A DNA stretch of 64,000 nt from Syntrophorhabdaceae bacterium (lineage in GTDB: Bacteria > Desulfobacterota > Syntrophorhabdia > Syntrophorhabdales > Syntrophorhabdaceae). Under the pieces are notes generated by a model that was given only the letters and a program-made list of their open reading frames with translations, did no database searches and was not told the DNA's origin. The translations under genes were made by a program, and so were the position numbers. Location of the stretch: positions 1,184,001 through 1,248,000 of the forward strand of contig CAXXUO010000001.1 of assembly GCA_963666485.2 (NCBI GenBank), written 5' to 3'. Of the stretch, positions 1-64,000 are shown piece after piece (within the stretch, counting starts at the first letter, position 1; every line of letters begins with the position of its first letter).

Positions 1-552
1 GGCGATGTAACAGTGGCGCGATTTTACCGTGTATGTGCACCCTCGTGAAAGCAGCTCTTTTTTCTTCGCGAGGAAATCCTGGTAACCCATGGCGCATATA
101 AACCGGTCAGAAGCATCATAGATCTCGACGAATTTATCGCCGCTTCCTATCGCCCTCTGAAAGACATTGCGGACAGACCATTCAAGGTATGTCGAAAATT
201 TCATCGCGATATGTTCCGCATGATCAAATTTCACCAGCGCCTGGAGTATCCCGAGAAGCCCGGTTTGAAGAAGGTCATCGTCATCGAAAACCGGGCTCAA
301 ACTGCGATAACTCTTTGCTATGGACACTATCCTCGGCTTGTAAAGTTCATATACCAGGAAGAGCACCCGGTCGTAGTTCGCGTCGCCGGCAGACCCATCG
401 GCGCGGGACCAATCCCGGTAGATCTCGTCCAGCTTTTCGTTCTTGTCGTATCTGTCAGGCCCGGGGGGTATCCGTGATCTGACTTTTTCCGAGATAGATA
501 ATGCAGTGACGCTGAGATGATCTCGTTTAGCGCCCGGGCTATGGCAGTGCAT
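1..552 (-). CDS. Sigma-70 region-2-like protein, 3' end cut by window edge (not in ORF track)
   Basis: Manual translation from ATG at 552 stays open to base 1: ...LYKPRIVSIAKSYRSLSPVFDDDDLLQTGLLGILQALVKFD...MKFSTYLEWSVRN..., matching region 2 (DLxQxGxxG...KFSTYAxWW). Confidence 0.7.
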   Translation of the reverse strand, partial: MHCHSPGAKRDHLSVTALSISEKVRSRIPPGPDRYDKNEKLDEIYRDWSRADGSAGDANYDRVLFLVYELYKPRIVSIAKSYRSLSPVFDDDDLLQTGLLGILQALVKFDHAEHIAMKFSTYLEWSVRNVFQRAIGSGDKFVEIYDASDRFICAMGYQDFLAKKKELLSRGCTYTVKSRHCYIA

Positions 553-796
553 CCCGTGATCTTTATACTGGTTCTTTCGCATACAAAATTTAATAATGCG
601 CAACGTGTGATCGCCGGACCTTGCATGAAGGACAAGCCGGCAATGATCTTAACGAAGCAACGTAAGCCGCCCCCGACTCCTGAACTATACGATACAAATT
701 CCATTCAAATGTCGTCAATCAAATTTGGCCGCTCGATCTGTGTGATTTATTCGGGGATTGTACTATGCTAATCTATGCATAATAGGAGGACAAACC

Positions 797-1504
797 ATGG
801 TGCGAATATGTGGCTTCGTGATCGGTATCTTCGTTCTGTTCATTGCAGCGACGGCATGCGCGGGGGAACTCAAGGCCGACGCTGCACCCGTCGGGGTAGA
901 CAATACCGGTGCATTGACGGGGATCATCCGCGCGCTGAATTGGGACCATGAAGGTCCGTATACCGCCCGCGCCCTGAACATCTCGAAGGACATCCAGGTC
1001 AGGCGAACGGTCACACTCGCAGCGAAAGACATAGCCGTCCCCGAGGCGTGCCTCAAGAGGGATGACTGCCGGAAGGCCGTTACCCTCGTGATACCGAAAG
1101 GCATGGCAGGAGTGCAATGCGTGAAGACCGAGGATGTGATGGGGGCGCGCCATTGCATCGAGGCCGTGATATCCGAAAAGAGCATGTTCCGCATCAGCGC
1201 AAAACTCGTCGACACCCATCCCTGGAAATATAATTTTATCCCCGTTGTCGAGTTCCTCGAGGCGAGCACGCGCGCATGTCAACCGGGAGAATTTCAGTGC
1301 GTGCGTGATAAAACGTGCTGGAACAATTTCAACGGTTACTGCAGGTTCTGCCTCGGGCATCCCGTAGAGAAATGCGCATGCCTCAATGAAAAAGGCCCGC
1401 TGCCCGACAAGACCTCATGCATGTTCTTTATCTCCGGGGATATGGTCTGCACGGGAAAATGCCGCGACGGGCAATGTGAATCCGCTGACGTGCGCTGTCG
1501 CTGA
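797..1504 (+). CDS. Secreted cysteine-rich hypothetical protein
   Basis: GGAGGA RBS at 785-790 before ATG 797; hydrophobic signal peptide; many Cys clustered in the C-terminal part. Confidence 0.75.
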   Translation: MVRICGFVIGIFVLFIAATACAGELKADAAPVGVDNTGALTGIIRALNWDHEGPYTARALNISKDIQVRRTVTLAAKDIAVPEACLKRDDCRKAVTLVIPKGMAGVQCVKTEDVMGARHCIEAVISEKSMFRISAKLVDTHPWKYNFIPVVEFLEASTRACQPGEFQCVRDKTCWNNFNGYCRFCLGHPVEKCACLNEKGPLPDKTSCMFFISGDMVCTGKCRDGQCESADVRCR

Positions 1505-1520
1505 TAGTTTTTCGATCGCT

Positions 1521-2585
1521 TTACCGGCTTGCAGGGTCCTTCAGCACAATGATCTCGACAGGCCCGGGTTCGGATTCGCCGGTCCCTTTGCGGACCTCCT
1601 GAATAAATGCGATCTCGGCCATCCTGTCCTTCAACTCGGATACCCGTTTTGGATCGATAAGACCGGAAACGATAATGGAACTGTTTTCGGCCCGTTCACG
1701 GACATCTTTCGCTGAGAGCGCGATCAGTATGCGGCGTGTCTTGCGGACGGTGTCGGACGGGTCGGCGGACGTGACGATTATCTGCCACGGTGTATCCCGT
1801 GGTGTTTCCGGGGCGGCCATTTTATATTCGGCCGCTTTCTCTTCCCGTGCCGCCATGGGCGAGGCCCCGCGTGTCTTGAACCGCTGCGCCTTTTCCGGGT
1901 ACGGCCCGATCGCGGCGGGTGCCGGGACCGGCGCCGGGGTTTCTTTTGTCATGGCCTGACCAACCGAATCCTTTTTACCAGGGGCAGAAGCAATACGGTG
2001 AGCATCGGCTTCGTTGACAGATGCCGCCCCTCCCGGGGGAGCGGCCGTTGTTTTCGCAGCCTCGGCCGGCACTGACTGCACCGGTTTCTTGAGGGCTTCT
2101 GCTTTTTTCTTCTGTGTTCCCTGCGCGTCCGGACGCGGCGCCGCATCGACCTTCTTTTTTGTATCGGCCTCTTTTTTCGCAGGGACTTCAGGGCTTTCCG
2201 CAGTTTTTACGGGAGGCTGGAGCCGGGCGAGGTCCGGCACATCCGGGGTCGTGGACCTGTACACGTATATCGAAAGAACGACAACGAGCGCCATCGCCAG
2301 GGCCTGAACAGGCACCTTCACATGAAATGGCAGGAAGAAGCGCGCAAACCAGCCTTTCTTCTCCTCTGTTTCCGTGATCCTTGCCATTACCTTTTCCGCA
2401 AGCCCGGGCGGCGGCTCGAGTTCGTCGAGATTTTCGAGGATCTCTTTCGTCTTCTCGAGGTCCTTGAGTGCGTCACGGCAACGGATGCAATCGGCGCAAT
2501 GCTGTTCGATCACCCCCCTTTCTTCATTCGGAAGGGAATTCTCAAGATAAGCTGTCAGCCGCTCTTCAATTTCGGTGCATTTCAT
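1521..2585 (-). CDS. Zinc-finger (zf-HC2/ZAS) transmembrane anti-sigma factor
   Basis: HxxxCxxC motif (HCADCIRC), one TM helix, Ala/Pro/Lys-rich extracytoplasmic part; overlaps the ECF sigma stop. Confidence 0.88.
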   Translation of the reverse strand: MKCTEIEERLTAYLENSLPNEERGVIEQHCADCIRCRDALKDLEKTKEILENLDELEPPPGLAEKVMARITETEEKKGWFARFFLPFHVKVPVQALAMALVVVLSIYVYRSTTPDVPDLARLQPPVKTAESPEVPAKKEADTKKKVDAAPRPDAQGTQKKKAEALKKPVQSVPAEAAKTTAAPPGGAASVNEADAHRIASAPGKKDSVGQAMTKETPAPVPAPAAIGPYPEKAQRFKTRGASPMAAREEKAAEYKMAAPETPRDTPWQIIVTSADPSDTVRKTRRILIALSAKDVRERAENSSIIVSGLIDPKRVSELKDRMAEIAFIQEVRKGTGESEPGPVEIIVLKDPASR

Positions 2586-3235
2586 CGCAGGTCACCAAAA
2601 ACTTTCTTGAAACTTTCCTTGATAGCACCCCGGGCCCGCGACAGGCGTGATTTAACGGTGCCGTCCGGCAGGCCCAGCATCACGGTGATCTCTTCGTACG
2701 AAAAACCCTGGATATCCCTGAGCACAAGGACCTCCCTGTGGTCTTTCTCGAGATCGTTGATGCACTGCTGCACCTTTTTCTGTGTTTCCTTCTGGATCAT
2801 AAGGTCGATTACGGGTATATCGCCTGATGCCGGATCGATCGGTCGCGTGTCATGCCCGGGCGACATGTCCTGGTCCAGACTCACAGGTTCGTGGTATGCC
2901 TTTCCGGTCGTATGCCGCATACGGTTCCGGGAATGGTTGACAACTATTCCATACAGCCATGTCGAGAATTTTGCCTCGCCCCGGAAGGTTTTGATCGCCT
3001 TGTATGCGGAAAGGAACGACTCCTGCACGATATCCGATGCATCATCGTAATTTCCCGTCATGCGGTAGGCTATGTTGAACATTTTCTTCTGATGCCTCCT
3101 GACCAGGGTCTCGAACGCCTGCGGCTCTCCTTGCTTACACAGGGAAACGTACTGCCAATCCTCATCAACAAGGGGCCTTGCTCCCTTTTCTTCAGTGTTA
3201 GACAGCCTGTCGGCCGATTTTGTTCCTTTCCGCAT
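2582..3235 (-). CDS. ECF RNA polymerase sigma factor (start uncertain)
   Basis: Region 2 (DASDIVQESF...FSTWLYGI) and region 4 (GFSYEEI...GTVKSRLSRAR); paired with an anti-sigma. Confidence 0.93.
   Translation of the reverse strand: MRKGTKSADRLSNTEEKGARPLVDEDWQYVSLCKQGEPQAFETLVRRHQKKMFNIAYRMTGNYDDASDIVQESFLSAYKAIKTFRGEAKFSTWLYGIVVNHSRNRMRHTTGKAYHEPVSLDQDMSPGHDTRPIDPASGDIPVIDLMIQKETQKKVQQCINDLEKDHREVLVLRDIQGFSYEEITVMLGLPDGTVKSRLSRARGAIKESFKKVFGDLR
3198..3226 (-). promoter_or_regulatory. Putative ECF-sigma promoter GGAAC-N18-GTCTAA
   Basis: Minus strand reads GGAAC aaaatcggccgacaggct GTCTAA at the 5' end of the ECF gene; same spacing as the motif at 4997-5025. Confidence 0.55.
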
Positions 3236-3370
3236 AAAAAAGCGTGCCAGGCAGTTTCCTATGGTCAGTGTGCGCATCATCATCAGTAGATATTTCTGAT
3301 AATTTTTACTGCACCATACCGGGGATTGCAAAGAAAAAAGGTGCACGACTGCCCCCGGGGCGGGAAAAAC

Positions 3371-3397
3371 TTAAGGAACTTAATATTTTTCCGATGA
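3371..3397 (+). promoter_or_regulatory. Putative sigma-28 (FliA)-type promoter
   Basis: TTAA-N15-TCCGATGA upstream of the HDOD gene; consensus is TAAA-N15-GCCGATAA. Confidence 0.4.
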
Positions 3398-3449
3398 TAG
3401 ATGTATAAGGACGGGAAGCAAGGCGTCCCGGTCAATACTATGGTGCCCC

Positions 3450-4331
3450 GTGATCACTGATTTCGCAAAAAGACTCGAGAATGTCATAAATTTTATTCCC
3501 CCTATCCCCGCGGTCATCATTGAACTTTTAAAGACCCTCGATGATGAAAATGCGAATATGAGCACTATCGCGCGGGTCATCGCGAAAGACCCGCCGATGA
3601 GCATGAACGTTCTGAAGGTGGCAAATTCGGCCTTTTACAGACTTGCCAACAAGGTATCGAATGTCGATCATGCGGTGAAGATGCTCGGGGTAAAAGAGAT
3701 CAGCATGATATGCGTTTCATGCGGGGCATACCAGGCGCTCAAGCCTGCCCGGGATGCCGGGACATTCAGCCTGCAGGAATTCTGGAAACACTCCGTTGCG
3801 ACGGGCGTGATCGCGCGCACCTTATGCAAGGAGCTTTCGGTCGGTGACCGGCAGACGATATATTTCGGCGGACTTCTCCATGACATCGGCAAGGTCGTTC
3901 TCGATCGTTTCGCCCACGATGTCTACAAGATCGTCATACAGATAACGCACGATGAATGCGTGCCCATGATCGAGGCGGAAAAGAACATAATCGGCGAATC
4001 CCATGACGTGATCGGCGGCATTATCATGGAAAAGTGGAAATTCCCTTTCGTTCTCGCTGACGTCGCCCGGTTTCACCATACTATATCCGCGTCCCCGGAT
4101 GAGTCACTCCCGTCCGTGGCGTTGTGCGCGCTTGCGGACGAACTCGCCCGGATACGCTTTTACGGTTTCGGCGGTAACAGGTCAGGCGTCGTCCTGGAGG
4201 AGACGGAGGCGTTTCGTACCCTCGCAGGCATCGCACCGGCGATAACGAATATCGATATGTTCAAATTCCTGCAGGACCTCGAAACGCTCGACGACGAGAT
4301 AGCGGATATGGAAGCGATACTGACAGGATAA
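3450..4331 (+). CDS. HDOD domain signalling protein
   Basis: DPPMSMNVLKVANSAFY, FWKHS, GLLHDIGK and W-K-F-P motifs typical of HDOD. Confidence 0.92.
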   Translation: MITDFAKRLENVINFIPPIPAVIIELLKTLDDENANMSTIARVIAKDPPMSMNVLKVANSAFYRLANKVSNVDHAVKMLGVKEISMICVSCGAYQALKPARDAGTFSLQEFWKHSVATGVIARTLCKELSVGDRQTIYFGGLLHDIGKVVLDRFAHDVYKIVIQITHDECVPMIEAEKNIIGESHDVIGGIIMEKWKFPFVLADVARFHHTISASPDESLPSVALCALADELARIRFYGFGGNRSGVVLEETEAFRTLAGIAPAITNIDMFKFLQDLETLDDEIADMEAILTG

Positions 4332-4442
4332 AGGCGGTTCCACGTTCCACGTTAAAAAAATCTAACAGAACATACTCGGCTTTGAACGTAGAACATTTTT
4401 TTACACTGTGCTATAATCCCGCTAAAAAACAGGAGATGAATT

Positions 4443-4982
4443 ATGGCAACCCCGACAGGAAAAATGCCCAGAGTTTTCTTTCATTGCCGTCTGTTGCTTT
4501 TATGTGCATGCGTGATGTTCCTTTTTGCATGCAACGTTTCCTACCTCGAAAAGTTCGGGGAATTCGATGCTCAGCAGGGAAATTATGAGGCAGCGGTACA
4601 GGATTATACAAAGGCTATCCGGTATGCTCCGCACGACCCGGTGCCGCGCGTTTCCCGCGGGTATGCCTACCAGAAGATGGGAAAGAATGACGAGGCGATA
4701 GCCGACTATACAAAAGCCATTGAGCTTTCCCCGGCCGATGCCGAACTGTATTTGATCCGCGGCGTCGCCTATTCTCTCAAGGGCAGCAACGACGAGGCCA
4801 TTGCCGATTACTCGAAGGCGATAGCGATCGACCCCCGCAGTGCCGACGCCTATTTCAACCGCGCCCAGGCCTACGAAGCCAAGAATATGAACGATCAGGC
4901 ATTGCAGGATTATAAGACGGCCGCCCGCCTCAACAGTCCCCGGGCCCAGGGCGTGCTCATGGGCAGGCAGATCGCCTGGTGA
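4443..4982 (+). CDS. Tetratricopeptide-repeat (probable lipo)protein
   Basis: Repeated RG.AY...DEAIADY.KAI...P units; LFAC lipobox-like sequence. Confidence 0.88.
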   Translation: MATPTGKMPRVFFHCRLLLLCACVMFLFACNVSYLEKFGEFDAQQGNYEAAVQDYTKAIRYAPHDPVPRVSRGYAYQKMGKNDEAIADYTKAIELSPADAELYLIRGVAYSLKGSNDEAIADYSKAIAIDPRSADAYFNRAQAYEAKNMNDQALQDYKTAARLNSPRAQGVLMGRQIAW

Positions 4983-4996
4983 TCTTTGAGCGTTTC

Positions 4997-5025
4997 GGAA
5001 CTTTTTTGATCGGTCAATTGTCTTA
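4997..5025 (+). promoter_or_regulatory. Putative ECF-sigma promoter GGAAC-N18-GTCTTA
   Basis: About 40 bp upstream of the VIT-vWA start, which has an AGGAGG RBS; matches the motif at 3198-3226. Confidence 0.55.
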
Positions 5026-5065
5026 ACCGGGAGATGAGGATATTAAGACCGCAAGGAGGTTACCG

Positions 5066-7414
5066 ATGAAACGTGCTTCAGTTGTTTTTGTCCTGTGTGC
5101 CGTGTTTTTTTCGATCCTGCTTCTTCCCGGGTTGTCTTACACGCAAAAACCGGAAAATAGGGACGACAAGACGTTGTCGCCCTATTTTTTTGTCAAAAGC
5201 GATGATCCGGCTTTAGACCAGCTTCCCCTTAAATCTACCTCGGCTGTTGCCAGCATTTCGGGCGTCATCGCGGATGTCACCGTGACGCAGGTTTACAAGA
5301 ACGAGGGAAAGAAGACCCTCGAAGCGGTCTACGTCTTCCCCGCATCGACGCGCGCGGCTGTCTACGGCATGAAGATGGTCATTGGCAAGCGTGTCATCGA
5401 GGCGAAGGTGAAAAAACGCGACGATGCGCGCAAGGAGTACGAGGACGCGAAAAAGGCGGGCAAAAGCGCCTCGCTGCTCGAGCAGCAAAGGCCCAACGTG
5501 TTCCAGATGAACGTTGCGAACATCATGCCCGGTGACGAGATACGTGTCGAACTGAAGTATACGGAACTCCTTGTCCCTGTGGACAAGGTATATGAGTTTG
5601 TCTACCCGACGGTCGTGGGCCCCCGTTACTCGAACAAACCTGCCGAAGGCGCACTCCCCTCCGACAAATGGGTGCAGAACCCGTACCTGCACGCGGGCGA
5701 GAAGCCCCCGTACACGTTTGATATAACGGTGAACGTTGCGGCGGGAATGCCGATCAAAGACCTCGCTTCCTCCTCGCATAAGGTCAATACGAACTTCACA
5801 GGCCCGAAAAATGCGAAGGTGACCCTGGACCCGGCGGACAAGAGCGGCGGCAACAGGGACTATATCCTGCGGTACCGCCTGGCGGGGGACAAGGTTGAAT
5901 CCGGCCTTCTCCTGTTCCAGGGAGAGAAGGAGAATTTCTTCCTCTACATGGTCCAGCCGCCGAAAACGGTGAAGCCTTCCCAGATCCCGGGGAGGGAATA
6001 TATATTCGTGGTCGACGTGTCCGGCTCCATGTGGGGGTTCCCGCTTGAAATATCCAAGAAGCTTCTGAGGGACCTTATAGGGAACCTCCGGCCGAAGGAC
6101 ACCTTCAACGTGCTCCTGTTCTCGGGCGGGTCAAAGCTCATGGCCGAGAGATCTTTGCCTGCAACAAAGGAAAATATCGATAAGGCCGTCCATCTCATCG
6201 AAAGTCAGCAGGGCGGCGGAGGAACGGAACTGCTGCCGGCCTTGAACCGCGTCCTCAAGATCCCGAAACTCGAAAATTACTCGCGCAGCATTATCGTGGC
6301 AACCGATGGTTACGTCATGGTTGAAGAGGACGTTCTCGACCTTATACGCAACAATCTCGGCGACGCAAATATGTTTGCCTTCGGTATCGGCACATCCGTC
6401 AACCGCCATATAATAGAAGGCATGGCCCACGTGGGAATGGGGGAGCCGTTCGTCATTACGAAGCCCGCGGACGCCCCGGCCCAGGCGGCGCGGTTCCGCC
6501 AGATGATAGAATCCCCGGTCCTGACGAAAGTGAAGGTGAATTTCAAAGGTTTTACCGCGTATGATGTTGAGCCGCCCGCGATCCCGGACGTGCTTTCCGA
6601 TCGCCCGGTCATCGTATTCGGCAAATGGAAAGGGCAGCCGTCGGGAACGATAACCGTTACCGGCATCTCGGGGAACGGGAAGTTTTCAGAATCCATCAAC
6701 GTATCCACCGTCAGGCCGTCAAAAGAGAACCTGTCGCTGCGCTACCTCTGGGCGCGCCACCGCATCATGCTCCTGTCCGACTATAACAAGCTGCACTCGA
6801 ACGACAAGCGCATCAAAGAGGTCACGGACCTCGGGCTCGCATACAACCTGCTGACGGCATACACTTCCTTCGTTGCCGTCGACAACGTTGTTCGGAAGAC
6901 GGGCGACTCGACGACGGTAAACCAGCCCCTGCCGATGCCGGATGGCGTATCCGATTACGCTGTCGGCGGCGGGATGATGAAAACGATGGCCCTGGCGCCG
7001 CCGTCACCGGGAATGTATCCGCACTATGCAGGCAAGCGTGCGGAAATGGCCGTGCAGGAAAAACCGCGCGGGGATGGAGTACGAACAAAAGAGTCCGCAA
7101 CAACACCGAAGGCAACGGTTGCACGTGTCACTGCGACGGGCGGGCTCACGACAAAATCCGCCGAGACTGTGATCAAGAGCAGTCTTGACAGCATCGCCGG
7201 GTGTTTTACCGGGATCACGGCACCCGTTACTTACGGGATAAGCATTACCGTGAATGCCGACGGCACCGTGAGCGCGGTGAAGATCACCACGAAGACGCGG
7301 TCGAAAGACGCATACGAGAAATGCCTCACCGAGGCACTGAAAAATCTTGTATTCGTGGCAACACAAAACGGCTCGCAGGCGACAGTCACGGTCAGCCTCA
7401 CGATAACGCCGTAG
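5066..7414 (+). CDS. Secreted VIT (vault/inter-alpha-trypsin) + vWA domain protein
   Basis: Signal peptide; VIT motif (LEAVYVFP); MIDAS DVSGSM, TDG, FGIG; C-terminal LLTAYTSFVAVD plus an extra C-terminal domain. Confidence 0.9.
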   Translation: MKRASVVFVLCAVFFSILLLPGLSYTQKPENRDDKTLSPYFFVKSDDPALDQLPLKSTSAVASISGVIADVTVTQVYKNEGKKTLEAVYVFPASTRAAVYGMKMVIGKRVIEAKVKKRDDARKEYEDAKKAGKSASLLEQQRPNVFQMNVANIMPGDEIRVELKYTELLVPVDKVYEFVYPTVVGPRYSNKPAEGALPSDKWVQNPYLHAGEKPPYTFDITVNVAAGMPIKDLASSSHKVNTNFTGPKNAKVTLDPADKSGGNRDYILRYRLAGDKVESGLLLFQGEKENFFLYMVQPPKTVKPSQIPGREYIFVVDVSGSMWGFPLEISKKLLRDLIGNLRPKDTFNVLLFSGGSKLMAERSLPATKENIDKAVHLIESQQGGGGTELLPALNRVLKIPKLENYSRSIIVATDGYVMVEEDVLDLIRNNLGDANMFAFGIGTSVNRHIIEGMAHVGMGEPFVITKPADAPAQAARFRQMIESPVLTKVKVNFKGFTAYDVEPPAIPDVLSDRPVIVFGKWKGQPSGTITVTGISGNGKFSESINVSTVRPSKENLSLRYLWARHRIMLLSDYNKLHSNDKRIKEVTDLGLAYNLLTAYTSFVAVDNVVRKTGDSTTVNQPLPMPDGVSDYAVGGGMMKTMALAPPSPGMYPHYAGKRAEMAVQEKPRGDGVRTKESATTPKATVARVTATGGLTTKSAETVIKSSLDSIAGCFTGITAPVTYGISITVNADGTVSAVKITTKTRSKDAYEKCLTEALKNLVFVATQNGSQATVTVSLTITP

Positions 7415-7433
7415 GCTTTACGGCAGCGCACAC

Positions 7434-7469
7434 ACAAGGCCGGGCGATGCATACCCGGCCTTGTTTATT
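7434..7469 (+). terminator. Probable intrinsic terminator
   Basis: 11-bp stem ACAAGGCCGGG/CCCGGCCTTGT followed by a T-rich tract, just after the VIT-vWA stop. Confidence 0.6.
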
Positions 7470-7505
7470 GCATTTGACTCCCCGCGCGTGGTATTTTGTT
7501 ACGTT

Positions 7506-8051
7506 ATGATCAAGGAATGGGAACTCCTGGAATCCAGGGTGGATAAAGACTACAATGTCTTCCGCATACAATCCGAGATGGCGATGTCGCCGAGGACGAA
7601 CAAGGTCGGCAGATTCTACACGATCGACACACGGGATTGGGTAAATGTCGTACCGGTCACGCCGGAGGGAAAGATCGTCATGATCAGGCAATACCGGCAT
7701 GGTTCCCGCGAAATAACCCTGGAAATACCGGGCGGGCTTGTCGACGAAGACGATGCCGGTGAGGCCGCGACGAGGGAGTTGCTTGAAGAGACGGGATATG
7801 CCGGGGACCCGGCCCGGTCACTCGGTTTCGTCAACCCGAATCCTGCGATATTCAATAACCTCTGCCATACGTACCTTATCGAGAATGCGCGCGAGGTGTC
7901 CGAGAAAACGCTCGATCCTGACGAGGACATAGAGGTGGTGCTCATGTCCCCGGAGGAGATACCGGGATTGATAGCGAACGGCGGCATCAACCATTCTCTC
8001 GTGATCGTGGCGTTTCATTTCTATTTCATGCAAAAGCTTTGTCTCCCCTGA
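7506..8051 (+). CDS. NUDIX hydrolase (ADP-ribose pyrophosphatase-like)
   Basis: Nudix box EIPGGLVD...AATRELLEETGY; RQYRH motif. Confidence 0.92.
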   Translation: MIKEWELLESRVDKDYNVFRIQSEMAMSPRTNKVGRFYTIDTRDWVNVVPVTPEGKIVMIRQYRHGSREITLEIPGGLVDEDDAGEAATRELLEETGYAGDPARSLGFVNPNPAIFNNLCHTYLIENAREVSEKTLDPDEDIEVVLMSPEEIPGLIANGGINHSLVIVAFHFYFMQKLCLP

Positions 8052-8572
8052 TGCCGGTCGGACATACCATACCCATTATCGGATTTGCAGGGCGCGCGAA
8101 TAGCGGCAAGACCACCCTCATCGAAAAGGTGATCTCTGTTTTTAAGAAACAGGGGCTGCGCGTGGCTGTGATCAAGCATGTCCATCACCCGTTCGACTTC
8201 GATGTGCCCGGAAAAGATACCTACAGGCATAAAAAGGCAGGGGCCGACAGCGTGATAGTTGCGTCGCGCGAGCAGTTCGCAATGGTAAAGGACACGCCGG
8301 AGGAATATTCGCTGGGGGATATCATATCGCGCTATGTGGACGATGGCGCCGACCTTATCATCGTCGAGGGGTTCAAAACCGCGCAGATCCCGAAGATAGA
8401 AGTTTATACGCGCACAAGCGGCGAGCCCCCCCTTTGCGCCTCGGGTGACCGCCTGTATATCGCAGTGGCGACCGATGACGATCTCGATGTGCCCGTCCCG
8501 AAATTCAGACGGGACGAAGCGGACGCGATAGCCGGTTTCATTTCAAGACATATACTGAAGAGGGATGCGTAA
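8051..8572 (+). CDS. mobB: Molybdopterin-guanine dinucleotide biosynthesis protein B
   Basis: GRANSGKTT P-loop; IKHVHH..FDVPGKDTYRH; VEGFK. Confidence 0.92.
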   Translation: MPVGHTIPIIGFAGRANSGKTTLIEKVISVFKKQGLRVAVIKHVHHPFDFDVPGKDTYRHKKAGADSVIVASREQFAMVKDTPEEYSLGDIISRYVDDGADLIIVEGFKTAQIPKIEVYTRTSGEPPLCASGDRLYIAVATDDDLDVPVPKFRRDEADAIAGFISRHILKRDA

Positions 8573-8575
8573 AGG

Positions 8576-9313
8576 GTGTCTCTGCGAAAAGATGAAGCGA
8601 TAGTCCTGTCGAAGCGTGCGTACGGTGAGTCGGACCGGATCATCCACCTTTTTACGCTGGACGCGGGGAAAGTGTCGGCGATAGCGAAAGGAGCGGGGAA
8701 AAGCCAGAAGCGCTTTGCCAATACCCTGGAACCGTTCAACCGCATCAGGGTCGAATATTTTGACAAGCACGGCCGGGGGATGGTCCGTATAGACAATGCC
8801 GACCTCGTCTCGGGCAATAACGGCATCGAGATGAGCATGAAGCGCATATGCAGCGCCTCGTTCTTCACGGAGTTCGTCGACCGCATGACGCGCGAGAGGG
8901 AGCCGCATACAGGACTCTTTGCAGCGCTTGAAGAGTTCATCGCTTTTGCCCGGTCAAAAGACCCGGAATATTCAGACATCCTTTGCTGCGAATTGAGAAT
9001 GCTCGACGTTCTCGGATATCACCCCAACTTCGATACCTGCGTCTTTTGCGGGACCGGCATGCACGATGATGAAAAGGTCTATTTCTCCCGGGAGCGCGGG
9101 GGGATACTATGCGGGCCGTGCTCGCGGTCTCTACCCCACAGGAGATGGTCCCAAGGATTAATGCGTGGGTTCCTCGCGGTGAAGAACAGTGAAGCGGGTT
9201 TCGCAACGCGCTCGCTCGAGCGCGAGGCGCAGGAACTGATGGAAGGTTTTCTAAACTATCATATCGATATCGATCTCAAGTCGTACAAGCTGCTGAAATC
9301 GATGGTCTTCTGA
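8576..9313 (+). CDS. recO: DNA repair protein RecO
   Basis: YGESDRII..FT...GKV.AIAKGA N-terminus; zinc finger CVFCG...CGPC. Confidence 0.93.
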   Translation: MSLRKDEAIVLSKRAYGESDRIIHLFTLDAGKVSAIAKGAGKSQKRFANTLEPFNRIRVEYFDKHGRGMVRIDNADLVSGNNGIEMSMKRICSASFFTEFVDRMTREREPHTGLFAALEEFIAFARSKDPEYSDILCCELRMLDVLGYHPNFDTCVFCGTGMHDDEKVYFSRERGGILCGPCSRSLPHRRWSQGLMRGFLAVKNSEAGFATRSLEREAQELMEGFLNYHIDIDLKSYKLLKSMVF

Positions 9314-9380
9314 AACGTAAGGCGTAAGCCCTCTCCCCTGTTGTCATTCCCACTTTCGAGACTGTGTCCCAATTCCTCCA

Positions 9381-9419
9381 ACCCCGTCATCCCGGCTCTT
9401 ACGGCCGGGATGACGGGGT
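9381..9419. repeat. REP-like palindrome / bidirectional terminator
   Basis: Perfect 16-bp stem ACCCCGTCATCCCGGC...GCCGGGATGACGGGGT between convergent genes; the CGTCATYCC start is shared with 47767 and 47884. Confidence 0.7.
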
Positions 9420-9429
9420 GAGGGACGCC

Positions 9430-11319
9430 TTACGCTCTTTTCGAGAGCAATATGAGATTCTGGTCCGCCAATGTTTCGTATTTCTTTGAACGGGACAATT
9501 CTGCTATAAGGACGGGATCGGGGCGGTCGAGAACGAACACCATTGTGCCGCTGGGCTTCAGGTACGTCATCCCCCGTTTTATATACGCCTTTGTTGCATC
9601 GGCGACAGGGACCGTCTCTTCCCACGTGAGGCCCTGTGAGGGCTGGACAAATATGTAATCGAACGCTCCGTCGATAAGGAACGGGAATTCTATCTCGAGA
9701 TGAAAGAAACCGTTCTGCCTTGCGAGGGCCTTTGCCTGCACGAACCAGTCGCGCGCCGTCATCGCGTCCCATGGCCCACTGTCGGCGTCAAGCAGGGAAA
9801 GGCATTCCTGGATCTTCCGCTGATCGATCGTCTTAACAAAATATGTGGCTGTTATAAGGTCCATGATGTCCCTCAAACGGCCCAAGTGTTCGTCCAGTTT
9901 TTGCGACAACTCCCCCTTTATGACAACGTCTTCCTTGATCCTGTCGGAAAGCGAGGCGAACTGCCGGTACATGTTTCTTACATCTGCCACGATGTCAAGG
10001 GGGTTTTTGGCGAAGAGGCCCGCCTGGTCCTGCTTCGCCGCATGCGGGGTGATGTCGGACAGTGACATCCCGATAAGAGGGTTGCCTAACTTATAATTCA
10101 TGCTGTCGCACCCGTGGCGGTTCTTTAAAGCATGATGAAGAATATCGAACGAGATATGAGAACGCTCGATACCGTAGAGAACATTTTCGAGTATGGAGCA
10201 CTTCAGGCTCTTCTCATCCTCCCATTGGGCGATGAAGCCATTCCTTTCCCGGTAGGGAAGGACAAACGAGAGATATGCCAGGCATTCGACGATCTCGAGG
10301 GAAAGGTTGCCGAAGCCGGGCGTCATGTCGAGGACCTTGAGCGACAGGAGCGCGTCCTTTGTCCGGTCCTCGGGCGGGCGCATCGCAAATACCCTTTCGA
10401 GGTCGACACGGGGAATGCCGCCTTTTTTGCTGAGGAGAAAAGAAGATATGTCGGCGATATTGAAATCGTCGACCGTGTCGGGCGGGCTCTTCCGTTCCTG
10501 TACCCATACATCTTTTTCGGCAAGGTAATCCCGCGTTGAAACGAAAACATCATTCCCGAAGATATCCGAAAGCCCCCCGATTATGCGGGGGAAGATGTCC
10601 GTCTTTTTTCGAAAGCCTGCCGTGGATGTGCGAAGGGCTGCCTGTTTCTCCTTGAGACGCGTTATTATGGACTGCCTTTCGTTTTCATAGATTTTTTCGA
10701 GGGTCTGCGACAGGCCGTTGAGTGAAAAGACATTGCAGAAAAGACGCAGCGCGTCCCTGTCGTTCACCTCGACGGCCTCCTCGAGGTCTATCGAAAAAAC
10801 ACGCGTTTCATAGGACAGCGGCTTTTTCATCAGCATCCAGTGCTTCCCGTTGGTGAGGATGCCCCAGGGCGTTTTCGTGTTCTTGAGGTAATAGAACAGC
10901 TGGTATAAGGGGATGCCATTCTCGAAAGCGAGAAAAAAGCCGCTCACCCCTTCCTCGAGTTTGCGGCCGAACCGCTTGAGAAGAAGCACCCCGAGCGTGT
11001 TGGCGTAATATTCCGGGGTCCCCCACAGGGGCGATGTGCGGTCGCGTTCGGCATCGGTCGTGAAAAGGGCCGCATCCGGTCCCTTGATATGGTCGTCGAA
11101 ATACTTCGGTTTCGATTCATAGGAGAACCCGAGTATCTTCAGTATGGGTTTGATGAGGTGGATCTCGGTGTGTATCTCGCTCGCGAACTGCTTTATATCC
11201 TGGAACCGGGTCAGTATCTCGAGGAGCGAAACGTATACGAGGTCATCCTGGGGAAGGCCGAGGAGCTCTTCTATCCCGTGGCGGGAAATGAGCGAATTGC
11301 GCACGATGGTCGATTGCAT
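9430..11319 (-). CDS. Type IIG (Eco57I-like) restriction-modification homologue with degenerate catalytic motifs
   Basis: E..IKPILKILG, PDAALF, Q..YY...WGILTNG..W (REase part); LKVLDMTPGFGN, LYGIE, GNPLIG, FFHLEIEFP...FDYIFVQP (MTase fold). Confidence 0.72.
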   Translation of the reverse strand: MQSTIVRNSLISRHGIEELLGLPQDDLVYVSLLEILTRFQDIKQFASEIHTEIHLIKPILKILGFSYESKPKYFDDHIKGPDAALFTTDAERDRTSPLWGTPEYYANTLGVLLLKRFGRKLEEGVSGFFLAFENGIPLYQLFYYLKNTKTPWGILTNGKHWMLMKKPLSYETRVFSIDLEEAVEVNDRDALRLFCNVFSLNGLSQTLEKIYENERQSIITRLKEKQAALRTSTAGFRKKTDIFPRIIGGLSDIFGNDVFVSTRDYLAEKDVWVQERKSPPDTVDDFNIADISSFLLSKKGGIPRVDLERVFAMRPPEDRTKDALLSLKVLDMTPGFGNLSLEIVECLAYLSFVLPYRERNGFIAQWEDEKSLKCSILENVLYGIERSHISFDILHHALKNRHGCDSMNYKLGNPLIGMSLSDITPHAAKQDQAGLFAKNPLDIVADVRNMYRQFASLSDRIKEDVVIKGELSQKLDEHLGRLRDIMDLITATYFVKTIDQRKIQECLSLLDADSGPWDAMTARDWFVQAKALARQNGFFHLEIEFPFLIDGAFDYIFVQPSQGLTWEETVPVADATKAYIKRGMTYLKPSGTMVFVLDRPDPVLIAELSRSKKYETLADQNLILLSKRA

Positions 11320-11351
11320 ACGGTTGAAACATAATATAGGTTTGACAGTTC

Positions 11352-11609
11352 TTAGTCAAGGAAAGGCGCATCATCATTGTCTTTGTGAAAGTCCATGTCC
11401 TGTATGCGCTTTGCCTCCTTGAGCTTCATGAGAATAATGACGATGAGACCGGCGATGCCAATCCAGAAAAGCACGAGGGCCTGGTACAGGATATGCCGGT
11501 CGTACGGGGAGGCTGCCGGTTCAACAACGGTCGGCCCGGCGAAACAGACAACGGGTATCACAATAAGCATGATGAAAACGGTAAATGATCTGCACATCGT
11601 CCTGTCCAC
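11352..11609 (-). CDS. Small membrane protein (CcmD-like C-terminal helix)
   Basis: Signal-like N-terminus, one TM helix (LFWIGIAGLIVII) and a charged tail; abuts the cytochrome b stop. Confidence 0.65.
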   Translation of the reverse strand: MDRTMCRSFTVFIMLIVIPVVCFAGPTVVEPAASPYDRHILYQALVLFWIGIAGLIVIILMKLKEAKRIQDMDFHKDNDDAPFLD

Positions 11610-12674
11610 CTATTTTAAGAAAGCGATGATCGTCATTGCCACGAAATAGACGAGGTAAAAAACCGTAATATATGTAAAGACCGGGCTCGGTTTGCCGGCT
11701 GACGACCTCTTGTCCAGGAACGGCACCAGGAAGACGAACAGGACGCCAAGGGAGATCGCGGATATAGCGATCGTTTCACCGTTCATGCCCGCTATCTCGC
11801 CGGGGAAAAGCTTCAAGGTCTGGAAGACGAAGAGGAAGTACCATTCCGGTTTTATGTTTTCCGGCGCAGGCGCCATCGGGTCTGCCTTCGTCCCTATCGA
11901 TGCAGGAAAGACGACTGCAAGGGTGACGACGACGCCCGTGCACAGGAGCCAGACGATAAGGTCCTTGTAAAAAACATTCGGGAAAAATGGCTGCGGTCTT
12001 CCCTGCCGGTCTTTCTGGGACAGGGGGACGCTCATGCCGTGGACCTGGACGAGCAGCACGTGGACCCCGATGATGACAAGGCTTATCATGGGCAGGACGC
12101 TGACATGAAAGGCATAGAACCGCGTCAGGGTCTCCTGCGTGACGTCAAAGCCGCCGCGCAGGAATATCTTGATGGCCGGGCCGATGAGCGGAAGGTTCCC
12201 TGCGCCTCCCGTCGCAACGCGGATCGCCGTGAAGGCCCTTTCGTCCCAGACAAGAAAATATCCGCTCAGCCCGAAAAAAACGAGAAGGGTGATCAGGATG
12301 AAGCCGGTTATCCATAACAGTTCGCGCGGCTTCCGGTATGCCTTCAGCAGGAAGTTGGCGAAAAAGTGAACGAACAGCGAGGCTATCGCAAGTTGCGCAC
12401 CCCAGTGGTGCAGCGACCGGAAGAACCAGCCCAGGGGGAGCTTCGTCATAATGTCGACAATGCTCTTGTGGGCGTATTCGGAATGGGGGATGTAGTACAG
12501 GGCAAGGCCCATGCCTGTCATGAATTGCATGACAAAAAGGAAGAGGGTCATCCCTCCCGTAAAATACGAGATGTCCCAGCGGTGCGACGGGACGTACTTT
12601 GCCCGGATGACCCGGCGCAGGCCATCCACGTCGTAGCGCTCGGTGATCCAGTCACTAAGCTTTCGGGAGTTCAA
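11610..12674 (-). CDS. petB: Cytochrome b subunit of a Rieske/cytb complex
   Basis: Heme-ligand His in RSLHHWG..HFF and FYAFHV..VHV; YRKPREL.W.TG; Qo-site PEWY. Confidence 0.93.
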   Translation of the reverse strand: MNSRKLSDWITERYDVDGLRRVIRAKYVPSHRWDISYFTGGMTLFLFVMQFMTGMGLALYYIPHSEYAHKSIVDIMTKLPLGWFFRSLHHWGAQLAIASLFVHFFANFLLKAYRKPRELLWITGFILITLLVFFGLSGYFLVWDERAFTAIRVATGGAGNLPLIGPAIKIFLRGGFDVTQETLTRFYAFHVSVLPMISLVIIGVHVLLVQVHGMSVPLSQKDRQGRPQPFFPNVFYKDLIVWLLCTGVVVTLAVVFPASIGTKADPMAPAPENIKPEWYFLFVFQTLKLFPGEIAGMNGETIAISAISLGVLFVFLVPFLDKRSSAGKPSPVFTYITVFYLVYFVAMTIIAFLK

Positions 12675-13125
12675 CCTTCACCCCTTTTTTCGCTATGACC
12701 AGTTTCGGCCCGTTCATGACGATCTCGAAGCATTCGAGAGGCCGCGGAGGGGGGCCCTCGATGTTCCTGCCGTTGTCATCGAACCACCCCTTGTGGCACG
12801 CGCAATAGAATTTTCGCACATCCGCCACGTAGGATATGTTGCACTCCATGTGCGTGCAGACCCCTTTCAGTGCGAGCATCGTACCGTCGGCTTTTTTCAG
12901 GAAAAAACCGGGTTTGCCGCCCCATGCGAACGTCTTTACGGTGTTTCCGGGTATGTCGACAAAATCGGCCGTGTTGAGAACGACAAAATCCGGCTCTTTC
13001 CCGACAGCGGGAAAGATGAACTTGAGGAAGGCGTAGATGCCCCCGGAGAGGACAGCGATAAGCCACCCGCCGAAGAGCGTGTTGAGAAATGTCCGCCGGC
13101 TGATGAGTGAATAGTTGAGTTTCAT
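12655..13125 (-). CDS. Rieske iron-sulfur protein
   Basis: Tat-like SRRTFL; CTHMEC and CACH boxes; GPPPRPL; ATG overlaps the sdhB stop. Confidence 0.93.
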   Translation of the reverse strand: MKLNYSLISRRTFLNTLFGGWLIAVLSGGIYAFLKFIFPAVGKEPDFVVLNTADFVDIPGNTVKTFAWGGKPGFFLKKADGTMLALKGVCTHMECNISYVADVRKFYCACHKGWFDDNGRNIEGPPPRPLECFEIVMNGPKLVIAKKGVKVELPKA

Positions 13126-13862
13126 CCGCGCATACCCAGCAATTTCTTTGCCCTCTTTACGAAAAGCTTCTTCCTCAGGTCGATTATCGCATCGGTCGGC
13201 CGCACATCTTTCGGGCATGCCTCGATGCACTTAAGGACTGTATCACAGCCCCAGACCCCGTGCTCGCTGTCTATCTCGTCGAGTGCTGAGTCAGGGCGTT
13301 CATCGCGGGAATCGAGGACAAACCTCTCGAGCTTGGCGAGCGCCGCCGGCCCTAAGTATTCGGGGTCACGGGATATGACCGGGCACGCCCCGTAACAGCA
13401 TGCGCACAGGATGCAATTCACGAACTGGTCGATCTTTGCCCTGTCCTCCTCGCTTTGTTTCAATTCCTTTTCGGGGTCCTGACCTGACCGGTCAAGCCAT
13501 GGCCTTATCTTCTCGTACATCGTCCAGAACGGGGTCATGTCTACGACGAGGTCCTTTATGATCTCCATGTTCGGAAGGGGCTCGAGGATTATCGTGTCCG
13601 TCCCGAACGATGCCGCCTGCGTCCTGCAGGCAAGGTCTATCCTGCCGTTCATGACCATGGCGCAGGACCCGCAGACCGCAGACCTGCATGACGAACGGAA
13701 TGAAAGCGTCCCGTCTATCTCGTCGCGTATCCTGTTAAGAACGGCGAGGATGGTCAGCCCGGGCAGTACCCTGACCCGGTAGGTCTGGAACCTCGCTCCG
13801 TCCCCCGGTTTTTTCCTGTCGTAGCGCAGGATCTTGAAAGTGTATGCCGTGGCCCGTATCAA
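13122..13862 (-). CDS. sdhB: Succinate dehydrogenase/fumarate reductase iron-sulfur subunit
   Basis: SCRSAVCGSC..LAC, CILCACCYGACP, CDTVLKCIEACP; TTG start overlaps the sdhA stop. Confidence 0.95.
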   Translation of the reverse strand: MIRATAYTFKILRYDRKKPGDGARFQTYRVRVLPGLTILAVLNRIRDEIDGTLSFRSSCRSAVCGSCAMVMNGRIDLACRTQAASFGTDTIILEPLPNMEIIKDLVVDMTPFWTMYEKIRPWLDRSGQDPEKELKQSEEDRAKIDQFVNCILCACCYGACPVISRDPEYLGPAALAKLERFVLDSRDERPDSALDEIDSEHGVWGCDTVLKCIEACPKDVRPTDAIIDLRKKLFVKRAKKLLGMRG

Positions 13863-15568
13863 TACGTCCTCTCCATTGGCTTGAAACGGGTGATCGCAAC
13901 GTCCCTGTATGATATGTCCGGCATCCCGCTGCCATTCAGGCGGGCGATCGAATGCCTGAGCCATTTCTCGTCATCCCTTTTTGGAAAATCGGTCCGTGAA
14001 TGCGCCCCCCTGCTTTCTTCACGCAGGAAGGCCCCGCGGGCGATCGTCGAGGCCACGTCGAACATGTAATCGAGTTCGATGGCGTTCATGAGTTCATAGT
14101 TCATTGAAAGTGAGGACGAGGAGGTCCCGACATCCCGGTACCGCACCTTCAACGCCGCTATTTCTTCAAGGGCCTTCTGCGCGTCTGCCGCTGTCCGGAA
14201 GATGCCGGCGTACGTGCTCATCACCTTTGCGAGCTCCCCGTGGAGCTGAAATGTCTTTTCTTTCCCTCCGGCAACGAGGCCCCGGACCTTGTCCTCCAAG
14301 GCCGCCGCGGCACGCGCACAGGCCTTGTCATCCGGTGCTCTGCCGGAAGACGACAGGTACCGGTCGATGGCCGCCGCGGCTATCTTTCCGAACACGATCG
14401 TCTCGAGAAGCGAATTGCCGCCGAGCCTGTTGGCGCCGTGGACGCTGACGCAGGCACATTCGCCTGCCGCGAAGAAACCCCCTACCTCTGTCGCACACGT
14501 GGCGTCGGTATCGATCCCTCCCATGGAGTAATGCTGGCACGGCATAATGGGGATGGGTTCCCTGATGGGGTCAATACCTATAAAATCTATGCATATCTTC
14601 CGGATGCCCGGCAATTTTTCGGTGATCTTCTTCTCGCCGAGGTGCATGAGGTCGAGACGGATGTAGTTCCCGAGAGGATGCTCGAAGCAACGGCCTTCGT
14701 TGATCTCTGTCTGTATGCTCCGGGAGACTATGTCGCGGGGGGCAAGCTCCATGGCCTTCGGCGCATATTTCTCCATAAAGCGTTCACCCCGCGCATTGAC
14801 CAGGTAGCCGCCTTCGCCCCGGCAGGCCTCGGTCATCAATATGTTGGTCCCGATAAGCCCGGTCGGGTGGAACTGGACGAATTCCATGTCCTTGAGCGGC
14901 ACCCCGGCCCGAAATGCCATCCCGATCCCGCTCCCCGTATTGATAAGTGCGTTCGTCGAGTAGAAATAGACCCGTCCGTAACCCCCGGTCGCAAAAAGGG
15001 TCGCCTTAGCGGCGAGCGAGACGATCTCCCCGTTCATGAGGTCGAAGGCGACGACGCCATGGCAGGTTTTCCCGTCAACCACAAGGGATGTTACGTGCCA
15101 TTCCGGGTATATCGTGACGCCGAGGCTCACCGCCTTTTCGAACAGCGTGTTCAAAAGAACATGCCCGGTCAGGTCCGCGGAGTAGCAGGTTCTCGGGTAC
15201 CCTGCCCCGCCGAAAGGCCGCTGGGCGATGGTGCCGTCCGGGAGGCGGCTGAACGGGCACCCCCAGTGCTCCATCTCGTAGACGATCCCGGGGGCTTCCC
15301 TGCACATGATCTCCACCGCATCCTGATCTGCGAGGTAGTCGCTCCCTTTTACCGTGTCGAAGGCATGCTTTTCCCAGGAGTCGTCGGCTGCGTCCGGGTT
15401 GTTCCCGAGGGCAGCGTTTATGCCGCCCTGGGCGGCGATGGAATGGGACCTCAAGGGGTGGACCTTGGACAGGAGCACGACATCGTACTTCCCGCAAAGT
15501 CCCACGGCGGCGCGAAGCCCTGCAAGGCCGCCCCCGACTATGATGACATCATGGGTACGCGTTATCAT
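13859..15568 (-). CDS. sdhA: Succinate dehydrogenase/fumarate reductase flavoprotein
   Basis: GGGLAG; RSHSIAAQGG (covalent FAD His); QFHPTG; LAPRD; HYSMGG; HGANRLGGNSL; REESRGAH. Confidence 0.96.
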   Translation of the reverse strand: MITRTHDVIIVGGGLAGLRAAVGLCGKYDVVLLSKVHPLRSHSIAAQGGINAALGNNPDAADDSWEKHAFDTVKGSDYLADQDAVEIMCREAPGIVYEMEHWGCPFSRLPDGTIAQRPFGGAGYPRTCYSADLTGHVLLNTLFEKAVSLGVTIYPEWHVTSLVVDGKTCHGVVAFDLMNGEIVSLAAKATLFATGGYGRVYFYSTNALINTGSGIGMAFRAGVPLKDMEFVQFHPTGLIGTNILMTEACRGEGGYLVNARGERFMEKYAPKAMELAPRDIVSRSIQTEINEGRCFEHPLGNYIRLDLMHLGEKKITEKLPGIRKICIDFIGIDPIREPIPIMPCQHYSMGGIDTDATCATEVGGFFAAGECACVSVHGANRLGGNSLLETIVFGKIAAAAIDRYLSSSGRAPDDKACARAAAALEDKVRGLVAGGKEKTFQLHGELAKVMSTYAGIFRTAADAQKALEEIAALKVRYRDVGTSSSSLSMNYELMNAIELDYMFDVASTIARGAFLREESRGAHSRTDFPKRDDEKWLRHSIARLNGSGMPDISYRDVAITRFKPMERTY

Positions 15569-15870
15569 ACTGTGACGAAATACATGTAGAGTAAAAAAGC
15601 CGATATGGCCGACGCGGCGATATTGGCGGCGAGGAACAGCCGTTTTTCATTCCTGTACCCGAAGTCCATGACAATGGTCCTGATCCCGTACATGCTGTGG
15701 AACGTGAACAGTACGAGAACGAGGACATCGACGATAGGCTGGCGGTGGAGGCTGAGCGCCCAATCGGGCTTCTTGTCCTGCCCCATGAGGAAATAGCCGG
15801 TGAGCACCTTGATGCCGATAAGAACGATAAGCGCCGCTCCGCTTATCCTGTGAAAGAACCATATGAACAT
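15565..15870 (-). CDS. Succinate dehydrogenase membrane anchor (SdhC/D-like, 3 TM)
   Basis: FHRISG and FHSMYGIRTIVMD motifs; three hydrophobic helices; first gene of the sdh operon. Confidence 0.85.
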   Translation of the reverse strand: MFIWFFHRISGAALIVLIGIKVLTGYFLMGQDKKPDWALSLHRQPIVDVLVLVLFTFHSMYGIRTIVMDFGYRNEKRLFLAANIAASAISAFLLYMYFVTV

Positions 15871-15996
15871 TCATGCTCCTCGATCTGATGTGAGAACAAT
15901 ACCATAAAAGGGGCATTGAGTTCCATGCCGCATCGGGATGAAATTTGCTTTTTCCTATTTTGTTATTATAATGAAAAGAAAAAAACCGAGGCTCGC

Positions 15997-16491
15997 ATGG
16001 GTGATTACGACGACGATGAAAGGCCCGACTGGCGCGAACTTGACCGTCGCAGGGACAGGAGCACGTTTTACGGAAGGCAGGAAAAAGGCGCGGGGAAAAA
16101 GAAAGAGGCGCCGAAGGACCGCTGGCAGCAGGGCAGGGTGAAGGACGCCCTCGACCGGCTGTTCAAAGGGGAAAAAGGCACGCCGGAGCATGACAAATTG
16201 TACGCCCGGCTCCACAATGCCTACGGCTCCGACGCGTTTCCGAAGCAGGCCGAGAAATACGTCGCCAAGTACGGCCTCCCCGACGACGCGGCGACCCTCA
16301 TCCTTTTCCTCGACCTGAAAGACATCGATATATGCAACGGCACACTCGACAAACTTCTGACCATTTATAATGATCTGCAGCCCCGCCAGAAGGAAGATGC
16401 AAAACGCAAGATATCGATAGCTGCAATGGGGCACCGCATCAAAGAAGTACGTGTGAAAGCGGGAGAGGTGCTCGAACAGCTGGAAGAATAA
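15997..16491 (+). CDS. Hypothetical charged helical protein
   Basis: Clean ORF with a GAGG RBS (RPDWRELDRRRD N-terminus); no family recognised. Confidence 0.7.
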   Translation: MGDYDDDERPDWRELDRRRDRSTFYGRQEKGAGKKKEAPKDRWQQGRVKDALDRLFKGEKGTPEHDKLYARLHNAYGSDAFPKQAEKYVAKYGLPDDAATLILFLDLKDIDICNGTLDKLLTIYNDLQPRQKEDAKRKISIAAMGHRIKEVRVKAGEVLEQLEE

Positions 16492-16494
16492 AAC

Positions 16495-16601
16495 GGTTCA
16501 AGGTTCAAGGTTCAAAGTTCAAGGATTAAAAACTCAGCTAAAAACTAAATCCTGTAAGAGCGGAACCTTTACGGGATTGCCTTTTCATTGAACCTTGAAC
16601 C
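16495..16601. repeat. Heptamer array (RGTTCAA)n with an inverted partial copy
   Basis: GGTTCAA x3, AGTTCAA, GGATTAA at 16495-16529; TTGAACC x2 at 16588-16601; between convergent genes. Confidence 0.85.
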
Positions 16602-16605
16602 AGTT

Positions 16606-16797
16606 TTACCGGTTTTCACTAACGAATTTCTTAAACGACCGATCGTACGACGCTTCACCTTCCCTTGAAAAGAAGCAGCCGGGGAGCTGCTTCTTGCTTC
16701 TATGATACTCGACGCATTCGCAGCATTTGCCTCTCCGGAGACACCCTTCGTACGTACAGGTGCATGCCGCCATATTTTTCTCGAACGTGCATTCCAT
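16606..16797 (-). CDS. Small Cys-rich protein (DUF6485-like)
   Basis: CTCTYEGC.RRGKCCEC..YH....LPGCFF....E..YDRS; GGAGG RBS. Confidence 0.82.
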   Translation of the reverse strand: MECTFEKNMAACTCTYEGCLRRGKCCECVEYHRSKKQLPGCFFSREGEASYDRSFKKFVSENR

Positions 16798-16949
16798 CTT
16801 TCACCTCCATGATTTTCCCTGCAACCCGAGGCTCTCAGGAAAAGTTTCGCAGATATCATACCTGCCCGGGATGAAAAAATAAAATCTTTTGGGACTTTTT
16901 TGCATCTTTGAAAGTAATACCCCTTTATAAATCAGAACAGGGGGGCACA

Positions 16950-17630
16950 ATGTCGGTCATCAAGATAGGTCGTCTCGTATCATGCTGCATCATCAGGGAA
17001 GTGCCGGGCAAGGACATGTACCTCGCCCTCATCGAGGGTACGGGGCTCGTAGGCCACCTTCCAAAAAGTTCAACGTACAAAAATTATAAAGAGAGGGAGG
17101 AATGTACCGCCGCCGTATATGCTATACGCGACGGCAAGATCTTCCTGAGCCAGAGGTCGCCGCAGTTTTTTCGCCGCGTGGCCGAGGCGGCCCTTGCGCC
17201 GGCCATACGCGATGGGAAGATCCGGGTCAGGAGGGCGGCATCGATCGCGAACAGCGCGTTCGCCAAGGTGTCCATCGAAGGGCTCCGCGGGTACGATCCC
17301 CTCGGCATTGCGCTGCAATATCTCGACGGGGTGAGGAAATTTACAGAAGATACGATCACTATCGTCCGGTACAGTCCCGATATAAAGGAGTATATCGTCA
17401 ACGCACTCGTCCCTGCACCGATCGACAAGGTCGTGCAGGTCCTGTATTCCCGGAGCCTCCGCGAGGCGATCGTCAGGGTCGACCCTCATTACTGCGGCTT
17501 CTTTGTCGGTAAGGGCGGTGCAAACGTAGCGACGGCCGCAAAACTCCTCGATCTCAAGATCCTTGTAAAAGGTGCGGAGAGTTTGGCACGTGATGGGGAA
17601 AATGAAATGAGAATGGCACAGTGCTCCTGA
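16950..17630 (+). CDS. NusA-like protein (S1 + two KH), lacking the NusA N-terminal domain
   Basis: S1-like N-terminus (IFLSQRSPQF); ITIVRYS.DIKEYIVNALVPA; KH motif FVGKGGANVATAAKL. Confidence 0.75.
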   Translation: MSVIKIGRLVSCCIIREVPGKDMYLALIEGTGLVGHLPKSSTYKNYKEREECTAAVYAIRDGKIFLSQRSPQFFRRVAEAALAPAIRDGKIRVRRAASIANSAFAKVSIEGLRGYDPLGIALQYLDGVRKFTEDTITIVRYSPDIKEYIVNALVPAPIDKVVQVLYSRSLREAIVRVDPHYCGFFVGKGGANVATAAKLLDLKILVKGAESLARDGENEMRMAQCS

Positions 17631-17977
17631 TCCGCGGCCGCGCGCTTGCCGGGTTCCTTTTCGTTTTTCTGTGCTCCATGACCTGCTCCGTTCTGACCGT
17701 CACCGCGTATCACGCTTTTTTTGCACAGAAGACCGTGGTGATGGACATTGCCGGTTTTATCGCGTCGCAGAAAGAGGGGTATGTGACAGGGAAGATATCA
17801 GCGGGGGAACTTGTCGAAAATATAGATTCCCTCGTATCCCGAATGCATGCCCTGCAAAAGAGGCGCATCATGGTTATCGATCGTGCAGCGGCGAGATCTG
17901 TCAAAGAAGGGCCTGCGGCGATGGTCCCCGATCCTCCCGGTGACGACGACGATGACAGGGAGGGATGGCCGCCTTAA
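17621..17977 (+). CDS. Membrane-anchored hypothetical protein (possibly F-type TrbI-like)
   Basis: N-terminal TM followed by KTVVMDIAGF...IMVIDRAA; overlaps the NusA-like gene. Confidence 0.5.
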   Translation: MLLIRGRALAGFLFVFLCSMTCSVLTVTAYHAFFAQKTVVMDIAGFIASQKEGYVTGKISAGELVENIDSLVSRMHALQKRRIMVIDRAAARSVKEGPAAMVPDPPGDDDDDREGWPP

Positions 17978-18029
17978 AATGCCTGGAACTGAAATGGCGC
18001 TGCTAGTATGCTAAACTTACGGTGACAGC

Positions 18030-18248
18030 ATGGAAAACGTGAAGAAATGTCCTCATTGCGGGGGGACGAACATGACGGAGGGGGTCAGGGTCAACCAGAC
18101 AGCCGAGGCCGGCGATATAGGCCTCGCCTACAAGGCAAAATTCCTCTTGACCGGGACGGAAGCATTATATGCCGATGTATGCAAACAGTGCGGTACCATC
18201 GTCCGCTTCTTCGTAAAGAAGCCGGACCGGGAATGGTACTGCAATTAA
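18030..18248 (+). CDS. Small zinc-ribbon protein
   Basis: CPHCG...CKQCG pairs in 72 aa. Confidence 0.78.
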   Translation: MENVKKCPHCGGTNMTEGVRVNQTAEAGDIGLAYKAKFLLTGTEALYADVCKQCGTIVRFFVKKPDREWYCN

Positions 18249-18275
18249 CCGCATATCTTTGAGATGTCGGCGGGA

Positions 18276-19256
18276 TCAGTCATGTGCCTTGAGGAACTCC
18301 CGGACACACTCGAGGTAGGCATCCCGCTCCTCGAACATGGCGAGGTGAGAGCTTTGTTCAAATATCCGCAGCGCCGAATAGGGTACGTGCGACCGGTACC
18401 AGGCGGTCGCTGCGGGCGTTGCCTCGTCATGCCTGCCTGCGGTGAAAAGTGTCGGCACCTTTATCTCGCGAAGCCTTTCGACGCGTTCGTATGTCTTTAA
18501 GTTGCCCGTGGGATAGAATTCGCTCGGCCCCCACATTGTCCTGTATATCTTCTGGTTCGCCCGGTCAAATGCCTCCATGAGTTCCGCCGGCCACGGGCTT
18601 AAGCGGCACAGGTAATTCTTCAGGTATTCGGCGACCGCCGCCTCATATTCCCTTGAATCCGTCGTCCCCTCCCGTTCGTGGCGGCGGATAGCCTGGCGTG
18701 TTGTGAAAGGCAGTTTTTCAATCAGCTCGCGTGCATCGTCCGTCCAGCGCGCAACGCTCAGGCAGGGGCTCGCAAGCGTGAGGCTCTTTACCCCTTGGGG
18801 TTTCTTCAGCATGTAATCCACGGCCAGCATGGTGCCCCATGAGTGCCCGTACAGGTGGACCTCCTTCAGCTTGAGAGCCGAGCGGACCTGGCCTAACTCT
18901 TCGACAAACCTTTCGATGCGCCAGAGTTCGGGATTGTTCGGGTTATCCGACCTGCCGCAGCCCAGCTGATCGTAGACGATGACCGGCCGGTCTACAGAAA
19001 GCGCCTCGAGGGGCTTCAAGTAATCGCTCGAACTTCCCGGCCCTCCGTGAAGAAGAATAACGGGGGTCGCGTTTCCCGACCCCGTCACGCGGTACCAGAT
19101 CTTCCCGCCGGTAACCGGTATGTAGCCTTCGCGCACGCTCTGCCCGGAATAGAGGGCGCACGCGGAAAGACACAGGAGAAGGCATGCGGTGAATCCCCGT
19201 CGGAAATATCGCAGGAAGCGTATCATATATGGTCTCGACCCGGTGGCAGGCTTCAT
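18276..19256 (-). CDS. Proline iminopeptidase-family alpha/beta hydrolase
   Basis: LHGGPG, YDQLGCG.S, GHSWG nucleophile, GRHDE, SSH; possible lipoprotein signal. Confidence 0.92.
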   Translation of the reverse strand: MKPATGSRPYMIRFLRYFRRGFTACLLLCLSACALYSGQSVREGYIPVTGGKIWYRVTGSGNATPVILLHGGPGSSSDYLKPLEALSVDRPVIVYDQLGCGRSDNPNNPELWRIERFVEELGQVRSALKLKEVHLYGHSWGTMLAVDYMLKKPQGVKSLTLASPCLSVARWTDDARELIEKLPFTTRQAIRRHEREGTTDSREYEAAVAEYLKNYLCRLSPWPAELMEAFDRANQKIYRTMWGPSEFYPTGNLKTYERVERLREIKVPTLFTAGRHDEATPAATAWYRSHVPYSALRIFEQSSHLAMFEERDAYLECVREFLKAHD

Positions 19257-19369
19257 GATGCGAAATTTTATAACGGCTACAATACCCGTATGTCAAGAGC
19301 CCTGGAGCGCCTTGCTTTTACACCGGCCTTCATGATAATCTTCGGCGTCGGAAATAAAGAGGAGGCACC

Positions 19370-19864
19370 ATGGGACTGAGGTATGACGAAGTGAACGATC
19401 ATGTTATGGAACTTCTCAAAGAGGTGAGGTCCAAGGGCTTTCCCGAGCTCGTCAATGCAAAGATAAAGGTGCTGTTCGACCTGAAGAAGAGAAAATCCGG
19501 GGGAATGGTCGTTCTTGCCCGGATCATAAAGACAAATGACCTTATGCGGCACCTCACCCGGGACGGGGCCGACCAGCATAGCGGGTACGATTACATTATC
19601 ACCGTTGACAGGAAATGCTGGGACAATATCACCGACCTCGACAGGATAAAGATACTCCGGCACGAGCTGCGGCACACTTTCTTCGATATTGAATCAGAGG
19701 ATAACCCGTACAGGCTTTTAGATCACAGCATCTCGGATTTTCATGAAGAGGTTGACCTGAACAAGAACGACCCCCGCTGGCGCGAGCGCGTCGCAACCCT
19801 CACGGAAGACATATACGAACAAGAAAAAGAAGCACGTACTGAAAAAAAGAAGAAAAAAAACTAA
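19370..19864 (+). CDS. Putative metallopeptidase (phage-metallopeptidase-like)
   Basis: DYIITVD...W.......ILRHELRH zinc motif followed by H...DF; GAGG RBS. Confidence 0.72.
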   Translation: MGLRYDEVNDHVMELLKEVRSKGFPELVNAKIKVLFDLKKRKSGGMVVLARIIKTNDLMRHLTRDGADQHSGYDYIITVDRKCWDNITDLDRIKILRHELRHTFFDIESEDNPYRLLDHSISDFHEEVDLNKNDPRWRERVATLTEDIYEQEKEARTEKKKKKN

Positions 19865-19868
19865 AATA

Positions 19869-19939
19869 AGTTCAAAGTTCAAGGTTCAATGTTAAAAAAC
19901 CCTCTTTTTCATTGAACCTTGAACTTTGAACCTTGAACT
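19869..19939. repeat. Inverted pair of heptamer arrays (RGTTCAA / TTGAACY)
   Basis: AGTTCAA AGTTCAA GGTTCAA...TTGAACC TTTGAAC TTTGAAC CTTGAAC between convergent stops. Confidence 0.85.
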
Positions 19940-20438
19940 ATTTTTTCTGCGCTATTTGCAGCTGTATCCCCGTCTCTCCCTTATCCATTTTGCTTATCGC
20001 GACCGTTGCATGCCGGTTGTCTTTGTCATACGCCAGCGTTACGGTTGTCCCCATTGTCAATGCCGCGGATTCCTTCCATCCCTGCTGCTTCATTTGTTCC
20101 TTGTACGTCGCGGCGATCTTTTCCATATTTTCCTTGCTGATGAGGGTGAGGTGTACGATATCACCTGACGTCATTGCGTTGAGGATCTGCGTGTTGGGAT
20201 ATATCGGGACATCCTTCGGAAATGAAGCGGGGACCTCGACCTTGCCGCCCGATGTTACCGTCGTGTTCCCGTCTTTTACGGTCACCTTGCCCTGCGACAT
20301 GTCGACGCTTACCTTGCCGCCGCTCTTTTGCTGGACAAATTTTTCGATCGCCTTTTCTTCCGCGCTCTTGCCGCAGCCGGCAACAAAAGCCGCGAGGACA
20401 AGCACGGCCATACAAAGAATTGTAAGTTTTTTCGTCAT
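19938..20438 (-). CDS. Lipoprotein, hypothetical
   Basis: Lipobox VAGC; P..FPKDVPIYP and Y...M..QGW motifs. Confidence 0.82.
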   Translation of the reverse strand: MTKKLTILCMAVLVLAAFVAGCGKSAEEKAIEKFVQQKSGGKVSVDMSQGKVTVKDGNTTVTSGGKVEVPASFPKDVPIYPNTQILNAMTSGDIVHLTLISKENMEKIAATYKEQMKQQGWKESAALTMGTTVTLAYDKDNRHATVAISKMDKGETGIQLQIAQKK

Positions 20439-20501
20439 CTCGATCTCCTTATGGTTGTGTTGATCTCAAACCGTTTCTTCTTAAAAGCGTTTCCAGGCCC
20501 T

Positions 20502-21464
20502 TTACAGCTTTTCTTGAAGGCCTACGACTGCATAATGTGCTGCTCCCCACAAACCGCTGTCCTCGCTCAGTATCAGTGTGACCGGAATATTCGCAAGAAG
20601 ATCACCGAAATGCCGCGAATTCCCGAATTCCTTTCGGAAATGTTCGTTGTCCACCAGGAAACGGTTTCTCATCGCGACGCCCCCGGCAATATAAACACCG
20701 CCCAGTGCAACAACGGTAAGGGCATAATTGCGGGCCGCACGGGCGTAGAACCGCGCGAAAAGCTCGGTTGTCTGTGAATCGGGGCCGATCTCCGCCACCA
20801 CGTCAGCGGGAGCGAGATGACGCCCCGTGAGGAAGGAATGGAGGTGTGCAAGGCCCGGCCCGCTTACAACGACATCGCCGTAAGGGTACTCTACCCCGGT
20901 CTTTTCGAACAGATAATCACGATACCCGGTCTCCACCTTCCCGTAGAACGGAAATGCAGCGTGGCCAGCTTCCGATGGGAACGGCACGAACGTTCCCCTG
21001 TCGGTCACGGCGAGCGCACAGTGGCCGAGCCCGGTGCCGGCCCCGATGACGGCTATGTTTGCGCCGCCTTCGGCCACTCCCGGCTGGAGCGTCTGCGTCT
21101 TCAGATATTTCGCTATGGGGCATGCAAAGGCCTGCGCGACGAAGTCGTTTATCAGGAAGATCTTTGCGTTCGGCGAGGGGCCCTTAAGGCCCGAAATATC
21201 CACGGCCCACGGGACATTCGCCAGTTTCGCGCGCGTCCTGTCCTCGACGGCCCCGGGTACGGCAAGGACTATGGCATCCGGGCCCGTCTCAATCGGGAGC
21301 TCGCCCCTTTCGAGCGCCTTGTCGATCAGGTCCCTGAGCGAGGAAGCGCTGTGCGTTTTCAGCCAGAACCCTTTGACATACGATAATTCACCGGCGCCTG
21401 AGACCCTGAAATGGGCGAAACGGCTGTTCGTCCCGCCGATGTCGACAGCAATTATATTCACCAT
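20502..21464 (-). CDS. glk: Glucokinase (Glk family)
   Basis: DIGGTNSR, INDFVAQA, GAGTGLG, SEAGH, GGVYIAGG. Confidence 0.92.
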   Translation of the reverse strand: MVNIIAVDIGGTNSRFAHFRVSGAGELSYVKGFWLKTHSASSLRDLIDKALERGELPIETGPDAIVLAVPGAVEDRTRAKLANVPWAVDISGLKGPSPNAKIFLINDFVAQAFACPIAKYLKTQTLQPGVAEGGANIAVIGAGTGLGHCALAVTDRGTFVPFPSEAGHAAFPFYGKVETGYRDYLFEKTGVEYPYGDVVVSGPGLAHLHSFLTGRHLAPADVVAEIGPDSQTTELFARFYARAARNYALTVVALGGVYIAGGVAMRNRFLVDNEHFRKEFGNSRHFGDLLANIPVTLILSEDSGLWGAAHYAVVGLQEKL

Positions 21465-23500
21465 GTTTCGTGTACCTCGCTTTCGCTATCGATCCGTGCA
21501 ACACACATAATGTAATCGTGAACGACATCATACGAACCGTTCCGGGCCTGCCTTGCCAGCTCCTCTTTGAAAGCTTTTTCCATGTCCTGCCGGGAAGCCG
21601 GGTCCAGGGCATCGTAAAACGCCGTGCCTGCGCCCGACCTTAAAAGGTGGGCGAGGACATCTTCGGGCGATCGGCACCGGAATGCGATGCGTCCCCCGGT
21701 GATGCGTTCCGGGATGAACGAATTTTTTCTCAGCAGCCGCTCGATGTGTGGTTTGTCCTGCGGGAAATCGAAGTGCACGCGCTTTTTCAGGACCGAAGGG
21801 TTTTCCGCGACGAGCCTGTAGAAGATCCCGAGTTCCCTCTTCGGCGAGTTCTGCCTGTGGACGACAAAGGCGACGCGGCCCGGCCGTTTAAGGCAGACCC
21901 GCGCAGTCTCAAAAAAACTGTTCATTGGTATGTAGCCCAGGGCCCAGCTTGAAAAAATGAGATCAAAAGGTGCGCGGCGGGCCATTACGGCAAGCGCATC
22001 ACCCCTGTGATAACGCACCGTCCGATAACCCATCGAGACAGTGCGTTCCTTGGCGATGCCGATCATTCCCCGTGACAGGTCGGCGGCATCGATGCGGCAA
22101 CGAGGCCCCAGTTCCCCTGCCAGGAGGGATGTCGCAAACCCCGTACCGCAGCCTGCCTCAAATACGCTTACGGGCAATGGACGCAGCGCCGTTATGGCCC
22201 GGACAAGCTTGCGTATCGGCCCGCCCGCCTCAGACAGCCAGTACTCATCGTAATCCCTGTGTATAGTGTCGTATGCGTTTTTCAGTTCCGGGTTTCCCAC
22301 GGCCGGGGCGGCCCGTTTTTTCACGGAAAAGAACAGAGGGACCGAGCGGTCGGGAGGAAGGTGCTCCCGGCATAGCTGTTCGGATATTTCGCGCTTAACG
22401 GGCATCGGGCCGGGCGGGATATGGCGAGCGATGGTATGCCCGGCACATGACGTCCTCGGCCGCGTAAAGAACTTTCCCATTCTGTCGAGGATAACGGAAA
22501 GAGGTTCTTTCACAGCATTGCCGAAACTGAGCGGTACGAGATTGCACGGGCAGACCTCGCCCGATCCGTCGATATAAAGGTATGTAAGGCCGGCGCCGCA
22601 CCCGAAAGCCCGGGGGGATTCGAGGTAGGTGAAGGTCGATAGAACAGGCAGATCATCGCGGCGGGCCGCTTCTGCCTGGTAGCCCTCGATGCGCCTGCGC
22701 TCGGCAGGTTTCAGTGCGACATCGCCATGCCCTTTGAGCCTGCCCGTGGCGCACGGCTCAAGGAGGTGTACCTCGCGGGCGCCCGAGCGTCCCGCAAACG
22801 CGAGGAATTCCATGAAATAGCCCGGCCTGATGAGGTCCCGTGTGGCGACCGCCACGATGTAGGGGTAGAGCCCGGCATCCGACGCACGCCTTAAGGCCTG
22901 AAGGGCCGTCACATAGGCGCCGGGTTTTCCGCGCATCCTGTCGTGCTCATCCGGGTCCATCGAATCGAGGCTTATACCGACGGCGAAGAGGCCTTTATCT
23001 TTGAGGGAACGGGCACGGCTGTCCGTCAGGCCGGACCCCGTCGTATTGAGCATAAGGCACGATGAGCTGTCGAAAAGCCCCGCGATATCTTCGAGGTCAT
23101 CCCGTAAAAGCGGCTCTCCGCCCGAAAGGGTTATCATGACACTGCCCATGTCCGACAATTCGCGGGCTATCTTTTGAATGTCCGCGAACGACATGTCGTT
23201 TTGGGCACGCCCCGCATTTGAGCAGTGCCAGCAATGATAGTTGCACCGGTTCGTAACACCGAGGGTGACGGAATAGAGTGTCCGGTTATGGGGGTCCCCC
23301 AGCGCACCGAAATGCTCCGCGAGGCGATCAAAGGCCCCGCTTGGATAAGGGGGAAAATGAGTGTTGATGACGAACCGGTCGCCAAACCTGGTCGCTTTTT
23401 CGCGCGCCAGGTAATCCTTAAAGAACCCGGCTATTGAAGGGTGAAGGCCGGTAAAGGGCTCCCGGCCGGCAAGTCGATGGAAGAGGTCGCTTCCCCGCAT
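21458..23500 (-). CDS. Radical SAM (SPASM/twitch) protein fused to a class I methyltransferase
   Basis: CNYHCWHC; SGGEPLL; CGAG..YIDGSGEVCPC; C-terminal EAGCGTG and DLSRGM. Confidence 0.88.
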   Translation of the reverse strand: MRGSDLFHRLAGREPFTGLHPSIAGFFKDYLAREKATRFGDRFVINTHFPPYPSGAFDRLAEHFGALGDPHNRTLYSVTLGVTNRCNYHCWHCSNAGRAQNDMSFADIQKIARELSDMGSVMITLSGGEPLLRDDLEDIAGLFDSSSCLMLNTTGSGLTDSRARSLKDKGLFAVGISLDSMDPDEHDRMRGKPGAYVTALQALRRASDAGLYPYIVAVATRDLIRPGYFMEFLAFAGRSGAREVHLLEPCATGRLKGHGDVALKPAERRRIEGYQAEAARRDDLPVLSTFTYLESPRAFGCGAGLTYLYIDGSGEVCPCNLVPLSFGNAVKEPLSVILDRMGKFFTRPRTSCAGHTIARHIPPGPMPVKREISEQLCREHLPPDRSVPLFFSVKKRAAPAVGNPELKNAYDTIHRDYDEYWLSEAGGPIRKLVRAITALRPLPVSVFEAGCGTGFATSLLAGELGPRCRIDAADLSRGMIGIAKERTVSMGYRTVRYHRGDALAVMARRAPFDLIFSSWALGYIPMNSFFETARVCLKRPGRVAFVVHRQNSPKRELGIFYRLVAENPSVLKKRVHFDFPQDKPHIERLLRKNSFIPERITGGRIAFRCRSPEDVLAHLLRSGAGTAFYDALDPASRQDMEKAFKEELARQARNGSYDVVHDYIMCVARIDSESEVHETW

Positions 23501-23524
23501 ATCACCTCGCTGCCTTCGGATATA

Positions 23525-24931
23525 TTACGTGCAGCAGGCCGTGCCTTCCCCGATCCAGCAATGCAGGCAGAGTTTTTCACGGGGCAGGCCGATCGCGGCG
23601 ATCATGTCCTCCATTTTTTGATACTTCAATGTGGTAACATTGATCTCGCGGGCGATCCAGTCGACCATGGCCCTGTACTTGTCCGATGTCTCGTCAAGAT
23701 AACCGCTGACATCGTCCACGTGCCGCCCTTCTATGGCATTGATGGCGCGCCGGGCTGCGAGCTCATCGATGGAACGGGTCGACAGGGCGAACTTGCAGTG
23801 GAACATGAGAGGAGGGCACGCGGGCCGCACATGGATCTCTTTCGCCCCGGATTCCCACAGCTTGACCACGGTGAAATTCTTGAGCTGCGTGCCCCGGACG
23901 ATCGAGTCTTCACACAGTACGATCCGGTTGCCCTTTATGATCTCCCTCACGGGGATAAGCTTCATTGTCGCGACAAGGTCGCGTATTTCCTGCGATGGCG
24001 GCGTATAGCTCCTTCCGTAACCGGGGGTGTACTTCACAAGAGGCCTGCGGTAGGGAAGCCCTGATTCCATCGCATAGCCGATCGCATGGCCTACCCCTGA
24101 ATCGGGGACCCCTGCGACAAGGTCGGCCTCGACATTGTCATTTTTTGCCAGGAACCTCCCGGAGCGTTCCCTGACGACCTCGACGCTTATCCCTTCGTAG
24201 CTTGAAGCGGGATAGCCGGTGTATATCCAGAGGAAGGAACAGATCTGGTTCTGCGCTCCCCCGGTGGACAGGGTATTGAAACCGTCCCGGTCTATTACGA
24301 CGATCTCGCCGGGTTCTAAGTTTTTCATCTTGTGAAACCCGAGATTTAAAAATGAGCAGTCTTCGGTGGCCACCACGTAATCGCCGTCTTTCTCACCGAT
24401 AACGAGCGGCGTCCGGCCAAGCCTGTCCCTGGCTGCAAAAAGCCCCTCTTCTGTAAGGAGCAGGATAGAGGCGGACCCTTCTATCCGGTCGTATACCCTC
24501 CTGATCCCGTCAAGTATCGTATCCCCCTGCGTGATCAGCTTCGCAATGAGCTCGACAGAATTTATCTCCCCGCCGGACATTTCGCTGAAGGTCTCACCGG
24601 TAGAGAGGATCTCCCTGGCCAGTTCATTCGTGTTCTCGACGATACCCGTGGAGACTATGGCGAACGTCCCGAACTTTGAACAGATAATGAGCGGCTGTGC
24701 ATCGCGGTCGCTTATGACGCCTATGCCCGCACTGCCCTCCATTTCCTTGAAATCTTCATAAAATTTCGATTTGAACTGGGACTTGCGTATGTCGTGGATG
24801 CTTCTGTGGAACCTGTCCCCGAGCACCGCCATCCCGCCGTATTCCGTTCCCATGTGAGAATGATAATCGGTGCCGTACAGGAGATTGCTCGCGCAATTGT
24901 TCTTCGCTATTATACCGAAAACACCGCTCAT
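23525..24931 (-). CDS. purF: Amidophosphoribosyltransferase homologue (N-terminal Ser instead of Cys)
   Basis: ARDRLGRTPL, GVPDSG, EDSIVRGT PRPP loop, Fe-S Cys (CSF, HC, CLHC); GGAGG RBS precedes MSGVFG. Confidence 0.9.
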   Translation of the reverse strand: MSGVFGIIAKNNCASNLLYGTDYHSHMGTEYGGMAVLGDRFHRSIHDIRKSQFKSKFYEDFKEMEGSAGIGVISDRDAQPLIICSKFGTFAIVSTGIVENTNELAREILSTGETFSEMSGGEINSVELIAKLITQGDTILDGIRRVYDRIEGSASILLLTEEGLFAARDRLGRTPLVIGEKDGDYVVATEDCSFLNLGFHKMKNLEPGEIVVIDRDGFNTLSTGGAQNQICSFLWIYTGYPASSYEGISVEVVRERSGRFLAKNDNVEADLVAGVPDSGVGHAIGYAMESGLPYRRPLVKYTPGYGRSYTPPSQEIRDLVATMKLIPVREIIKGNRIVLCEDSIVRGTQLKNFTVVKLWESGAKEIHVRPACPPLMFHCKFALSTRSIDELAARRAINAIEGRHVDDVSGYLDETSDKYRAMVDWIAREINVTTLKYQKMEDMIAAIGLPREKLCLHCWIGEGTACCT

Positions 24932-25126
24932 GATAAGCCTCCTTGGGTCTTCTGATACATTTGTCTGGTGATGAATTGTCCGATAGGGATATGATATATA
25001 CATTCCGGTTAAATTTCCACAGGAATGAACCACCGGGACCGGCCGTTGAAATCATTACTGTGGCGGCCGCTTATAAGGAAAGGGGCACGCGCCGCATGTC
25101 CAGGGCCATCTTGAAAGAGGTGAACG

Positions 25127-25774
25127 ATGTCATCACTTATATTCTACACCGATGAAAAACAGGCCCTCGTCGCATTCGATACGCTTATTGTCTCCCCGGA
25201 CAATAAAGAGCCGCTCTATTTCGCGACCAGGGCGATATACATGCCGCATTTGAGGACAATTATCGCCTCGACGGGCACGCCCCGTTTTCTGGAACAGTGG
25301 TTCTGCATCGTCAACCAGATGCCGGTCAGCGATATCCTGGACCTGAACGAGTATTCACAGGGCAATCTCGCACAACTGTTCGATTGGTTCAATTCGGTGA
25401 ATGAATACAGCGCCCCGGAGGAAGCTACCATCTATCATATCGGCATCCCGGAGAAAGATAGCAGGATACATTCTTTCGCATACAGTTCGTCGAGTTCCTT
25501 CAAGCCCGAACTGCTGGCGCACGGGCTTGCCATTTTGCCGCCCTGTCCCGTGCCGGAAGGCGAGTTCAGGTTCGTCGACCACGTACCCGGCCTTATGAAG
25601 AGGCAGCGTGAAGAGCAGGGAAAGGTGGACGTCGATAAGAGGATATATATCGGCGGTGAGATATACGGGATGTACCTCACGCCCGAGGGCTGCAACTCCT
25701 TCAAGCTCGGCTCTTTTGACGATTACCCGGCCGACAGGCAAAAGGTCGCCGCGAGGCGGCTGGAAGAAAGCTAG
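25127..25774 (+). CDS. Hypothetical protein
   Basis: GAGG RBS and a clean 215-aa ORF; N-terminus MSSLIF...LVAFDT; family uncertain. Confidence 0.7.
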   Translation: MSSLIFYTDEKQALVAFDTLIVSPDNKEPLYFATRAIYMPHLRTIIASTGTPRFLEQWFCIVNQMPVSDILDLNEYSQGNLAQLFDWFNSVNEYSAPEEATIYHIGIPEKDSRIHSFAYSSSSSFKPELLAHGLAILPPCPVPEGEFRFVDHVPGLMKRQREEQGKVDVDKRIYIGGEIYGMYLTPEGCNSFKLGSFDDYPADRQKVAARRLEES

Positions 25775-25793
25775 CCCGGCGCGCGAAGGCGGG

Positions 25794-26522
25794 TCATTTC
25801 CCGTAAAACGGGCATTCTTCGGCCAGGCATTCCTTGTTCAGGTGATGAAAACCGCAGCGCAGTTCCCCGCCCGGGGAAAGCGATATGCCGGGCGACTCCT
25901 GAAGAAAGGAGACGGCCTCCCGGATAGCGAGGAATGAATTCCTTTTGCAGCACCTCGGCCCTCCATGGGCGGCGATCGCAAAGAGGCTTTTGGCGGTCAT
26001 GAGGTTCGCGAGCCGCCACTCCTTTCTGGACAACGGTGTCGCACCCGTCAATACGCTGACCGCTATCCCGGTGCCCACCGCGGCCCCGCAGTCTCCGTAG
26101 AAACCGCAAAATCCCCCGGGGACCTTTTCCGCCCGCTGCCGGGCTTTCCTGAGATCGCCCTCCTTTCCGGCGCGGTCGCCATGCGCGACATTGTGGCAGG
26201 CAGAAATGAGCACCGCCGGGACCAGGAAATGATGCTCCGGCCCGTGCATCTTGACCCGGGGGTGGTGCATCAGGTGGATCGCCATTTCCACGGGGTCCGC
26301 CGACGTGCTTTTCAGGCAGTACTGCTCGATAATATCATTTGCTGCGAGGCTGTGGCACCTGTCGCAGACGTAATGCCCGGCTTCACATGAGACATTCGAA
26401 CGGTATGTCTCCTTGCAGTAGAAGCACAGGGCGTCCTCACCTTCCTGGCGGTACACGAGCTCTTTCCCGCAGACATAACAATTATTCTTATGGTCCAGGC
26501 ACGGCCTCCATTCTCTGCACAA
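25794..26522 (-). CDS. Cys-rich metal-binding protein (DUF5714-like; start uncertain)
   Basis: N-terminal CxxC pairs; MHGPEHH; PGGFCGFYGDCG; GPRCCKR. Confidence 0.8.
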   Translation of the reverse strand: MCREWRPCLDHKNNCYVCGKELVYRQEGEDALCFYCKETYRSNVSCEAGHYVCDRCHSLAANDIIEQYCLKSTSADPVEMAIHLMHHPRVKMHGPEHHFLVPAVLISACHNVAHGDRAGKEGDLRKARQRAEKVPGGFCGFYGDCGAAVGTGIAVSVLTGATPLSRKEWRLANLMTAKSLFAIAAHGGPRCCKRNSFLAIREAVSFLQESPGISLSPGGELRCGFHHLNKECLAEECPFYGK

Positions 26523-26593
26523 TTTTAAGCCGAAACGGCGTTGAAAGCAAACGCGGCGATGCTTTACCTCCCGTTCGGGATGGCAGGATGTAT

Positions 26594-26620
26594 TAAGTTT
26601 TTGCCTGAATATACCGATTA
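26594..26620 (+). promoter_or_regulatory. Putative sigma-28-type promoter
   Basis: TAAG-N15-ACCGATTA upstream of the 26708 ORF. Confidence 0.5.
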
Positions 26621-26707
26621 TTTCCTTGAAATGGAACGGGCCAAAAAAAGTGTAAGATCACGCGCCGCACGGGTTGCCAAATACAGGCAAGGAGATTATA
26701 TTCAGCT

Positions 26708-26950
26708 ATGACAACGGATGAACAAAAGATGGTTTCCCGTTACGTTGACCAGGCATTCAGGGGAAGGACGATACGCCAGGAATATCCTGTATGCGAATGC
26801 GGGAAGATATTCAATGAAAAGGACCTTTGCGACGCGCCGGGCGTGTTTTTCAAAAGCGTCGATGTTTTCGGTAAGACCTTCACGCTTATAGAACCCGTCT
26901 GCCCGATATGCAAGCGAAAGATCCCCGCCAGTTTTAATATATTGAATTAA
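26708..26950 (+). CDS. Small putative zinc-binding hypothetical protein
   Basis: CECG...CPIC; AGGAG RBS. Confidence 0.72.
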   Translation: MTTDEQKMVSRYVDQAFRGRTIRQEYPVCECGKIFNEKDLCDAPGVFFKSVDVFGKTFTLIEPVCPICKRKIPASFNILN

Positions 26951-29778
26951 TTCCTTTTCAGGACTTCCTGGACCTTTGCCGACAGTTCATTTATTGAAAA
27001 TGGTTTCTGGAGAAAGGCGTTGCACCCTTTCTCCATTATCTGCGCCGCCTGCCCATCGATGCTGTAGCCGCTCGACAGGATCACCTTTATATCGGGCCTG
27101 ATCCTCTTCAAGAGCTCGTAAGTTTCACCACCGCTCATTCCCGGCATGATCATGTCAAGGATAACGAGGTCGATCGAATCCTTCAACCCGCTGAACAGTT
27201 CGATCGCCTTGATGCCGCTCTCCGCGATATGGACCGCATATCCGAGCGCCTTGAGCATCTCGCATGCTGTTTGAGCGACGGCAGGCTGGTCTTCTACAAT
27301 GAGAATGGTCCCACTGCCGGGTTCAGCATGGGGCAGCTGCGGTTCATCTCCCAAAGGCGTATTTTGGGATGCCGGCAGAAAGATATCGAACCGGGAACCC
27401 TTGCCCGGTGTGCTTTCCACCGTTATAGCACCCTGGTGGTTCTTGATGATGCCGTACACGGATGCAAGGCCGAGGCCCGATCCCATCCCGGATTCCTTGG
27501 TTGTGAAGAATGGGTCGAATATGCGCGTTAAGGTCTTTTCGTCCATCCCGATGCCTGTGTCGATCACCGAGATGGCAATGTATGTTCCTTCGCGGGGGAC
27601 GATGCCGGCATCATCGAATCTTTTCAGTGCGGTCTCGATGAAAAGATTCCCGCCCGCCGGCATGGCCTGCCACGCGTTGACGAACAGGTTGAGGAACACC
27701 TGCTCGATCTGGCTGCGGTCAACATCGACGATGCCGAGGTCCTTTCCGAGTTTTTTATGTACGGCTATTTCCTTTCGCGTGCGGCCGAACATGTCGATGC
27801 TCGCATTGACGATCTCATTGATATCGGCCGGTTTCACCTCGTATTTGCCGCCCCGCGCGAATCCGAGGAGCTGCCGTGTCAGGCCGGCGCCGCTCTTGAT
27901 CTGCTCCTCGATGCTTTTCAATTTTTCATAATCAGGGTCGGAGGGGTCGGTCGAAAAGAGCATGACGGACGTATAGCCCATGATCCCCATGAGGAGATTG
28001 TTGAAATCATGGGCTATCCCCCCGGCAAGGGTCCCGACGGCCTCCATCTTCTGCGCCTGGAAGAGACGCCTCTCCAGCATCTTCTTTTCCGTTATGTTGT
28101 TGCCGATGCTGAGGACCTCATGTTCCCCCGCCTCGTTCCAGATCGCCCTATTGGTCCAGGAGACCCAGATCCTTCCCCCGTTCTTCTTCATGTTCTCATT
28201 TTCGTTGTTCTTGAACCGGTCCGGATCGGCCTCGATCTCCTTGAGGAGAAGGCTGAGATCGCGCGATGTCGTGGACTCGGTCTCGGGCACGATGGTGCCG
28301 ACCACGTTCCTCCCCAGGATCTCCTCCTCGGTATAGCCGAAAAGGTGAAGTCCGAACGGGTTCATGAAGAGGATCTTTCCGGTGTTGTCAAAGCGCAGGA
28401 TGATGCTCTCGGCGTTGTCGACCAGGTCCCGGTATCGCTGCTCGCTTCTCTTGAGGGCCGCCTCATATTGCATCCTCTCCGTTATGTCGATCGTGAAACC
28501 GCCGAGCACCGGGGGCTTATCGGGCCGGTACAGGGGGAACTTGCACGTGATATACGTGCGGCCCCCGAGTTCTTCTTCGAGGGTTTTTACAGACCCCGCC
28601 TTGAGCACGTCCTCGTCGTCGGCGCGTATCTTCCGTGCAAGATCGGGAGGGAACAGTTCCTCCGATGTCCTGCCCAGTATCTCGTCGAGGGGCCTCCCGA
28701 GCATTTTCTCGAAACTCCTGCTTACGGCGATCGCACGGTTGTTCTCATCTTTGAGGAAAACGAAGATCGGGCAATGCTCGAGAAACAATGCAAAGCGCTC
28801 CTCGCTTTCCTTGAGGGCATCCGCCCGCTCCTGGCTTATCCGGATCTCTTTCTCGAGCTCTGCCGTTTTGCGACGGACAGCACGCCTCAATGCCCGGTTC
28901 CAGGTCATGAGGAAAAGTATCAGTGCCGCAATAAAGGCAACCGCCAGTGCAACCCACCGCAGATATTTGACGGGGAATTCTTTTGAACCATACCACCGCT
29001 CTTCTATCTCGTGATATTCCACCGGCGATATAGCTGCAAAGCCGTCTTCTACCGTTTTGAGGAGGGCCGTGTTCCCCTTTTGTACCGCCCTGTGGAACGA
29101 TCCCGTGTACAGGGGTTTTGAATGATTGAATTCACGGTGTATGCCTTTCTTATAAAGAAAGTAAAGGGCAGGGGGCTTGTCGACAACGAAAATGAGCGCC
29201 CTGTGCTCTTTAGCCGCGTCGATGATCGCCTCATAACTGTTATATTCGATAAGCGTGTCGATCCCGTGCCGCTTGAGATAATCTATGGCATTGTCTCCCT
29301 TCTTGACGGCAACGGCGAAACCGGCCAGCGACGCGACGTCCCTGATGCCTGAAATATTCTCGTGGAAAAAGATCGGGACATCGATGTTCTGGTAGGGTTG
29401 GGAGAAATCATAGATCATGGCCCGTTTTTCATTATGGAATAACGTGTCGATCACGTCGTATTGGCCGGCCTCCATCTTCTGCTGGGCCGATCCCCAGTCC
29501 ATGCCGGTGACCTCAGCCCTGATGCCGGTCTTTTTCTCCCACAGGGCCCATTGGTCGATCAGTATCCCCTGTAATTTTCCCGTAGAGTCGAGGAATGTGA
29601 ACGGCGGGTAATTATTGTCCATGACGATGCGTATCGACTTTGGCGATGATACGGCGGAAAAAGGTGAAAGGAAGAATATCAGGAGGAAAAGGCAGAAGAT
29701 GGGCCCGCTCCGGACGCTCCTTTCCCTGAATGTCACCCCCGGCAAGGACCTTGTCTCCACTACCGGATTATCGCACAT
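26947..29778 (-). CDS. Hybrid sensor histidine kinase (periplasmic SBP + 2 PAS + HisKA + HATPase + REC; start uncertain)
   Basis: DNNYPPF SBP; GIAHDFNN H-box; DTGIG, PFFTTK, GLGL; C-terminal DMIMPGMSG. Confidence 0.94.
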   Translation of the reverse strand: MCDNPVVETRSLPGVTFRERSVRSGPIFCLFLLIFFLSPFSAVSSPKSIRIVMDNNYPPFTFLDSTGKLQGILIDQWALWEKKTGIRAEVTGMDWGSAQQKMEAGQYDVIDTLFHNEKRAMIYDFSQPYQNIDVPIFFHENISGIRDVASLAGFAVAVKKGDNAIDYLKRHGIDTLIEYNSYEAIIDAAKEHRALIFVVDKPPALYFLYKKGIHREFNHSKPLYTGSFHRAVQKGNTALLKTVEDGFAAISPVEYHEIEERWYGSKEFPVKYLRWVALAVAFIAALILFLMTWNRALRRAVRRKTAELEKEIRISQERADALKESEERFALFLEHCPIFVFLKDENNRAIAVSRSFEKMLGRPLDEILGRTSEELFPPDLARKIRADDEDVLKAGSVKTLEEELGGRTYITCKFPLYRPDKPPVLGGFTIDITERMQYEAALKRSEQRYRDLVDNAESIILRFDNTGKILFMNPFGLHLFGYTEEEILGRNVVGTIVPETESTTSRDLSLLLKEIEADPDRFKNNENENMKKNGGRIWVSWTNRAIWNEAGEHEVLSIGNNITEKKMLERRLFQAQKMEAVGTLAGGIAHDFNNLLMGIMGYTSVMLFSTDPSDPDYEKLKSIEEQIKSGAGLTRQLLGFARGGKYEVKPADINEIVNASIDMFGRTRKEIAVHKKLGKDLGIVDVDRSQIEQVFLNLFVNAWQAMPAGGNLFIETALKRFDDAGIVPREGTYIAISVIDTGIGMDEKTLTRIFDPFFTTKESGMGSGLGLASVYGIIKNHQGAITVESTPGKGSRFDIFLPASQNTPLGDEPQLPHAEPGSGTILIVEDQPAVAQTACEMLKALGYAVHIAESGIKAIELFSGLKDSIDLVILDMIMPGMSGGETYELLKRIRPDIKVILSSGYSIDGQAAQIMEKGCNAFLQKPFSINELSAKVQEVLKRN

Positions 29779-29863
29779 GGAGAGCGTATTGTTAAATATT
29801 TCCTTGCCCGGGGTATCGCGGTCACGATAGCATAGTTCCCTGAGCACATAATACGGAGGAGAA

Positions 29864-30439
29864 ATGATAGAACGCATCGACCATGTTTCACTGGCGGTAA
29901 AAGATATTGAAAAGGCAAAACAATTTTTTTGCGGCGTCCTCGGCTTTATCCCCTGCTCATGGTCTGTCCTCGAAGATATGAAGTACCTTGGCCAGGTCTT
30001 TTCCGCAGGCGACCTGACACGGATCGAGATGATAACGCCGACCGCGGCCGGAAGCTTCCTCGATAAGTTTCTTGCCGACCGCGAAGGCGTGCATCACATA
30101 TGCCTGCAGACCCTTGATATCGTGAAGGCGAAGGAATACCTCGATGAAAAGGGGATACCCACGTTCGGTTACAGCGATAATTATGAGGACTGGAAAGAGC
30201 TCTTCATCCATCCCCGGGACGCGTTCGGCGTCCTTATCCAGATAGCGCAGTTCAGCCCCGAAGAATTCCTCGTCGAGCCCCTGAGGTTCCCGGCGGGAGT
30301 CAAATGGGAACTGGTCTCATCATCTGATGGTGTTACGTTGACGACCGCCCATCCCGGCGGCGGGAAATCAAAGCTAGAGTTAACGAAAGCTGAGGCAAAG
30401 AAGCTGGCGGAAGAGATAATGGAAAAAATCGGGCGATAG
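29864..30439 (+). CDS. VOC-family protein (methylmalonyl-CoA epimerase-like)
   Basis: IDHVSLAV; FL..REGVHHICL; FIHPRDAFGVLIQ. Confidence 0.85.
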   Translation: MIERIDHVSLAVKDIEKAKQFFCGVLGFIPCSWSVLEDMKYLGQVFSAGDLTRIEMITPTAAGSFLDKFLADREGVHHICLQTLDIVKAKEYLDEKGIPTFGYSDNYEDWKELFIHPRDAFGVLIQIAQFSPEEFLVEPLRFPAGVKWELVSSSDGVTLTTAHPGGGKSKLELTKAEAKKLAEEIMEKIGR

Positions 30440-30526
30440 GCTATGGGCAATAGGCAATGGGAAACCGCGATGAGACAGTCGTCCTTCTGTCTTTAACCTA
30501 TAGCCTATCGCCCATTGCCTATCGCC
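30433..30526. repeat. Inverted pair of degenerate heptamer arrays (GCNATRG)
   Basis: GCGATAG GCTATGG GCAATAG GCAATGG, then the complement CCTATAGCCTATCGCCCATTGCCTATCGC, overlapping both convergent stop codons. Confidence 0.75.
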
Positions 30527-30773
30527 CGCCATCTTTCAGGAAATATTTATGATACTCCGGTTCGGTGAGATGCACCTTCAGCATCCTGCTTATCAACTCG
30601 AAGAGCTCCGCGAGCTCGCCGTCGGACATGCGCTTCAATAAGACTTTCATGAGATCGTCGTCCGAGAATTTCTGGAGATAGACCTCGATCGTGTCCTCGT
30701 CCGTCTGCCGGTCCATGCCGTAACCGAGGAATCCATCATACGTTTCCACAAATGTGTGCGCGTGTTTTGCCAT
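30519..30773 (-). CDS. Small conserved-looking cytoplasmic protein
   Basis: HTFVETYDG..GYG.DR..DE...YLQKFSDD...EPEYH..FLKD; 9 bp downstream of the hydrogenase gene. Confidence 0.78.
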   Translation of the reverse strand: MAKHAHTFVETYDGFLGYGMDRQTDEDTIEVYLQKFSDDDLMKVLLKRMSDGELAELFELISRMLKVHLTEPEYHKYFLKDGGR

Positions 30774-30782
30774 ACGTTCCCC

Positions 30783-33700
30783 TTATGTGCCCTCTATTAT
30801 TTTCAGGGCGGGCAGGAGGTGGGTTTCCACGAATGTGACCGGGTCATCGGGGTCGACCTGGTTGATGACGCTCGTCCCCACGACGACGTTGGGCCCGCCG
30901 GCGCACTGGTCAGTGCAGAACCGCGCCTTTATCCTGAACCTTTCGAGGAGTCCGCGTTTCTTGAGCTCGGCGGAAAGCCCCTCGAGGAGGTGGAAGGAGC
31001 CCTTGAGGTAGCAGCTTGTCCCGAGACAGACGCCGACATCAATGGGCGCATTGTCGCGAAGCAATTCTTCGACGGACTCCTGAATGCGCATCGAACGGCG
31101 GCGGTATGTGGTATGGAGGTTATGGTGGGACAGGGTCCCGTCGGGCTTCCCGAGCCAATTGGTGTAGATTGCCTGGATGGTCGGGTTATCCTGGCTTTTC
31201 TTGATGGGTGCGATCTCGTCAAGCCGGTAGAGGACCTCGAGCCTGTCCTCCGGGTCGCTCGTGAGTTTGGGTGCCGGGTTTCCCGAGCCGTTGATGCACC
31301 CTCCCGGGCACGCCATGACCTCGATGAGGTCATACGGGGCGTCCCCGGCACGCATCCGGTCTATCAGGTCCTGGGCATTCTGGAGTCCGCTCACGACCGC
31401 GAGGCGCACCTTTGTCTCGCCCAGGCTGATCGTGGTTTCCTTGACGCCGTTCAGTCCGCGGACCTGTTCATACGTGAAGCCCTCCATCCTCTTGCCCATG
31501 ACGCGCTCGGCGGCCAGTCTCAAGGCCGCCTCGGCCACGCCGCCCGATGCTCCGAAAATGATGCCGGCGCCGCTCACCTTGCCGAAAAAAGCATCGACGG
31601 GGACGGGGTTGAAAAGCCGGGGGTCCATTCCCCGCTCTTCGAACATTCTTATCACTTCCGTCGTTGTCAGGACCGCGTCGACGTCTGCAATGCCCTCCCG
31701 GTTGAACTCGGGACGGCGCGCTTCATATTTTTTGGCATTACAGGGCATGATGGAAACGAAGAAAAGTCTCTCGGGAGGTACCTTCATCTGCCGCGCGAAA
31801 TAGTGTTTCATGACAGAACCGAACATCTGCTGGGGAGACCGGCACGAAGACAGGTGAGGAAGGATGTCGGGCGCCATTTTCTCACAATAATTGACCCATG
31901 CGGGGCAGCACGACGTGATCTGGGGAAGAACGCCCTGTTCCGCGATGCGGGTTAAGAATTCCGTACCTTCTTCCATGATGGTAAGGTCGGCCGCCCAGCA
32001 GGTATCGAACACGAAATTGAATCCGACCTCCTTGAGCCCGGCGGAGATGACCGACATGACCGTGCTCGGCTCGAGGCCGTAGTATTGGCCGAAGGTCGCA
32101 CGGACGGCCGGGGCGATCTGGGCCACGACGATGACATTGGGATCGTGCAGGGCACGATAGATCGTCGGTATGACAGGCTTGAAGGAGAGCGCCCCCGTCG
32201 GGCATGCCGTCGCGCAGTGCCCGCAGGCGACGCACACCGTCATGTCGAGCGGGCGGTGATCGTTCGGCCCTATTGTCAGCACGTTGTCCGTCTCGTAGAA
32301 AGACAGTGCGGACGACCCTTCCATCTCGCGGCAAACCTTGAGGCACAGGCCGCACAGGATGCATTTGCCGGGGTCGCGCACGATGAAGGGGTGATTATCG
32401 TCTACCGGCAGGACCCGTGCCGTGGCGGGCTTTTCGGGTTCCACCTGGTATTCGCTCGCATGGCTCCGCAAGGTGCAGCCGTACCTTTCGATGCATCCGC
32501 AGGAGAGACAGCGGGCCGCTTCCTGCATTGCGGTTTCGCCATCCCACGTCCGGGTACATTCCTCGAAGTCCGTTTTCCGTGTTTCCGTGTCGATCAGGGG
32601 GATCTCATGACGCTCCAGAGGCGCAACCGATTTGAACTCGTCCGGTGAGATCTCGTCCCATCGACCCTTCGAGCAATTATACGGTTCGATGTCGGGAACG
32701 GATTTTCCTGTCCGGAGATATTCGTCTATCTCGTAGGCGGCCTTCTTGCCTGCCCCGATCGCATTTATCGCGATATCCGGCCCGCTCACACAGTCGCCGC
32801 CGGAGAACACGCCGGATATGGATGTTTCCATGGTACCTGTCACGACGATCGTGCCGTGTTTTGTCGTCAGGTCATCGCGCGCTATGCAGTCGTTGTCGAC
32901 GATCTGGCCTATGGCGCTGATTATGGTCGAGCAGGGAAGGGCAAAGTCGGCCCTTTCGACGGGCACGGGCCGGCGCCTGCCGCTCGCATCGGGCTCGCCG
33001 AGCTCCATTTTCATGCAGACGAGAGATATTGCTCCATTTTCACGACTTATCGTTTTCGGGGCGGTGAGATACATCATCTTCACGCCTTCCTCGATCGCCT
33101 CCTCTATCTCGATATCTTCAGCCGGCATTTCGTTGCGTGTCCGGCGGTACGCGACGATAACGTTCCGGGAGCCGAGCCGGACCGCACTGCGCGCGGCGTC
33201 CATGGCGGTGTTGCCCCCTCCGAAGACGACGACGTTCTCCCCGAGGTCGGGCCTTTCATTCCGGGCACAGCGTGCGAGAAGATCGAGCCCTGTCATGACA
33301 CCCGGGGTGTCCTCGCCGGGTATGGCCATCCGGGATGATTTCTGGGCGCCTATCCCCAGGAATATCGCGTCGTAGCCCTCCCTTTTGAGAGACTGGATCG
33401 TGAAGTCCTTGCCCAGTTCCTTGCAGTACTGGATATCGATATCCAGGTTGAGAATGGCCCGTATCTCCCGTTCAAGGGTATCTTCGGGAAGCCGGTAGTA
33501 CGGGATGCCCCACCTGAGCATGCCTCCTGCGGCTTCCTGTTTTTCAAAGACGGTCACGCGGTGCCCCAGGCATTTCAGAAAATAGGCGCATGTAAGCCCG
33601 GCGGGCCCCGCACCGATCACCGCGACCCTTTTGCCCGTGTCCGGGAGGATCCTCGGTGTGTATTCCACCGCCTGGTAGCTATCGAAATCCCCGATGAACC

Positions 33701-34211
33701 TTTTCACCCCGTTGATGTTGACCGGCGAATCCACGGCATTCCTCCGGCATTCGGCTTCGCAGGGATGAGGGCAGACGCGGCCGCAGACGGACGGGAAAGG
33801 GTTGTTCTCCTTGATCACCCGCAGGGCCTCCACGAAGTTCCCGTTTGCGACGTGATAAAGGTACTTCTGGATATCGATATGGGCAGGGCAGCGCGTGACG
33901 CACGGTGCGACGCAATCGCCGTAATGGTTCCGTAAAAGGGCCTGGAGGTAGATCTTTCTGAAGCTTTCGAGGGCTTCCGACCGCGTGACGATCGTCATGC
34001 CGTCGGAGATGACGCTCCCCGTGGCCGATATTATGTGCGATCTTCCCCTGTCGAGGACCTCGACCATGGATATTTCGACATTCGTCGGGGGGCTTACCCG
34101 CGGGTCATATCCGAGGGTCGGTATATCTATCCCGTTCTCCCGCGCCGCATCGATGATCGTGCTCCCCTCGCGCGCCGTGCATATAATGTTATCTATTGTT
34201 ATCGTTGCCAT
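30783..34211 (-). CDS. Multidomain [FeFe]-hydrogenase fused to a GltD-like NAD(P)H oxidoreductase and a C-terminal thioredoxin-like [2Fe-2S] domain
   Basis: H-cluster motifs TSCCPAW, MPCNAKKYE, EVMACPGGC; GltD motifs CGRVCPHPCE, GAGPAG, GGGNTAMD, YRRT; 2[4Fe-4S]; CLGTSC...CTDQC. Confidence 0.94.
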   Translation of the reverse strand: MATITIDNIICTAREGSTIIDAARENGIDIPTLGYDPRVSPPTNVEISMVEVLDRGRSHIISATGSVISDGMTIVTRSEALESFRKIYLQALLRNHYGDCVAPCVTRCPAHIDIQKYLYHVANGNFVEALRVIKENNPFPSVCGRVCPHPCEAECRRNAVDSPVNINGVKRFIGDFDSYQAVEYTPRILPDTGKRVAVIGAGPAGLTCAYFLKCLGHRVTVFEKQEAAGGMLRWGIPYYRLPEDTLEREIRAILNLDIDIQYCKELGKDFTIQSLKREGYDAIFLGIGAQKSSRMAIPGEDTPGVMTGLDLLARCARNERPDLGENVVVFGGGNTAMDAARSAVRLGSRNVIVAYRRTRNEMPAEDIEIEEAIEEGVKMMYLTAPKTISRENGAISLVCMKMELGEPDASGRRRPVPVERADFALPCSTIISAIGQIVDNDCIARDDLTTKHGTIVVTGTMETSISGVFSGGDCVSGPDIAINAIGAGKKAAYEIDEYLRTGKSVPDIEPYNCSKGRWDEISPDEFKSVAPLERHEIPLIDTETRKTDFEECTRTWDGETAMQEAARCLSCGCIERYGCTLRSHASEYQVEPEKPATARVLPVDDNHPFIVRDPGKCILCGLCLKVCREMEGSSALSFYETDNVLTIGPNDHRPLDMTVCVACGHCATACPTGALSFKPVIPTIYRALHDPNVIVVAQIAPAVRATFGQYYGLEPSTVMSVISAGLKEVGFNFVFDTCWAADLTIMEEGTEFLTRIAEQGVLPQITSCCPAWVNYCEKMAPDILPHLSSCRSPQQMFGSVMKHYFARQMKVPPERLFFVSIMPCNAKKYEARRPEFNREGIADVDAVLTTTEVIRMFEERGMDPRLFNPVPVDAFFGKVSGAGIIFGASGGVAEAALRLAAERVMGKRMEGFTYEQVRGLNGVKETTISLGETKVRLAVVSGLQNAQDLIDRMRAGDAPYDLIEVMACPGGCINGSGNPAPKLTSDPEDRLEVLYRLDEIAPIKKSQDNPTIQAIYTNWLGKPDGTLSHHNLHTTYRRRSMRIQESVEELLRDNAPIDVGVCLGTSCYLKGSFHLLEGLSAELKKRGLLERFRIKARFCTDQCAGGPNVVVGTSVINQVDPDDPVTFVETHLLPALKIIEGT

Positions 34212-34294
34212 GCGGTCCTCCGTATGCTAAAAAGCTCAAGATTATACTGTATTCACAGTAGTTTGTAAAACGGGGCCCATGCCCGGGAGAAACG

Positions 34295-34492
34295 ATGAAA
34301 GAGATGAAATATAAGGATTATTTCGGATCGGTCAATTACAGCGACGCGGACGGGGTTTTTTACGGGAAACTGGAAGGCATACGCGATCTCGTCAGTTATG
34401 AAGGTCAGGACGTGGATTCCCTGCAAAGATCGTTCGAGCAGGTCGTGGATGATTATCTCGATTTTCTGTCCGGCAACGACCCGGATTGCTAA
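34295..34492 (+). CDS. HicB-like antitoxin (short; no hicA seen)
   Basis: MKYKDY.GSV.YS..DGVFYGKLEGIRDLVSYEG..V..L...F...VDDYL. Confidence 0.82.
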   Translation: MKEMKYKDYFGSVNYSDADGVFYGKLEGIRDLVSYEGQDVDSLQRSFEQVVDDYLDFLSGNDPDC

Positions 34493-34501
34493 GGGGTTTT
34501 C

Positions 34502-35038
34502 TCAGTACCGCGCTTCATATTTTTCAGAATGTTTCCGGTGCTCGAACCAGTTTTCGCGGTACGCCTTCGCGATCTCCTTTGACCGGATCACGAGCAGGTT
34601 TTCCGCGTTCTTGTCCTGCGCGGCCTTCGTGAAGTTGAAGGAACCGGTTATTGTCGTTGCACCGTCTATAATAATGATCTTGTTGTGTGCTATTGCATGC
34701 TGGCTGTCTATATAGGTGGGTATCCTCATGTTCGCCAGGAACGTCGCCCATGAATATTTCGCCGTGCGCTGGCTCCTGTCGAGGATGGCCTCTACTTTAA
34801 CGCCCCTTTTATGCGCATTTACCAATGCCTTTCCTATTTCAGCAGAAGTAAATGAATATGCCTGAACGAGCACCTCGGACCGCGCCGCGTTGATCTCACT
34901 TATGATCCTGTCCGTGCAGGTGCCGCCCGGGGTGAAGCACAGGTCGATGGCGGCGCTTTTATCCTGTCCGGCGCCTGTTGCCGCGACGGGAAAGACCAGG
35001 AATAGGAGGGCAATGAGCCAAAAATACTGTCTGTTCAT
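34502..35038 (-). CDS. Secreted phospholipase D-family nuclease (Nuc-like)
   Basis: Signal peptide; a single HNKIIIID motif; TGSFNFT..A..KNAEN. Confidence 0.9.
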   Translation of the reverse strand: MNRQYFWLIALLFLVFPVAATGAGQDKSAAIDLCFTPGGTCTDRIISEINAARSEVLVQAYSFTSAEIGKALVNAHKRGVKVEAILDRSQRTAKYSWATFLANMRIPTYIDSQHAIAHNKIIIIDGATTITGSFNFTKAAQDKNAENLLVIRSKEIAKAYRENWFEHRKHSEKYEARY

Positions 35039-35138
35039 ATAATGCTCATAATCCTAGTTAAAGGCGCGTCAAATGTCAATTGCACTTTCCTCTTGTAAAT
35101 GGCGCCGAATTGGAAGAAAATGAATAAAATATAAATTT

Positions 35139-35846
35139 ATGACCACACCGGACAAAAAAAGCCTGATCGTACTGCGCGACAAGCATCACGTGAGCAGGTA
35201 CCTCGATGAGATATCCCGCGATGACCTGGCCGCCCGCGTCATCATCGACGGGACGATAGTCCTCAACGACTGCGGGCTCGTTATCGGGGGATGCGGGTCG
35301 GAGATTGTCCTGGAAACAAACCTCACATCCGGGGAGTATCCCGAGACCGGCCACGCGGATGTCATATTTGCCGGGGATCTTACGATTTACAAGTTCAGCA
35401 CCACGATGCTCTCCATGGACATTACCCCGAAGAGGCGTATGCGCCTGACCCTGGCCATGCCCAAAACGATAACGAAAAAAGAACGGCGCAGGCATGTCCG
35501 GGTGAAGCCGCCCGAGGTGCATCCCGTTGCCGTGAGGGTCCTCGTCTCCAATTCGGAGACCATAGATGTCGAACCGGTCGATATTTCGCAGGGCGGAATA
35601 TCGTTCATGGTGACCGAGTACGTGACCCGCTTCAAATCCGGGGACCCGGTCGATCTCGTCATCACCATTCCCCGGGTGAAGAACCTTTCCGCGGGCGCCG
35701 TCATAAGGAACGTTATCCATCTCATCGATCTGACGAGGGTCGGTGCGGAGTTTTCGGTCCTCTCCGAAGAAGCCGCGAAGACTATCATCGAATACATCGA
35801 ACTGTGCGAGCAGCAGGTAGAAGAGGACGCATACGACGACGAATGA
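35139..35846 (+). CDS. PilZ domain (YcgR-like) c-di-GMP-binding protein
   Basis: ERRRHVR (RxxxR) and DISQGG (DxSxxG). Confidence 0.88.
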   Translation: MTTPDKKSLIVLRDKHHVSRYLDEISRDDLAARVIIDGTIVLNDCGLVIGGCGSEIVLETNLTSGEYPETGHADVIFAGDLTIYKFSTTMLSMDITPKRRMRLTLAMPKTITKKERRRHVRVKPPEVHPVAVRVLVSNSETIDVEPVDISQGGISFMVTEYVTRFKSGDPVDLVITIPRVKNLSAGAVIRNVIHLIDLTRVGAEFSVLSEEAAKTIIEYIELCEQQVEEDAYDDE

Positions 35847-36070
35847 GCGGCCTTCCCTGCCTGCGTCTTCGGGCGCCAAAGGCCGGTATCCGTGTAATCC
35901 TCCCACCCTTGAACTTGACGTAAGCACGTATCATCCATAGTTTTTCCTCAGTAAAACTGGCAATGGGCGGCAGGCGACAGGGTTGGTAAAATCCTTTCTT
36001 TCGCCTGCTGCCTGTCACGTAGATTTCCCTGGCCCGAACCGGAAAAATATAGGGGGGGTTACCCGCCGGT

Positions 36071-37915
36071 ATGATGAACTGTCCCGACGATCCGCTTGCA
36101 ATTGCTCGAAACTGCAGGCACTATGCTATGTGCAAGATCGATTTCCTGGGGACGGGAGTATGCGCGTCAGGCCTCGAAAACCATTACGTCAGCTTTTACC
36201 CGGAAGGCAGGATGGACCTCTATGCGGCCCTTGTAAAGGGCGTAGTCCCCGTGACCGGGCAGTGCGTGGCGATAGCTGACGGCTGCGATCTGTGCGGCAG
36301 ATGCGACTACCAGTGCGCATTCGTGACGGGCATGAGGCCGACGCGGGTCATGGCGGCGCTCAAGGCGCTCGTAGCGGACCACCTCGCCGCGGGAAAGAAG
36401 GTCATCGGGCCCGCCCGGGACCGCTTGCTCAAGGAGATACAGGACATTGTGGGCGTGAGGTGGGCAACGAATGACAGGGCGATTGCCTCGGCGTACGCGT
36501 ACGACCCGTCGCCGTTCGCCGAAACCATACTTCCGAGGCTCGTCGTCATGCCGGGGAGCACGGACGAGATATCCGCCGTCATAAGGCTGCTTTCCCGGGA
36601 GCATGTCCCTTTTGCTGCCCGCGCTTCCGGCACGAACCTCATGGGCTTTACGTTGACGGAAGGTGCAGTGATCGACTTCAGCAGGATGACGACGGTCGAT
36701 TTTGACGAGACTTCGTGGTCGGTGAAGATAGGTCCGGGCGTATCCGCTTTCGAGCTGCAAAAGCAGGCCCTCGAGAGAGGATACCGGGTCAACGTCGCTG
36801 AGCCGGCGGCACTCGTGTGCGGAAGCATGATGTGCATGGGCATAGTCTCCCTGTTCGCCCCGGCATACGGCGCATCCGCGGACAATTATGTCAATGCCGA
36901 GTTCGTCGGAAATGACGGGTCCGTTTTCACGCTGAACGACAGGGATGCCCCGAACCTTTTCTCTTATAACCGGGCCGGTGCACAAAGCCCGGGGATATGT
37001 TCCTCTCTTAAGGTGAAGCTCCACCCGGTGCTCGATGACGAAAGCGGTGTCCTCGTGCCGTTCGGGGCCCTTCAAGAAGCCATACATTTTTCGAAAGAAT
37101 GCGCGGTACGGCGCATCGGGTTCGCCATAGGCATCCTTGGGGCCGAATATCTGGCATCGTTCATGTCGCCCTCACAAGAAGTCTCCCGGGACGTGAAAAA
37201 GGTCCTGGCCGAAAAACTGGGTATAAAATATACGGTCCTCATTCTCGGTGACTCTTATGCAATGAAAAATATCAGGGAAATGGGACACCCGGTCATCGAC
37301 CAGGAGCTTTTCAGGGTTCTTAGCCTGGGCCTGCCGCGGATGATCCAGGCGGAATGGGTCGACCTCATTGCCGGCCTCGATAGTGATCGGCCGTTTTCCT
37401 ATCTCGATGCGGCGGGTTTTACAGACCTCGCTTCGACGGCCCTGTCCCCGTCCGCCTCGCAGATAGCATCCCTGTTCGATCCCGACCTCAAAGATATGTT
37501 CGAAAGGGTCTATGCGCGCGATGAACTGACGGACCTTGTCTGGCTCAATATGTTCAGGGTGGTCAGCTCCCGGATCGGGCGTGAGCGGAATTTCTTCCCC
37601 TTCCTCATGTACATACCGATGACGCATGAAAGTATCGAAGAGATACAGCACGGGCTGCGAGATATAGCCCGGTCACGCCATCTCGGGAACGCCTTCGGTT
37701 TTGTCACACCCGTTGATATGGGCAAAAGGTGCATCCTCGAATATGATTATTTCTTTGACCAGACGGACGCCGGCGAAAGGGACCGGCTTATGGGCGCTGC
37801 TTTAGATGCCGGCACATTCCTTGATGACATATCGGCGCGCACGGGCACGCTGCGCTGGACCAAACATATATTTCAGCAAGGGTACTGCAGAAAGGACAAC
37901 CTGCTCTACGCGTAG
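36071..37915 (+). CDS. FAD-binding (FAD_binding_4-type) oxidoreductase with an N-terminal Fe-S domain
   Basis: CRHYAMC...CDLCGRCDYQC; VVMPGSTDEI, ARASGTN, VKIGPGV. Confidence 0.82.
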   Translation: MMNCPDDPLAIARNCRHYAMCKIDFLGTGVCASGLENHYVSFYPEGRMDLYAALVKGVVPVTGQCVAIADGCDLCGRCDYQCAFVTGMRPTRVMAALKALVADHLAAGKKVIGPARDRLLKEIQDIVGVRWATNDRAIASAYAYDPSPFAETILPRLVVMPGSTDEISAVIRLLSREHVPFAARASGTNLMGFTLTEGAVIDFSRMTTVDFDETSWSVKIGPGVSAFELQKQALERGYRVNVAEPAALVCGSMMCMGIVSLFAPAYGASADNYVNAEFVGNDGSVFTLNDRDAPNLFSYNRAGAQSPGICSSLKVKLHPVLDDESGVLVPFGALQEAIHFSKECAVRRIGFAIGILGAEYLASFMSPSQEVSRDVKKVLAEKLGIKYTVLILGDSYAMKNIREMGHPVIDQELFRVLSLGLPRMIQAEWVDLIAGLDSDRPFSYLDAAGFTDLASTALSPSASQIASLFDPDLKDMFERVYARDELTDLVWLNMFRVVSSRIGRERNFFPFLMYIPMTHESIEEIQHGLRDIARSRHLGNAFGFVTPVDMGKRCILEYDYFFDQTDAGERDRLMGAALDAGTFLDDISARTGTLRWTKHIFQQGYCRKDNLLYA

Positions 37916-37925
37916 GCTGGCATTT

Positions 37926-39119
37926 ATGAGCATGGCCGGACATGACCATCAAACCTGTATGATAACCGGTGCCACAGGGTTTCTCGGCAGCCACCTGATG
38001 GCCATGCTTCTGCTTAAGGGGTGCCGCGTTCTTGTTGTCGGCCGTTCGTCGGATGGAATGCCGATAGCGGAAAGGATCTTGCACCTCATTGACTGGTTTC
38101 GTATCAAGGGCTTGTCGCCTCAAGTAAAGGTCTTCGAAAGCAACCTTGGCAAGCCGGGACTTGGCCTTGGCCGGGATGCTTACCGGGAGATTCGCGCGGC
38201 AAGACCGGTTGTCATCCACTGTGCATCGGATACCCGGTTCTCCGAGAGGAACCGCTCGTCCTCCGTGGATACGAATGTCCGTGCCCTGTCGGGGATCATT
38301 GGCCTCGCCGGAGATTGCGCCTCGCCGTTCTTTCATCATATAAGTACCGCCTATGTGGCCGGGGATTCTTCATCACGCCCGCGCGAGGTGCCCGTTGCCG
38401 ATCATGTGTTTTCCAACGTGTACGAGGAAACGAAAGCGGCGGCCGAAAGAGAGGTCTCCCGTCAGTGCGCGGGTTGCGGGATCCCCTACACGATCACCCG
38501 TCCTTCGATCGTTTACGGCGATTCGAGATCAGGAAGATCGAACCGTTTCAACGCCCTCTATTACCATGTGCGGTCGCTCAAGGTGATCCGCGACATCTAC
38601 CTCGCGGATATCCGTGAACACGCAGGGACACGGTCGCAGGCCCTCGGCATTCACCTTGGCGCCAATGGCACGCTGCGCTTGCCGCTGCGTATTCTCCTCG
38701 AAAACACAGGGCGTGTGAACCTTATACCGGTAGACCATTTCACCGCCGTCATGGACAGGATACTTCAGCGGGGTAAGCCAGGGACCATCTATCATATTAC
38801 CGATGATGATCCCAGGAGCACCGAAGAGCTCGCGGCATACGCCGGCAGATTCCTGAACCTGCAGGGGATAGAGGTCGTATACGGGAGCCGGGCGAGCGAA
38901 GCGGACTTGAATCCGCCCGAAGAGCTCTTCAACAGGCTGATCGGGCCGTACCGGCCCTATCTCAGCGATACGCGGCGTTTCGACAGGAGCAACACGCTCG
39001 AAGTGGCGAACGGGATCAAGGCCCCGGGGATGACCTACGAAGTATTCGAACGATGCATGAATTACGCCATCGGCGTATCATGGGGAAAGGCCGGCCCGCT
39101 CACGGGAAGAGTGGCGTAA
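37926..39119 (+). CDS. Extended SDR / thioester- or fatty-acyl-reductase-like NAD(P)-dependent oxidoreductase
   Basis: ITGATGFLG, HISTAYVAG, YEETK (YxxxK), RPSIVYG, NLIPVD. Confidence 0.87.
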   Translation: MSMAGHDHQTCMITGATGFLGSHLMAMLLLKGCRVLVVGRSSDGMPIAERILHLIDWFRIKGLSPQVKVFESNLGKPGLGLGRDAYREIRAARPVVIHCASDTRFSERNRSSSVDTNVRALSGIIGLAGDCASPFFHHISTAYVAGDSSSRPREVPVADHVFSNVYEETKAAAEREVSRQCAGCGIPYTITRPSIVYGDSRSGRSNRFNALYYHVRSLKVIRDIYLADIREHAGTRSQALGIHLGANGTLRLPLRILLENTGRVNLIPVDHFTAVMDRILQRGKPGTIYHITDDDPRSTEELAAYAGRFLNLQGIEVVYGSRASEADLNPPEELFNRLIGPYRPYLSDTRRFDRSNTLEVANGIKAPGMTYEVFERCMNYAIGVSWGKAGPLTGRVA

Positions 39120-39190
39120 CACTCCGGTATTGTTATGAAAACCTGAAGCTTGAACGCGAGGCTGCTTTTCGGGTTATACTACAGGCTGAA

Positions 39191-41194
39191 ATGGCCATCG
39201 GGGACCTCAAGGAACACCTCAACGAAAGGCAGTACGAAGCCGTAACGACGATTGACGGCCCGGTGCTCGTCATAGCGGGCGCGGGCAGCGGCAAGACGCG
39301 CGTCATCGAATACAGGGTCGTGCACCTTGTCGAAAGGGGCGTTGACCCTCAGTCGATCCTGCTCCTTACCTTTACGCGGCGGGCCGCACGCGAGATGACC
39401 GGCCGTGCCGCACGGCATGACCCGCGCTGTGAGGGTATTGAAGGGGGCACCTTCCATTCTTTCGCCAACAAGATGCTGCGGAGATACAGCGATTTTTTCG
39501 GTCTTCCTGACGCGTTCACCATTTATGACGAGGCAGATGCACAGGAGGCCATCCACCGGTGCGCGGCGGGCCTCGGCTTCTATGAGCGGCAGAAAAGGCG
39601 CCCCCGGAAAGATATGCTCAGGAAGATACTCAGCATGGCGGCAAACAAGGAGATAACGATTGACGGCGTCCTGCAGAGGCATTATCCGGAATTCTTCCCC
39701 TTCTCGGATGAGATACAGGAACTGCGTCGAAAATACACCGAATTCAAGGTGACCTCGCAGTGCCTCGATTACGATGACCTCCTTCTCTATTTCAAGCTCC
39801 TTCTCGAGGACGATGCGATCAGGCCGGCTATTGCCGGCCGCTACCGCTATATTATGGTCGATGAATACCAGGACACGAACGCAATGCAGGGCGACATCAC
39901 ACTGGCCCTCGCGTCGCACCACGGCAACATCCTTGCGGTCGGTGATGATGCGCAGTCAATATATTCATTCAGGGGCACGTCACGGGAGAACATAATGAGT
40001 TTTCCGGCACGTTTCCCGGGATGCCGGGTGATCAAGCTGGAGGATAATTACCGGAGCACACAGGCCATTCTCGATGTGGGGAATGCCATTCTCGATACCA
40101 TGGCGAACAAATATGAGAAATGCCTGAAGGCCGCCGCAAAAGACCGCGGGGAAAAACCACGCCTGATCTTTTCCCGCGATGCGCACGAGGAGGCCGCATG
40201 GGTCGTGGATACGATCAAGCAATGCTACGACCAGGGGATGGAACTGTCCCACCAGTGCATCCTGTTCAGGTCATCCTACATTACCATCCCGGTCCAGGCC
40301 GAGCTCGGCAGGCGCAATATACCTTTCGCCGTGTACGGCGGCCTTAAGTTTTATGAGACGGCACATGTCAGGGACCTCCTCGCGCACCTGAAGCTCTTTG
40401 TCAACCCGAAGGATGAGCTCGCGTGGAGCCGCGTCCTGCTTTTGATACCGGGGGTAGGGCCGAAGACTGCCGAAAAGATGATCGCCGGGATAGCGCCCTG
40501 CGCCGACCTTCATGCAATAAAAACGCGTGTTATCGATGAATACGCCCGCTCGGGTGCCTCAAGGGGCCTTCAACGCCTCGCGGACCTTCTCGAGGCCGCC
40601 TCAGCCGGACCCGGCGATATCTGCCTTAAAGTTATCGGGTACTACGAGCCTATCCTGCGAGAAAAATTTGACCTCGACTATAATCTGAGGAAGAACGACC
40701 TCGATGCCCTTGCCCAGATATCGGGGCGCTATGAAACGGTCCATGACTTTCTTGCGGACCTTGCGATCGAGCCGCCGGAACGCGGTGTTAAGGATTTTCA
40801 TGACACGATATGGGAGAGGCCCCTCATTATGTCGACGATCCACTCGGCCAAGGGCCTTGAATGGCGCAACGTTTTCCTGATCGGGGCGATCGACGGCGTT
40901 CTGCCGTCGAGCTATACGACACGCGACGAAGAGGCCCTTGAGGAGGAACGCAGGCTCCTGTACGTGGCGGTGACCCGCGCCCGCGAAAATCTCTACATAC
41001 TCGCGCACCATGAAGGCCGCAACAACGGGATCCACACGTTCAACAGGCTTTCCCGTTTTATCGAGGCAGGCGGTGTGAGGGCATGCCTCGACGAAAAATA
41101 CGGCCCGCAGCCGGGCCGCACCGCGGTCACCGGGAACGGGGAATCCCTGAGCAAGGCCGATCTTCTCGAAAAATTACTGGGAAAAATGAAATAG
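39191..41194 (+). CDS. UvrD/PcrA-family ATP-dependent helicase
   Basis: AGAGSGKT, VDEYQD, VGDDAQSIYSFRG, NYRS, TIHSAKGLE, EERRLLYVAVTRA. Confidence 0.95.
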   Translation: MAIGDLKEHLNERQYEAVTTIDGPVLVIAGAGSGKTRVIEYRVVHLVERGVDPQSILLLTFTRRAAREMTGRAARHDPRCEGIEGGTFHSFANKMLRRYSDFFGLPDAFTIYDEADAQEAIHRCAAGLGFYERQKRRPRKDMLRKILSMAANKEITIDGVLQRHYPEFFPFSDEIQELRRKYTEFKVTSQCLDYDDLLLYFKLLLEDDAIRPAIAGRYRYIMVDEYQDTNAMQGDITLALASHHGNILAVGDDAQSIYSFRGTSRENIMSFPARFPGCRVIKLEDNYRSTQAILDVGNAILDTMANKYEKCLKAAAKDRGEKPRLIFSRDAHEEAAWVVDTIKQCYDQGMELSHQCILFRSSYITIPVQAELGRRNIPFAVYGGLKFYETAHVRDLLAHLKLFVNPKDELAWSRVLLLIPGVGPKTAEKMIAGIAPCADLHAIKTRVIDEYARSGASRGLQRLADLLEAASAGPGDICLKVIGYYEPILREKFDLDYNLRKNDLDALAQISGRYETVHDFLADLAIEPPERGVKDFHDTIWERPLIMSTIHSAKGLEWRNVFLIGAIDGVLPSSYTTRDEEALEEERRLLYVAVTRARENLYILAHHEGRNNGIHTFNRLSRFIEAGGVRACLDEKYGPQPGRTAVTGNGESLSKADLLEKLLGKMK

Positions 41195-41198
41195 CGGT

Positions 41199-42587
41199 TT
41201 AGAGCCAGTGAGATATCATGCGTGCGAAGAGCTCCCTGACCCTGTTCCACAGGGGCCTTCGCGACCACTCCTCGGCCAGGATCTGTTTGCAGTTCCCCCT
41301 GTCCTTTGCGAAGAGCGCTTCCATCTGGTCGGCGAAATCCGTGCCGAGGACGATCGCGTTGATCTCATCGTTGCGGATAAAGCTCCACAGGTCGAGGTTC
41401 GTGGACCCGACGGTTGACCATACCCCGTCGATCACCGCCGTCTTGGCGTGCAAGACCCTGTCCTGGTGCTCGTACAATTTTACTCCTGACTCGAGCAGGT
41501 CCTCATAGTGTGATTGGGCGGCATAGAGGGTCATTGTTACGTCGGTCAGTCCCGGCAGGACGATCGAGACATCGACGCCGCGTTTCGCCGCGCCCGTCAA
41601 TGCTTCCATCATCTGGCGGTCGGGAACGAAATATGAATTGGTAAGGTGCACCGAATGCTTGGCCTTCATGATGGCCGCCACGTACATGACGTATGTCGTG
41701 CGGTCAGGATCGTCGGGCGAGCCGGCGATGACCATGACCAGTTCCTTGCCCCTGGCCTCAAGCCGGGGGAAAAACCGGGCATCCTCTATGGGTGGACCTT
41801 TCTGTTTTGCCCATGTGTCAAGGAACAATGACTGGAATTGGGCGACCACAGGTCCTTCGACCATAATGTGCGTGTCGCGCCACCCGAAGGTTGTCTTGTC
41901 CCCGGGCCTTTGCGACCCCGGCGAACTCCCGGAATATACGCCGCTGATGTTGATCCCGCCTGTAAACGCTATCCGCCCGTCAACTATGATGAGCTTTCGA
42001 TGGTCGCGGTGGGTAATGAGCTGCCGGGTTTTTAGTTTAGCGGGATTGATGGGGTTGAATTCAACGACCTTACCCCCCGCGTCGACGAGTGGCTGAAAAA
42101 AAGAGGCCGGTGTATTCTTTGACCCGACACTGTCATAAATAATATGAACCTGGACCCCTTCCTGCTGTTTCCTGAGAAGGGCCTCGATAAACTGCCGGCC
42201 GACTTCGTCCTCCTCAAATGTGAAAATTTCAATATTGACGTGGTCGGTTGCATCACCGATCGCCTTGAGCATTGCCGCGAACGCGGCAGGGCCGTCGACG
42301 AGCAGGGTCACCCTGTTCCCGATCGTGAGCTTGCGGTGGGACAGCGCTTCCATGAGATAGGCATTGTCGTGGATGAGGCCGGATGAGTCTGCCTCCCTCT
42401 CAAGCCCGGAGATAAGCTTTTCGGAGCGCCCCTGCGGCAACGCGCCGCGGGGCCCTTCTATGGCAGGCGTCTGATGTGCGGGTATTTCCTTGATAAGGCT
42501 CGAAACATCAGGAAGACCGGCTGCACATCCGATGCATGCCAGTATTGCGGCGCACAGCAACACCGTGATGGATCTCAGTGAAATCAA
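41199..42587 (-). CDS. Cardiolipin synthase (ClsB-like PLD)
   Basis: Two HKD motifs (HRKLIIVD, HAKTAVID); WRDTH; SYFVP. Confidence 0.92.
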   Translation of the reverse strand: MISLRSITVLLCAAILACIGCAAGLPDVSSLIKEIPAHQTPAIEGPRGALPQGRSEKLISGLEREADSSGLIHDNAYLMEALSHRKLTIGNRVTLLVDGPAAFAAMLKAIGDATDHVNIEIFTFEEDEVGRQFIEALLRKQQEGVQVHIIYDSVGSKNTPASFFQPLVDAGGKVVEFNPINPAKLKTRQLITHRDHRKLIIVDGRIAFTGGINISGVYSGSSPGSQRPGDKTTFGWRDTHIMVEGPVVAQFQSLFLDTWAKQKGPPIEDARFFPRLEARGKELVMVIAGSPDDPDRTTYVMYVAAIMKAKHSVHLTNSYFVPDRQMMEALTGAAKRGVDVSIVLPGLTDVTMTLYAAQSHYEDLLESGVKLYEHQDRVLHAKTAVIDGVWSTVGSTNLDLWSFIRNDEINAIVLGTDFADQMEALFAKDRGNCKQILAEEWSRRPLWNRVRELFARMISHWL

Positions 42588-42747
42588 GGTTCCCGCCTCC
42601 GGCCGGTCTTTTTTCTGTGATGCCAGGCTGGTTTCTCAAGGAAAAGTAAGTTTTCCCCGGTCAAAGTCAACGCGATAGAAACATAACTTTATGATTTTAA
42701 GGGCTTTTTTAGAACGGTTCCACGGACGTATTTCGGGCGGGCGGCGT

Positions 42748-43347
42748 TTATCCGGTTATTATTTCGACTGTTTGCGTGCCGCATGCCTCGAGTGCCGTTA
42801 AAAGATCACCGGCCTCCTGCGCCCCTTTTTTGCCAAGGGCCCTCAGCAGCGCTTCTTTATTGGGGTTGAGGCGGATATATTCCGCAAGTTGGAAGGCCTC
42901 GACGCATACGCCATATTTCAGGAGGATAGGCCCCACCTCCCCGGCAAGAACGTTGAACAGTTTGACGGTGATATACCCGCCATCCCCCCGTCCGGGGTGA
43001 CCGCCATCATTGTGATAGGTGATGGACCGCCGCATCGATGCAAGCGGGCCTTTGCGGCGCAGGGTTGCCCCGGCGAGCCCCGGCATCGACGACGACAGTG
43101 CAAGCGTCATACCGCCCGTGATCCTTGCTGTACTTATATCATCAACCGGCGAGCCATCGAGAAAAACGGTGCTCAGCCTTTTTTCGAGATATTCGCGCGC
43201 TATGCCGAGGTGATGGACAAGCATCTCTTCGATCGTCAGGCCCGGCAGGCACCGGACGCGGACCCCCTGCTGGAAGAGCAGCGTGAAAAGTTTTGCTGCG
43301 TCGTTTTCTATTTCGAAGCGAGATGGGGGATCGCAGGGTCCGGTCAT
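42748..43347 (-). CDS. Hypothetical protein downstream of the AOR gene
   Basis: GGAGG RBS; LFQQGV...TVFLDG.PVDD...LALSSSMPGLAGA.LRR. Confidence 0.72.
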   Translation of the reverse strand: MTGPCDPPSRFEIENDAAKLFTLLFQQGVRVRCLPGLTIEEMLVHHLGIAREYLEKRLSTVFLDGSPVDDISTARITGGMTLALSSSMPGLAGATLRRKGPLASMRRSITYHNDGGHPGRGDGGYITVKLFNVLAGEVGPILLKYGVCVEAFQLAEYIRLNPNKEALLRALGKKGAQEAGDLLTALEACGTQTVEIITG

Positions 43348-43423
43348 CCTTAATTATTCCTCCGGCAACAAAAAAAGGGAAAAGGGTATGCGCCCCCTTC
43401 CCCGGGCAAAATATGGGCAGCCC

Positions 43424-45160
43424 CTAAAAATTCAAGACCTTGTCGAGGTCTTCGTCTGGTACATCGAATGTCACATCGTGCGGCGCGACCTTCTGCGTTT
43501 TGAAGAACGCCGGCAGGCGGTCCTGTTCTTTTGTAAAACCGGCCCTGGTGTTGAAGTCACGTTCGATCTTGAGTACCTTCTGGCCAAGTTCCACGACGCT
43601 GTCCGGTGTCAGGTCGATGCCGTAAAGCGCATTGAGCATGTCAAGAAGGGCAGTGAATGTCTCGGGGATATCCATGAGGGCAAATGCAGTAAAGACACAC
43701 ATGCCCGTCGAATCGATCGCCGCCGTTGCCACCTGGAGGTTGCGGGAAAGCTCGACCTGCCCTTCGGCCTTCAAGGGATCTACGAAACCGCCGACCTTGA
43801 GTATATTGGTCGCCGTGGCATAGCCCGCCGTGTGGTCTGCACCCATCGTGCTTGTGGCATATGTGACCCCGAGGCCTTTTACTGCGCGCGGGTCATAGGC
43901 GGGGATCGCCTGTCCCTTTACGACGGGAACACGTTCGAGCCCGAAGACCCTGCCCGTTACCGCTGCCCCGCTGCCGATGATCCTGCCGAGCGGCGTTCCC
44001 TTTCCGACCTCTTTGACGAGCTCGATCGCCGCATCGGCATCCCCGTACTTTATGAGCCCTGCCTCCATGGCGAGCCCGATCGCAACGCCGGTATCGATCG
44101 TGTCAAGACCGGTATCATCCTCGATAAAATCCATCATCGCGATCTTATCGACATCGTCGATCCCGCAATGTCCGCCGTGGGACCACACCGTCTCGTATTC
44201 AGGTTGTTTGCTGACGAAGTGACCGTCCTTGTCGTTATATATCCCGGAGCAGCGGATGACGCACCCGCGATGGCAGCCGTGCGTCGGCACTCCATGCCGC
44301 TCGGTTTCAAGTCCGGCCATTGTTTCGCCGCTTATCTTTGCCGCGCCGGCAAACCGGCCTTCCTTGAAGTTGTAGGTGGGGTACCCACCGGCCTCATTCA
44401 GTATGTTTGTGAGGACGTTCGTGCCATAGGCAGGCAATGCCTCGCCGGTTACCGGATGTTTACGCAGTCCCTCGATAAATGCCTTGTTTGCCTGGCGGAA
44501 CTTTTCCGGATCTTTGGGCTGCCGTGTCGGCATATCCGTATCGTCGAGCACGATCATTTTTACGCGTTTCGACCCCATGACCGCCCCCGGCCCTCCGCGC
44601 CCTGCATGGCGGGTGGGCCGTCCTTCCATGTCCGTACATGCGATCGAGGAGGCGGTGAGCCTCATTTCACCTGCCTGGCCGATCGAAATGCACGAGATGT
44701 GATCCCCGAACTCTTTTCTCATCTTGTCAACGGCCGCATAATTCCCCAGCATCTTAAGGCTGTTGTCGACCTCTATCGTGACGCCGTCCTTATTTATCCT
44801 GATCCTGTAGAGATCGTCCCCCGCCGGTTTGCCCTCGAGAACGATAGCCGCATAGCCGAGCCGTGCAAGTACCTGCGCCGGCTGGCCCCCGGCGTTCGAT
44901 TCCTTGATACCGCCGGTGAGCGGACTCTTGCAGCCTATGGACAATCTCCCCGACATTGCCGCCTGGGTCCCGCTGAGAAGCCCCGGTGCGATAACGAGCT
45001 TGTTTTCCGCCGACAGGGGATGACAGGTCGGCGGGACCTCGGCCGCGATCATCGCCGATGTAAGGCCCCGTCCTCCGAGCCCCGCAAATTCACCCAGGGG
45101 GCTTACCGCGAATGCCGGGCCGCCTCCGGCGCCCATATTTATACGCACTATTTTTTCCAT
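43424..45160 (-). CDS. aor: Tungsten/molybdenum aldehyde:ferredoxin oxidoreductase
   Basis: GLGGRG, KSPLTGGIKESNAGG, AGRGG.GAVMGSK, CHRGCVIRC, PEYET, AYDPR, GADHT. Confidence 0.93.
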   Translation of the reverse strand: MEKIVRINMGAGGGPAFAVSPLGEFAGLGGRGLTSAMIAAEVPPTCHPLSAENKLVIAPGLLSGTQAAMSGRLSIGCKSPLTGGIKESNAGGQPAQVLARLGYAAIVLEGKPAGDDLYRIRINKDGVTIEVDNSLKMLGNYAAVDKMRKEFGDHISCISIGQAGEMRLTASSIACTDMEGRPTRHAGRGGPGAVMGSKRVKMIVLDDTDMPTRQPKDPEKFRQANKAFIEGLRKHPVTGEALPAYGTNVLTNILNEAGGYPTYNFKEGRFAGAAKISGETMAGLETERHGVPTHGCHRGCVIRCSGIYNDKDGHFVSKQPEYETVWSHGGHCGIDDVDKIAMMDFIEDDTGLDTIDTGVAIGLAMEAGLIKYGDADAAIELVKEVGKGTPLGRIIGSGAAVTGRVFGLERVPVVKGQAIPAYDPRAVKGLGVTYATSTMGADHTAGYATATNILKVGGFVDPLKAEGQVELSRNLQVATAAIDSTGMCVFTAFALMDIPETFTALLDMLNALYGIDLTPDSVVELGQKVLKIERDFNTRAGFTKEQDRLPAFFKTQKVAPHDVTFDVPDEDLDKVLNF

Positions 45161-45387
45161 ACGATCACCTCGACGTGGATTGAATCATGTATCTTATATA
45201 TTCATTCTGTCACCGAAAACCCACATTTGCAACGGGGAAAAAAATGCGAAAAATATAATGAAAATAATTGGTTATAAAAATTACTTTTTGTGACTAATCG
45301 GGTGTTTTTGCAACAATAAATAACCATATATTTTCGTATCCGCATCTTCACTTTGCTCTTTATCCTCGATTCAGTTACAATGACCGG

Positions 45388-46287
45388 ATGAAGAAGCTTA
45401 TCGAGACGATCCCGAATTTCAGCGAGGGCAAGAACCAGGTCACGATCAGGAAGATCCTGGCATGCTTTGAAAATGTGAAAGGTGTTGCCCTGCTGGATCA
45501 TCATAAGGATCCCGATCACAACCGGTTGGTCGTGACGGCCGCGGGGGAAGCGGCCCCTTTGAAGAATGCCGTGCTGAAAGCAGTAGATACGGCCGTTAAG
45601 ATCATCGACCTCAGGAAGCACAAGGGTGAACACCCCCGCATAGGCGCAGTCGACGTCATCCCTTTCGTGCCGTTGGGGGGAACGACCATGGCCGAGGCCG
45701 TTTCGCTATCTCGCAGTGTCGCAAAAGAGATCTGGCTCAAGTCCCGTGTTCCCGTCTTTCTCTACGAAGAATCCGCGGTGCATCCCGGGCGCAGGAGCCT
45801 TCCCGATATCCGCAGAGGCGAATTCGAGGGCCTGACCGTAAAAATGAAGGACCCGCAATGGACACCCGACTACGGCGATCCATCCCCGCACCCCACGGCA
45901 GGTGCCGTTGCGGTCGGCGCGCGCATGCCTCTTATTGCCTTCAATGTGAACCTTGATACCGACAGCATGGCCATTGCCGGAGCGATCGCCCGAGCGGTCC
46001 GGCACCAGAGCGGCGGCCTGCGCTATTGCCGGGCGATACCGATAAACCTGAAAAAGCGCGGGATAGTGCAGGTATCCATGAATATGACGAACTACGTGGA
46101 GACGCCCCTTTATCGCGCCCTCGAATTGATAAGGATGGAGGCGCTGCGGTACGGCATAAGGGTCATAGGCAGTGAAATCGTGGGGCTCGTTCCCCTTGAG
46201 GCCCTCGTACAGTCATCCGCATACTACATGGGCCTCGAGGATTTTTCGGCCGAGCAGATACTGGAAGTGAAGCTGAACGAGGCGTAA
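45388..46287 (+). CDS. ftcD: Glutamate formiminotransferase
   Basis: PNFSEG, DPDHNR, HKGEHPRIGAVDVIPF, QVSMN, SEIVGLVP. Confidence 0.95.
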   Translation: MKKLIETIPNFSEGKNQVTIRKILACFENVKGVALLDHHKDPDHNRLVVTAAGEAAPLKNAVLKAVDTAVKIIDLRKHKGEHPRIGAVDVIPFVPLGGTTMAEAVSLSRSVAKEIWLKSRVPVFLYEESAVHPGRRSLPDIRRGEFEGLTVKMKDPQWTPDYGDPSPHPTAGAVAVGARMPLIAFNVNLDTDSMAIAGAIARAVRHQSGGLRYCRAIPINLKKRGIVQVSMNMTNYVETPLYRALELIRMEALRYGIRVIGSEIVGLVPLEALVQSSAYYMGLEDFSAEQILEVKLNEA

Positions 46288-46378
46288 GGCGTAAGGCGTA
46301 AGGCGTAAGGCGTAAGGCGTAAGGCGTAAGGCGTAAGGCGTAAGGCGTAAGGCGTAAGGCGTAAGGCGTAAGGCGTAA
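46281..46378 (+). repeat. Perfect tandem repeat (GGCGTAA)14
   Basis: 14 exact copies; the first supplies the last codon and stop of ftcD. Confidence 0.97.
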
Positions 46379-46434
46379 GGCTTCTCTTCACCCGTCAAAA
46401 AATTTAAAAAAAATGTCGCCCGCGCTAAATTGCA

Positions 46435-46755
46435 CTGGTCAGGATAAGCGTTGACAACTACAGACTCATAAATGAAGAGTCACGGTCTTCCGGTTAAGAT
46501 TGTTTCAGTGTAAGACGCTCCAATCGCAGAGGGATATCAGCTGCCACTCATTCATTGTCAAACCTTCCGGAAAAATTTGGGGGACGTCCTTAAGAAAGTA
46601 AGAAACTCCTCAAACAACTAAACGGACCGCCCTGCCGTTATTATCCCTGGACCGGGTGATTTTAAGTTACTTACTTTCTTAAGGACGTCCCCCTTTGCCT
46701 TTACAGTATAACGAGCTTAACCGGGAGACTGGTTGTCAACGCAAATGTTGACTAG
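46435..46755. other. Nested inverted-repeat element (candidate structured RNA or non-autonomous mobile element)
   Basis: Stems 46435-42/46748-55, 46448-58/46732-42, 46484-98/46716-30, and inner perfect IR 46579-46602/46670-46693. Confidence 0.6.
46579..46693. mobile_element. MITE/REP-like 115-bp element with 24-bp perfect terminal inverted repeats
   Basis: GGGGGACGTCCTTAAGAAAGTAAG...CTTACTTTCTTAAGGACGTCCCCC; flanked by TTT on both sides. Confidence 0.55.
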
Positions 46756-46804
46756 GGCAGCTAAATACTTCCCGATATGTGGTATTTTTCTGAAAAAAAA
46801 TCTT

Positions 46805-46846
46805 TTAGCCGTTAGCCGTTAGCCGTTAGCCGTTAGCCGTTAGCCG
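46805..46846. repeat. Perfect tandem repeat (TTAGCCG)6
   Basis: Six exact copies directly after the TauE-family stop; reads CGGCTAA on the minus strand. Confidence 0.95.
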
Positions 46847-46847
46847 T

Positions 46848-47606
46848 TTACGACCTGACATATTTGATTCCCATCCACACTCCAACCAGTGAAAACAGTA
46901 TTCGCAGGTAGAGTTCGGGAATGTGGTGCGCGAGGGATGCGCCGAGGTATGAGCCGGCGGCCGCGCCTGTGGCAAGTCCGAGAAGGATGGCCTTGTTTAC
47001 ATTTCCGAGCCTGTAATGGGTGTACGCCCCGACCGCACTGCCGGGCAGCATGGCGAGAAGCGATGTTCCCTGGGCGAGGTGCTGGGGCATCCCGATGAAG
47101 ATGACCAGCGGCGGCACCATGACGCCTCCTCCCCCGACGCCCATCATGCCGGCCAAAAAGCCGGTGAACGTTCCCGTGACGATGAGTATCAGGTAGTGAA
47201 GAACGGGCCCTGCCTGAAAAGACAGCTTGAGGATGGTACCCTTCGATACGAGGAGCAGGGAGATCGCTATGAGAAAACACCCGAATGCCTTCTTCAGCTT
47301 TTTCTCGGGAAGCGAGTGAGCGTACAGGGCGCCGAAGCGGGCCGTGATAATGGCTGACCCGGCAAGGATGATTGCTGCTAAAAAGTCGGCAGAGCCGAGC
47401 CACAGGTAGGTTATCGAGCCTATCAGGCTCGTGAAGATAATGGCGACGAGGCTGGTCCCATGGGCCTGATGCTGCGTTAAGCGCATGACCCAGGTCATGA
47501 GCGGGATCATAATGATGCCGCCGCCGAGCCCCGCAAGGCCCCCGAAGAAGCCGCCGCTCAACCCGATAAAGAGCCCTTTTGACTGGTCCCTGACAAAGTG
47601 CGCCAT
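46848..47606 (-). CDS. TauE/SafE-family membrane transporter
   Basis: Duplicated GLAGLGGG..MIP / GMMGVGGG..MVP and A.GTSL motifs; about 8 TM helices. Confidence 0.92.
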   Translation of the reverse strand: MAHFVRDQSKGLFIGLSGGFFGGLAGLGGGIIMIPLMTWVMRLTQHQAHGTSLVAIIFTSLIGSITYLWLGSADFLAAIILAGSAIITARFGALYAHSLPEKKLKKAFGCFLIAISLLLVSKGTILKLSFQAGPVLHYLILIVTGTFTGFLAGMMGVGGGGVMVPPLVIFIGMPQHLAQGTSLLAMLPGSAVGAYTHYRLGNVNKAILLGLATGAAAGSYLGASLAHHIPELYLRILFSLVGVWMGIKYVRS

Positions 47607-47631
47607 AGCCTAAAGACTATAGCACGCACCG

Positions 47632-47694
47632 GCGAAAGGGGAAAGGCGAAAGGCGAAAGGCTAACGGCGAAAGGCGAAAGGCGAAAGGCTAACG
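47632..47694. repeat. Degenerate heptamer array (MGGCKAA)n
   Basis: AGGCGAA, AGGCTAA and CGGCGAA units upstream of the TauE-family gene. Confidence 0.85.
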
Positions 47695-47766
47695 GGATGG
47701 CATAATAAAGGACTAACGCCATCATCCCGTGGTTAGGTACCTTTAGAACTTTCCATCCTCCCCTGC

Positions 47767-47910
47767 CGTCATTCCGGTGCTTGACACCGGGGTGACGATA
47801 CTGGTAACGGGAGCAGATCGTTCACGATATGGTAGTCGTTTATCTTGCATATAACCGCTAAAGGCTAAACACATTTCTCTGTCCGTCATTCCCGCGCAGG
47901 CGGGAATCCA
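47767..47910. repeat. Two REP-like palindromes
   Basis: CGTCATTCCGGTGCTTGACACCGGGGTGACG (47767-97) and CGTCATTCCCGCGCAGGCGGGAATCCA (47884-910). Confidence 0.7.
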
Positions 47911-48044
47911 TGTCGAGTTGCCTTAGTCATTATAGGGGAAATGGCCGCGTGAAATCAGGGATATCCTTATTGTTGTATTCCTTGTGCAGGTCTAATGTAT
48001 ATATGGGTTGGAAGGTCAGCCTAATAGCGCAAGGAGGATTGAAG

Positions 48045-48260
48045 ATGCGTTCTGAAGGCACTGTTGCACGGGTCACGGAAATTGTCGCCGATTCCACGAA
48101 GAGCTTTGAAGATGCTGTCATGACCGGTTTCAAGAGGGCATCGAAAACATTGCGGGGCATCACGGGGGTGCGCGTAAAGGAGCAATACGCGCAGGTAGAG
48201 GAAGGGGAGATCCTCAAGTTCCGGGTAACCCTGGATATTATCTTCGTCCTCGAGGGATAA
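48045..48260 (+). CDS. Dodecin-family flavin-binding protein
   Basis: VTEIVADS.KSFEDAV..G.KRASKTLRGI...FRVTL.I.FVLE; AGGAGG RBS. Confidence 0.9.
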   Translation: MRSEGTVARVTEIVADSTKSFEDAVMTGFKRASKTLRGITGVRVKEQYAQVEEGEILKFRVTLDIIFVLEG

Positions 48261-48275
48261 ACAAAAAACAGGGTA

Positions 48276-49115
48276 TCACGCCCGTGCGGTCGCTATTATC
48301 TCCTCGCACGGAATTTTAATGATGTCCCCGGAGCGGAATTTCTCCGCTGCGGACATAACGGCACTCTCTATCCGCTTTGCGGCATCTTCGGGAATGTTCT
48401 TCAGGAGCATCTGCAGCCGCCCGCTTATCCCGACCACCGCCTCCCAGTATTCCCGGGCAGACACAACATCCATATCGATGGTGAACCTCGCGGTCTTGAT
48501 ATCGGAAAAACCGGTTACACCGAGAATGTGTTCAAGGCTCCCTTCCGCCCCGAGATCGAACCACATGGGCGCCCCCGGGACAATGGCCGCAGGCCATATC
48601 GTGCGGATTGCCCCGGCGACCATCCCGATGACGCACGCCCTGTCAGGTGTGCTCCACACGGACAGCGCAAGCCGCCCGCCGCCCTTCAGCACGCGATTCA
48701 TTTCTCGAAGCGCCTTTTCCCGGTCCGTCGTGTGGACGAGCCCATGGTTGCACAGGACGGCATCAAATGATCCGGCGGGGAAAGGAAGGCTCTCCGCATC
48801 TCCTTCCCTGAATGAAGCATTTTGAATACCGCGTGATCGCGCCTTTTCACGTGCCAGCTCCACCATGCCGGGGGCGAGGTCAAGGCCCGTTATCGTTCCG
48901 CCCGGCATGACAAGCGGCGCCGCCATAAGCGACGGGATTCCCGGCCCGCATGCCACATCGAGGACCTCTTCGCCCGCCGTCAAGCCTGCGGCTTTGAGCA
49001 GTGGCCCCGCATACGCCTCGAAGTTCCGGCTCCCGTATTTCTCATAACTTCCCGCCGTTGCACCGTATACTTCCCGCTCAATTTTCTTATAGTTCTCCGC
49101 ATCAAAACCTGACAT
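48276..49115 (-). CDS. Class I SAM-dependent methyltransferase (UbiE-like)
   Basis: VLDVACGPG; GDAESLPF..GSFD; RVLKGGG. Confidence 0.9.
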   Translation of the reverse strand: MSGFDAENYKKIEREVYGATAGSYEKYGSRNFEAYAGPLLKAAGLTAGEEVLDVACGPGIPSLMAAPLVMPGGTITGLDLAPGMVELAREKARSRGIQNASFREGDAESLPFPAGSFDAVLCNHGLVHTTDREKALREMNRVLKGGGRLALSVWSTPDRACVIGMVAGAIRTIWPAAIVPGAPMWFDLGAEGSLEHILGVTGFSDIKTARFTIDMDVVSAREYWEAVVGISGRLQMLLKNIPEDAAKRIESAVMSAAEKFRSGDIIKIPCEEIIATARA

Positions 49116-49134
49116 ATCACCCCCCGTGAAGCTT

Positions 49135-49190
49135 TTAAACCTTAAACCTTAAACCTTGAACCTTGAACCCGGAACCTTGAACCCGGAACC
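49135..49190. repeat. Heptamer array (TTAAACC/TTGAACC/CGGAACC) x8
   Basis: Eight units between the MoaD-family stop and the methyltransferase start. Confidence 0.9.
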
Positions 49191-49194
49191 GTCT

Positions 49195-49422
49195 TCAACC
49201 TCCCCCGATCGGCGGAAAAAGCGCGACGGTGTCTCCATCCGAGAGCACTGTTGCGTAATCCGCATGCCGCCCGTTGATAAGTATCAGAAGTACCTGCTCT
49301 TTGGCAAGGCCGTGCCTCAGCATGACATCATCGACCGTTGTCCCGTCTGGAAACTGCTCCTCCTTTATGTCGAACCGCCCGACCTGGAGGGTTGCAAAGA
49401 GCTTAACGGTGAGGTTGATCAT
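49195..49422 (-). CDS. MoaD/ThiS-family sulfur carrier
   Basis: VKLFATL...LING...DGDTVALFPPIGGG C-terminal diglycine. Confidence 0.92.
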   Translation of the reverse strand: MINLTVKLFATLQVGRFDIKEEQFPDGTTVDDVMLRHGLAKEQVLLILINGRHADYATVLSDGDTVALFPPIGGG

Positions 49423-49428
49423 GGCGCA

Positions 49429-49908
49429 TCATTCTTTTCCGCTTTTCATGTCGCGCGCAAGGGTGATTATGAGGTGGTTGCGATTTTCAAGGCGCTTATA
49501 TTCGATATTGCTTGAAAACCTTTTCATAGTTTTTGTGCTGAGCCTCGGGCCTGCCTGATCGGGATTCAAAGACCCGATGAACGGGTCGTCTTCGAGGAGC
49601 ATGTTGAATGGTTTACCCGAATCGACGATGGCAAGGACGAACTTGCCGAACTTGTCGATGTTGCACGAGACCCTGACCTCTCCCGGGGAGTTGTCAAAGG
49701 TAAACTGTATGATATTGCGAAGGGCCTCGTTCAATACTTTGTCGATCTCTTGTATCCTGCTGTCGGCAAACCCGCGCTGCCGGGCATAGCCGCTCGCGAA
49801 TTCCACGAATTCACCTATGGATCCCGTCTGCGCAGGAAGTGTCAGTTCCCCGAGCACCTCGTAGCGCCCCTGTGCCTTGTTTTCGCTCGTTCCGTTCTCT
49901 CCGTCCAT
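49429..49908 (-). CDS. RsbW-like anti-sigma/HATPase_c domain protein
   Basis: LNEALRNII; IVDSGKPFN; IEYKRLENRNHL. The usual GLG G2 box reads PRLS. Confidence 0.8.
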   Translation of the reverse strand: MDGENGTSENKAQGRYEVLGELTLPAQTGSIGEFVEFASGYARQRGFADSRIQEIDKVLNEALRNIIQFTFDNSPGEVRVSCNIDKFGKFVLAIVDSGKPFNMLLEDDPFIGSLNPDQAGPRLSTKTMKRFSSNIEYKRLENRNHLIITLARDMKSGKE

Positions 49909-49994
49909 GTTATCTTCCTCTATTCCCCGTCTTTCCCGTCACCCATCGCCTCTACCCCTTGCCTATTACCCATAACCCATATACCCATCATTTT

Positions 49995-51653
49995 TCAATT
50001 CGCAGCCCCGGTCATGGGATGTATGGTCTCCAAAGCCTCTTCAATGGCCTTCACCAGGCGTTCGATCCCTTCTTTCTTGAATGCCGATATGGATACGGCA
50101 TTGTAGCGCCGCTCGACGTTGGGGATATACGACCTGTCCACCTTGTCGATCTTGTTGAACACCACTAACCTCTTCTTATGCGCAAGGCCAAGCGAATTGA
50201 TCACACCATCCACGGATTCGATGCGGTCCTCGAAGTCGGCGGCGCTTATGTCCACGAGGTGAAGGAGCAGGTGGGCATCTTCGAGCTCCTCGAGAGTTGC
50301 CATGAACGCGCGTAAAAGGACCTCCGGCAGATGCGTTATGAACCCGACGGTGTCCGTCAGGATTATCCTCTTTCTTTCGGGATATTTCATGATACGGGTC
50401 GTCGGGTTGAGCGTTGAGAACGGTTTATCCTCGACCTCGACCCTGCTTTTTGTGAGGAGGTTGAGCAGGGTCGATTTGCCCGAATTTGTATAGCCGACGA
50501 TAGATACTATGGGAATAAGCGAGGCGCGCCGGCGTTCCCTTTTCTTGTCCCTGACCTTCCGGATCTCCGTAAGACGCCTCTCGAGGAACGATATCCTGTC
50601 ACGGACCCGCCGCCGGTCCACTTCGAGTTTCTGCTCACCGGGACCGCGGCCCCCGATGCCTCCCATGAGCCGTGAAAACGCGGTACTTTTCTCGGTGAGG
50701 CGCGGCATGATATAGCGCAGCTGCGCCAGTTCGACCTGGATCCTGGACTCCGTCGTGTTTGCCCTGCTCGCGAAGATATCGAGAATAAGCTGATTTCTGT
50801 CGATGACCTTCAACTCGGTGATGCCGGATATGTTCTTTATCTGGCCGGGTGTAAGTTCTTCGTCAAAAACGAGAAGATCTGCCCCAAGCTGCTGGCATTT
50901 TATAATGATCTCCTCGATCTTGCCCCTGCCGATGAGATAGCGCGGGTGAAGCTCCTTCGGCCGTTGGACGATCGTATCGACCACCGTTATGCCGGCTGAA
51001 TAGCACAGGTCCTTCATTTCAGCCGTGTAATCCTCGACATGCTTTTCTTTTCCCGGCAGGACGACGCTGATTATCATGCACCTGTCATGCTTCTCTTTCG
51101 TTACAAAGAGCTTGCCCCGTTCCCTGACGAACTCGTTTTCAAGCTCCGTGATGAATTCGGTGAAGTCGACATCAAACTCCGTTACCGGAACGGGCTCCAT
51201 AAAATCCCAGGTTTTGCCCCCTTTGTTCTCCGGAACAAGGTACCCGGCATGGATCGTCTCTCCTCGCTCCCCGCGCATCTCGGTTATGCAGGCGACGAGG
51301 TCGAGCTGGAGAAGGGCAAGGTCGGTCACATCCTCGCGGGAGAGGAGTTCGCCCCTCAGGTGCGTGTGAATGAAGCGCACACCCCGAAACCTTGCGCGGC
51401 CGGTGCGTTCGGTGCTCAGCGGCGGGACCTCGATGCGGTGGTTGTCCCCGACGATGACATACTCGATGATTCCCCGCCGGTTGATGATGAGGCCGACCTG
51501 GCGGGATGTCTCTTTCGAGATGTCCATGATCTGCCGCGCAAGGTCGGCGGTGATCACTGCCCTCGGCTCCAGCCGCTTCTTGTAAAGATTGATCAGGCGC
51601 CGTCTGATGAGAGATTTAAGTCCCTGGGTGTTTCCGTAGATCTCTATTGGCAT
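49995..51653 (-). CDS. hflX: GTPase HflX (N-terminally extended form)
   Basis: IDRNQLILDIF, GRGPGE, GYTNSGKST, DTVGF, NKID. Confidence 0.95.
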   Translation of the reverse strand: MPIEIYGNTQGLKSLIRRRLINLYKKRLEPRAVITADLARQIMDISKETSRQVGLIINRRGIIEYVIVGDNHRIEVPPLSTERTGRARFRGVRFIHTHLRGELLSREDVTDLALLQLDLVACITEMRGERGETIHAGYLVPENKGGKTWDFMEPVPVTEFDVDFTEFITELENEFVRERGKLFVTKEKHDRCMIISVVLPGKEKHVEDYTAEMKDLCYSAGITVVDTIVQRPKELHPRYLIGRGKIEEIIIKCQQLGADLLVFDEELTPGQIKNISGITELKVIDRNQLILDIFASRANTTESRIQVELAQLRYIMPRLTEKSTAFSRLMGGIGGRGPGEQKLEVDRRRVRDRISFLERRLTEIRKVRDKKRERRRASLIPIVSIVGYTNSGKSTLLNLLTKSRVEVEDKPFSTLNPTTRIMKYPERKRIILTDTVGFITHLPEVLLRAFMATLEELEDAHLLLHLVDISAADFEDRIESVDGVINSLGLAHKKRLVVFNKIDKVDRSYIPNVERRYNAVSISAFKKEGIERLVKAIEEALETIHPMTGAAN

Positions 51654-51666
51654 ACCCCGTGATCTA

Positions 51667-52167
51667 TTACGCCTTTACGATCAGTTCCCGGTCTATCTCC
51701 ATGCGGGCGCAATAATCAACACCTTCGAGAAGGATAGCGATCCTTTCCTTGCCATCGAGCTCTTTTTCGAAGATGCCGCTAAAACCCTTGAACGGGCCTT
51801 CCTGGATGATGATCTTTTCGCCTTTCTCGAACGTTTTTCGCTCGACGGTCGCCACACCCTCTGTAAGCCGTCCCTTAATGAAATCTATAAGCTCTTCTTT
51901 CAAAGGGATGATGCGCCCGTTGAAATTAACGATCGTCTTTATACCGCGCGTGTACTTGACGAGACGGAATTCTTCTACAGGGTGGAATTTCACGAAGATG
52001 TACCCCGGGAACATGGGTTCGATGATCTCGGTGAATTTTCCGTCCTTCCAGCGCCGGAAGCGGAGCTTCGGGGCGAGCACCTCGATGCCCCCCTGTGCGA
52101 GGTTCATTGCCGAACGCTCCTCGTTGCGGGCCTTCGTGTTGACGACATACCAGTGACGTGTTGGCAT
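51667..52167 (-). CDS. NusG paralogue (RfaH-like antiterminator)
   Basis: WYVVNTK; PMFPGYIFV (NGN); KOW motif GEKIII.EGPFKG..GIF. Confidence 0.88.
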   Translation of the reverse strand: MPTRHWYVVNTKARNEERSAMNLAQGGIEVLAPKLRFRRWKDGKFTEIIEPMFPGYIFVKFHPVEEFRLVKYTRGIKTIVNFNGRIIPLKEELIDFIKGRLTEGVATVERKTFEKGEKIIIQEGPFKGFSGIFEKELDGKERIAILLEGVDYCARMEIDRELIVKA

Positions 52168-52290
52168 ATTGTATTATGTGTTATAAATCCCGTTTTTTCA
52201 AGATAATCGCCGTTTGAGCCGCGCCCGGCGCTCTTGACAGGACATGGCCTGTCGTTTAACATTTACTACTTATGAACGCCGGACGCATGC

Positions 52291-53505
52291 ATGCCAGATG
52301 AAGACCTTGCAAAGCTGAAGATCGACAAATCCCGGGCTGCTTTCACGAGACCGGGCAGACGAAAAAAGGGTGTTTATATCGCCGCCGGGGCAGTGCTCCT
52401 CGTGCTTGTAATCCTTGCTTTCACGGGGATATTTTCCCCGGCCGTGCGTGTCGATGCCGTAAGTGTGCAGCAATTCTATCCCGCACAATCCTTTACACTT
52501 CTCAACGCAAGCGGTTACGTGGTCCCCCAGAGAAAGGCGGCGGTGGCTTCGAAGATAACGGCGCGGCTCCAGGAATTATATGTCGAAGAAGGCAACAGGG
52601 TCAAAAAAGACCAGGTGCTTGCCCGGCTTGAAAACGCCGATCTCTCGGCCAGCCTGAGGCAGGCGCAGGAGAACCTCGGCGTTGCACGGTCCTCTGTCGA
52701 CCAGGCCGCTGCGGAACTCAATGACGCCCGGGTCAATTTCGAGCGGGAGAAGCGCCTGCTTGTAAAAGAATTTACGACGCGGTCCGTCTACGATGCCGCA
52801 GAGGCGCGGTATAAAAAAGCGCTTGCCGCTGTCTCGGGGGCGCAGTCCCAGGTGCGGGCGCGCGAGGCGGCCGTCAGGGAGGCGAAGGTGTCCCTGGAAT
52901 ACACATATATCAGGGCGCCGTTTGACGGCGTCGTCCTGACGAAAAATGCCGATATCGGGGACATCGTGACGCCGATCGGCGCCGCGACCACGGCAAAGGC
53001 GGCGGTTGTCACACTTGCCGACATGTCAACCCTCAAGGTCGAGGCCGATGTTTCCGAATCAAACCTCGGCAAGCTGAAAGTCGGCCAGCCGTGTCAGATA
53101 CAGCTCGATGCCATACCGGACACGCGTTTTGACGGCACGGTCCATATGATCGTCCCGACTGCCGACAGAACGAAGGCAACGGTCATGGTCAAGGTGAATT
53201 TCAACCACCTCGACAGCAGGATATTGCCGGAGATGAGCGCCAAGGTGGCGTTCCTTTCCCGCGAGGTATCGGAGGGCGAGCGCAAGGCGCGCCTTGCCGT
53301 CAACCGAAAGGCCGTGGTCGAGAAGAACGGCAGACGGTACGTGTTTGTCGTCCGGCAGGGGCGCGCCCACCTGACGGAGATCACGACCAAGGATACGTTC
53401 GGCGACATGATAGAGATAAAAAGCGGCGCATCATCCGGCGACAAGGTCGTCTTGAATCCCCCGTCACGTTTATCGAACGGCGCCCGGGTAAAAATAAACG
53501 AATGA
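52291..53505 (+). CDS. Efflux periplasmic adaptor (membrane fusion protein)
   Basis: TM anchor; ASGYV, LYVEEG..V, IRAPFDG, VEADVSE. Confidence 0.92.
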   Translation: MPDEDLAKLKIDKSRAAFTRPGRRKKGVYIAAGAVLLVLVILAFTGIFSPAVRVDAVSVQQFYPAQSFTLLNASGYVVPQRKAAVASKITARLQELYVEEGNRVKKDQVLARLENADLSASLRQAQENLGVARSSVDQAAAELNDARVNFEREKRLLVKEFTTRSVYDAAEARYKKALAAVSGAQSQVRAREAAVREAKVSLEYTYIRAPFDGVVLTKNADIGDIVTPIGAATTAKAAVVTLADMSTLKVEADVSESNLGKLKVGQPCQIQLDAIPDTRFDGTVHMIVPTADRTKATVMVKVNFNHLDSRILPEMSAKVAFLSREVSEGERKARLAVNRKAVVEKNGRRYVFVVRQGRAHLTEITTKDTFGDMIEIKSGASSGDKVVLNPPSRLSNGARVKINE

Positions 53506-54206
53506 TGGAACCCGACGCGATGGTATCCATCTCGAAGCTGTATAAGTCCTACCACAGGGGGGACCAGGTCATCCCTGTTCTCTCCGATATCTCGTTCGAC
53601 ATTGCCGAAGGCGAATTCCTTGCCCTCATGGGACCCTCGGGGTCGGGGAAGAGCACGCTTCTCAATCTTATTGCGGGGATCGACCATCCGGACAGCGGAT
53701 CGATCATCATAGGCGGTGTCGACGTCACGCAGCTTACCGAGACGGAGCTTGCGCACTGGCGGGCACTGAACGTTGGTTTCATCTTCCAGTTCTACAATCT
53801 TATCCCCGTGTTGACGGCCTTCGAGAACGTAGAACTTCCGCTTATCCTGACATCACTTTCCCGTGCCGAGCGCAGGGAGCACGTCGCGATGGCGCTCAAG
53901 GTCGTAGGGCTCGAGGACCGGATGGACCATTATCCCGGGCAATTGTCCGGCGGGCAGGAACAAAGGGTCGCCATAGCACGCGCGATCGTGACCGACCCGG
54001 CCATACTGGTTGCGGACGAGCCGACGGGGGACCTCGACAGGGTGTCCGCCGAGGAAATAATGGGCCTCATGGACCGGCTGAACACCGAATCGAAAAAAAC
54101 GATCATCATGGTCACCCATGACCCGCGGGCCGCGAAAAAGGCCCACGTAGTGAGACACCTTGATAAAGGGGTCCTGACGAATGCACATTCTCAAGATACT
54201 CTTTAA
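53502..54206 (+). CDS. ABC transporter ATP-binding protein (LolD/MacB-type)
   Basis: GPSGSGKST, LSGGQEQR, ADEPTGDLD, VTHD. Confidence 0.95.
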   Translation: MMEPDAMVSISKLYKSYHRGDQVIPVLSDISFDIAEGEFLALMGPSGSGKSTLLNLIAGIDHPDSGSIIIGGVDVTQLTETELAHWRALNVGFIFQFYNLIPVLTAFENVELPLILTSLSRAERREHVAMALKVVGLEDRMDHYPGQLSGGQEQRVAIARAIVTDPAILVADEPTGDLDRVSAEEIMGLMDRLNTESKKTIIMVTHDPRAAKKAHVVRHLDKGVLTNAHSQDTL

Positions 54207-55338
54207 GAACGCCTTCCGGCATAAGCTCCGCACCGGCCTCACCATCATTTCCATCATGATAGCGCTTCTTGCCTTCGGGCTCTTAAGGACCGTGATCGAT
54301 GCGTGGTATGCCGGCGTCGAGGCATCGTCGGCATACCGCCTGATAACCCGCAATGCGGTCTCCATAATATTCCCGCTTCCCCTGTCATACAAGGACAGGA
54401 TACGCCAGGTCGACGGCGTGTCGGAGGTTTCCTGGGGCAACTGGTTCGGCGGGATCTATATCGACGAAAAGAATTTTTTCGCGAATTTTGCCGTGGACGC
54501 CCGGACATATTTCGACCTGTATCGCGAGTACGTCATCCCCGATGATCAAAGGACGGCATTTATGCGCGACCGCAGGGGTTTTGTGGCAGGGCGAAAGCTC
54601 GCCCGGCGGTTCGGCTGGAAGATCGGCGATACGATCGTCCTGAAAGGGACGATCTTCCCCGGGAACTGGGAGCTCGTCATGCGGGGCATCTACCGCGGGC
54701 GGGACCCCAACGCCGACGAGACCGTGTTTGTCCTGCACTGGGATTACCTGAACGAATCTTTGAAGAAAGCGGGGTCGACACGCGTCGACCAGGTCGGTTT
54801 CTACATGGTCGGGATCAAAGACCCCGCCCGGGCCACGGCGATAGCCAACTCCATAGACTTTCTTTTTAAGAACTCGTATGCCGAGACCATCACCGAAACG
54901 GAAAAAGCCTTTACCCTCGGGTTCGTGGCCATGTCGGACGCCATTATCACGGCGATCGAACTTGTATCGTTCGTTGTTATCGTCATTATTCTTGCCGTTG
55001 TAGCTAACACCGTTGCAATGTCGGTCCGGGAAAGAACAAATGAATATGCCGTCTTCAAGACACTGGGTTTCGGGGGATGGCGGATCGCGGGGCTCATTCT
55101 CGGCGAGTCCGTCGTGATCACCATGCTGGGCTGCGCCTTCGGGGTGGCGGCGACGTATCCCGCGGCGCAGATCTTCGGTAAGGCGATGGGGGCGTATTTC
55201 CCCGTGTTCCATGTAAGCCCCGGAACGCTCGCGCTCGATGCGGTATTTTCACTGGCTGTCGGCATCCTGGCGGCACTGGTGCCGATATACCGCACGCTCA
55301 GGATGCGGATCGCCGAAGGCCTGAGGATGCTGGAATGA
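54181..55338 (+). CDS. ABC transporter permease (MacB/FtsX family)
   Basis: RHKLRT.LT; SVRERT.E.AVFKTLGF. Confidence 0.92.
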   Translation: MHILKILFKNAFRHKLRTGLTIISIMIALLAFGLLRTVIDAWYAGVEASSAYRLITRNAVSIIFPLPLSYKDRIRQVDGVSEVSWGNWFGGIYIDEKNFFANFAVDARTYFDLYREYVIPDDQRTAFMRDRRGFVAGRKLARRFGWKIGDTIVLKGTIFPGNWELVMRGIYRGRDPNADETVFVLHWDYLNESLKKAGSTRVDQVGFYMVGIKDPARATAIANSIDFLFKNSYAETITETEKAFTLGFVAMSDAIITAIELVSFVVIVIILAVVANTVAMSVRERTNEYAVFKTLGFGGWRIAGLILGESVVITMLGCAFGVAATYPAAQIFGKAMGAYFPVFHVSPGTLALDAVFSLAVGILAALVPIYRTLRMRIAEGLRMLE

Positions 55339-56504
55339 GAGGGGTCCCGTTCGCATACAGCCTGCGGAACCTCTGGACCAGGAGGCTGACGACGATCCTG
55401 ACCGTTTCAGGCATGGCGCTTGTCGTCTTTGTTTTTACAACGATCCTGATGCTTGCGCAGGGCCTTAAGAAGACCCTCGTTGAGACCGGTTCCTACGATA
55501 ATGCCGTTGTCATACGCAAGGGATCGGGCTCCGAGGTGCAGAGCTGGATCGACAGGGCGCAGGCGGGGATCATAGAAACGGACCCGCTCGTTGCAACGGG
55601 GTCTGACGGAAAGCCGCTTGTCGCACGCGAACTGGTCGTTCTTATCGGGCTTCCCAAGAAGGACACGGAGAAAATATCGAACGTGACCATCCGCGGTATA
55701 AGCGAGGCCTCCCTTGCCCTGCGTCCCCAGGTGGCCCTCGTGCGGGGAAGAATGCCGAAGGCAGGCTCCTCGGAGGTCGTTGTCGGCTCGAGCGTCGCAC
55801 GCCGCTTCAAGGGTGCGGACCTGGGAGGCGAGCTGCGTTTCGGGATGCGGCAATGGAGGATCGTCGGGATCTTCGACGCGGGGAATACCGGGTTCACATC
55901 CGAGATCTGGGGGGATGTCGAGCAGCTCATGCCGGCCTTCAGGCGGCCGGTTTTCTCATCGATGATCCTTCGCATGAGCGACCCCTCGCAATTTGATGCG
56001 TTGAAAGCAAGGATCGAGACAAATCCCCGGCTTACCCAGGAGGTGAAAAGGGAGACGCGCTATTATCTCGAGCAGTCCGAGATGATGGCGAAGTTCCTGC
56101 GCATACTCGGCATCTCCCTCACACTCATCTTTTCCCTGGGCGCGATCATAGGCGCGATGATCACGATGTACGCAGCCGTGGCCAACCGGGTAGGGGAGAT
56201 CGGGACCTTACGGGCCCTCGGGTTCAGGCGAAGGAGCATATTGATCGCTTTCCTCATGGAAGCGCTGCTGCTCGGGGTTTCCGGCGGGCTGGCAGGGCTC
56301 TTCTTCGCTTCGTTCATGCAGCTCGTGACCGTGTCGACGGTCAATTTCCAGACATTCTCTGAGCTTGCCTTCAGGTTCAGCCTGACGTTCGGCATCGCCA
56401 TGCAGGGCCTGGCCTTCGCCGTCATGATGGGATTCATGGGCGGTGTCCTTCCGGCGGTCAGGGCTGCGCACATGAATATCGTCGAAGCACTGCGGACCAA
56501 GTAA
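55335..56504 (+). CDS. ABC transporter permease (MacB/FtsX family)
   Basis: RNLWTR..TT.LT; R.GEIGTLRALGF; PAVRAA. Confidence 0.92.
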   Translation: MRGVPFAYSLRNLWTRRLTTILTVSGMALVVFVFTTILMLAQGLKKTLVETGSYDNAVVIRKGSGSEVQSWIDRAQAGIIETDPLVATGSDGKPLVARELVVLIGLPKKDTEKISNVTIRGISEASLALRPQVALVRGRMPKAGSSEVVVGSSVARRFKGADLGGELRFGMRQWRIVGIFDAGNTGFTSEIWGDVEQLMPAFRRPVFSSMILRMSDPSQFDALKARIETNPRLTQEVKRETRYYLEQSEMMAKFLRILGISLTLIFSLGAIIGAMITMYAAVANRVGEIGTLRALGFRRRSILIAFLMEALLLGVSGGLAGLFFASFMQLVTVSTVNFQTFSELAFRFSLTFGIAMQGLAFAVMMGFMGGVLPAVRAAHMNIVEALRTK

Positions 56505-56607
56505 AGCGGGGCATTTTCATTCCCAATGTTCCATCTTTTCCGCAAGATAAGGATATCATTGTTCGTTTTGATTGACTCATCCCTGCATCTATTTTAACAT
56601 TGAGGAT

Positions 56608-56634
56608 TAAACGAACTTTCAAATATACCGATAA
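56608..56634 (+). promoter_or_regulatory. Putative sigma-28 (FliA) promoter
   Basis: TAAA-N15-ACCGATAA, one mismatch from TAAA-N15-GCCGATAA, 20 bp before the dual-receiver gene. Confidence 0.6.
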
Positions 56635-56654
56635 GATATGACAGAGGACAGCTG

Positions 56655-57446
56655 ATGAAAAAGATCCTGATCGTCGACGATGATCCCGAGATACACAAAT
56701 TACTGAGGTTCCGTCTTATAGGGGAGGGCTATAGCGTCATTACGGCCGTCGATGCATATGGCGCGATACAGAACGCCCGGCGGGAAAAACCGGACCTTAT
56801 CATTCTCGACATTATGCTGCCGGGCGGCGGCGGCGTCCACGCCCTGAAGAACATACGGCTTATCCCCGACACGGCGTCGATCCCCGTCGTTGTCTTAACG
56901 GGCACTACCGACGAGGACGTAAAGAAGCAGATAATAGAGCTCGGCGTCCAGGAGTACCTGACCAAACCGTTTGAGTACGAGACTGTGAGCCGCGCGATAG
57001 CCGGGCTCTTGAAGCATACACCCGAGGAGCAGGTACATGAGGAAAAACCTCGGGACGTTCTGGGGAAGGTCCTCGTCGTGGATGACGATCCCGATATTGT
57101 GAAATTACTCAGCCGGCAGCTGTCCCAGGAAGGGTACGAGGTGGTCGTCGCCTCCGATGCGTATCATGCCATCCAGACGATCCTCCGGGAAAAACCGGAC
57201 CTTATCATTCTCGACATCATGCTGCCGGGCGGCGGCGGGCTTCATGTCCTTCAGAAGATAAGGGCAGTGCCCGGGGTCGCGGGAATTCCGGTCATCATCC
57301 TTACCGGCACTCATGATGCGCAGATAAAGCAGAAGATAATCGAAGAACATGTCGACGGTTATTTCGAGAAACCGTACGATTATACGGTCCTCGGCGGTTC
57401 CATCAAGGCCCTGCTTTCAGCCGCGCCGTCCCCTGCCGCCCTTTGA
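56655..57446 (+). CDS. Response regulator with two receiver domains and no output domain
   Basis: Two copies of VDDD...PDLIILDIMLPG...LTG...KP(F/Y). Confidence 0.92.
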   Translation: MKKILIVDDDPEIHKLLRFRLIGEGYSVITAVDAYGAIQNARREKPDLIILDIMLPGGGGVHALKNIRLIPDTASIPVVVLTGTTDEDVKKQIIELGVQEYLTKPFEYETVSRAIAGLLKHTPEEQVHEEKPRDVLGKVLVVDDDPDIVKLLSRQLSQEGYEVVVASDAYHAIQTILREKPDLIILDIMLPGGGGLHVLQKIRAVPGVAGIPVIILTGTHDAQIKQKIIEEHVDGYFEKPYDYTVLGGSIKALLSAAPSPAAL

Positions 57447-57884
57447 GGCGAGGATCGCATATTCAAAACCGTCGATAAGAGCAACGAACGAGGCCTGATT
57501 GATATTTTCCGACATGGCGACGACGCTCCATATGTCTTCACCGTCGGAAAAGATGATATTCACCTCGACATTTGCTGCTGTGCCCGACCGGGAATCGTGG
57601 ATGCGCGATGAAAAATCGACAAGCGATACCCCCTGTATCACGGGGAATATCGACGACAGGGATTTCTTGAGGACGTTCGCAAGGGCATCGACCGGGCCCA
57701 CACCCGTCGATGCCTCGTGCATCTGCCTTCTTTTTGCCTTGATTATGACGGTCGCCTCGGGCCTTAAGCCATCGTCGATAAGCCGGTACGTCCCGACCAC
57801 TTCAAAGGGGGCCTTGTAATCCTTCTTGGATCTCAGGATATTGAGGTCCTTTGTCGCATCGATGATGTTGACGAGTTTGCTCAC
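57417..57884 (-). CDS. Stand-alone LeuA/CimA allosteric (regulatory) domain protein
   Basis: EATV...GVGPVDAL...L.DFSSRI...GTAA..WSVV..SENI.QAS..AL.D, parallel to the C-terminus of the adjacent CimA. Confidence 0.82.
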   Translation of the reverse strand: MSKLVNIIDATKDLNILRSKKDYKAPFEVVGTYRLIDDGLRPEATVIIKAKRRQMHEASTGVGPVDALANVLKKSLSSIFPVIQGVSLVDFSSRIHDSRSGTAANVEVNIIFSDGEDIWSVVAMSENINQASFVALIDGFEYAILASKGGRGRRG

Positions 57885-59452
57885 TACTTTTTCTCCTCTT
57901 CAATAAGAAGCTTGTAGTCGATGCTGTCAACAAGCGCGCGCCAGCTTGCCTCGATGATATTTTCCGAGACGCCGACTGTTCCCCAGCTGTGCTTGCCGTC
58001 GCTCGACTCGATGAGAACGCGGGTAGGGGCGCCCGTGCCTTCCTGCGTTGAAAGCACGCGGACCTTGTAATCGACGAGGTCCATCGTCTTGAGGTCGGGG
58101 TAGAATTTTTGAAGCGATTTCCGCAGGGCATTGTCGAGTGCGTTGACAGGGCCTTTTCCGAGCGCGGCCGTGTGCTCTATCTTATCTCCGACCTTGACGA
58201 GGATCGTCGCTTCCGTGACCGGCTGCGACCGCTCTTTCTTCTCGACGATGATCCTGAAACCGATCAATTCAAAATACGACCTGTGGATACCGAGCTTTTT
58301 CTTGATGAGGAGCTCGAGCGACCCCTCAGCACCTTCAAACTGGTATCCGCGCATCTCCATCTCTTTGATCCTGCCGATGATCTCCTTCGCGAGGTCCGGG
58401 TCCTTCTCTATGTCTATGTTAAATTCCTTTGCCTTGTACCGGATCGAAGCCTCACCGGACAGGTCCGAGATAAGGACCCTCTGTGAGTTCCCGATAAGGT
58501 CGGGCCGTATGTGCTCGTATGTTTCAGGGTTCTTCCGAATGGCGCTCACATGGATGCCGCCCTTATGGGCGAACGCGCTTTCCCCGACGTAGGGGCGGTG
58601 CTTGTCGGGAATGAAATTTGCCATTTCATCGACGAAGAGGCTGAGCTCCCTCAAGCGCTCGATCTTCGCCCTTTCGATGCCGGTATGCCCCATTTTCAGT
58701 ATCACGTTGGGGATAATGGAGCAGAGGTTTGCATTACCGCAGCGCTCACCGTAGCCGTTTATCGTGCCCTGGACCTGGGTGCACCCGGCCCTGACGGCCA
58801 TGAGCGTGTTGGCGACGGCGAGTTCCGTATCATTATGGGTGTGGATCCCGAGCCGCGCTTTTGTTGTTTTCGCGATGCCGCGGGTTATGTCGAAGATCTC
58901 GAACGGCATGGTGCCCCCGTTCGTATCACAGAGTACCAGGACGTCGGCACCGGCGCCGCCGGCCGACGCGAGAACCGCGAGCGCATAGTCGGGGTTGCGC
59001 TTGTACCCGTCATAAAAATGCTCCGCATCGAAGAAGACCGTTTTGCCGAGGCGCTTCAGGTGGCCGATCGTGTCCGCGATCATCTTCAGGTTGGCTTCGA
59101 GGCTGACCCGCAGTGCATCGCGTACATGGAGGTCCCAGCTCTTCCCGACGATGGCGACGCAGTCGGTCCCGGCATCGAGCAGAGCCTTCATGACGGGGTC
59201 GTTCCCCGGTTTTGCGTTGGCCTTTATCGTGCTCGAGAAGGCGACGATGCGGGCGTTTTTAAGCGTGAGATTTTTTACTTCCTTGAAATACTGCAGGTCT
59301 TTCGGGTTGGAGCCCGGCCAGCCGCCTTCGATATAGTGTATCCCGAAGTCGTCAAGCCTTTCCGTTATCCGGAGCTTGTCGGTCAGACTGAAGGCAATGT
59401 CCTCTGACTGGGCCCCATCCCGGAGGGTGGTGTCGTAAAACTCTACCCTCAA
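57884..59452 (-). CDS. cimA: Citramalate synthase
   Basis: [49 protein letters not shown]. Confidence 0.92.
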
Positions 59453-60684
59453 GTCTCCTCCGTCACATCACCTGCGTCGAGCCCGAAGTTTTTATGGAGT
59501 GCACGTACCGCGAGTTCGCCGTACTTGCTCTCGATAACACAGGATATCTTGATCTCGGAGGTGGAGATGAGCTCAATGTTTATCCCTTCCGCCGCGAGGA
59601 TGGTGAACATCTTGGATGCAACACCGGAATGGGAGCGCATGCCGAGTCCCACGATAGACACCTTTGCCATGTCTTCATCGACGGCGACCTTCGCGCCGAT
59701 CGCTTCCCCGATCTCGTTCGTGATCTTGAAGGCTTTCTTGGCGTCGGCTTTCACGACCGTGAACGTAATATCGTTGAACCCGTCATGGCTGACATTCTGT
59801 ACGATCATGTCGACCACGATGTTCGCTTCGCTCAGTGCCGTAAAGATCTTCGAGGCTATTCCCGGTTTGTCGGGAACTTTGTTGACCGTTATCTTTGCTT
59901 CATTTTTATTGTAAGTGATCCCTGAAATGACGACTTTTTCCATCATGTCTCTTTCCTCCTTGCAGACAAGCGTTCCTTTCCCCTCTTCGATGAGGGACGA
60001 TTTGACCAGAATCGGGACATTGTACTTCTGGGCCAGTTCAACCGAACGGATCTGAAGCACCTTTGCCCCGAGAGACGCCATTTCCAGCATCTCCTCGTAG
60101 GATATCTTGTCAAGACGCCGTGCTTTTTCGCATATGTTCGGGTCTGTTGTATAGACGCCGTCGACGTCCGTGTATATTTCGCAGACATCTGCCTTGAGGC
60201 CGGCAGCGAGGGCCACGGCAGTGGTGTCGGAGCCGCCCCTTCCGAGGGTCGTTATGTAACCGTGCTCATCGACACCCTGGAAGCCGGGGACGATGACGAT
60301 ATAGCCTTCTTTGAGTTTCGCGCGGACCGCCTCATCTTCTACATCGGCGATACGGGCGAACCCGTAGGTCGAGTCGCTGACGATCCTCACCTGGTCGGCG
60401 AGCAGTGAGATCGCCTTGTAACCCATTTCTATGAGGGTCATCGCAAGAAGGGCCGATGTGACCTGCTCTCCTGTTGAGATAAGGACGTCCGTCTCTCGCA
60501 AATCGGGAAACTTCGCAATCTCCTGGGCAAGGTTGAGCAGACGGTCTGTCTCGCCTGACATCGCTGAAACGACGACGATGACATCCATCCCGCGCTTCTT
60601 GTAATCAATGGCGCGCCTCGCTACATTTTGGATCCTCTGCACATCCCTGACGGACGTGCCTCCATATTTTTGAACTACGAGCAT
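59449..60684 (-). CDS. lysC: Aspartate kinase
   Basis: [29 protein letters not shown], two ACT domains (STSEIKIS). Confidence 0.96.
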
Positions 60685-60755
60685 GGTGAACCTCCGGGAA
60701 TAAAATATGGATAACTCAAGGAACTAATGGGTCTTTTCTGCCGTCTTCACGGCTG

Positions 60756-61181
60756 TCAGCCTTGGTTTTCCTGCATGATAATAACAATTTTTCGCTCCAT
60801 TTCTCCAGTGATTTCTATGTGTACGTCGATCACACCTTCCCACCACGAGGTCCTTTCCGCCCATTCCACAGCCACGATACCGCCAGCCAGGAATTCTTCG
60901 ATGTCGAGCTCCGAAAGGCCGCTCTCGAGCCGGTACAGGTCGACGTGGCACAACGTCATCCTGCCTTCGTATACGTTCATAAGGGTGAATGTGGGGCTGA
61001 CGACATATTCCCAGTCGGGGACCCCGAGACCGCGGGCGATGCCCTTGACGAACTGCGTCTTGCCGGCGCCAAGGTTGCCGTAGATCGCGTAGACCTGTCC
61101 GGGCCGCGAGGAGGAGCCGATACGTTCGCCTATAGCGACTGTATCAGAGGGACCTTTCGAGATAAATTCGATCCGTTCCAT
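60756..61181 (-). CDS. tsaE: tRNA t6A37 biosynthesis ATPase TsaE
   Basis: GNLGAGKT, SPTFTL, HVDLYRL, VEWAE. Confidence 0.95.
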   Translation of the reverse strand: MERIEFISKGPSDTVAIGERIGSSSRPGQVYAIYGNLGAGKTQFVKGIARGLGVPDWEYVVSPTFTLMNVYEGRMTLCHVDLYRLESGLSELDIEEFLAGGIVAVEWAERTSWWEGVIDVHIEITGEMERKIVIIMQENQG

Positions 61182-62718
61182 TGCGGATGTCCTCGATCGC
61201 GCGGCCGAGCCCGGTTAAAAGATCACAGGCGAGGAGGTCCATGTCGGAGTTGTCCTCGACCCACGTGTCGGCCATGTAGCCATGGAGATAGGCCCCGAGA
61301 AGGGTGCTTTCCGTGAGGGTGTAGCCCTGCGAGGCAAGGCCCCCGATAAAACCGGTCAGGATGTCGCCGCTGCCTCCCTTGGCAAGCGACGGGTTCCCCG
61401 TGGGATTCAAGAACATCCCGCCTCCGGGTACCGCGAGGACGCTCGTCGCGCCCTTGAGGAGTATAGCGACCCCCCATGCGTCTGAGAACGATCGGGCCGT
61501 TTCGATCCGCGAGGCATTGACCTCTTTCGGTGTCCTGCCGACGAGACGGGCCATCTCGCCGGGATGGGGAGTTAAGACCGTCTGCCGTTTCGTGCCCTTC
61601 AGGACATCCGTGTGGCCCTGAAATGCGTTGATCCCGTCTGCATCGATGACAAAAGGTTTGTCGATCTCGGTGTATATTCTCCGGACGACTTCCGCGACCC
61701 CGTCGTTCTGTGAAAGGCCGGGGCCCGCTATGATGACGTCTTTATCGCTGACAAAAGATGCAATATCGTCAAAGGACCCGGGTACAAAGAACCCCTTGCC
61801 GTCATCCCTGACAGGATACGTCATCACCTCTGTCGTCTTTGTTTCCAGCACAGGGTTCAATGTCGCCGGTACGATGAGTGTGACGAGCCCGGCACCGATC
61901 TTGAGCGCTGCGAGCGAAGCCATGTGCGCCGCCCCGGTCTTTCCGGGAGAACCCGCGATGACAACGGCATGGCCGAAAGAACCTTTATGCGACGCTTTGC
62001 CGCGCGCCTTGAGGAACCTCCGCAGCATTCCCCCGTCCGCTACCTCCGCGTCGAAGCCTACCGTATCCTCGACAAAAGAGGGAATGGAGATGTCGATAAC
62101 GGTCAGCCGGCCCGCATGCTCCGATCCGGGCGGCATTACCTGGCCGATCTTGGGGTAGGCGTACGTATATGTGTGTTCCGCGCGGATGGCACTGCCAAGC
62201 ACATTCCCGGTGGCGCCGTCTATACCCGAAGGGATATCAACCGAAATGACGGGCATGCCGGACGCATTGACCGCGTCTATAATCGTTTTCTCTATCCCGC
62301 CGACAGGTTTCGAGAGGCCTGTTCCAAAGATGGCGTCGACGATGACATCGGCATGTTTCAGGATCATCTCAAGATTCCCGGAACCGCCCGTCAGTTCCAC
62401 GATCTCTCCCGCCAGTGACGCATAGAGGTTCATATTCAGCGCGGCATCGCCTTTCAGGTCATTTCGCGCGCCAATGAGGAGGACCCGCACCGTGTAGCCG
62501 TCGATCATTGCATACCGGGCGATAACGAAGCCATCCCCCCCGTTGTTGCCGCGCCCACATATAACGACAATTCTTTTACGGTCTTTCAGATATTTTTCTT
62601 TCATCAGCCGGTACGTGTTGCGCCCCGCATTTTCCATGAGGACCGCTGACGGAATGCCCCACGTTTCGATGGCGTACCTGTCGTATTGTGCCATTCTCTG
62701 CGGTGAAAGGACTTTCAT
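61144..62718 (-). CDS. nnr: Bifunctional NAD(P)H-hydrate epimerase/dehydratase
   Basis: LMENAG, GRGNNGGDG, DAIFGTG, HKGSFG, LTPHPGEM, GGSGDIL.G. Confidence 0.95.
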   Translation of the reverse strand: MKVLSPQRMAQYDRYAIETWGIPSAVLMENAGRNTYRLMKEKYLKDRKRIVVICGRGNNGGDGFVIARYAMIDGYTVRVLLIGARNDLKGDAALNMNLYASLAGEIVELTGGSGNLEMILKHADVIVDAIFGTGLSKPVGGIEKTIIDAVNASGMPVISVDIPSGIDGATGNVLGSAIRAEHTYTYAYPKIGQVMPPGSEHAGRLTVIDISIPSFVEDTVGFDAEVADGGMLRRFLKARGKASHKGSFGHAVVIAGSPGKTGAAHMASLAALKIGAGLVTLIVPATLNPVLETKTTEVMTYPVRDDGKGFFVPGSFDDIASFVSDKDVIIAGPGLSQNDGVAEVVRRIYTEIDKPFVIDADGINAFQGHTDVLKGTKRQTVLTPHPGEMARLVGRTPKEVNASRIETARSFSDAWGVAILLKGATSVLAVPGGGMFLNPTGNPSLAKGGSGDILTGFIGGLASQGYTLTESTLLGAYLHGYMADTWVEDNSDMDLLACDLLTGLGRAIEDIRNGTDRIYLERSL

Positions 62719-62732
62719 ATGAGCCCCCTGTA

Positions 62733-62767
62733 AACGTTCTACGTTCTACGTTCTACGTTCTAGGTTC
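62733..62767. repeat. Heptamer array (ACGTTCT)4 plus one variant
   Basis: Between the acpS stop and the nnr start. Confidence 0.88.
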
Positions 62768-62801
62768 GTCTTGCGTTCCGGACGTAGCCGGAAGTCCGGA
62801 C

Positions 62802-63131
62802 TTATACCTGTTCTTTTAGCATTACTACTGCTATTGCGTATAGTTTTTCGTGCGAGATGCTCACGTTATCGTAGCGTAAACCGTGGTACATGATAAAAGG
62901 CCTCCCGGATTCGCTGAGCACCTCGATATCCCTGAAGACGAGCCGGCGCCCGGACGCCTTCATAAATGCCTCCTTGGCTGCAAACCTGCCCGCCAGAGAC
63001 TCTTCCTTGCGCTTCTTCTTCCCGGCGTATGCTACCTCCGCAGGCGTAAACACCTTTTCCAGGAATTTCTCCCCGTACCGTTCCACCATCCCGGCAATCC
63101 GCCGGATATCGACTATATCAATACCAATCAT
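62802..63131 (-). CDS. acpS: Holo-[acyl-carrier-protein] synthase
   Basis: IGIDIV.I.RI; LAGRFAAKEAFMKA; VSISHE; follows pdxJ. Confidence 0.95.
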   Translation of the reverse strand: MIGIDIVDIRRIAGMVERYGEKFLEKVFTPAEVAYAGKKKRKEESLAGRFAAKEAFMKASGRRLVFRDIEVLSESGRPFIMYHGLRYDNVSISHEKLYAIAVVMLKEQV

Positions 63132-63138
63132 AAAAAAC

Positions 63139-63209
63139 CGTTCCACGTTCCAGGTTCCACGTTCCAGGTTGGTTTTTGCGTGGAACCTGGAACGTGGAAC
63201 CTGGAACGG
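63139..63209. repeat. Inverted pair of heptamer arrays (SGTTCCA x4 / TGGAACS x4) forming a long hairpin
   Basis: CGTTCCA CGTTCCA GGTTCCA CGTTCCA...TGGAACC TGGAACG TGGAACC TGGAACG in the pdxJ-acpS spacer. Confidence 0.9.
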
Positions 63210-63212
63210 TTT

Positions 63213-63926
63213 TTATTTAATTAGTTTAATCATATCCCTCACCGCCCTGTCCAGGCCGACAAATACGGCGCGGGCGATGATGCTGTGACCGATGCTCAGT
63301 TCGTGTATCTCCGGGATGACGGCAACGTCCCGCACGTTGTGGTAGTGGAGTCCGTGCCCTGCATTGACCCCGAGATCGAACTCCCGTCCGAGGGATGCGG
63401 CCCGTATCACCTTCTTGAGCTCTTTCTCCCGTATCCGGCTTGTCCGGGCGTCGGCGTAGGCACCCGTGTGTATCTCGATCATATCGGCCCCGATGTCCGA
63501 TGCGGCCTTGATCTGCGATTCGTCGGGATCGACAAAGAGGCTTACCGTGATGCCGTGCTTCCTCGCCGCTTTGATCACCTTCTCTATTTTCGAGGCGGAC
63601 CGTATGACGTCGAGGCCGCCCTCCGTTGTGAGTTCCTGGCGTTTTTCCGGGACGAGCGTGACCATGTCGGGCCTCGTCCGCTCGGCGATCTTCGTCATCT
63701 CGGGTGTGGCGGCCATCTCGAGGTTGAGCTTTGTCCTGACGACATCGCGCAGCATCTTCAGGTCACGGTCCTTTATATGCCTGCGGTCTTCCCTCAGGTG
63801 GATTATGATCCCTTTTGCGCCTGTCATTTCCACTATTCCCGCTGCGTAGACCGGATCGGGATAATGTATGCCGCGCGCTTCGCGCAGGGTTGCTATGTGG
63901 TCTATATTTACCATCAATTCAGGCAT
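63213..63926 (-). CDS. pdxJ: Pyridoxine 5'-phosphate synthase
   Basis: VNIDHIATLR, HLREDRRHI, LNLEMA, ELTTEGG, NAGHGL, IGHSII. Confidence 0.97.
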   Translation of the reverse strand: MPELMVNIDHIATLREARGIHYPDPVYAAGIVEMTGAKGIIIHLREDRRHIKDRDLKMLRDVVRTKLNLEMAATPEMTKIAERTRPDMVTLVPEKRQELTTEGGLDVIRSASKIEKVIKAARKHGITVSLFVDPDESQIKAASDIGADMIEIHTGAYADARTSRIREKELKKVIRAASLGREFDLGVNAGHGLHYHNVRDVAVIPEIHELSIGHSIIARAVFVGLDRAVRDMIKLIK

Positions 63927-64000
63927 GGTGTATCCTCCGCGATAGAATTGTATACATAAACCGGTCGTTACTTTATATCGACAGATATCGGGCTTTCTTT

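Follow-up and report, generated by a model that had tools for sequence, protein, structure and literature searches.

A minus-strand operon of a Syntrophorhabdaceae bacterium joins the genes of a complex II to those of a Rieske protein and a cytochrome b, and we see an even chance that its six products form one membrane enzyme, in which the complex II module replaces a cytochrome c as partner of the Rieske protein in a reversed Q-cycle with 4 H+ per succinate. More tentatively, and at somewhat less than even chance, we propose that it represents a new complex II class and a novel type of respiratory enzyme: a II-III hybrid, hard-wired, whose three-helix anchor is homodimeric and carries a periplasm-shifted haem in the role of cytochrome c1. 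Such an enzyme would have arisen when a nonahaem cytochrome c lost its haem domain and a succinate dehydrogenase was plugged in, and its confurcation of electrons through quinone, at 4 H+ per succinate, would constitute reverse electron transport in syntrophs.

Organization of the operon

The window, the whole stretch of 64,000 nucleotides that was analysed, contains six minus-strand open reading frames that overlap or abut within positions 11352-15870, as the open reading frame list and the junctions read from the sequence confirm for the original prediction. In the order of transcription these are:

15565..15870, minus strand: anchor, SdhC/D-like, 101 aa, 3 helices (Pfam Sdh_cyt, 42 bits)
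13859..15568, minus strand: SdhA/FrdA flavoprotein, 569 aa (TIGR01812, 777 bits versus a cut-off of 567; FAD_binding_2 and Succ_DH_flav_C)
13122..13862, minus strand: SdhB iron-sulfur subunit, 246 aa (NF004616 and TIGR00384 above cut-off; Fer2_3 and Fer4)
12655..13125, minus strand: Rieske protein, 156 aa (Pfam Rieske and weak TM_PetC; twin-arginine N-terminus SRRTFL, one helix)
11610..12674, minus strand: long cytochrome b (b6 and subunit IV fused), 354 aa, 7 helices (Cytochrome_B and Cytochrom_B_C)
11352..11609, minus strand: 85-aa protein with signal peptide, short spacer, one helix and basic tail (no family match)

The single anchor gene sits between a divergent gene and sdhA, with which it shares an ATGA overlap. 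The sdhA/sdhB junction is a TTGA overlap, and the start of sdhB is most likely TTG 13862 behind GGAGAGG (246 aa) rather than ATG 13964 of the longest frame. A further ATGA overlap joins sdhB to the Rieske gene (start 13125, 156 aa), whose frame overlaps that of cytochrome b by 20 nt, and the latter abuts the sixth gene (TAG followed by GTG). In a promoter scan nothing resembling a sigma-70 site came up ahead of the anchor gene, and its terminator-like matches all lie inside reading frames and are thus uninformative. RNA contigs from four bioreactor metatranscriptomes cover the operon of Syntrophorhabdus aromaticivorans partially and at low depth; one extends over the boundary between sdhB and the Rieske gene, with a stretch on one side that is too short to count, and such contigs cannot show co-transcription. 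The reading frame list and a genome search with the anchor profile, which found one anchor in the window's genome and none nearby besides it, rule out a missing second anchor gene close by.

Conservation of the operon

Adjacency of sdhB to the Rieske and cytochrome b genes in relatives, set beforehand as a test, was found in two phyla, with the operon order kept in Syntrophorhabdia, Syntrophia, other Desulfobacterota and Aminicenantes. It recurs in 65/65 related loci whose upstream DNA is long enough and, when the search sets out from the anchor, in 39/39 metagenome loci that extend at least 3.6 kb downstream, which rules out a local accident of gene order. The sdhB-Rieske gap ranges from -11 to +80 nt in 112/112 loci, and by coordinates the operon is contiguous in 16/17 clade-1 genomes. 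The carriers are many anaerobic bacteria, mostly syntrophic, and include the cultured S. aromaticivorans UI (L037), which has the complete operon. Trees of SdhAB and Rieske/cytochrome b largely agree (correlation of distances r = 0.945), with 22 of the 32 well-supported Rieske/cytochrome b splits shared with SdhAB and four in conflict; covariation analysis of 98 sequence pairs (effective number 37) gave phylogenetic signal only. In one family member, 99% complete (G348), anchor, sdhB and cytochrome b are all absent together.

Several loci depart from this arrangement. Natural splits between Rieske and cytochrome b (G152) and between sdhA and sdhB (L062) argue against a single complex, as do four genomes (G399, G246, G124, G090) where an anchor with K21 and H42 accompanies sdhAB without adjacent Rieske/cytochrome b genes; these four form a sister group in the SdhA tree with a support of 90, which is not strong. 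Insertions between Rieske and cytochrome b in L022 and L063 count against a single complex as well; in its favour, an unrelated locus (G067) has an SdhB-like domain fused to a Rieske protein beside a single anchor and a cytochrome b. None of the 28 most frequent neighbour clusters of 167 loci is a cytochrome c, judged by N-termini. Clade 2 neighbours, labelled by eye, read as fumarase, malate dehydrogenase, succinyl-CoA synthetase and 2-oxoacid oxidoreductase.

A complex II with a remodelled anchor

SdhA contains the covalent-FAD histidine and the dicarboxylate-site motifs noted in the original prediction; five of six motifs are present in 62/62 clade-1 SdhA and the strict GANRLG in 45/62. By cysteine pattern and profiles SdhB is a three-cluster iron-sulfur subunit (third cluster box CDTVLKC). 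A Tat motif RRxF is found in 0/131 SdhA N-termini and a Tat signal in 1/128 SdhB, which rules out a periplasmic location; SdhAB is predicted to be cytoplasmic. At the position that the available text of PMC7447783 labels SDH-type, SdhA carries Gln, which is a weak marker of direction because 7/7 conventional controls share it.

The class C proximal quinone site is not present. SdhB lacks its Trp and His, and D69 of the anchor is followed by L, F or M where class C has SdhD Tyr83; we take the E. coli labels to be SdhD Tyr83 and SdhB Trp164 and His207. At the corresponding places of SdhB, clades 1 and 4 have A, S or T followed by R, mostly with CDT, and several conventional controls have YW or FW.

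The AlphaFold2 model of the anchor (pLDDT 95.5) has its best fold match in 6lum_C (Z 10.3, rmsd 2.5, 101 aligned). In alignments to chains C and D of PDB 6LUM, H58 takes the position of the proximal-haem ligand and K21 that of the distal-haem histidine (C-His47/D-His65), the class A ligands being those given in the available text of PMC7447783. H7, R8, K21, H42, D48 and H58 are each kept in 96/96 anchors, H42 being a new periplasmic histidine. Broader homologues have K, Q or R at position 21 and His42 in 36/36. Compared to class A enzymes, the anchor thus appears remodelled, with the distal-haem histidine lost and a periplasmic one gained: one anchor gene takes the place of the SdhC and SdhD pair, and the distal haem ligated by helix I/IV histidines is absent (Lys21). 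Class B complex II has a single anchor of five or six helices. The 101-residue protein with three membrane helices has no features of class B, E or F anchors and no such Pfam match, class E being defined by an amphipathic CCG anchor and class F by an anchor-bound Rieske cluster (PMC10238741, available text). We infer that the anchor works as a homodimer. Against H42 as a haem ligand stands its alignment with SdhD Glu86, for which a role as proton entry site has been proposed in 6LUM. Two anchors co-folded with four haems and cytochrome b scored 0.00 with unfolded controls, a result that speaks neither for nor against contact.

The Rieske/cytochrome b module and its lost cytochrome

With the boxes CTHMEC and CACHKGWFD, the latter read correctly in the original prediction, the Rieske protein carries Gly at one tuning position and Phe at the other. 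Both boxes, including the disulfide cysteines, are present in a membrane-anchored protein of Tat type, whose export is predicted from the motif; RR and G113 are found in 96/96 sequences and residue 115 is Phe in 65/96 and Tyr in 31/96. According to the available text of PMC12954380, loss of the Ser and Tyr lowers the potential by about 130 and 65 mV, a motif rule with exceptions. By our estimate, the motif would place the operon protein roughly at +90 mV, near the fumarate/succinate couple (+33 mV; PMC5861303).

In cytochrome b the haem ligands H89, H103, H190 and H205 are present in 96/96 sequences, and the Qo motif is PEWY in the window and P-E/D-W-Y/F across the 96. The Qi side contains K237-D238 with Gln210, labels that presumably correspond to bc1. 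Of b6f features, both the haem-ci motif CxGG (YFTGG instead, with no Cys at positions 38-39) and the split into b6 and subunit IV (one 354-aa chain here) are absent. A single origin is not resolved by the cytochrome b tree.

A sister Rieske/cytochrome b clade encodes a 9-haem cytochrome c in 4/4 loci (G365, G057, G234, G076) and Sdh in none. Its Rieske proteins have the Gly in 4/4 and the Phe in 3/4 loci, ruling out that the motif is an Sdh-specific tuning; the low-potential motif is inherited from this clade, which counts against the single-complex reading. The sister-type cytochrome itself was found in 0/24 operon genomes (positive control 4/4). The sixth gene is likely its haem-less remnant, a predicted subunit of cytochrome b derived from the cytochrome's anchor, a link that rests on profile comparison: hhalign relates the 85-aa protein to the nonahaem cytochrome tails (92%, E 5.8e-7), and 87/120 tails exceed the 99th percentile of 1566 control helices and 107/120 the 95th percentile of 156 C-terminal controls, although only 47/120 exceed the best C-terminal control, which speaks against the link. 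In nine Aminicenantes-clade loci the protein is fused to the C-terminus of cytochrome b. Among 46 candidates there was no longer homologue, and an Atlas search returned unnamed clusters plus CcmD_alt at 0.84, a lead only. If the sixth gene is the stump of a lost cytochrome c, the dehydrogenase likely took the cytochrome's place.

The absence of a cytochrome c, as originally predicted, holds for the operon, where 0/6 proteins contain CxxCH, but not for the genome, with about 14 c-type cytochrome candidates, chosen by eye, elsewhere. No cognate acceptor (c1, f or other) is encoded in the operon; an unrelated one could act in trans. The operon genomes have no common high-potential electron sink among the acceptor families tested: a haem-copper oxidase scores above cut-off in 2/24 and NrfA is present in 10/24, and class I cytochrome c was not found in 8/24. 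Cytochrome c maturation in 23/24 speaks against the single-complex reading, and genes like those of alternative complex III and of cbb3 occur in the window's genome. MqnA/D, MenD and MqnC were not found in this genome, only MenA-like prenyltransferases, and menaquinone as substrate is an assumption.

Proposed mechanism and alternatives

In the proposed enzyme, two anchor copies would form a haem bundle, with H58/H58' binding the proximal haem and H42/H42' a second one displaced towards the periplasmic side, whose propionates K21 would face. The anchor haems would carry electrons from succinate, received via FAD and the Fe-S chain, to the other side of the membrane, where the Rieske cluster would accept them. 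At Qo, menaquinone would receive one electron from the Rieske protein and one from haem bL, itself supplied by menaquinol oxidation at Qi, for a net reaction of succinate + MK + 4 H+(out) -> fumarate + MKH2 + 4 H+(in). This gearing would be twice that of dihaem succinate:menaquinone reductases, with the pmf driving succinate oxidation in a reversible enzyme serving TCA or methylmalonyl-CoA-pathway flux. For a quinone pool at the general background value of -150 mV and a pmf of 150 mV, succinate oxidation was computed at +6.4 kJ/mol with 2 charges and -22.6 with 4, and is the thermodynamically favoured direction if four charges are coupled. What counts against the scheme is the high price of four H+ per succinate in a catabolic step.

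The same complex could instead be a proton-pumping quinol:fumarate reductase, where quinol is oxidised at Qo and the high-potential electron travels via Rieske protein and anchor haems to fumarate, with 4 H+ out per succinate. Its anatomy and conservation would be identical, the operon SdhB is the sole one in 20/24 genomes, and the clade 2 neighbours are compatible with it, but equally with succinate oxidation. We nevertheless regard this direction as rather unlikely: with four charges it is uphill in 8/9 pool/pmf combinations, only a pool at -200 mV with a pmf of 100 mV favouring it, and the SDH-type Gln of SdhA points the other way, if weakly.

Unlikely in our judgement is also that the genes encode two co-regulated enzymes linked via the quinone pool only, a complex II with a separate distal quinone site in its homodimeric anchor (proton and quinone ligands K21, H42 and D48) and a Rieske/cytochrome b complex reducing a periplasmic carrier encoded elsewhere. 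The operon splits, the four genomes with unaccompanied anchors, the alignment of H42 with the proposed proton entry Glu-D86, the widespread cytochrome c maturation and the alternative complex III-like and cbb3-like genes would all suit such a pair, yet it has to contend with the lack of a common acceptor family, an ancestral cytochrome cut down to its anchor, a missing distal His pair and with it the known route to a distal quinone, and a sdhB-Rieske junction that never exceeds 80 nt. Highly improbable, finally, is a cytoplasmic-side link as in Mitchell's original Q-cycle, which the available text of PMC5600118 recounts: an anchor with the proximal haem only, Sdh giving the second electron to the Qi semiquinone and the Rieske protein reducing some periplasmic acceptor. 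The absent distal histidine fits, as do the cytoplasmic oxidoreductase subunits of anammox Rieske/cytochrome b complexes (PMC5600118), but a high-potential acceptor, none found in common, would still be required and the invariant His42 is left unexplained.

Relation to known systems and significance

The closest known relative of the complex II module, the class A dihaem succinate:menaquinone reductase Sdh2 of M. smegmatis (PDB 6LUM), resembles it in SdhA, SdhB, anchor fold and proximal-haem histidine and is the anchor's best match in sequence and fold, while the operon differs in its one anchor gene, Lys at the distal-haem histidine, the new His42 and the joined Rieske/cytochrome b genes; pmf-driven succinate oxidation is the proposed physiology of Sdh2 (PMC7447783, available text). 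The nearest cytochrome b relatives outside the operon, those of the sister clusters, share the Gly motif and C-terminal anchor but keep the 9-haem domain and have no adjoining Sdh genes, and we found no characterisation of these clusters. A haloarchaeal Rieske/cytochrome b-nitrate reductase cluster likewise combines a complex iron-sulfur enzyme with a Gly/Phe low-potential Rieske protein and no cytochrome c; according to the available text of PMC3509893, its enzyme is periplasmic, of high potential, linked by a periplasmic b cytochrome and part of a forward Q-cycle, whereas SdhAB would be cytoplasmic, with electrons having to traverse the membrane. A Rieske cluster is also used by class F complex II (M. 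smegmatis Sdh1, PDB 7D6V; PMC10238741, available text), but it lies within a six-helix anchor, and a separate Rieske protein and cytochrome b are lacking. The anammox Rieske/cytochrome b operons include a cytoplasmic NAD(P) oxidoreductase but keep c-type cytochromes, with Rieske potentials of +303 and +335 mV and a partner other than complex II (PMC5600118, PMC12954380, available text). Clade G' of Dibrova comprises long cytochromes b in large operons of unknown function, Sdh not being named in the available text (PMC5600118). We found no description of the six-gene operon in the full-text literature, key subscription papers lying outside this scope.

An old question of bioenergetics is how succinate can be oxidised by anaerobes that use low-potential quinones. 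Known solutions couple two charges via a dihaem anchor, and if the proposal is true, a Q-cycle geared to complex II doubles that coupling and gives reversed quinone bifurcation a physiological use without cytochrome c. The operon also offers a way to test a homodimeric complex II anchor, a form often supposed to have preceded SdhC/SdhD, in an enzyme that is the only complex II of most carriers tested (20/24).

Organization of the operon

All six open reading frames of the minus-strand operon described in the original prediction were found to be present and coupled as claimed, with junctions, as read from the DNA, that comprise ATGA, TTGA and ATGA overlaps, followed by a 20-nt overlap and an abutting pair.

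11352-15870, minus strand: operon encoding anchor, SdhA, SdhB, Rieske protein, cytochrome b and an 85-residue protein
13862, minus strand: TTG, likely start of sdhB
13125, minus strand: ATG, likely start of the Rieske gene
9430-11319, minus strand: gene of a 629-residue protein

Pfam and NCBIfam identify the first five products as complex II anchor, SdhA, SdhB, Rieske protein and fused cytochrome b6/subunit IV, and contain no family match for the 85-residue protein. The CxxCH haem-c motif is, as predicted, found in none of the six proteins, and the operon encodes a Rieske/cytochrome b complex without a cognate cytochrome. The genome (3.77 Mb, 99% complete), whose closest named relatives are Syntrophorhabdus MAGs, contains a single cytochrome b gene. 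The 629-residue protein, which is encoded immediately downstream of the operon in 47 loci of clade 1, has no match in Pfam or NCBIfam; judged by its motif, we take it to resemble a degenerate, methyltransferase-like restriction-modification protein.

Conservation of the gene order

Species genomes were scanned for cytochrome b and the best 80 of 100 relatives were scored; these include Syntrophorhabdaceae, Syntrophales, Smithellaceae and S. aromaticivorans UI. Among these 80, the gene is accompanied by the anchor in 65, sdhB in 75 and the Rieske and small genes in 77 each; all 15 loci lacking the anchor have less than 2 kb of upstream DNA, and in the three lacking the small gene the sequence stops within 72 nt. 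For the converse test, we took the anchor as starting point and the best 80 of 465 relatives from metagenomes, whose proteins carry the source name Aminicenantes; 79 were scored, and sdhA, sdhB and Rieske follow in 39/39 loci with at least 3.6 kb of downstream sequence. An anchor profile run over 401 genomes of the phylum gave 17 close and 11 second-tier matches. By coordinates, the operon is contiguous in 16 of the former, and the identical order is found in seven of the latter (one interrupted by a contig end), with a small-gene homologue in six of these loci. Anchor, sdhB and cytochrome b are all absent from G348, a 99% complete genome. The proposed adjacency of sdhB to the Rieske and cytochrome b genes is kept in relatives, with a gap between sdhB and Rieske of –11 to +80 nt in 112/112 loci. 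In trees of SdhAB and Rieske/cytochrome b, each with 71 rows, 22 of the 32 splits with support 0.95 are common to both and four conflict; the tree distances correlate with 0.945, although much of this agreement is expected from kinship alone. The operon is thus real and conserved.

There are exceptions. The order breaks between Rieske and cytochrome b in G152, where both parts are retained, and insertions separate the two genes in loci L022 and L063 or precede the small gene in L004 and L028. In L004 (8057-9720), a 510-codon frame between cytochrome b and the small gene resembles, by eye, an IS110-type transposase. Locus L062 preserves sdhB-Rieske-cytochrome b and has a different gene in place of sdhA. 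Four genomes (G399, G246, G124, G090) combine an operon-type single anchor and sdhAB with a Rieske/cytochrome b pair of another type, located elsewhere and equipped with its own c cytochromes. A quick SdhA tree of 51 rows places the single-anchor group on one side of a branch with support 97 and these four genomes as sister to the operon clades with weak support (90), which suggests that the anchor type predates its join to Rieske/cytochrome b. Loci L136-L139 contain a single anchor with Lys21 and His42 but lacking His7, next to sdhAB and without Rieske/cytochrome b.

The anchor, Rieske protein and cytochrome b

The 101-residue, three-helix anchor aligns with SdhC as well as SdhD of M. smegmatis Sdh2, and its AF2 model matches this fold (PDB 6LUM) with a Z-score of 10.3 and an rmsd of 2.5 over 101 aligned residues. 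Haem ligands of Sdh2 are, according to the sections of PMC7447783 describing them, C-His87/D-His107 (proximal) and C-His47/D-His65 (distal). His58 of the anchor occupies the proximal position, whereas the distal histidine is replaced by Lys21 in 96/96 full loci. His42, which has no counterpart histidine in Sdh2, is invariant in the same 96 loci and ends a predicted periplasmic helix (36-42). In 36 broader homologues, position 21 is K, Q or R, and His42 and His58 do not vary. Residues of the proximal quinone site (E. coli numbering) are absent from SdhB and anchor. With one anchor gene only, the haem bundle would have to be a homodimer or borrow helices. We propose that the anchor may act as a two-haem wire with its outer haem relocated to the surface. 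It is a real alternative that His42 instead provides the proton entry to a distal quinone site, since it aligns with Glu-D86 of Sdh2, for which this role is proposed in the corresponding section of PMC7447783.

The Rieske proteins of all 96 loci share the twin arginines, Gly113 and the two boxes; at position 115, 65 have Phe and 31 have Tyr. Subtracting losses of 130 and 65 mV at the tuning positions (from a section of PMC12954380) from a starting value of +285 mV (from a section of PMC5861303) suggests a potential of about +90 mV, by a motif rule with stated exceptions. The putative low-potential motif is inherited, as the sister clade shares the glycine in 4/4 and the phenylalanine in 3/4 cases. 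Cytochrome b retains the four haem histidines and PEWY, lacks the haem-ci cysteine and carries on its Qi side Q210 (93/96), K/R237 (88/96) and D/E238 (95/96).

Origin of the sixth gene

The nearest non-operon cytochromes b come from this sister clade, four genomes with Rieske-cytochrome b-nonahaem cytochrome c clusters that lack Sdh, whereas the operon combines Sdh with a haem-less sixth protein. The nonahaem cytochrome ends in a single helix and a KIRxIE-like tail; in the 85-residue protein, a signal peptide and a spacer lead into one helix, which is followed by a KL[RK]EIER tail. When their profiles are compared, the two match over 27 columns (92%, E 5.8e-7). Of 120 cytochrome tails, 87 score above the 99th percentile of 1566 control helices and 107 above the 95th percentile of 156 stricter C-terminal controls, with just 47 exceeding the best of the latter. 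At E 1e-20, the sister-type cytochrome is found in 0/24 operon genomes and 4/4 positive controls. Nine closely related Aminicenantes-clade loci have the small-gene helix fused to cytochrome b; a further fusion is probably a frameshift. The tail match, the missing cytochrome and these fusions argue that the haem domain of an ancestral cytochrome was likely deleted and its anchor helix retained as a structural subunit. How the three operon clades are related to each other and to the sister group is not resolved by the cytochrome b tree, which thus does not demonstrate a single origin.

Electron acceptors and metabolic context

Among the 24 operon genomes, 23 contain cytochrome c maturation genes, ten have NrfA and two a haem-copper oxidase over cut-off, and class I cytochrome c was not found in eight. 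No sink among those tested is common to all, and a c-type shuttle of some other family may serve as acceptor. The genome of the window, a presumed strict anaerobe, encodes a cluster resembling alternative complex III and, after it, cbb3-type oxidase genes (L089 1422-11747; G000:C1:577421-587746); a search of 11 other family members found no haem-copper oxidase. Elsewhere (L090 8197-11324; G000:C1:1366196-1369323), it encodes two neighbouring cytochromes c, one with 11 haems and one with 9, the latter of which has several membrane helices. Split Rieske/cytochrome b genes occur in large clusters of L156-L161, together with a molybdoenzyme/NrfD module, multihaem cytochromes and a flavin Fe-S oxidoreductase.

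The operon supplies the sole SdhB in 20/24 genomes. A second sdhAB of the window's genome (L088 7959-10397; G000:C2:277959-280397), on a long branch of the SdhA tree, has no adjacent anchor match and sits between genes of fumarase C, PutA and isocitrate dehydrogenase. Of the 24 operon genomes, 21 carry a gene of the methylmalonyl-CoA mutase family, in three of them no more than about 10 kb from the operon, and clade 2 neighbours resemble, by eye, fumarase, malate dehydrogenase, succinyl-CoA synthetase and 2-oxoacid oxidoreductase. The whole genome of the window contains MenA-like prenyltransferases and UbiA/UbiE-like genes and no MqnA/D, MenD or MqnC over cut-off, and MqnC-like genes occur in two of four relatives tested; auxotrophy for a quinone precursor is possible.

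Direction of electron transfer

SdhAB would reside on the cytoplasmic and the Rieske head on the periplasmic face, so that a direct link would require a transmembrane wire, for which the anchor would be the only possible provider; four charges would then cross per two electrons. Energetics were computed for pools of –74, –150 (methylmenaquinone) and –200 mV, in nine combinations of pool and pmf. With +33 mV for fumarate/succinate (from a section of PMC5861303), succinate oxidation with four charges is downhill in eight of nine combinations, and with two charges it fails at all pools at or below –150 mV. We therefore favour pmf-driven succinate oxidation through a reversed Q-cycle, to which we assign an even chance. 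The same four-charge energetics oppose, in eight of nine combinations, fumarate reduction with proton pumping, which we consider improbable. That the operon encodes two separate enzymes appears unlikely as well, if slightly less so, and a link on the Qi side would be a distant prospect.

Relation to known enzymes

A literature search, mainly at the level of abstracts, found no description of this arrangement. An independent locus in G067 (L252 6722-11703, G067:C21) encodes an SdhA-like protein, a His-type single anchor with a very short loop, an SdhB-Rieske fusion and a cytochrome b-cytochrome c fusion, the predicted SdhB fusion showing that the Sdh and Rieske modules can be joined covalently. 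Its flavoprotein lacks the covalent-FAD histidine and thus may differ in substrate. The locus lies near genes resembling dsrAB. The operon enzyme is outside every complex II class whose defining features were compared, and possibly constitutes a new enzyme type.
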